Shown: positions 1 to 18,246 of the stretch, in pieces
Layout of the letters: the number at the start of each line of letters is the position of its first letter
Position numbering within the stretch: the first letter of the stretch is position 1
UHGV virus genome: UHGV-0188933
Direction: 5' to 3' (one strand)
From: a virus
DNA: 18,246 bases
The notes under the pieces: model-generated
Told to the model about the DNA's origin: nothing
The model's input: the letters and a program-made list of their open reading frames with translations, nothing else
The model's database searches: none
Program-made: the position numbers and the translations under genes

Positions 1-166
1 TGCATTTATCAAGTGTTTCCTTCATTGATATCCCGAGAGCATCAACATGCAATGTTGTAGGGATGGCAATTTTTACGCCCGTTTTGCTTTGCTCGACATA
101 AAGATATCCATCTACGATATCAGACCACTTCATTTCGCATAAATCACCGACTCGTTGCCCGGTACA
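1..166 (-). pseudogene. int: lambda-type tyrosine integrase, internal fragment (N-terminal part missing; C-terminal part continues left of the window)
   Basis: Complement translation of 2-166 reads TGQRVGDLCEMKWSDIVDGYLYVEQSKTGVKIAIPTTLHVDALGISMKETLDKC, which I recognise as the central region of lambda Int-family integrases. The frame runs off the left edge. Int-like sequence stops near 166, where the + strand O-like frame begins. Confidence 0.7.
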
Positions 167-847
167 GGGAGCTATCGGACAACTGGACGCCCGTCGCTGG
201 TCAGAGAAACATTCATCCCCGACAACAAAGTTCGGAGCTTATTACGGACTTTTGAGTCGAAAGGGATGCTTAATATTTGCGCGATGGGGAAGAAATTTAG
301 CCTGTTTACAATCGTTAAATATGACGATTTTCAGTCAAAAAATTGTCCAACGGTTGTCCAACGGTTGTCCAACGCAAACACCAGTAATGGTGCGGCTCTC
401 AGCGGAGATTGTCCAACGGTTGTCCAACAGTTGTCCATAAACAATAATATAAATAATATCTCTAATACTGACGTATTAGAGAGTGCCACAGCAGACAAAA
501 AGTCTGACAAGAAAAAACCTTCCGTCAGCTGTCAGGATGTTGTCGATGCTTACCACGAAATCCTTCCTGAAGCGCCAAGAATCCGCGCACTGAATGACAA
601 GCGTAAAAACCAGATCCGAACGTTCTGGCGCAAAGCCGGAGTAATAACACGCCAACTTGACGGGCATGGGTTCACGATGCAGGACTGGAGAAATTATTTG
701 AGCTACGTTGGCGAAAATTGCCGATGGATGTTCGAAGAGCGCCCAAACCATCAACGCGGAACCGTCTGGCACAAAAAGGGATTTGATTTCCTGCTTAACG
801 ATAATACCTACCTGAAAGTTCGTGAGGGTGAACACGATGACCGATAA
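155..847 (+). CDS. O-like replication initiation protein, probably 5'-truncated (start uncertain; candidate starts TTG 155, ATG 266)
   Basis: Open frame follows a TAA at 140-142. Six 11-bp iterons and an AT-rich tract lie inside the coding region, as in lambda O/ori. It sits immediately upstream of a DnaB-type helicase (P22 gene 18/gene 12 style arrangement). No room for an N-terminal iteron-binding domain upstream of the iterons. Confidence 0.55.
   Translation: MPGTGSYRTTGRPSLVRETFIPDNKVRSLLRTFESKGMLNICAMGKKFSLFTIVKYDDFQSKNCPTVVQRLSNANTSNGAALSGDCPTVVQQLSINNNINNISNTDVLESATADKKSDKKKPSVSCQDVVDAYHEILPEAPRIRALNDKRKNQIRTFWRKAGVITRQLDGHGFTMQDWRNYLSYVGENCRWMFEERPNHQRGTVWHKKGFDFLLNDNTYLKVREGEHDDR
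343..441. repeat. origin iterons: 6 copies of TTGTCCAACGG-like 11-mer in two triplets (343-375 and 409-441)
   Basis: Direct tandem repeats ttgtccaacgg, ttgtccaacgg, ttgtccaacgc, then after a 33-bp spacer ttgtccaacgg, ttgtccaacag, ttgtccataaa. Confidence 0.8.
442..481. promoter_or_regulatory. AT-rich tract plus 9-bp inverted repeat (ctctaatac/gtattagag, 460-481) next to the iterons; putative unwinding element of the origin
   Basis: Sequence acaataatataaataatatctctaatactgacgtattagag lies immediately 3' of the iterons, matching the iteron + AT-rich + palindrome layout of lambdoid origins. Confidence 0.55.
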
Positions 848-1856
848 TTTTTATGCGCCGCCCCATAGCATCGAGGCAGAGCAGGCGGTGATTGGTGGAT
901 TGCTTCTGGATGATGACAGCAGTGAGCGCGTCCAGAAAGTTCTGGCGATGCTGAAGCCTGATTCATTTTACAGCCGACCACACAAAATCCTTTTCGAAGA
1001 AATAACCAGAATGCACCGGGAGCAAAAGCCAGTAGATGGCCTGACGCTTTTCGATGAACTGGAGCGTAAATCGTTAACGGCGTCTGTTGGCGGTTTTGCT
1101 TATATCGCTGAGATCGCAAAGAACACGCCAAGCGCAGCAAACATCGTTGCCTATGCAATGCAGGTTCGTGAAACCGCAATGGAACGCTACGCCATCAACC
1201 GCATGACTGAAGCGACGGAATTGCTCTATTCCCGCAACGGAATGACTGCAACGCAGAAGTACGAAGCTATTCAGGCGATTTTCACGCAACTGACAGACCA
1301 TGCAAAAACCGGATCGCGTCGCGGCCTTCGCTCATTTGGTGAGGTCATGGAAGACTGGGTTAGCGACCTTGAGAAGCGATTTGACCCGTCAGGCGAACAA
1401 CGAGGAATGAGCACAGGGATCCCATCTCTGGACAGGATGCTGTCACCGAAAGGTCTGGTGAAAGGCTCTCTGTTCGTCATTGGCGCTCGCCCTAAGATGG
1501 GGAAAACGACGCTATACAGCCAGATGGCAATCAACTGCGCAGTGCATGAGAAAAAGCCCGCTCTGATGTTCAGTCTTGAAATGCCAGGCGACCAGATACT
1601 GGAAAAGCTGGTAGGACAGAAGTCAGGTGTTAACCCGAATATTTTTTACATTCCGGCGACAAATGACGCTGATGACGGCTATCAGGGTGATTACGATGGT
1701 GACTTCAACAGGGCGATCGAAACAGCCAATCGCTTGAGTGAAATCGACCTGCTTTACATCGACGACACGCCGGGATTATCTCTGGCTCAAATCGTCAGCG
1801 AAAGTCGTCGAATCAAGCGAGAAAAAGGATGTGTTGGCATGATTCTGGTCGATTAG
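837..1856 (+). pseudogene. DnaB-family replicative helicase, ended by in-frame TAG at 1854-1856; lacks the C-terminal part of the RecA-like domain
   Basis: N-terminal PPHSIEAEQAVIGGLLLD and SVGGFAYIAEIAKNTPSAANI are DnaB N-domain signatures; Walker A is GARPKMGKTT; the ORF stops at ...GMILVD*, right where DnaB has ...IDYLQLM. ATG at 837 is preceded by GAGGG. Same-frame codons continue 1857-2039 but do not look like DnaB. Confidence 0.75.
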
Positions 1857-2040
1857 AGAACGTGCGAGGAAAACAAGGTGATTGACCAAAATCGAAGTTA
1901 CGAACAAGGAAGTGTCGAGCGAGCTTTAACGTGCGCTAACTACGGTCAGAAGCTGCATGTGCTGGAAGTTCACGTGTGTGAGCACTGCTGCGCAGAACTG
2001 ATGAGCGATCCGAATAGCTCGATGCACGAGGAAGAAGACG

Positions 2041-2763
2041 ATGAATGAGTTAATAAATGGCAATGCCATCAAAATGACAAGCATTGAAATCGCTGAGTTG
2101 GTTGGTAAGCGTCATGACAATGTGAAACGTACCATCGAAACGCTGGCTAAAAATGGTGTTATCCGGCTTCCTCAAATTGAGGTTTCCGAAAGAATCAATA
2201 ACTTAGGGTTCAATGTTCAGTACGAGCATTACGTCTTCGAAGGCGAACAAGGTAAGCGAGACAGTATTGTCGTTGTTGCCCAGTTGTCGCCGGAATTCAC
2301 CGCTCGCCTTGTTGACCGCTGGCGAGAGCTTGAAGAAGCTGCGGTTAATATCCCCAAAACGCTACCAGAAGCGTTGCGCCTTGCTGCTGATCTTGCTGAG
2401 CAGAAAATGCAACTGGAAAACCAGCTCGCAATTGCCGCACCTAAAGTTGAGTTTGCCGATCGCGTTGGCGAGGCCAGCGGAATTTTGATTGGAAACTTTG
2501 CAAAGGTTGTCGGTATTGGTCCAAACAAACTGTTTGCGTGGATGCGCGATCACAAAATCCTTATTGCTTCAGGTTCCCGGCGCAATGTGCCAATGCAGGA
2601 ATATATGGATCGCGGCTATTTCACAGTGAAAGAAACAGCGGTCAATACAAATCACGGAATACAGATATCGTTCACCACAAAAATCACCGGGCGCGGTCAA
2701 CAGTGGCTGACCAGAAAGTTGCTCGATAACGGAATGCTGAAAGTAACAGGAGAGGCTGCTTAA
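2041..2763 (+). CDS. phage antirepressor (Rha-type N-terminal domain plus KilAC-type C-terminal domain)
   Basis: 240-aa ORF; N-terminus resembles Rha-family regulatory proteins and the C-terminal half resembles antirepressor KilAC domains. Start overlaps the upstream stop (ATGA). Confidence 0.6.
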   Translation: MNELINGNAIKMTSIEIAELVGKRHDNVKRTIETLAKNGVIRLPQIEVSERINNLGFNVQYEHYVFEGEQGKRDSIVVVAQLSPEFTARLVDRWRELEEAAVNIPKTLPEALRLAADLAEQKMQLENQLAIAAPKVEFADRVGEASGILIGNFAKVVGIGPNKLFAWMRDHKILIASGSRRNVPMQEYMDRGYFTVKETAVNTNHGIQISFTTKITGRGQQWLTRKLLDNGMLKVTGEAA

Positions 2764-3053
2764 TGGCTAACCTACGCAAAGAAGCGCGCGGCAGAGAATG
2801 CCAGGTACGTATTTACGGCGTATGCAATGGCAACCCTGAAACTACAGTTCTGGCACATTACCGGATGGCTGGAATTTGCGGAACGGGAATGAAGCCTGAC
2901 GACCTGATCGGCGCATGGGCTTGTAGCGCGTGTCACGATGAAATCGACCGACGCACCCATAATCTCGACAACAAAGACGCCAGGCTTTACCACCTCGAAG
3001 GCGTGATCAGGACGCAGGCGATACTGCTGAAGGAGGGGAAGATTAAGTCATGA
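2763..3053 (+). CDS. ybcO: DUF1364 nin-region protein, YbcO-like (putative nuclease)
   Basis: MANLRKEARGRECQVRIYGVCNGNPETTVLAHYR...CSACHDEIDRRTH matches my recollection of E. coli DLP12 YbcO nearly residue for residue, including the Cys/His pattern. Confidence 0.75.
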   Translation: MANLRKEARGRECQVRIYGVCNGNPETTVLAHYRMAGICGTGMKPDDLIGAWACSACHDEIDRRTHNLDNKDARLYHLEGVIRTQAILLKEGKIKS

Positions 3054-3412
3054 ACGAATATCAGTTTGTGCTTCCATACCCGCCGTCGGTGAATACCTAC
3101 TGGCGAAGACGGGGAAGCCAATACTACATCAGCGATAAAGGCCAGAAATACCGAAAAGACGTTCAGCAAATCATCCGCCAACTTAAGTTAGACATTTTCA
3201 CCAAATCACGACTCCGCATCAAAGTCATCGCAGACGTTCCAGACTCCCGCCGCCGCGACCTCGACAACATCCTGAAAGGTTTACTCGACTCCCTTATCCA
3301 CGCCGGATTTGCGGAAGACGACGAGCAATTCGATGACATTCGCGTAATTCGTGGCGTGAAAGTACCAGGCGGACGGCTTGGAATAAAAATCACCGAACTG
3401 GAGAACGTATGA
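3050..3412 (+). CDS. rusA: Holliday junction resolvase RusA
   Basis: 120 aa; LPYPPSVNTYW...DSRRRDLDNILKGLLDSL...GGRLGIKITELE follows the RusA pattern (PWPPSNN, RRRDLDN, GGRLELTITE). ATGA overlap with upstream gene. Confidence 0.85.
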   Translation: MNEYQFVLPYPPSVNTYWRRRGSQYYISDKGQKYRKDVQQIIRQLKLDIFTKSRLRIKVIADVPDSRRRDLDNILKGLLDSLIHAGFAEDDEQFDDIRVIRGVKVPGGRLGIKITELENV

Positions 3413-3603
3413 ACGCCACAATTCAAACGATACCAGAGCTTCTTATCCAGACACGAGGCAATCAGACCGAAGTGGCAAGGATGCTTTCCTGCGCAAGAGG
3501 AACAGTGCTTAAGTACAACCGAGACAGCAAAGGCGAGCGTCACGTAATAGTTAACGGCGTCCTGATGGTCAAACAGGGCAAGAGGGGAAGACGATGGGCA
3601 TAA
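3409..3603 (+). CDS. ninH: NinH-like protein
   Basis: 64 aa; TIPELLIQTRGNQTEVARMLSCARGTVLKYNRDSKGERHVIVNGVLMV resembles lambda NinH (TIPDMLVEAYGNQTEVARRLKCSRGTVRKY). Position between rusA and Q is as in lambdoid nin regions. Confidence 0.75.
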   Translation: MNATIQTIPELLIQTRGNQTEVARMLSCARGTVLKYNRDSKGERHVIVNGVLMVKQGKRGRRWA

Positions 3604-4082
3604 GAGAACTAAACCTCACCAAAGAGCAGCACGAGTGGCTGAATGGCTGGCTTGAACTGTGGGGGGCATGGGTTTATTCAGGTCGTCTTGAAAAGCGCAT
3701 GAGCAGCGTAATAGCGAAGTTCATGGAGAGCGTAGAGCCGGGAAGAGTTATGACAAGGCCAATGTGCAATGATGATGATGGAATGTTGATTTCTCAGGTC
3801 GTCGATTCCGTCATGTACATTGACAAGAAAGCCTTTGGCATCCTCCTCAGCTACTACGCCCATGGATCTTCCAAGCACGCCATTGCATCTTACTATCATC
3901 GCGTCGCAAGACCTCGCAAGATGTTATGCCGGGGCGGAGGGCGCATTCAAAAACCATCGCTCGCAACCTGTCGTCGGGAAGTTGACGAAATCCTCAATGC
4001 CTCGTTGTTTATGATTTACCCGGTTCTGGATAGTGCGTTTAAAAACCGGAAACGTGTAGAGAAAATTAAACATGTAGCATAG
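3594..4082 (+). CDS. late-gene antiterminator, Q-like
   Basis: 162-aa Cys-containing protein in the Q position (after ninH, before the lysis cassette). Call rests on synteny and size more than on recognised motifs. Confidence 0.55.
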   Translation: MGIRELNLTKEQHEWLNGWLELWGAWVYSGRLEKRMSSVIAKFMESVEPGRVMTRPMCNDDDGMLISQVVDSVMYIDKKAFGILLSYYAHGSSKHAIASYYHRVARPRKMLCRGGGRIQKPSLATCRREVDEILNASLFMIYPVLDSAFKNRKRVEKIKHVA

Positions 4083-4126
4083 AACGTGTTGACATCATTG
4101 AGCAAATGAGCAACACTATTCGCATA

Positions 4127-4168
4127 AGCTGCCGTTAGTGACTCTTAAGTTGCAACGGTGGCTTTTTT
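4127..4168 (+). terminator. hairpin plus T-run downstream of Q (possible short late-leader terminator)
   Basis: 10-bp stem (agctgccgtt / aacggtggct, two G-U pairs) with 17-nt loop, followed by TTTTTTATTT. A TTGACA hexamer lies at 4089-4094. Confidence 0.4.
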
Positions 4169-4172
4169 ATTT

Positions 4173-4247
4173 GGGTCAGTCGTATAAAGGTCATTACGGA
4201 AGGCTGTTAACCTTCTTATCGTGGTTCGAGTCCACGCTATCCCGCCA
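4173..4247 (+). tRNA. tRNA-Asn-like element (anticodon GUU), possibly degenerate
   Basis: Perfect T-arm cgtgg-TTCGAGT-ccacg, perfect anticodon arm gaagg-CTGTTAA-ccttc (U33, anticodon GTT, A37), U8, A14, GG in D-loop, 3' CCA at 4245-4247. Acceptor stem has two mismatches (gggtcag vs ctatccc) and D-stem one. Confidence 0.45.
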
Positions 4248-4283
4248 AACATGCTGGTTTAGCTCCAATGGTAGAGGTGGTAA

Positions 4284-4709
4284 ATGCCGAGCAAAGATTA
4301 CTATCTTAATCGAAGGGCTAGGCTTGCTAAGACCGTGGAAAAGTTGGGTGGTCGTTGCGCGAGTTGCGGATCCGAATATTCGCTTCAGTTTGACCACATA
4401 GACCCTTCCACCAAATCAGCAAATGTAAGCGAGATGCACTATCACTCAGATTAGGTGTTTTATGCTGAGGTTGAAAAGTGCCAACTACTATGTTCTGCAT
4501 GCCACATTCAGAAAACCAAATTTGACCTTAGCTACTTAGTAGCTGGTGAGCTGAATGGTATGAGCAAGCTAACAATGGACAGCGTCCAGTTCATCAGAGA
4601 AAACTACATTCCACGACATAAGGTTTATGGAGCCAGAGGGCTAGGGAGAATGTTTGGTGTAACACATCAAACAGTGCTTTCAGCCTTAAATGGCGAAAGC
4701 TGGAAATAA
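4284..4709 (+). pseudogene. HNH endonuclease interrupted by in-frame TAG at 4452-4454
   Basis: Frame from ATG 4284 reads ...CASCGSEYSLQFDHIDPSTKSANVSEMHYHSD*VFYAEVEKCQLLCSACHIQKT...; the C-x2-C, DH, N and C-x2-CH elements of one HNH motif are split by the stop. Good SD (gaggtgg) upstream. Confidence 0.7.
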
Positions 4710-5126
4710 GCTGCGCGTCAGAGGTTCGATTCCTTTGCCCGCTCCAGTAAAAGCTTTCCAGTCTGCGATGATGGGTTCCCCGGAGTGACTGGAAAGCGAC
4801 CTGGTTTTGAATGGGCGCTGCTTTTTGCAAAATTGCTGTGTGAAAATACTGACCTTTGGGTTCAGCGCTCATCCAAAAGCATCACGTGAATTCACCAACG
4901 CTCATGTACTCTCCAGGAAACAATAAGTGATTCTGAAAAGTTCCGGTTAGATATTGCCCCGGTCACCGGATGATTTTATCTTTTGGTTCGTGGTGAATCC
5001 CCCTATGCGGCGGGGCGTCCAGTCAAACTTTTTTGTCCAGGTTTGTTTGCGCGGAACTAGTCGGCTGGGGCTGTTCCACCGGGAGGCACCCGGCGCCACC
5101 TCCTTGACGGTATTGTTATTTTTCAT

Positions 5127-5153
5127 GCCTGTTCGTCCGAGCAGGCTTTTTTT
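5127..5153 (+). terminator. intrinsic terminator about 410 bp upstream of holin (tR'-like)
   Basis: 8-bp stem (gcctgttc / gagcaggc with one G-U), 4-nt loop, then TTTTTTT. Confidence 0.6.
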
Positions 5154-5563
5154 GCCCGCATTATCTTCATTGAAAACTGGCAACTCAGAGAATCATCCAA
5201 ATTAAAAAAGCAGCAACGAGAGCGATTACTAATACATTCTTCGCTTTTTCTCTTCTGCTGGCCTTCACAAAAGGATTCACTATCCGGCAGTGGCTACACA
5301 CAAGTGATTCTGGGTTAATTAACTTTCCGCAGTAGGGGCAGGGCTTGATAATCATTGGTACTAATTAAGTTGTGAGAACGTAGTCTCATTTAACCACATT
5401 TATCGAGTTGTTTTACTAATGGTCTAGTTATTTCAGACATATTCATCAATTTCAGGCTCACGGGAATCATCCGCTACGTGCTTTGTTGATAAATCCAGCC
5501 CGTGAAGCCTGACCCTTTTCAAACACACACACAGCACCATCCGGAAAATCGGAGGTGAGGCCT

Positions 5564-5887
5564 ATGAAAATGCCATACAAACAAGATTTCATCGCTGCGC
5601 TACTTGCCGCCAAGGAGCAGGGTATTGGTGCAATGCTGGCTTTTATCATGGCGTATCTGCGTGGTCGCTATAACGGCGGCGCGGTAACAAAAACGCTAAT
5701 TGATGCGCTGATGTGCGCGATGATTGCCTGGTTCGTTCGTGACCTTCTGGACTTTATCGGCCTGAGCAGCAACCTCGCCTACATAGCCAGCGTCTTTATT
5801 GGATACATCGGCACCGATTCGATCGGCAATCTTATTAAAAAACTTGCAGCAAAAAAGGCGGGAGTTGACGATGCAAACCAGTCCTGA
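5564..5887 (+). CDS. S: class I holin, lambda S family, with dual-start motif
   Basis: [64 protein letters not shown]... is close to lambda S ([39 protein letters not shown]...). ATG-AAA-ATG with SD ggagg upstream. An in-frame GTG at 5555 gives the longer ORF in the track. Confidence 0.9.
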
Positions 5888-6320
5888 CGGAATTGCTCTG
5901 ATAAAAAAATTTGAAGGTTGTCGGCTGACTGCTTACCCCGACCCCGGAACGGGAGATGCGCCGTGGACCATCGGCTATGGCTGGACCCATCCGGTTGACG
6001 GAAAGCCAGTAAAGCGCGGTATGACTATCGACCAGCAAACCGCTGACAGGCTTCTGAAAACAGGGCTTGTTGGTTATGAGAATGACGTGCTGAAAGTTGT
6101 CAGGGTGAAGCTGACACAAGGCCAGTTCGACGCACTGGTGTCGTTCGCTTACAACGTTGGGTCGCGTGCTCTTTCCACATCTACACTGCTGAAAAAGCTG
6201 AATGCTGGCGATATAAAAGGCGCGGCAGATGAATTTCTGCGCTGGAATAAATCAGGCGGAAAGGTGATGCCGGGGCTCACGAATCGCCGCAAGGCAGAGC
6301 GAGCTCTGTTCCTGTCATGA
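5871..6320 (+). CDS. endolysin, T4-lysozyme-like (GH24) muramidase
   Basis: Protein from ATG 5871: [40 protein letters not shown]... with E-x8-D-x5-T catalytic spacing; ends [11 protein letters not shown] like P22 gp19-type lysozymes. Start overlaps holin end. Confidence 0.85.
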
Positions 6321-6784
6321 TTAGCGCACTGGTTAAGCGTTACTGGCTGCAGTTGCTGGTGCTGGCGTTAATCGGCGCACTGGCTTTCTTCGTGAACCAC
6401 TACCGCGACAACGCCATCACTTACAGAGACCAGCGCGATAAGGCCACTGAGAAACTCCTCCTGGCGACCGCCACCATTAAAGACATGCAGACCCGCCAGC
6501 GTGATGTCGCTGCACTGGATGCCAAATACACCGGAGAACTGGCTGATGCGAAAGAAACCATTGAGCGTCTGCATAGCGATGTCATTGCTGGCCGTAAGCG
6601 CCTGCAAGTCGCCGCCACCTGTGCAAAGTCAACGACCGGAGCCAGCAGCATGGGCGATGGAGAAAGCCCAAGACTTACAGCAGATGCTGAACTCAATTAT
6701 TACCGTCTACGAAGTGGAATCGACAAGATAACCGCGCAGGTTAACTACCTGCAGGAATACATCAGGACGCAATGCCTGAAATAA
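6317..6784 (+). CDS. Rz: i-spanin Rz
   Basis: 155 aa with N-terminal TM segment ([16 protein letters not shown]) and coiled-coil-like remainder, immediately after the endolysin (ATGA overlap). Confidence 0.8.
6546..6731 (+). CDS. Rz1: o-spanin Rz1 (lipoprotein) embedded in the +1 frame of Rz
   Basis: [33 protein letters not shown]...: signal peptide with lipobox VSAC and proline-rich mature part, wholly inside Rz. Confidence 0.75.
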
Positions 6785-6816
6785 TTTTTTTGCAAATCAC
6801 AAAGTCCATTTAATGA

Positions 6817-6838
6817 GCCTCGCGATGCGGGGCTTTTT
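6817..6838 (+). terminator. intrinsic terminator after lysis cassette (first of two)
   Basis: gcctcgc-gat-gcggggc, 7-bp stem, followed by TTTTT. Confidence 0.65.
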
Positions 6839-6845
6839 GCAATAA

Positions 6846-6870
6846 ATGCGTACCGCAACGCATGTTTTTT
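6846..6870 (+). terminator. intrinsic terminator after lysis cassette (second of two)
   Basis: atgcgt-accgca-acgcat, perfect 6-bp stem, then g + TTTTTT. Confidence 0.65.
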
Positions 6871-6985
6871 ACACCGAACCTGCCCCTTTGGAATGGGCCT
6901 TTGAGGATACCAGTTAGTGCTGGCGAGCCTCGGTGGGCTGGTTTCCTGTGCGGCAAAGGTTCATTTCAAAGAGTAGGTACACGCT

Positions 6986-7483
6986 ATGAAATCATTAACC
7001 CTCTTCAATCAACCAATTCGTATCGGTGAAGATGGCATGATCTGCCTCACTGATATGTGGAAAGCTAGTGGTAAAAGTGAATCTGAATCGCCTTACCACT
7101 ACCTGCGAAACAAGCAGACCAAAGAGTTCTTAGCCGAGCTGGAGAAAAACCACGAATCTGTGGTTTTTACTGAGCGCGGTGTACACGGTGGAACATATGG
7201 CGGGAAGTTTGTTGCTTACGATTATGCGGCTTGGTTAAACCCCGGGTTCAAGTACGCGGCCTATAAAGTCCTCGATGACTACTTCACCGGAGAACTTCAG
7301 CATCGCAACAGCTTAAGTGCGCAGCTCAACATGAAATGTCATGAGTTTGACCAGAAGAAAGACATGGCGAGCTTCTGCGGACAAGGGCTGGCAGCATGGC
7401 GCTATACGAAGCCAGTGTTGGTCGCTGAGATTAACTCCCTGGCTAACCAGCTGCAGATTACGATCCCCGGGCTTCCGGGATGA
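6986..7483 (+). CDS. KilA-N domain protein
   Basis: MICLTDMWKASGKSE...KEFLAELEKN...GVHGGTYGGKFVAYDYAAWLNPGFKYAAY matches the KilA-N pattern (TDxWKA, GGT, YAxWLxPxF). Confidence 0.7.
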   Translation: MKSLTLFNQPIRIGEDGMICLTDMWKASGKSESESPYHYLRNKQTKEFLAELEKNHESVVFTERGVHGGTYGGKFVAYDYAAWLNPGFKYAAYKVLDDYFTGELQHRNSLSAQLNMKCHEFDQKKDMASFCGQGLAAWRYTKPVLVAEINSLANQLQITIPGLPG

Positions 7484-7737
7484 GTGATCGTGTCATTGAA
7501 TGCGCCTCCAGAGCGGGGCGCGACTTCTCAGAGTTCATGAAAGGCGAGAAGGGCATGAGGGAAGCATTGGCCTCGGTGGATGAGTTTGGCGAGCAGCTGC
7601 GCCTCAACGGCTGTGTCAATCATCACTTTGTTAGCTACATGATGCGGAACTCGATCATGCAGGCATTCATGGACATGGCAAAAGCCGAGAGGAAAGAAGA
7701 GCGCCGGCGTAAGCGAGCGGAAGCAAAAGCGAAGTAG
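7480..7737 (+). CDS. hypothetical protein with basic Lys/Arg/Glu-rich C-terminal tail
   Basis: 85-aa ORF, ATGA-coupled to the KilA-N gene; no recognised domain. Confidence 0.4.
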   Translation: MSDRVIECASRAGRDFSEFMKGEKGMREALASVDEFGEQLRLNGCVNHHFVSYMMRNSIMQAFMDMAKAERKEERRRKRAEAKAK

Positions 7738-8089
7738 CCATTACAAAGCCCATCTACGGGTGGGCTTGATAATGAAACCGTGATTTACATCCCCACAATC
7801 CGGGTATGTAAAAGATAGTTCAGGCGAGAACAGATTTAACTAAATCTGTGCACCACCAGTTACGGCAGTACCACGAAGCAACCCAAGCCAGTAAGTGGGG
7901 AAATAACACTGGCAGCCACTGAAAGATGAACCTCCAGCCTTATGGCAAAAAAGATTCTTTGTGGTGGCGGGCTGATGGAAAGACATCGGTTATTGCAGAG
8001 GCCATTCAATGAGTGGTCTCGACAATGGCTTATACCCTGCACGGGATAACTTAACTGATATCCCTTTTAACGGATAAACGGAGCCAACA

Positions 8090-8245
8090 ATGGCAAAGCT
8101 CACCGACAAACAAGAGCTGTTTGCCCGTGAGTACCTGAAAGATTTAAACGCCACACAGGCAGCTATCAGGGCGGGTTGGGCAAAAGCTCAACAACATGCC
8201 GTATTACCGCGCGAAACAATACGCGCAGATGCTTGGCATCGATGA
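8090..8245 (+). pseudogene. terminase small subunit, N-terminal stub (51 codons)
   Basis: MAKLTDKQELFAREYLKDLNATQAAIRAGW... is the conserved N-terminal helix-turn-helix of Terminase_2-type small subunits; frame ends at 8243-8245 after diverging. SD ggag 8 nt upstream. Confidence 0.7.
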
Positions 8246-9833
8246 AAACACGCTGATGGCGATGCGGCGCGGCATGAATGGCTTTACCGCCGATTACCAG
8301 TCGATGCTGCAAAAGACAGGGTTCAACGCTGATAAAGCGGCTGTTCAGTCCAACAAATTCATGACGTCCATGCGCGGGCTTACGTCGCTGTTCGGCATCA
8401 TGCGGGACAAGATCGGCTCAAACCTCGCTGGTGGCCTGGCTGGTTCGCTGGACAGCCTGCGGCGGCGCATCCTCGACAATTTCCCGAAGATTGAAGAGAC
8501 GCTGACCAGAGTTATTAAAGGCGTGATCTGGCTTGCGAACGCATTCACGAGAATGGCGTGGCGGCTGATACAGGGCGCTGGCTCTGTCATCGACTGGTGG
8601 AAGCGTCTTGACGATGGCAGTAAAAATCTGCTGAAAATATTCGGTGCTCTACTGGTCGCATGGCGTCTGCTTAATTCTGCGTTCCTGAAATCCCCGATTG
8701 GAATTATCACCACACTGATTCTGGCGATCGGATTGCTGTACGACGATTACCAGACGTGGAAAGAGGGCGGTAAAAGCCTGATTGACTGGTCCAAATGGCA
8801 GCCAGAAATTGAGCAGGCAAAGAAGGTGTTCAAGTGGCTGCGCGATAAGTTTCTGGAGCTCAAGGACAACCTCGGCGGCTGGAAAAATACGCTCACCATC
8901 CTGTTTGGCTTTCTGGCTGGTGCGAAGCTGGTCTCCATGCTCACTGGCATCGGGCGACTTGTCGCCGGATTTATGGGGCTTGGTAAGGCAATTGGCGGCT
9001 CTATTGGTGGGCTGGGTAAGCTGGCGCAGGGGATCGCACAGCTGGCAATCAAGAATCCATGGTTGCTTATGTTCATTCCTGCCAACAATACGCCGACCAC
9101 CAGTGAAGAAATGGCGTCGATTGGCGGTATAGGCAGCAATATCGTACCTGAAAGGCAGCAGGCATATGAGGCGCTGAGAAAGGAAAATCCCGGCAAAGAC
9201 TTTTTCACTGATGAGCAAATCCAGCGAAAAATTCAGGAGATGGGACTGGAGCCGGAGCAGCGAGCGCAGTCGGTTAAGCGACCTCAGGCGACGGCCCAGG
9301 GCAAGGTATTGCTCGACTGGATGGGGCCAATGTTCAATAAACTGGAGTCGCTTTATCAGCTGCCAGCTGGCCTGTTGAAAAGCGTGGCGATCACCGAGTC
9401 GGGTGGTAACCAGTTCGCCATATCCGGCGCAGGCGCGAAAGGACTGTTTCAGTTTATGGATGGCACGGCGCGCGACATGGGCCTGCGTGGGAATGATGTA
9501 TTCGACCCGGAAAAGTCAGCTCAGGCAGCCGCTAAGTACCTCAGCCAGCTGTTGCGGCAGAACGGCGGAGACCTTAGCAAAGCACTGGCATCATATAACT
9601 GGGGGATCGGGAATGTTAAGCGTTATGGAATGGGGCTAATGCCGCAGGAAACGCGCAACTACATTCCGAAAGTGATGAGCAATATGCCCACCAGCGCCCC
9701 GGTGATTCAGCAGGAAACGAACATTAACATCCACGGCGTTTCCGATCCGCGCGAGGCTGCCCGTTTGACTGTTGACCGTCAAAAGGGCGTGAATTCACAG
9801 TTAACCCAGCAACTCCCCGCAGGACCGAGATAA
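8196..9833 (+). CDS. tail tape measure protein, C-terminal portion, with lytic transglycosylase (SLT) domain; N-terminal part absent
   Basis: Typical TMP low-complexity Gly/Ala/Leu segments (LAGGLAGSLDSL, GKAIGGSIGGLGKLAQGIAQ). C-terminal ITESGGNQFAISGAGAKGLFQFMDGTARDMGL...ASYNWG is an SLT signature. Frame opens only at 8148, just inside the terS stub. Confidence 0.75.
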   Translation: MPYYRAKQYAQMLGIDENTLMAMRRGMNGFTADYQSMLQKTGFNADKAAVQSNKFMTSMRGLTSLFGIMRDKIGSNLAGGLAGSLDSLRRRILDNFPKIEETLTRVIKGVIWLANAFTRMAWRLIQGAGSVIDWWKRLDDGSKNLLKIFGALLVAWRLLNSAFLKSPIGIITTLILAIGLLYDDYQTWKEGGKSLIDWSKWQPEIEQAKKVFKWLRDKFLELKDNLGGWKNTLTILFGFLAGAKLVSMLTGIGRLVAGFMGLGKAIGGSIGGLGKLAQGIAQLAIKNPWLLMFIPANNTPTTSEEMASIGGIGSNIVPERQQAYEALRKENPGKDFFTDEQIQRKIQEMGLEPEQRAQSVKRPQATAQGKVLLDWMGPMFNKLESLYQLPAGLLKSVAITESGGNQFAISGAGAKGLFQFMDGTARDMGLRGNDVFDPEKSAQAAAKYLSQLLRQNGGDLSKALASYNWGIGNVKRYGMGLMPQETRNYIPKVMSNMPTSAPVIQQETNINIHGVSDPREAARLTVDRQKGVNSQLTQQLPAGPR

Positions 9834-10435
9834 TGGATATTTTATCAGCGATTTTTCGCCAGCAATCCCGGCGAATTGGCCTGCTGATCCCCAGCGTGGT
9901 CGTTTCCGAAAAGCATTCTGATGCGCTCGAAATTACTGAGCACCCGGTGGAGAAGCCAACAACGAATAGCGCGTCGGGTTTCATCGCCGATCATGCGTAT
10001 AAGCGCCCCAGCGAAGTCACGATGGAATGCGGCTTCGCAGGTGGCGGTTCGTTGCTGGACTTCATTGATACATCGTCAATCGGCCTCAGCGCCGGACTTA
10101 GCCCGAAAGAGACCTATCAGCAACTACTGGATCTCCAGTCCTCTCGGGTGCCGTTCGATGTAGTGACCGGAAAGCGGGTTTACAGCAATATGCTGGTGCG
10201 AGCCATCGAGGTGACAACGGATAAAACCAGCGAGAACGTGCTGAACTGCACGCTTACCCTGCGTGAAGTGATCATGTCGCAGACGCAGAGCGTTAGCGTT
10301 GCAGATAAATCAGATATGCAGGATGGCGTCAGCACATCGGCGGTGCAGAATTCCGGGATGAAATCCACTACACCGCCAAACGAATCCTTGCTGAGCCAGC
10401 TGGGCGGAAGCGTTACATCAGCATTCGGGGGATGA
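9833..10435 (+). CDS. tail/baseplate assembly protein (family uncertain)
   Basis: 200-aa ORF translationally coupled to the TMP stop; position between TMP and hub. Confidence 0.4.
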   Translation: MDILSAIFRQQSRRIGLLIPSVVVSEKHSDALEITEHPVEKPTTNSASGFIADHAYKRPSEVTMECGFAGGGSLLDFIDTSSIGLSAGLSPKETYQQLLDLQSSRVPFDVVTGKRVYSNMLVRAIEVTTDKTSENVLNCTLTLREVIMSQTQSVSVADKSDMQDGVSTSAVQNSGMKSTTPPNESLLSQLGGSVTSAFGG

Positions 10436-10436
10436 T

Positions 10437-10742
10437 ATGCAGTTTAACGAAATACCGCTTTCTCCTGACAATCAGCAGTTCCGCGTTTTGCTGGGCAATA
10501 CCACGTATACACTCAGGATCATCTGACGTGATGCGGCTGGCTGGATTATGGACGTGATGGATAGCGGCGGTGCCGCGCTTCTCTCTGGCGTACCTCTACT
10601 GACCGGCGTAAACCTTTTACGACAATATCCACAGCTTGGCATTGATGGCGCGCTGGTGGTGGCGACCGATAAGGGCGCACCAGACGAGCCCACCAAAACC
10701 AACCTCGGCACATACAGCCACCTCATTTTCGTACAGGAGTAG
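10437..10742 (+). pseudogene. small tail protein interrupted by in-frame TGA at 10524-10526
   Basis: Single frame reads MQFNEIPLSPDNQQFRVLLGNTTYTLRII*RDAAGWIMDVMDSGGAALLSGVPLLTGVNLL...VQE, verified codon by codon; the TGA would be Trp with one G-to-A change. Confidence 0.5.
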
Positions 10743-10744
10743 AA

Positions 10745-11812
10745 ATGTCTCTTAACTGGATGCGCCATTTTGAGCTGCAACTGTTGGACCAGAACGGGCA
10801 GGGCGTTTCCCTGTCTGACTTTAAGGTCACGTTCCAGATCGAGTGGGCAGACACACGCTGGCCACGCGTGGCGAACGTGAAAATTTACAACCTTTCGACC
10901 GATACCACGAACAAGATACTGGGGCAGGAGTTTGCAAAAATTCGCATCATTGCCGGGTATGACGGTATTGCGCCGGATGTTGATGCGAGCCAGGTTGGTG
11001 TCGCCCGGGAGATTTCACCAGACCAGGTAGGGCAGGTGAACGGTCAGAACTACGGCCTGATATTTGACGGTGATATTCGCTTCACCGTCACCGGGAAGGA
11101 CAACATCACCGATTCCTGGGTGCTGATTCAGGCCATCAGTAACCACGAAGCGTTCCTCTACGCGACTACCATCACCACGCTTGCCGCTGGTTATACCGTT
11201 GCGGACCTGCACCGGGCGACTATGCAGGATTTCAACGCGTTCGGCGTGACGCAGGGCATTACCGGTGACTTTCCTGATACCGTGTTTCCTCGTGGCCGTG
11301 CGATTTATTCATCCACCCGTAACGTGATGGATAATATTGCTGCGCAGTGCAAAGCGACATGGCAGCTGGTGGATGGTCAGGTCCAGATGGTGCCGGAGGA
11401 TAAATATATTCACGAAGCCATTGTGTTGAATGCCGATACTGGCCTGATCGGTATGCCGCAACAAACGATGGGCGGCGGAGTAAACGTGCGGTGCCTGATA
11501 AACCCAAACATCCGTATTAATGGTCTTATCCAGCTCGATCAGGCTTCGGTGTACCGCGCCGCGCTCGGTAATAGCGAAATAGCACAGTCGCCCGGTCGCA
11601 TCACCGAAACAGAAGAGAACGGCAACCGCGTACTGACCGGCACAACGTCACAGGCTGCCAGCATTGCGACAGATGGCGTTTATATCGTCAAAGCTATCGA
11701 TTATACTGGTGACACCAGAGGTCAGGCGTGGTACATGGATTTGATGTGTTTTGCGCGTGGGGCTCGTGACCTGATTAGCCAGTCGACTATAGCTCGCTCA
11801 GGAGGAAATTAA
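10745..11812 (+). CDS. baseplate hub-like tail protein (Mu gp44 / P2 gpD position)
   Basis: 355-aa ORF immediately upstream of the spike/gp46/gpJ/gp48 module; assignment by synteny and size. Confidence 0.4.
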   Translation: MSLNWMRHFELQLLDQNGQGVSLSDFKVTFQIEWADTRWPRVANVKIYNLSTDTTNKILGQEFAKIRIIAGYDGIAPDVDASQVGVAREISPDQVGQVNGQNYGLIFDGDIRFTVTGKDNITDSWVLIQAISNHEAFLYATTITTLAAGYTVADLHRATMQDFNAFGVTQGITGDFPDTVFPRGRAIYSSTRNVMDNIAAQCKATWQLVDGQVQMVPEDKYIHEAIVLNADTGLIGMPQQTMGGGVNVRCLINPNIRINGLIQLDQASVYRAALGNSEIAQSPGRITETEENGNRVLTGTTSQAASIATDGVYIVKAIDYTGDTRGQAWYMDLMCFARGARDLISQSTIARSGGN

Positions 11813-12703
11813 GTGGGTACAAATAAGAACGGAATTCGATATAGCGCACTTTTTCTTTCCGGGTTGCTCTTATCCGGGGGCGCGAGTGCAGGCTTTAATT
11901 CCGCGCAGAACGCTGAGTACAAAAGACGTCCAGGATGGCAGCCGATAGTAATTTTATCGACAGATGATTGTCAGACATGGAAATCTAAAGGGAAGTCACT
12001 AATTGACTGGAGTGGCGAGATCTGTGGTCCTGACGGGTTGATTAAGGCAATCAATAAAAAGCCGGAGAATATACCAGCTTTTTATGCTGCATATCATGAG
12101 TACGGCACAGGTGGAGTTAGGGCTATCGATGTAAGAGATAATTCTCAGCTAAATTATCTCAATTTTGTAAATGATTTAGCTAAGAAACTTTCTTCTTCGG
12201 CTGTTGTATTAAAGATTTATGATGATTATATCATTGATAGAAAACCCATGGGGCTTGCAGAGGTTTCACGAGAAAATTTTGTAAAACAGCTAAATGAGTT
12301 ATCGCTGAAGCAACCTGCCATCTATCAAAAAATGAACGACGTAGCCAAGGCTGATTACGAGAAAAGTAGTAATGTTCACAGTAACGAAAAGCTTGGCGTG
12401 AATTACAAAACAGTCTGTGGTCCTTATACGATTGATCTGTCTTCTGCTGATGGTTGGGCCAGAATTAATGGCGCAAAACCAGAGACGCAAAAAATTAGCC
12501 CAATCGGCTCTGGTGGTAGCACCAAAGGGGAACCGGATAACATCAAGATGGAGTGGATGGCTGCCACTAATCAACCCGGCCGCTGGGTTGGGCTTGAGTA
12601 CATCAAGCGCAACGGAAAAGCTATTCTCAACGCACAGTGGTTGCAGGCCAGCATAGACGCGCCGCGCCAGTATGCAACATACGACTGCCGAAAAGTAAAA
12701 TAG
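11813..12703 (+). CDS. cargo (moron) protein, 296 aa: signal-peptide-like N-terminus and a TMP-like motif; function unknown
   Basis: GTG start 7 nt after GGAGG. N-terminus MGTNKNGIRYSALFLSGLLLSGGASAG looks like a signal peptide. Residues DDCQTWKSKGKSLIDWS parallel DDYQTWKEGGKSLIDWS in the TMP. Remainder is visibly AT-rich relative to flanking tail genes. Confidence 0.55.
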   Translation: MGTNKNGIRYSALFLSGLLLSGGASAGFNSAQNAEYKRRPGWQPIVILSTDDCQTWKSKGKSLIDWSGEICGPDGLIKAINKKPENIPAFYAAYHEYGTGGVRAIDVRDNSQLNYLNFVNDLAKKLSSSAVVLKIYDDYIIDRKPMGLAEVSRENFVKQLNELSLKQPAIYQKMNDVAKADYEKSSNVHSNEKLGVNYKTVCGPYTIDLSSADGWARINGAKPETQKISPIGSGGSTKGEPDNIKMEWMAATNQPGRWVGLEYIKRNGKAILNAQWLQASIDAPRQYATYDCRKVK

Positions 12704-12721
12704 CCCGCCAGATAGGCGGGC
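12703..12721 (-). terminator. GC-rich hairpin between the convergent cargo genes (terminator for the minus-strand gene)
   Basis: gcccgcc-agata-ggcgggc, 7-bp stem; on the minus strand it is followed by a T-rich tract (ctattttacttttc). Confidence 0.55.
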
Positions 12722-12726
12722 ATGCG

Positions 12727-13017
12727 TCAAAAATATTGAGCTTTAATTATAATAAACACAATAATTACGAACAGGATGTTTCTAATTATTTTTTGCTTAT
12801 GAGTAAGTTGTTTTTTTTCTGTCGATTTCCCGGGAGAGTAAAGGTTAGTGGTATGCGACAGCCCCGTGCCGGGAAGGCCATTTGTCATCTTTACGCCTTT
12901 TTTCCCGATGTTAATGGTGGAACCTTTACCACCAATTGAAGTGCTTACTCCGCTTTTACTAATGTTGATCGCGAGTCCGGGCGCAATCCGGATTCTTTTA
13001 CGAAATCTAAATCCCAT
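12727..13017 (-). CDS. DUF4236-like small protein with C-terminal transmembrane helix
   Basis: MGFRFRKRIRIAPGLAINISKSGVSTSIGGKGSTINIGKKG...PGTGLS resembles what I recall of the DUF4236 N-terminal signature; C-terminus IIRNILFVIIVFIIIKAQYF is hydrophobic. AT-rich, convergent with the cargo gene. Confidence 0.55.
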   Translation of the reverse strand: MGFRFRKRIRIAPGLAINISKSGVSTSIGGKGSTINIGKKGVKMTNGLPGTGLSHTTNLYSPGKSTEKKQLTHKQKIIRNILFVIIVFIIIKAQYF

Positions 13018-13204
13018 TTGTTACTCCTGTAGTCAATAATGCGATGGTGCAGGTCCACTCTATGGCGGCTTCATGGCTGAAATTGATTTTCAATGCTTAC
13101 TTGTTGCAAACATATCCTAATACACATTGTGAATGTGTGCCATTGCAGCGGAAAAGCCTTACTTCACACTGATGTAGCTTAGTTACTAAGAGATAATTGA
13201 TACC

Positions 13205-13228
13205 AAACCAGCTTCGGCTGGTTTTTTT
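13205..13228 (+). terminator. strong intrinsic terminator 12 bp upstream of the spike gene start
   Basis: aaaccagc-ttcg-gctggttt, perfect 8-bp stem with tetraloop, then TTTT (7 T in a row counting the stem end). Confidence 0.7.
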
Positions 13229-13239
13229 ATGGGGGTTTT

Positions 13240-13980
13240 ATGCCAATTCCAACTCAATCACAGATCGGCGGTGAGCAGCAGACCGCGCAGGCCATTGCCG
13301 ATTCGGTGTCTACCCAGATGCGCGTAGCGATGCCCGGCATCATTCAGTCGTTCGATCCTGACACTGTTACCTGCACGGTAGAGGTAGCGCTTCGCGGTAT
13401 CGTTGGCGATGGCTCCACCGAATTAAAACCGCTGGTGGATGTGCCGGTTATCTTCCCGCGTGGCGGCGGTTGTACGCTGACTTTTCCGGTTAAAGAAGGC
13501 GACGAGTGCCTGCTGCTCTTTGCCGACCGTTGCATCGATTTCTGGTGGCAGAGCGGCGGCGTGCAGGAGACCGTCGACCCGCGCCAGCATGACTTATCTG
13601 ATGCGTTCGCCATCGTTGGCCCACAGTCGCAAGCACGGAAAATCAGCGGTATCAGTACCAGCGCCGCGCAGCTGCGAACCGATGATGGTGCGGCGTTTGT
13701 AGAAGTCGCCGCAGGACATAACATCACCATTAAAACACCGGGCCAGCTTACAGCTACGGCTGAAGGTGGAACGACAATCACATCCCCGACTATCACGCTG
13801 AACGGCAACGTAACGATTAATGGCAACTTGTCTCAGGGAATGGGCGAAAGCGGCGGTACTGCGACGATGCTTGGGCCGGTGACGGTAACGAATGACGTAA
13901 CAGCTTCTGGTATCAGTGTCGCCACGCATAAACATGGCGGAGTACAGACTGGCGGGGGAACTACCGGAGGGCCGCAATAA
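13240..13980 (+). CDS. baseplate spike / assembly protein V (Mu gp45, P2 gpV-like)
   Basis: N-terminal OB-fold-like region (GIIQSFDPDTVTCTVEV...PLVDVPVIFPRGGG...GDECLLLFADR) and Gly/Thr-rich beta-helical C-terminus (TITSPTITLNGNVTINGNL...). Confidence 0.8.
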   Translation: MPIPTQSQIGGEQQTAQAIADSVSTQMRVAMPGIIQSFDPDTVTCTVEVALRGIVGDGSTELKPLVDVPVIFPRGGGCTLTFPVKEGDECLLLFADRCIDFWWQSGGVQETVDPRQHDLSDAFAIVGPQSQARKISGISTSAAQLRTDDGAAFVEVAAGHNITIKTPGQLTATAEGGTTITSPTITLNGNVTINGNLSQGMGESGGTATMLGPVTVTNDVTASGISVATHKHGGVQTGGGTTGGPQ

Positions 13981-14333
13981 TGCGATACCGTCGCGAAGAT
14001 ACTGAAGGCGATTACACTTTCGGCCAGGGTGACGATACTTTCCTTATCGACAGTCCGGAATGTGTCGCCCAGGCCGTAAAAACCCGTTTCGAGCTGTGGC
14101 GCGGTCAGTGGTTTCTCGATCTGACGGAAGGCACGCCGTATGTTCAGTCAGTGCTTGGGAAGCAGCGATCAGATGTCTACATCCTGGCTATACGCGAACG
14201 CATACAGGATACACCGGGCGTTCTGTCGATTCTTTCCTTCGATACCAATTATGACGGCACCAGCCGTCGCGTCACCTTCACTTCCTCCATTGACACAATC
14301 TACGGCCAGACGACTGTAACAAGCGAGGCATAA
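13980..14333 (+). CDS. baseplate protein, Mu gp46 / gpW-like
   Basis: 117 aa, ATGA-coupled between spike and gpJ-like gene. Confidence 0.65.
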   Translation: MRYRREDTEGDYTFGQGDDTFLIDSPECVAQAVKTRFELWRGQWFLDLTEGTPYVQSVLGKQRSDVYILAIRERIQDTPGVLSILSFDTNYDGTSRRVTFTSSIDTIYGQTTVTSEA

Positions 14334-15533
14334 ATGGCTTTGAACCTCGACACGCTGGGGCTATCGGCAACGGTAACCGCCCAGGGGATTAGTGCGCCTG
14401 ATTACCAGACAATCCTAGATACACTGACCAGCTATTTCAGGCAGATTTACGGTAGTGATGCCTACCTCGAACCAGACAGCAAAGACGGGCAGATGGTCGC
14501 GCTGGTGGCTCTTGCCGTGCATGACGCTAACAACACCGCTATCGGGATCTACAACTCTTTTTCACCGACGACAGCGCAGGCCGCAGCGCTTAGCAGCAAT
14601 GTGAAAATTAACGGGATCACGCGAAAAGTAGCGACAAACTCTACTGCTGACCTTCTGTTAACCGGTACGGCAGGCACGACTATCACGAATGGCTCCGCAC
14701 GGGATAAAAACGGCATTATCTGGAATTTTCCCGCAAGTGTAGCGATCGGCGTTGATGGTACTGTGCTGGTGACGGCCACATGTGCGAATAGCGGTTCGGT
14801 TGCGGCGCTGGCCGGGACTATTACCACTATCAACACCCCGACCCGAGGTTGGGTGTCGGTAACCAATCCAGTTGCGGCTACTGTCGGTTCACCAGCCGAA
14901 ACCGACGCAGAGCTGCGCATTCGGCAGGGGCAAAGCGTCGCGCTACCATCGATCACACCGTTTGAAGGTGTCGACGGTGCTATCGCTAATGTTGCTGGCG
15001 TGACACGTCACAAACTATATAAGAACGATACTGGGGCAACCGACAGCAACGGGCTGCCGCCACACTCTATTTCCGCCATCGTCGATGGAGGGGATGTTAC
15101 CGAGATAGCCCAGACCATCAGGGGGAATAAAGGGCAGGGAACCGCAACTTACGGTAAAACTTCTGTCACAGTGCCGGATACTTATGGTAATCCTCACGTC
15201 ATCAGTTTTTCGCGCTCTACCGATGTGCCAATTTTCGTAGCCATTACCCTGAAAGTTTTTACCGGCTATACCTCTCAAATCGGCGAGCAGATTAAACAGG
15301 CTGTTGCCGATTATATAAATGGCCTAACAATTGGCGACGACGTTCTGCTGAGCCGTATTTATTCCCCGGCAAACCTCGGCGTTGTGAGCGGCGGGAATGC
15401 CCGCTATTACGATATTACCGACCTGCTGATCGGTAAGTCGTCTGGCAGCGTATCGGCATCAAACATTGATATTGCCTATGATGCTTCAGCGTCCTGTAGC
15501 ACCGCGAATATCAGTATCACGGTGACCTCATGA
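14334..15533 (+). CDS. baseplate J-like protein (Mu gp47 / P2 gpJ family)
   Basis: 399 aa; size and position between gp46-like and gp48-like genes. Confidence 0.7.
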   Translation: MALNLDTLGLSATVTAQGISAPDYQTILDTLTSYFRQIYGSDAYLEPDSKDGQMVALVALAVHDANNTAIGIYNSFSPTTAQAAALSSNVKINGITRKVATNSTADLLLTGTAGTTITNGSARDKNGIIWNFPASVAIGVDGTVLVTATCANSGSVAALAGTITTINTPTRGWVSVTNPVAATVGSPAETDAELRIRQGQSVALPSITPFEGVDGAIANVAGVTRHKLYKNDTGATDSNGLPPHSISAIVDGGDVTEIAQTIRGNKGQGTATYGKTSVTVPDTYGNPHVISFSRSTDVPIFVAITLKVFTGYTSQIGEQIKQAVADYINGLTIGDDVLLSRIYSPANLGVVSGGNARYYDITDLLIGKSSGSVSASNIDIAYDASASCSTANISITVTS

Positions 15534-16210
15534 GCAAATACACCGAACTGATCACTAACTACCACGCTACCAAGCCACTCTTTTTTGACCATATAGATCT
15601 GAGCACCTGCCCGCTGATTGATGTGTCCAGCACTATGTCAGGGCTTATAACAGCCTTCGATATCGATACTGCTGTCGGTGTACAGCTCGACATCCTCGGT
15701 CTGTGGATCGGACGCAGTCGCATAGTCAGCCAGCCAATTAGCGGAGTTTATTTCAGCTTGGACACTGACGGGCTTGGGTATGACCAGGGCATCTGGCAAG
15801 GGCCATATGATCCTGATTCTGGCTATACGACGCTAAGCGATGAGACGTACCGCATCATTCTGAAAGCGAAAATCGCTATCAACAACTGGGACGGTCGGAA
15901 CGACTCTCTGCCTCCCATCCTTGACGCTGCTACCGCAGGCTCAGGCCTGAGGATGCAGATCGTCGACAACCAGGACATGACGATTTCGGTCTGGGTTTTC
16001 CCTGAAACTGATATTTCTGATGTGTCTCTCGAACTGATCGCCGCTATCAAACAGGGCTATCTCACCGTTAAATCAGCTGGCGTATGGGCCGGTGATGTTG
16101 AAACGCCTTCGGTAGAAACACCGTCAGAAGGCTCTAAATTCTTTGGGTTTGATATGGATAACGAATACATCGGCGGGTTCGATGTTGGAGCATGGGGGAC
16201 AATACTCTAA
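15530..16210 (+). CDS. tail protein, Mu gp48 / YmfQ (DUF2313) family
   Basis: 226 aa, coupled upstream of the tail fibre gene, as in Mu-like and e14-like baseplate modules. Confidence 0.65.
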   Translation: MSKYTELITNYHATKPLFFDHIDLSTCPLIDVSSTMSGLITAFDIDTAVGVQLDILGLWIGRSRIVSQPISGVYFSLDTDGLGYDQGIWQGPYDPDSGYTTLSDETYRIILKAKIAINNWDGRNDSLPPILDAATAGSGLRMQIVDNQDMTISVWVFPETDISDVSLELIAAIKQGYLTVKSAGVWAGDVETPSVETPSEGSKFFGFDMDNEYIGGFDVGAWGTIL

Positions 16211-17076
16211 TGGCAATAAACAACTTTAAACCTTTCGCGCTTGATCCGAACGCTAACGTCACCTCACAAGCTGACTGGGAAGCACTTCCGGCTCTGCTTT
16301 CAGGGTTTACGGCAGGTAAAGCATCCAGCGCACAGGTCAACAAAGCTATTCGGCAAGCCAGCTTTATCGCGGCAGCGTTGGCGCAGTACACCGCCAACAA
16401 AAGCGGGCTGGATGTGCTTGATGATGGAGACCTGAACGGGTTTATATCCAAAATGGGGACCGCTTTCGGGAAAGATTTCCAGGCGCTTGATGCCACGCTG
16501 TCGGCATTAGCTGGGCTCGCAACAGGTGCAAATAAACTCCCATATTTCACTGGAAATGATACAGCAGCGCAGACTGATTTAACTTCTGTTGGCCGTGACA
16601 TTATTGGGAAAAATACTATTGCTGATATTCTCACATACCTTGGTTTGGGAGAAGGCTCAGCATTACCTGTTGGGGTGCCTGTTCCGTGGCCTTCAGCCAC
16701 TCCGCCAACAGGCTGGTTGAAATGCAATGGTGCGGCTTTTTCTGCTGAAGAATATCCGGAACTAGCAAAGGCTTATCCGACAAATAAATTGCCTGATTTA
16801 CGTGGTGAGTTTATTCGTGGCTGGGATGACGGGCGCGGTGTGGATAATGGCCGCGGTTTACTGTCTACTCAGAACGATGAGTTTAAATCCCACAGCCATA
16901 ACTTTGATCGCACATGGGGGTTAAGCGCCTTTGATCCTACTGGGGGCTATGACCTTGTTTCAGCAGATGCAAGCGGGAAAGTAGTAAATTTCGATACTCG
17001 ACCAACCGTCGAAGTGGGCGGCTCAGAAACCCGTCCGCGCAACATTGCATTCAACTACATTGTAAGGGCGGTATAA
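16210..17076 (+). CDS. short tail fibre protein with C-terminal phage tail collar domain
   Basis: C-terminal PVPWPSATPPTGWLKCNGAAFSAEEYPELAKAY...LPDLRGEFIRGWDDGRGVDNGRGLLSTQNDEFKSHSH is a tail-collar pattern. ATG 16210 overlaps the upstream TAA (track ORF begins at in-frame ATG 16192). Confidence 0.8.
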   Translation: MAINNFKPFALDPNANVTSQADWEALPALLSGFTAGKASSAQVNKAIRQASFIAAALAQYTANKSGLDVLDDGDLNGFISKMGTAFGKDFQALDATLSALAGLATGANKLPYFTGNDTAAQTDLTSVGRDIIGKNTIADILTYLGLGEGSALPVGVPVPWPSATPPTGWLKCNGAAFSAEEYPELAKAYPTNKLPDLRGEFIRGWDDGRGVDNGRGLLSTQNDEFKSHSHNFDRTWGLSAFDPTGGYDLVSADASGKVVNFDTRPTVEVGGSETRPRNIAFNYIVRAV

Positions 17077-17684
17077 TGACCACAAAAGAAATCAACCTGG
17101 ATGAAAACGGGTTCGCCACGGAATCTGGGGTTATCACTGTTTATAATTACGATGGCGTGACGCGTGAATATATCGGTTTATCTGTTGAATATCTTCCCGT
17201 TGGCGTTGGTGTTCCAGGCAATTCGTGCGTGGATGCGCCAATCAGCAAAAAGGACGGCTTTGCTGTTTGCCGGACGGCTGATTTGACCGGTTGGGAATAT
17301 GTTGCAGACCATCGCGGCGAAACCGTTTACAGCACGGAAACTGGAGAACCTGTGGCAGTTTCACAGTTGGGAGAATACCCGGAAGGAACCACCACCAAAG
17401 CACCTGATACGCCATACGACAAATGGGATGGCCAAAAATGGGTGACGGATGCCGATGCACAGCATAGTGCCGCACTAGACGCGGCAGAAGTAAAGCGCCA
17501 GTCACTGATTGATGCAGCAATGGCTTCCATTAGTCTGATTCAGCTGAAATTACGGGCCGGACGGAATCTGACGCAGGCAGAAACCGCCCGACTTAACGCT
17601 GCGCTGGATTACATTGACGCGGTGACGGCAACAGATACCAGCACCGCGCCGGATGTCATCTGGCCTGAACTGCCGGAGGCGTAG
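17076..17684 (+). CDS. tail fibre assembly chaperone (Tfa)
   Basis: 202 aa ending ...TATDTSTAPDVIWPELPEA, a typical Tfa C-terminus, directly downstream of the fibre gene. Confidence 0.8.
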   Translation: MTTKEINLDENGFATESGVITVYNYDGVTREYIGLSVEYLPVGVGVPGNSCVDAPISKKDGFAVCRTADLTGWEYVADHRGETVYSTETGEPVAVSQLGEYPEGTTTKAPDTPYDKWDGQKWVTDADAQHSAALDAAEVKRQSLIDAAMASISLIQLKLRAGRNLTQAETARLNAALDYIDAVTATDTSTAPDVIWPELPEA

Positions 17685-17739
17685 GCCATTCAATATCTGG
17701 CGCACCGGAAGTATCGACCAGCTCCAGTGCGTCCAGTTG
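17656..17739 (-). pseudogene. vestige of a second, oppositely oriented tail fibre assembly gene (C-terminal ~27 codons)
   Basis: Complement frame reads QLDALELVDTSGAPDIEWPTPPAVQAR*, parallel to the + strand Tfa end LDYIDAVTATDTSTAPDVIWPELPEA*. Frame has no Met and is closed at 17899-17901. Confidence 0.5.
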
Positions 17740-18112
17740 ACATCCTCCACGCCCTGAAGGACGGGGTTTTACGGCGCACCGGATAAATCCAAATGGAGTT
17801 TCGGGAGATAAATGAAACCGTAGCACGTCGTATGCAAGAACGTGCCACGGCTGGCTGGCGAACTTTCGATAGTGCGAGTATTGAATGATTTCCAGCCGTT
17901 ACCGATTTTACTATGTTTTCAGTAGAACGCTTAGACAAAACTTAGGCGCACAAAGCTTTGCACTGGATTGCAAGACTTTGTTCTATTCGATATGGGTTAA
18001 GGTGGATCACTCCACCTTTTCATCAAGCCAGTCCGCCCACCATTGCATCATTTCTCTGCGCTTATCGAGATACTGAGCATGGTTGTAAATTCAGCAAACG
18101 ACGTAATGTGTT

Positions 18113-18155
18113 TGACAAAAAATTAGCGCAAGAAGACAAAAAATCACCTTGCGCT
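18113..18155 (-). terminator. minus-strand terminator-like hairpin near the right edge
   Basis: agcgcaag / cttgcgct 8-bp stem (15-nt loop); on the minus strand it is followed by aattttttgtca. Confidence 0.4.
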
Positions 18156-18246
18156 AATGCTCTGTTACAGGTCACTAATACTATCTAAGTAGTTGATTCA
18201 TAGTGACTGGATATGTTGTGTTTTGTAGCATCATGTAGTCTATTTT

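Follow-up and report, generated by a model that had tools for sequence, protein, structure and literature searches.

Sequence comparison identifies the hairpin and T-run at 13205-13228 of the window, the whole 18,246-nt stretch of viral DNA (UHGV-0188933) that was analysed, as a genuine, canonical intrinsic terminator on the late-gene strand that is under selection, and as the fixed right edge of a hypervariable cargo (moron) slot, which has the baseplate-hub module on one side and the gene for the central spike on the other. The slot is assigned to a large family of lambdoid Enterobacterales prophages with contractile-type tail genes and a Q antiterminator. At this edge the terminator probably blocks stray transcription in the lysogen and is read through by Q-modified polymerase. 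From left to right, the locus comprises:

3594-4082, plus strand: Q-like late antiterminator gene (phrog_943 'anti-termination protein Q-like', E=4.9e-90)
11813-12703, plus strand: last backbone gene before the slot, phrog_3443 family, 296 aa, N-terminally extended (PHROG match over residues 198-296)
12703-12721, minus strand: predicted terminator of the cassette, GCCCGCC-TATCT-GGCGGGC then TATTTTACTT, top-ranked in terminator scans
12727-13017, minus strand: DUF4236 cargo gene, 96 aa (Pfam PF14020, E=1.8e-20)
13169-13204, plus strand: relic of the 3' end of an ant gene, with its last codons ...D-V-A-stop (GATGTAGCTTAG at 13171-13182) and 3' UTR
13205-13228, plus strand: predicted intrinsic (Rho-independent) terminator with 8-bp stem, C(UUCG)G tetraloop and 7-T run (sequence and terminator scan)
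13229-13239, plus strand: ribosome-binding region of the spike gene, with the Shine-Dalgarno (SD) sequence GGGGG at 13231-13235
13240-13980, plus strand: gene for the central baseplate spike, 246 aa, with Pfam matches to a Gp138-type N domain (E=1.7e-41) and to the GpV Apex motif (E=3.5e-08); relatives appear in RefSeq under the names 'phage baseplate assembly protein V' and 'membrane-puncturing spike protein'

The hairpin proper (13205-13224) is composed of the stem AAACCAGC, the loop TTCG and the stem GCTGGTTT, with a CCAGC/GCTGG core and four G:C pairs among its eight base pairs. The T-run consists of seven consecutive T residues (13222-13228), the first three of which pair with an upstream AAA. 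The hairpin has a ΔG of -10.7 kcal/mol and is present in the MFE fold as well as in the centroid fold, and a consensus scan ranks 13205-13228 as one of the two best plus-strand terminators in the 18 kb. The GC-rich stem with its short loop, the uninterrupted U-tract and the selection on pairing are those of an intrinsic terminator, and the 8-bp-stem terminator that the original prediction had placed here is thus borne out by scan, folding energy, fold and conservation. The distance to the spike start codon had been put at 12 bp; it is 11 nt (13229-13239) between the T-run and the ATG at 13240. The spacer between the DUF4236 and spike genes, which had been described as AT-rich, spans 222 nt (13018-13239) and indeed has a GC content of about 0.40-0.45, compared with 0.52-0.62 in the flanking tail genes.

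Of 163 sequences drawn from about 20 enterobacterial genera, 128 have an equivalent hairpin and T-run ahead of the spike ATG, and in these 128 loci the end of the T-run lies 5-23 nt (median 18) from the ATG. Among junctions with 100 nt or more of cargo, 110/113 have the element, and it is missing from all 30 junctions in which the hub and spike genes abut or overlap; overall, 124 of the 128 non-abutting junctions carry it, against a background of 27/6354 random 70-nt windows (0.4%). It is not mere cargo baggage, since it also occupies 14 of the 15 empty junctions, which have a gap of 30-99 nt (e.g. Salmonella L018), and in L018, L020, L030 and L151 these follow the layout of hub stop codon, 40-60 nt, hairpin and SD. 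Among the relatives' hairpins there are 72 distinct stem/loop combinations, with compensatory variants of the stem (CCAGC/GCTGG, CCCGC/GCGGG, CCTGC/GCAGG and GCCGC/GCGGC). In the covariation analysis 98.2% of cells are paired, a value that is partly so by construction because the loci were preselected for having the hairpin, and four of seven pairs show double-sided changes; the observed covariation score was reached by 0/500 shuffles, and slid controls were 34-55% paired. The CCAGC/GCTGG variant is strictly linked to the DUF4236 cassette and invariant there, with 0/24 variable columns over the hairpin in an alignment of 20 cassette variants, whereas the distal spacer has 21% and the coding sequence 12% variable columns. 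A full terminator is not obligatory, since the L207 type and Klebsiella phage GZ7 have DUF4236 in the equivalent slot next to a hairpin without a U-run.

The hairpin also marks the point at which the loci diverge. Megablast homology with relatives bearing other cargo starts at 13205, 13207, 13215 or 13222, the conserved backbone begins at 13229-13239 or inside the T-run, and the string TTTTTTTATGGRGTTTTTATG is kept downstream of unrelated upstream sequences. The DNA upstream of the hairpin is unrelated from locus to locus, the slot content being swapped among relatives. On the other side, tblastn mapping in relatives places the left edge of the slot at the stop codon of the phrog_3443 gene (11813-12703), the N-terminal part of which is low in GC. 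The cargo comprises 167 ORFs in 56 clusters, including Phd/Doc, Arc and BRO/P22_AR_C antirepressor (ant) genes, and is likewise low in GC (0.40-0.46 over 12700-13200, compared with 0.52-0.62 in the hub and spike genes). In 78 of the 99 unique cargo slots with ORFs, the ORF adjacent to the hairpin lies on the plus strand, so that the hairpin would serve as its 3' terminator. Of the 42 E. coli genomes with this spike gene, 19 have the DUF4236 cassette in the slot and the rest carry other cargo; in other relatives the slot is empty or absent.

The divergent minus-strand gene noted beside the spacer exists, and is the DUF4236 gene. It was found in this slot in 19/5426 complete E. coli genomes, always inverted relative to the late genes, an orientation that recalls lambda bor. 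One carrier, with the prophage intact, is E. coli O18ac:H14 873.10 (NZ_CP061754.1). The DUF4236 product, taken to be a membrane protein, has a hydrophobic C-terminal segment (NILFVIIVFIII); PADLOC returned no defence-system match for DUF4236 or for seven other cargo proteins, and a single incidental mention of DUF4236 was found in the literature. The terminator at 12703-12721 has seven G:C pairs and a T-rich tail and touches the stop codon of the upstream plus-strand gene, and among cassette variants only 1/37 columns is variable over 12690-12726. The unit thus shows both the own terminator and the deviant GC content of a moron. At the other end of the cassette, the 36 nt at 13169-13204 are 92% identical to L090 and 86% identical to L129, in each of which a BRO-N/P22_AR_C antirepressor ORF adjoins the hairpin and finishes with the matching sequence. 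Since this ant relic precedes the hairpin, the terminator once ended that ant gene, the remainder of which has given way to the inverted DUF4236 cassette and the minus-strand terminator that this cassette carries. The spacer has no separate copies as an independent mobile sequence and was found, in a distant-mode search, only with the DUF4236 cassette (19/5426 E. coli genomes); in L188 and L189 other sequence has taken the place of its proximal 83 nt.

In lambdoid late operons, tR' of lambda and downstream terminators are read through by Q-modified RNA polymerase, which is expected to ignore intrinsic terminators. In the window, the gene order is that of a Q operon, with holin, endolysin, Rz and then tail genes downstream of Q on the plus strand; a complete relative (L001+L227) has the order int-N-cI-Q-lysis-terL-sheath-TMP-hub-spike with all late genes on one strand, and in L227 a TTGACT-17-TAAATT site follows Q. 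With its Q antiterminator and its late genes in a one-strand operon, the prophage would still be able to express the spike beyond the terminator. As in lambda, an intrinsic terminator thus lies on the late strand downstream of the Q gene with essential late genes beyond it. By contrast, tR' is next to the late promoter, whereas the present element and the Q gene upstream of it are about 9 kb apart, a distance that exceeds 20 kb in the intact relative. No other strong late-strand terminator was found in the structural region.

In a lysogen without Q, the terminator would halt plus-strand transcription before the spike, baseplate and tail-fibre genes. Such stray transcription could originate from cargo promoters, from divergent firing of the DUF4236 promoter, or from spurious promoters in the AT-rich cargo. 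Once the prophage is induced, RNA polymerase modified by Q and arriving from the late promoter would pass the terminator, perhaps with some attenuation, and ribosomes would then translate the spike using the SD 6 nt 3' of the U-tract. Insulation of the baseplate genes from cargo transcription, one of the two roles suggested originally, is supported by the comparative evidence, namely by the constancy of the slot edge and the absence of the hairpin at abutting genes. The present-day benefit in this particular genome is uncertain, since no plus-strand gene lies upstream of the terminator in the slot of this window. Furthermore, the prophage of the window is defective, with terS fused to the middle of the tape-measure gene, so that the element may no longer be important here, and the terminator in this window may be a retained relic.

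A less probable explanation, which is compatible with insulation and not exclusive of it, is that the hairpin is a cargo-independent backbone element, acting either as an attenuator that keeps spike, baseplate and fibre transcripts below those of the upstream tail genes or as a structure for stabilisation or processing of the mRNA on either side; cargo would then merely collect beside it. The presence of the hairpin at all but one of the 15 junctions without cargo is consistent with this, as are its tight distance to the start codon (5-23 nt) and its retention in the GZ7/L207 lineage even without the U-run. However, the 30 relatives with overlapping hub and spike genes have no hairpin, which is therefore dispensable for tail assembly, and attenuation would be limited if, as expected, Q-modified polymerase passes intrinsic terminators. 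In P22, the ant moron has been reported to modulate late-promoter tailspike expression, the ant region affecting how often transcription from the late promoter reaches the tailspike gene (PMC2629481), which would fit an attenuating role.

The remaining explanations concern the spacer and the hairpin as a DNA site, and involve four further features:

13041-13066, minus strand: conserved candidate leader/promoter motif of 26 nt, GCCAYAGAGYGGNNCNGCNNCATCGC, 23 nt upstream of the DUF4236 ATG
13114-13143, minus strand: weak candidate sigma-70 promoter for DUF4236 (relaxed consensus scan, 7.5/12)
13122-13138, no strand: 7-bp inverted repeat with 3-bp centre, acacatt-gtg-aatgtgt, judged a chance, SNP-created dyad
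13184-13194, plus strand: 11-nt segment deleted in several otherwise near-identical cassettes (20-variant alignment)

The other role suggested originally was a separately transcribed short RNA, that is, a plus-strand sRNA (e.g. Hfq-binding) encoded by the spacer, divergent from the DUF4236 promoter region and ending at 13228. Small RNAs within phage structural operons that end in intrinsic terminators are known, e.g. PasB (bioRxiv 10.64898/2026.05.13.724894), and like IsrK (RF01394) and PasB the spacer is intergenic in the structural region of a lambdoid prophage and ends in a 3' stem-loop followed by poly-U. An sRNA would also agree with the linkage of an invariant CCAGC/GCTGG terminator to the cassette, and with a distant DUF4236 cassette in the tail operon of a lambda-like siphovirus, which likewise has a long spacer ending in plus-strand terminator hairpins just before the next late gene. 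The match to isrK at 13145-13227 (E=0.002-0.007) reaches only 23.4 bits, compared with a gathering threshold of 50, and the alignment is driven by the terminator and contains several non-canonical pairs; at gathering thresholds no Rfam family matched the spacer. Moreover, no plus-strand promoter scoring at least 9/12 was found in the spacer, and the sole relaxed match would start the RNA at the hairpin and is destroyed by the common 11-nt deletion. The fold z-scores are -0.64 for the plus and -0.25 for the minus strand, which gives no structural signal. Conservation upstream of the terminator is poor: 21% of the distal columns vary and an 11-nt indel is tolerated there, the distal part being partly an ant relic, and the proximal 83 nt are exchanged wholesale in L188 and L189. 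The occurrence of the 11-nt deletion in near-identical cassettes disfavours a tightly constrained RNA ending at the terminator. E2348/69, the source of PasA-D, is not among the 19 matching E. coli genomes, and may not be in the collection of 5426. An sRNA in the spacer is accordingly considered unlikely.

Other readings of the spacer gave no better candidate. The Rfam matches obtained with E-value thresholds (isrK, Trp leader, rsmX and STnc130) were all below the gathering thresholds and terminator-driven. A 36-codon plus-strand ORF at 13063-13173 has no SD, and its frame does not survive the exchange of the proximal spacer in L188 and L189; no conserved small ORF was found in the spacer.

It is quite unlikely that the hairpin region is mainly a recombination anchor for cassette swapping, by homologous or site-specific exchange, whose terminator form is incidental. 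The homology breakpoints within the hairpin and T-run (13205, 13207, 13215 and 13222) would be accounted for in this way, as would the consensus AACCCGC...GCGGGTTTTTTT, which adjoins many unrelated cargos. However, the stem sequences vary with pairing kept and the loop lengths vary, which fits selection for an RNA structure better than for a DNA site. In addition, no recombinase was found to be associated with the slot, and the T-run and ribosome-binding site alone could act as a homology arm.

The 26-nt motif upstream of DUF4236 has one exact match in the window, compared with 0 expected, and is followed by a -10-like CATTAT at 13041-13036. It was found in 44 IMG/VR stretches, restricted to two cassette groups. 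Three unrelated genes for small membrane or secreted proteins have it ahead of their ATG, at a distance of 23 nt (once 30 nt); it is also present in the H-M slot of a lambda-like siphovirus. RNAalifold of the DUF4236 leader from two cassette groups gave just two helices, of 4 bp and 3 bp, neither of them with a double-sided change. These observations can be tentatively joined with those on the hairpin in a speculative reading, in which the terminator would be both a backbone checkpoint and a cargo-exchange anchor, and the 26-nt motif a portable promoter/leader module. If the checkpoint is real, expression of spike, baseplate and fibres would be limited to Q-modified polymerase. The anchor, if true, would be the fixed right-hand point of an exchange hotspot across about 20 enterobacterial genera, and would explain the persistence of the element in empty junctions. 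The 26-nt module, if true, would make small membrane-protein cargo expressible wherever it is inserted.

The inverted repeat acacatt-gtg-aatgtgt is present at 13122-13138 as originally described, and had been taken for a plausible operator of the divergent minus-strand gene. The dyad is a perfect 7+3+7 repeat in the window, it falls inside the spacer of the sole sigma-70-like promoter candidate on the minus strand (13143-13114; -35 ATGGCA at 13143-13138, 18-nt spacer, -10 TAGGAT at 13119-13114), and it survives where the proximal part of the spacer is replaced. Its place inside the candidate promoter would suit an operator but is no proof of one. However, the dyad symmetry expected of an operator is not conserved in the homologous regions: only 2/38 loci, the window and L001, have a perfect dyad, and in the other 36 (27 with ACACCTT..., seven with ACACCTTGTGAATATGT and two with a GTA centre) the arms match at 5/7 or 6/7 positions or the centre is altered. 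The majority form (ACACCTT) is thus mismatched, and the variants of the right arm and centre are uncompensated, the substitutions breaking the symmetry. When arms of 7 bp or more and loops of up to 6 are counted, the window has 13 perfect repeats (about nine of them distinct), compared with 8.2 +/- 2.9 in Markov replicas, a count that is not above random, and 9.7% of replicas of the 222-nt spacer hold at least one. The cassette contains no regulator gene, and the overlapping candidate promoter is itself weak (7.5/12); no site of at least 9/12 was found for a DUF4236 promoter, the weak candidates being 13143-13114, with a predicted transcription start near 13107, and CATTAT at 13041-13036, with one near 13029. 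An operator at this position is thus highly improbable, and the comparison identifies the palindrome as the chance product of a single C-to-A change (position 13126), without demonstrable role. Readings of the palindrome or of the 26-nt motif as CRP, sigma-54, sigma-32 or sigma-E sites were rejected on inspection by eye, for misfits of spacing or consensus.

By analogy, the arrangement of slot and terminator is of a known kind; the nearest known case is the 'ant moron' of P22, situated 5' of the tailspike gene. In both cases a Q-dependent late operon has variable cargo, sometimes absent, immediately 5' of the gene for a host-contacting tail protein. The content differs among syntenic relatives, with ten types in sixteen genomes for P22-like phages (PMC2629481) and at least 56 ORF clusters here. 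Some relatives of the present prophage even hold Arc and BRO/P22_AR_C genes, and the window keeps an ant 3' stub. By contrast, the neighbouring genes in P22 are gene 16 and the tailspike gene 9, whereas here they are the hub and a Gp138/gpV-type spike among contractile-type tail genes, and the 'empty' form with the terminator only is common here (14 loci). Homology between the two slots is not claimed. A moron has been defined as a unit with a promoter and a terminator of its own (PMC3594210). Like the morons of lambda, HK97 and HK022 (Cumby et al. 2012, PMC3594210), the DUF4236 unit is inserted in a tail operon, is missing from close relatives, has a lower GC content than its surroundings, and has its own factor-independent terminator, which would be 12703-12721 for DUF4236 and the plus-strand hairpin for plus-strand cargos. 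Unlike them, it has weak candidate promoters only and is inverted relative to the late operon.

The analysis locates a well-defined cargo hotspot, with the order hub, (phrog_3443 gene), cargo, terminator and spike, in a common and little-studied family of lambdoid enterobacterial prophages with contractile (sheath, tube and baseplate) tail genes. For annotation, this means that an orphan terminator before an essential late gene is to be expected in Q-controlled phages, and is not to be read as an operon boundary or an sRNA gene. The hotspot can be found mechanically, by a hairpin and T-run within 25 nt of the spike ATG, and can be mined for accessory genes; its contents already include toxin-antitoxin pairs, immI-like Arc/Ant modules and many small uncharacterised membrane proteins. 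It provides a second example, in another virion type, of the 'moron in front of the tailspike' arrangement of P22.

The 222-nt spacer upstream of the spike gene has a GC content of approximately 0.40-0.45, versus 0.52-0.62 for the adjacent tail genes, and both the palindrome and the terminator of the original prediction are located there at the positions proposed:

12721-12703, minus strand: strong terminator of the DUF4236 gene, abutting the stop codon of the plus-strand gene upstream
12727-13017, minus strand, divergent: DUF4236 gene, 96 aa, hydrophobic C-terminus
13122-13138: inverted repeat acacatt-gtg-aatgtgt, seen in the sequence
13205-13224, plus strand: terminator hairpin, stem AAACCAGC, loop TTCG, stem GCTGGTTT
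13240-13980: central baseplate spike gene, Gp138-type N domain and GpV apex motif

The hairpin is canonical in form, with a C(UUCG)G tetraloop, a ΔG of -10.7 kcal/mol and a 7-U tract (seven consecutive T, 13222-13228), and is followed after 11 nt, including the SD GGGGG, by the spike ATG (13240). Conservation was assessed in a census of spike relatives covering 163 sequences (the window together with loci drawn from GTDB genomes, from IMG/VR and from three E. coli genomes). In each of these the hub, phrog_3443 and spike genes were mapped, and the hairpin detector demanded at least three G:C pairs, ΔG ≤ -7 and a T-run. A hairpin was detected in 128 of the 163 spike loci, its end lying 5-23 nt upstream of the ATG at a median distance of 18 nt, with a background of 27 in 6354 random 70-nt windows of the same loci. 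It is present at 110 of 113 junctions with at least 100 nt of cargo and at 14 of 15 junctions that are “empty” (30-99 nt) [e.g. Salmonella locus L018: hub stop, AACCTGC-CATCGA-GCAGGTT-TTTTATT, SD, ATG], and at none of the 30 junctions with overlapping or abutting genes. Stem and loop occur in 72 distinct combinations, and when 88 distinct sequences are aligned with MAFFT, 98.2% of cells are paired, a value that is partly by construction, since the sequences were selected for possessing the hairpin. This does not apply to the two-sided changes seen at four of the seven stem pairs (C:G to A:U, U:A or G:C); the observed covariation was reached by none of 500 shuffles, and partner-slid controls pair at 34-55%. 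Within the DUF4236 cassette family none of the 24 columns of the hairpin and T-run is variable. By comparison, 12% of columns vary in the coding sequence, 64% in the proximal spacer and 21% in the distal spacer, the last figure including an 11-nt indel (13184-13194). The terminator is thus a genuine, strongly conserved and selected element.

The hairpin bounds a slot for cargo (morons) between the hub-side genes and the spike gene. The whole DUF4236 cassette occurs 19 times in 5426 complete E. coli genomes; another 23 E. coli genomes match the query only from 13205, 13207, 13215 or 13222 onward and differ upstream, so that homology starts at or inside the hairpin. In the relatives, 350-2800 nt of unrelated DNA separate the last backbone gene from the hairpin, and 99 unique slots hold 167 ORFs in 56 clusters. 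Among the cargo that could be identified are a Phd antitoxin and a Doc/Fic toxin, as well as an Arc-like repressor and BRO-N/P22_AR_C antirepressors; the remainder consists mostly of small membrane proteins, lipoprotein-like proteins and unknown proteins. PADLOC models matched neither DUF4236 nor any of seven other cargo proteins. The ORF nearest the hairpin lies on the plus strand in 78 of the 99 slots, indicating that the hairpin is the terminator of that gene, and is inverted in the other 21, the window type among them. The 36 nt preceding the hairpin (13169-13204) are 92% identical to locus L090 (3930-3965) and 86% to L129 (3924-3959), where they form the terminal codons (...D/N-V-A-stop) together with the 3′ UTR of a plus-strand BRO-N/P22_AR_C antirepressor gene. 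The “orphan” plus-strand terminator is therefore the remaining end of an ant-type unit; in the window, the inverted DUF4236 cassette has taken the place of the body of that unit. Arc-like genes stand beside the antirepressor gene in both L090 and L129, and thus the slot sometimes holds a P22 immI-like module.

DUF4236 is found in the same slot and orientation in Klebsiella phage GZ7 (L228, 3262-3700) and approximately 15 IMG/VR contigs (L207-L221). Here the spacer is just 87 nt, the hairpin (CCCATCAC-TAA-GTGAGGG) lacks a T-run, and a bidirectional-looking hairpin is located at the opposite end of the DUF4236 gene. Eleven loci (L017, L019, L048, L076, L085, L095, L106, L115, L120, L154 and L190) carry the motif CCTGACATTTGATCAGTAACCC approximately 10-25 nt 5′ of the hairpin; in most of them the cargo, from several unrelated families, runs opposite to the late genes, and the motif could represent either a leftward promoter common to these loci or a scar of recombination. 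Another motif, GCCAYAGAGYGGNNCNGCNNCATCGC, is 26 nt long and is located 23 nt ahead of the DUF4236 start codon (13066-13041, minus strand). In a cargo island of a lambda-like siphovirus, situated between its tape-measure and gpM-like genes, it precedes two other unrelated small genes, again by 23 nt (once 30 nt), which encode 46-aa (MNRVWLIVLIV...) and 43-aa (MKKVxALLLVA...CPKGTHPHG) proteins with hydrophobic N-termini. It was found in 44 IMG/VR stretches and in two different phage tail operons; besides the window site, its positions include L195 2947-2995, 3290-3340 and 3522-3558. The genes behind it encode small membrane or secreted proteins of three unrelated kinds, and GCCAYAGAGYGGNNCNGCNNCATCGC is probably a promoter/leader module that is portable and shared among small cargo genes, to which no sigma factor or structure could be assigned.

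The window is a lambdoid prophage with the following gene order:

Early part: O-like and DnaB-like replication genes, antirepressor, RusA, Q-like antiterminator (3594-4082)
Middle, after Q: tRNA-Asn, STnc100, holin, endolysin, Rz, Rha/KilA-like gene
Tail part up to the slot: tape-measure gene (3′ two-thirds), Dit-like baseplate protein, hub, phrog_3443-type gene
Slot and beyond: DUF4236 cassette, spike, baseplate wedge subunit, baseplate J, DUF2612, tail fibre, fibre assembly protein

Its complete relative in E. coli 873.10 (L001, L227) is integrated between torS and torT. Relative to the latter, the window prophage carries a deletion running from the terS 5′ end to mid-tape-measure: homology ends at 7774 and restarts at 8175 within the tape-measure gene, with the 5′ end of a terS-like ORF (MAKLTDKQELFAREYL...; region 7775-8196) in between. 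No head, sheath or tube gene is left, and the prophage is defective. In the intact phage every late gene downstream of Q is on one strand, so that the hairpin is an internal terminator of a Q-dependent late operon.

In lambdoid phages the interval between Q and holin genes is where the late promoter and its leader lie. In the window this interval contains tRNA-Asn(GTT) (4173-4247) and the STnc100 sRNA (4965-5157; full-length match, 71.7 bits), which ends in a strong terminator (5127-5153); L227, with a different Q gene, has neither. A second, moderate plus-strand terminator-like site (6846-6869; ATGCGTACCGCAACGCAT then GTTTTTT) between the Rz and Rha/KilA-like genes is conserved in L227. The phrog_3443-type gene (11813-12703) encodes 296 aa, versus 116 aa in L001; its additional N-terminal part is of low GC (0.35-0.46) and finds no match at the nucleotide level in L001, and the long form, also present in L045, L097, L101, L106 and L109, may reflect a second cargo insertion fused in frame.

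Given a conserved terminator at the slot boundary and a Q-dependent late operon, insulation of the baseplate genes from cargo transcription is the best-supported of the functions originally proposed. Q antitermination turns on lambdoid late operons. By analogy with lambdoid biology and P22, in a lysogen lacking Q plus-strand transcription arising within the cargo would be halted by the terminator before it reaches the genes for spike, baseplate and fibre, while after induction Q-modified polymerase would pass through it. This reading is complicated by the GZ7/L207 type, with DUF4236 in the same slot and a hairpin without U-run, and by the defectiveness of the window prophage. A further complication is that the hairpin persists at empty junctions, so that it may have a backbone role, e.g., in attenuation or mRNA stability. 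A purely recombinational role is disfavoured, because pairing rather than sequence is the conserved property.

A short, separately transcribed RNA ending at 13228, for which PasB, inside a phage structural operon, would be a precedent, was not borne out: no suitable promoter for a plus-strand transcript and no structural signal were found in the spacer, the DNA upstream of the hairpin is poorly conserved and tolerates an indel, and an isrK match is sub-threshold and terminator-driven. The proposal that the palindrome acts as an operator likewise found no support, its sole favourable point being a position inside the 18-nt spacer of a weak candidate DUF4236 promoter (-35 ATGGCA, 13143-13138; -10 TAGGAT, 13119-13114). 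Among related cassettes the dyad is perfect only in the window and L001, and the variants (ACACCTTGTGAATGTGT in 27 loci, ACACCTTGTGAATATGT in seven, a GTA centre in two) show no compensating change on the opposite arm. The window is not enriched in perfect repeats of this class (arms ≥ 7 bp, loops ≤ 6; 13 hits, versus 8.2 ± 2.9 in Markov replicas), and 9.7% of random spacer versions contain at least one, so that the palindrome is a chance dyad, completed by a single C-to-A change. Longer perfect inverted repeats exist at 7830-7849, 459-482, 7145-7168 and 17999-18018: one with 9-bp arms (ACAGATTTAACTAAATCTGT) lies within the deletion-junction stretch lacking homology to the intact relative, one with 10-bp arms lies within the O-like replication gene and could be linked to an origin, and the remaining two have arms of 8-9 bp.

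The closest known system is the P22 ant moron, which is reported to influence how frequently late-promoter polymerases reach the tailspike gene (PMC2629481). By definition, a moron carries a promoter and a terminator of its own, so that it can be expressed from a repressed prophage (PMC3594210). The arrangement described here is a fresh example of an already known type, a terminator-bounded moron slot in a Q-dependent late operon.

Follow-up and report, generated by a model that had tools for sequence, protein, structure and literature searches.

The DNA that follows the tail-fibre gene in the window, as we call the whole stretch of 18,246 nucleotides analysed here, is very probably an inactive fossil of an invertible host-range segment of the Pin/Gin type. 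Of the features that make up a functional segment, the invertase, the pair of inverted crossover sites and the pair of tail-to-tail cassettes are all wanting. The first cassette, composed of the variable receptor-binding part of the fibre (Sv) and the assembly gene tfa, is intact; the second consists only of 26 codons of the alternate assembly gene tfa′, with no alternate fibre tip (Sv′). Having one crossover site, no enzyme and no second cassette, the segment cannot invert. Judging from the sequence, Sv and tfa appear to be permanently joined to the fibre gene, and the stub of tfa′ appears to serve no separate function. Both ends of the lost interval have left remnants, which are collinear with intact loci. 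The features discussed below are the following:

16192-17076, plus strand: tail-fibre gene (294 aa), Pfam Collar domain (E = 1.3e-15)
16628-16653, plus strand: orphan left crossover site of the former invertible segment, TTCTCACATACC TT GGTTTGGGAGAA
17076-17684, plus strand: intact tfa (202 aa), Pfam Caudo_TAP (E = 1.2e-30; 106.7 bits against a cutoff of 22.1)
17656-17736, minus strand: stub of tfa′, its last 26 codons and stop codon, with a 29-bp overlap with tfa
17737-17787, no strand assigned: 51-bp tnpA-proximal end fragment of an IS200/IS605-family (IS609-type) element, core at 17746-17787
17788-17803, no strand assigned: 16-bp stretch loosely resembling the pinE codons for YKKFPV
17804-17815, plus strand: stub of the invertase gene pin, its last three codons (GDK) and stop codon, recognised by identity to the pinE end of the MINF_1D prophage
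17816-17911, plus strand: DNA normally found 3′ of the invertase gene, contiguous with the pin stub as in intact loci
17912-18113, no strand assigned: 202-bp spacer with no evident gene (alignment and Pfam search of ORFs)
18114-18246, no strand assigned: lambda-type sib/tI hairpin (~18115-18165) and P arm of attP, part of attR

Intact loci used for comparison

Comparators were provided by three phages, namely a P2-like phage (L003), vB_EcoM-606R2 (L004) and Citrobacter phage Omnitron (L023), and by three E. coli prophages, those of ECONIH5 (L005), VREC0864 (L006) and MINF_1D (L010). In these loci, the fibre gene is followed by tfa, then on the opposite strand by tfa′ and a short fibre tip, and finally by the invertase gene. 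According to Pfam, the invertases carry the Resolvase and HTH_7 domains, the tfa′ products fall into Caudo_TAP and the alternate tips into Gp53-like_C. A 29-bp overlap of tfa and tfa′ is seen in every intact locus. An earlier note on this DNA had likened its tail-to-tail layout to that of the Mu G and e14 P segments, and the intact Pin-type comparators indeed show the same arrangement with the same overlap.

The relationship to some of these loci reaches beyond the segment. vB_EcoM-606R2, ECONIH5, VREC0864 and Omnitron have the baseplate module of the window (a 399-aa baseplate J protein and a 226-aa wedge protein), and Omnitron, a 41.9-kb circular phage record, possesses the tail module of the window together with a complete segment. 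The VREC0864 prophage is located at the lambda attachment site beside ybhB-bioA, like the window prophage. It should be mentioned that two of these ‘intact’ comparators are themselves in decay: the recombinase gene of ECONIH5 is frameshifted (L005, 6084-6646), and VREC0864, whose invertase is whole, has disruptions in the expressed fibre gene and in the 5′ part of tfa (L006, 3711-4802).

In the Mu G/Gin and P1 C/Cin systems, the constant part of the fibre gene is followed by a crossover site lying within the gene, by Sv and by an assembly gene; the order continues with the inverted second assembly gene and Sv′, a second site and the gene for the serine invertase. Both the logic and the gene order match the layout of the window. 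However, the Mu G and P1 C segments are complete and switch host range, whereas the window holds a one-sided remnant that is unable to switch. The e14 P/pinE-type locus of MINF_1D has crossover sites of the same family as the window (its second site is TTCTCCCAAACCAACGTTTATGAAAA), as well as the same tail-to-tail pair of tfa and tfa′ overlapping by 29 bp, and the end of its pinE with the DNA that follows is 100% identical to window 17804-17857.

Fibre gene, tfa and the orphan crossover site

The constant part of the fibre gene ends at the crossover site, and the variable part, Sv, occupies 16654-17076. The product of the intact tfa passes the curated threshold of Caudo_TAP (PF02413) and is a member of this family; at least 24 public contigs encode exactly this Tfa protein. 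For the fibre protein, a look-up of the same kind returned no match, owing to a different start-codon call.

A search for crossover sites inside the fibre gene, proposed in the earlier note, was rewarded with one site at 16628-16653, the sole one in the window. Scanning with the consensus TTCTCNNAAACCNNGGTTTNNGAGAA at up to three mismatches gave a single window match, TTCTCACATACCTTGGTTTGGGAGAA, with one mismatch, and the pattern was found in 0 of 200 shuffled sequences. All five invertase-bearing loci scanned (L003-L006 and L010) have two crossover sites in inverted orientation, the first within the fibre gene, the second separating the alternate tip from the invertase gene. Each of the six scar-bearing loci scanned (the window, HK97, HK106, L009, L011 and L013) has one. 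The window site shows a 27-bp match, at 96% identity, to the invertase-adjacent site of the P2-like phage. When six fibre genes from four tail backgrounds were aligned, they were dissimilar to the left of ~16640 and highly similar from the centre of the site rightward; since the similarity starts at the site centre, the crossover site is the boundary between the constant and variable parts of the fibre. A candidate for a hidden second site in 17780-17810, where a 9/12 half-site can be made out by eye, was rejected, as it fails the pattern scan and its bases belong to the IS end and the pin stub.

The stub of tfa′

The earlier note had placed some 27 codons of a second Tfa on the minus strand, overlapping the 3′ end of tfa, and had regarded the alternate gene as reduced to this C-terminal piece; both points hold. 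The minus strand of 17736-17659 translates as LDALELVDTSGAPDIEWPTPPAVQAR, 26 codons that are followed by a stop codon at 17658-17656, and the homology of the window to the six complete-segment loci ends exactly at 17736. In a tblastn comparison, residues 121-146 of the full-length tfa′ product of ECONIH5 matched the window with 26/26 identity (E = 4e-13). Comparison with the Tfa families, another check that had been suggested, aligned the stub with the C-terminal end of the Pfam Caudo_TAP profile (positions 111-131 of 131, E = 5e-4). The score of 20.7 bits is just below the cutoff of 22.1 because the piece is very short, and the stub is a fragment rather than a Caudo_TAP member gene.

The overlap of the stub with tfa amounts to 29 bp (17656-17684). 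The other 52 of its 81 bp lie past the plus-strand tfa stop, so the stub is not a mirror image of tfa. At the DNA level, the 87 bp of 17650-17736 are 93-100% identical to the tfa/tfa′ junctions of many P2-like and other phages. In two loci (L009 and L025), PGAP labels the same 81 bp as ‘tail fiber assembly protein, incomplete, missing N-terminus’, i.e., as a pseudogene.

The minus-strand ORF in which the stub lies extends over 17656-17826 (56 codons), its upstream 30 codons being read from the IS fragment. Automatic callers report this ORF as a gene of 58-78 aa (L017, 10581-10817; L018, 10581-10757). The called ORF of 56-78 codons is an artefact, produced by the tfa′ stub running on into the IS fragment. 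A further degenerate tfa relic in another frame (...KLHLDLSGAP*) was also considered and rejected, its bases being those of the IS end.

The deletion and the contents of the junction

Compared with intact loci, the window lacks ~1.35-1.4 kb of DNA (1,347 bp on MINF_1D, 1,392 bp on ECONIH5 and 1,410 bp on VREC0864). The alternate fibre tip Sv′ and the right crossover site have gone completely, as have tfa′ upstream of the stub and pin except for its very end; where MINF_1D has its ~1,347 bp, with most of tfa′, Sv′, the second site and pinE, the window has the IS-end fragment instead. The 67 bp that separate the stubs of tfa′ and pin have no counterpart within intact segments, and a short-word BLAST of 17737-17813 against the six loci revealed nothing beyond chance.

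Most of these 67 bp belong to the IS fragment. The tnpA-proximal terminal ~42 bp of IS609-type elements match 17746-17787 at 95-98%; the 9 bp of 17737-17745 differ from the full-length copies examined, and the window has no tnpA, no tnpB and no other end. What the window holds is ~42-51 bp of one end of an IS200/IS605 element, short of the definition of a complete one. The terminus lies at ~17786/17787, with the copies diverging in the alignment directly after GGATAA, and the body of the IS would be leftward. The core at 17746-17787 is present in 5,014 of 5,426 E. coli genomes, at a median of 3 places per genome, and in three loci (L007, L019 and L020) it sits 20-27 bp beyond tnpA of an element that encodes TnpA and InsQ/TnpB. 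One of these three full IS loci comes from a K-12 derivative and adjoins ydcL; we take it to be the K-12 copy of IS609.

The same 51-bp IS-end fragment, with the same inner boundary (TTGACATCC...), was found in E. coli O145 RM8843-C1 (L008, 2501-2551). There, it is part of an Stx1 prophage, in the interval that separates the gene of the Q antiterminator from stx1, and stxA1 begins ~40 bp downstream of it. Since the same boundaries recur upstream of stx1, the 51-bp piece may be a discrete mobile or recombinogenic unit, although we hold this reading to be weaker than that of recombination in trans, which is considered below.

To the right of the IS terminus, the 16 bp of 17788-17803 are possibly a degenerate part of the pin 3′ end. 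From 17804 onward the origin of the DNA is clear: 17804-17857 is 100% identical to positions 3001-3054 of L010 in BLAST, a pairwise alignment extends the identity to 17864, and pinE of this locus ends at 3012 with ...FPVGDK*. Pin-associated matches across E. coli genomes also start at 17804. Further on, 17814-17911 is 95% identical to a stretch of ECONIH5 and VREC0864 that starts 37-38 bp after the recombinase stop. The survival of the last 12 bp of pin and of its downstream flank (17804-17911) shows directly that an invertase gene was once present.

The hairpin-containing sequence after pin (17816-17870) is found in 4,300 of the 5,426 E. coli genomes, at a median of 2 places each, and a copy with 88% identity is located in the b region of lambda (24169-24265), between ea47 and ea31. 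This sequence is a widespread prophage spacer, and a role of the hairpin as an RNA structure or a terminator was rejected (fold z = -0.7). On the plus strand, Rfam weakly matches 17786-17849 to CssrB, an sRNA of the Shigella chromosome (E = 2e-4; 32 bits, the gathering score being 76); the matched interval runs from the IS terminus across the pin stub and takes in the hairpin that follows pin. The match is probably due to homologous prophage DNA among the seed sequences of the family and not to an sRNA gene in the window.

A scenario for the loss of the switch

In the ancestral state, a serine invertase would have flipped a ~1.9-kb segment bounded by 26-bp crossover sites in inverted orientation, located within the fibre gene at one end and beside the invertase gene at the other. 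Inversion would have joined the constant part of the fibre alternately to Sv and tfa or to Sv′ and tfa′. A single deletion of ~1.35-1.4 kb would then have removed Sv′ and the right site entirely, together with ~120 codons from the start of tfa′ and the whole of pin except for its last three codons. In known systems of this kind, a Fis-dependent enhancer lies in the 5′ part of the invertase gene, and by analogy it was presumably lost together with the 5′ part of pin.

With regard to the IS fragment, the likeliest history is that an IS609-type element inserted near the 3′ end of pin, its tnpA-proximal terminus facing the pin stub, and that a later deletion, with one end inside the IS at 51 bp from the terminus and the other in tfa′, removed the interval. 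We would give this order of events, read from the layout of the junction, about an even chance of being correct. The inner endpoint of the fragment at 17737 is not an IS terminus, so a classical adjacent deletion made by the transposase does not fit. A full IS609-type element abutting the pin stub was found in none of 5,426 complete E. coli genomes (296-nt chimeric query, at least 80% coverage). The 51-bp piece upstream of stx1 in O145 also counts against an insertion followed by deletion, as it makes another route of arrival possible.

Right end of the prophage

The earlier note had found no convincing ORF and no invertase gene in the ~400 bp that follow the stub. This stands, but the stretch is far from featureless, being made up of the IS end, the pin stub, the pin flank, the spacer and the sib/attP arm. 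A tblastn search with two Pin-type invertases and two alternate tips gave no match at E < 0.2 in the whole 18.2-kb window, with none for the two invertases at E < 1 either, and the local ORFs of 17737-18112 had no Pfam match below E = 0.03.

The spacer at 17912-18113 is absent from HK97, ECONIH5 and VREC0864 and partly common to HK106, Stx phages (17823-18067), lambda and the DNA left of attP in phage 434. It contains a terminator-like hairpin on the minus strand (17963-17946) and a AAGGTGGA...TCCACCTT hairpin at ~18001-18020. Beyond the spacer, 18114-18246 is 97.7% identical to HK97, whose record annotates sib and the att core; its identity to lambda is 94%; the att core sits 70-84 bp past the end of the window. 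Two contigs (L013 and L014) are 100% identical to window 7076-18246 (11,171 bp). Rightward, L013 continues into the att core GCTTTTTTATACTAA and the bacterial arm CTTGAGCG, and then into ybhB, bioA, bioB, bioF, bioC, bioD and uvrB. This continuation into the att core and bacterial genes shows the window to be the right-hand end of a prophage located at the lambda attachment site. The earlier note had left room for an intact invertase just to the right of the window; the continuation of L013 through attR into ybhB and bioA-D holds none.

Origin and spread of the scar

The same scar is carried by well-known phages. HK97 (AF069529) and HK106 (JQ086369) are 100% identical to the window over ~17603-17821; the stubs of tfa′ and pin, with the IS-end fragment between them, all fall within this interval, and the same sib/attP arm comes after it. 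The stf genes of HK97 and HK106 have a single crossover site each, and in both records the stub and the scar carry no annotation. HK97 and HK106 are viable siphoviruses, whereas the window belongs to a defective prophage with a myovirus-type baseplate. The scar is also present in L009, accompanied by a Mu-like baseplate and different downstream genes; in L011, where a Mu-like baseplate is combined with lambda-like genes for terminase and portal; in L025, a complete RefSeq genome with the same att site; and in three IMG/VR contigs, with other tfa alleles leftward and other DNA right of 17911. An exact scan of the viral collection for the scar junctions yielded four matches, all of them complete scars and one of them HK97, and an exact-pattern scan for both junctions over one genome per species yielded 0 matches for each. 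Every locus with one scar junction also has the other, and the DNA flanking the scar on either side differs among the carriers.

Starting at the second base of the crossover site and reaching the window end, 16629-18246 is 99.8% identical to L011 9554-11171; left of 16629, no match between L011 and the window was reported. The scar block is often accompanied by an Sv-tfa cassette on one side and by the lambda att region on the other. Overall, the block formed by Sv, tfa, the scar and attR moves among unrelated tail modules, with a breakpoint at the crossover site.

The simplest reading of this distribution is that the deletion occurred once and that the ~285-bp scar block then spread by recombination among phages and prophages with the lambda att site. 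The identical scar in HK97, HK106 and prophages with unrelated tails argues that the deletion did not take place in the window prophage, which inherited it ready-made. Hence, the claim of the earlier note that the host-range switch was lost by deletion is right as to the deletion itself but not as to its place, with the scar already found in HK97 and HK106. A search of lambda itself for an inverted tfa relic was negative, lambda 19000-28500 containing neither a minus-strand tfa′ match nor a crossover site.

Alternative explanations

The notion that the minus-strand similarity is a product of chance or a mirror-image effect of the plus-strand tfa has practically no probability left. It could appeal to the 29 bp of the stub that overlap tfa and to the similar peptides encoded by the C-termini of tfa and tfa′, which give short inverted repeats. 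However, 52 of the 81 bp lie past the tfa stop, and the overlap, which the earlier note had singled out as the possible undoing of its claim, cannot by itself account for the stub. The 26/26 amino acid identity (E = 4e-13) to a tfa′ protein and an identity of up to 87/87 nucleotides to real tfa/tfa′ junctions refute such an origin, and the 29-bp overlap belongs to every intact locus. It is likewise very improbable that the stub is retained for a function, be it as a small protein (the 56-codon ORF), an antisense element or a hairpin that ends the late operon. The scar block is perfectly conserved among its carriers, and the ORF is sometimes called by gene finders (L017 and L018); yet the flanking junk is equally identical, so the conservation reflects recent spread, and the upstream 30 codons of the ORF come from the IS fragment. 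Moreover, the RNA fold of 17620-17760 is unremarkable (z = -1.8, with 10 of 200 shuffles folding as well), the plus strand has no terminator-like site, a consensus scan gave no excess, and PGAP treats the stub as a pseudogene.

We regard as extremely improbable a switch that still works by means of an invertase encoded at some other place in the prophage or in a different prophage, even though the left crossover site is well preserved and Pin-family enzymes can act on the segments of other prophages (PMC12529663). Inversion requires two sites, of which one is present in 18.2 kb, and with Sv′ gone there is no alternative to switch to. By the known layout of such systems, the enhancer would have been inside the deleted invertase gene as well. 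As for the place of the deletion, it is unlikely that it arose in the own lineage of the window prophage, i.e., that a phage with this tail module lost its switch in place. Since complete segments are carried by relatives that share the baseplate and tail module (Omnitron, L004, L005 and L006), a complete ancestor is plausible. Nevertheless, the scar is base-for-base the same in HK97, HK106, L009, L011 and the IMG/VR contigs with other tfa alleles, the 99.8% identity of the window and L011 holds only from 16629 to the window end, and a single origin with lateral spread is far more economical than repeated identical deletions. It is tempting to suppose that the orphan crossover site at 16628-16653 is used by the Pin-family invertases of other prophages, which would exchange Sv-tfa cassettes at the central TT. 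Such an exchange would explain why the fibres of four unrelated modules are alike from the ACC-TT-GGTTT centre and why the identity of the window to L011 exists only rightward of 16629; still, we see a rather slim chance that it takes place.

Relation to previous knowledge

That fibre segments can be invertible and that they decay in prophages is textbook knowledge. As a sequence, the scar is already known, being public in HK97 (AF069529), and the stub is routinely flagged as a pseudogene; our literature search found no paper describing the scar in HK97. New in detail are the pin stub, the fragment of the IS end and the spread from a single origin. On its own, the finding is of little weight. 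For annotation, it is useful to recognise the 56-78-codon ORF in the scar as an artefact. For HK97-type phages, it means that the stf/tfa cassette descends from an invertible segment and retains one of its crossover sites. It also provides a clean worked example of mosaic spread, in which ~285 bp of dead DNA passes, along with the lambda att region, between phages whose tails are unrelated.

Programmed inversions are enriched for tail-fibre and assembly genes, among other families (PMC9881135). PinQ of the Qin prophage inverts the 1,797-bp P segment of e14, and Pin enzymes acting on the fibre segments of cryptic prophages can confer phage defence (PMC12529663). This report on defence makes it worthwhile to know which prophages retain a working switch; the window prophage does not.

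State of the prophage

The window prophage is defective. The earlier note had concluded that the loss of the switch fixed one fibre specificity, and the fibre is indeed locked as the constant part plus Sv, but in a defective prophage this is of no consequence. Between the lambdoid region of early and late regulation and lysis and the baseplate genes, the portal, capsid, sheath and tube genes are absent. At window 8090-9833, a 51-aa fragment of the small terminase abuts a 545-aa SLT-domain protein, which is a 5′-truncated copy of the 667-codon ORF of Omnitron (L023, 8578-10581). Upstream of this ORF, Omnitron has a run of ORFs that is missing from the window prophage.
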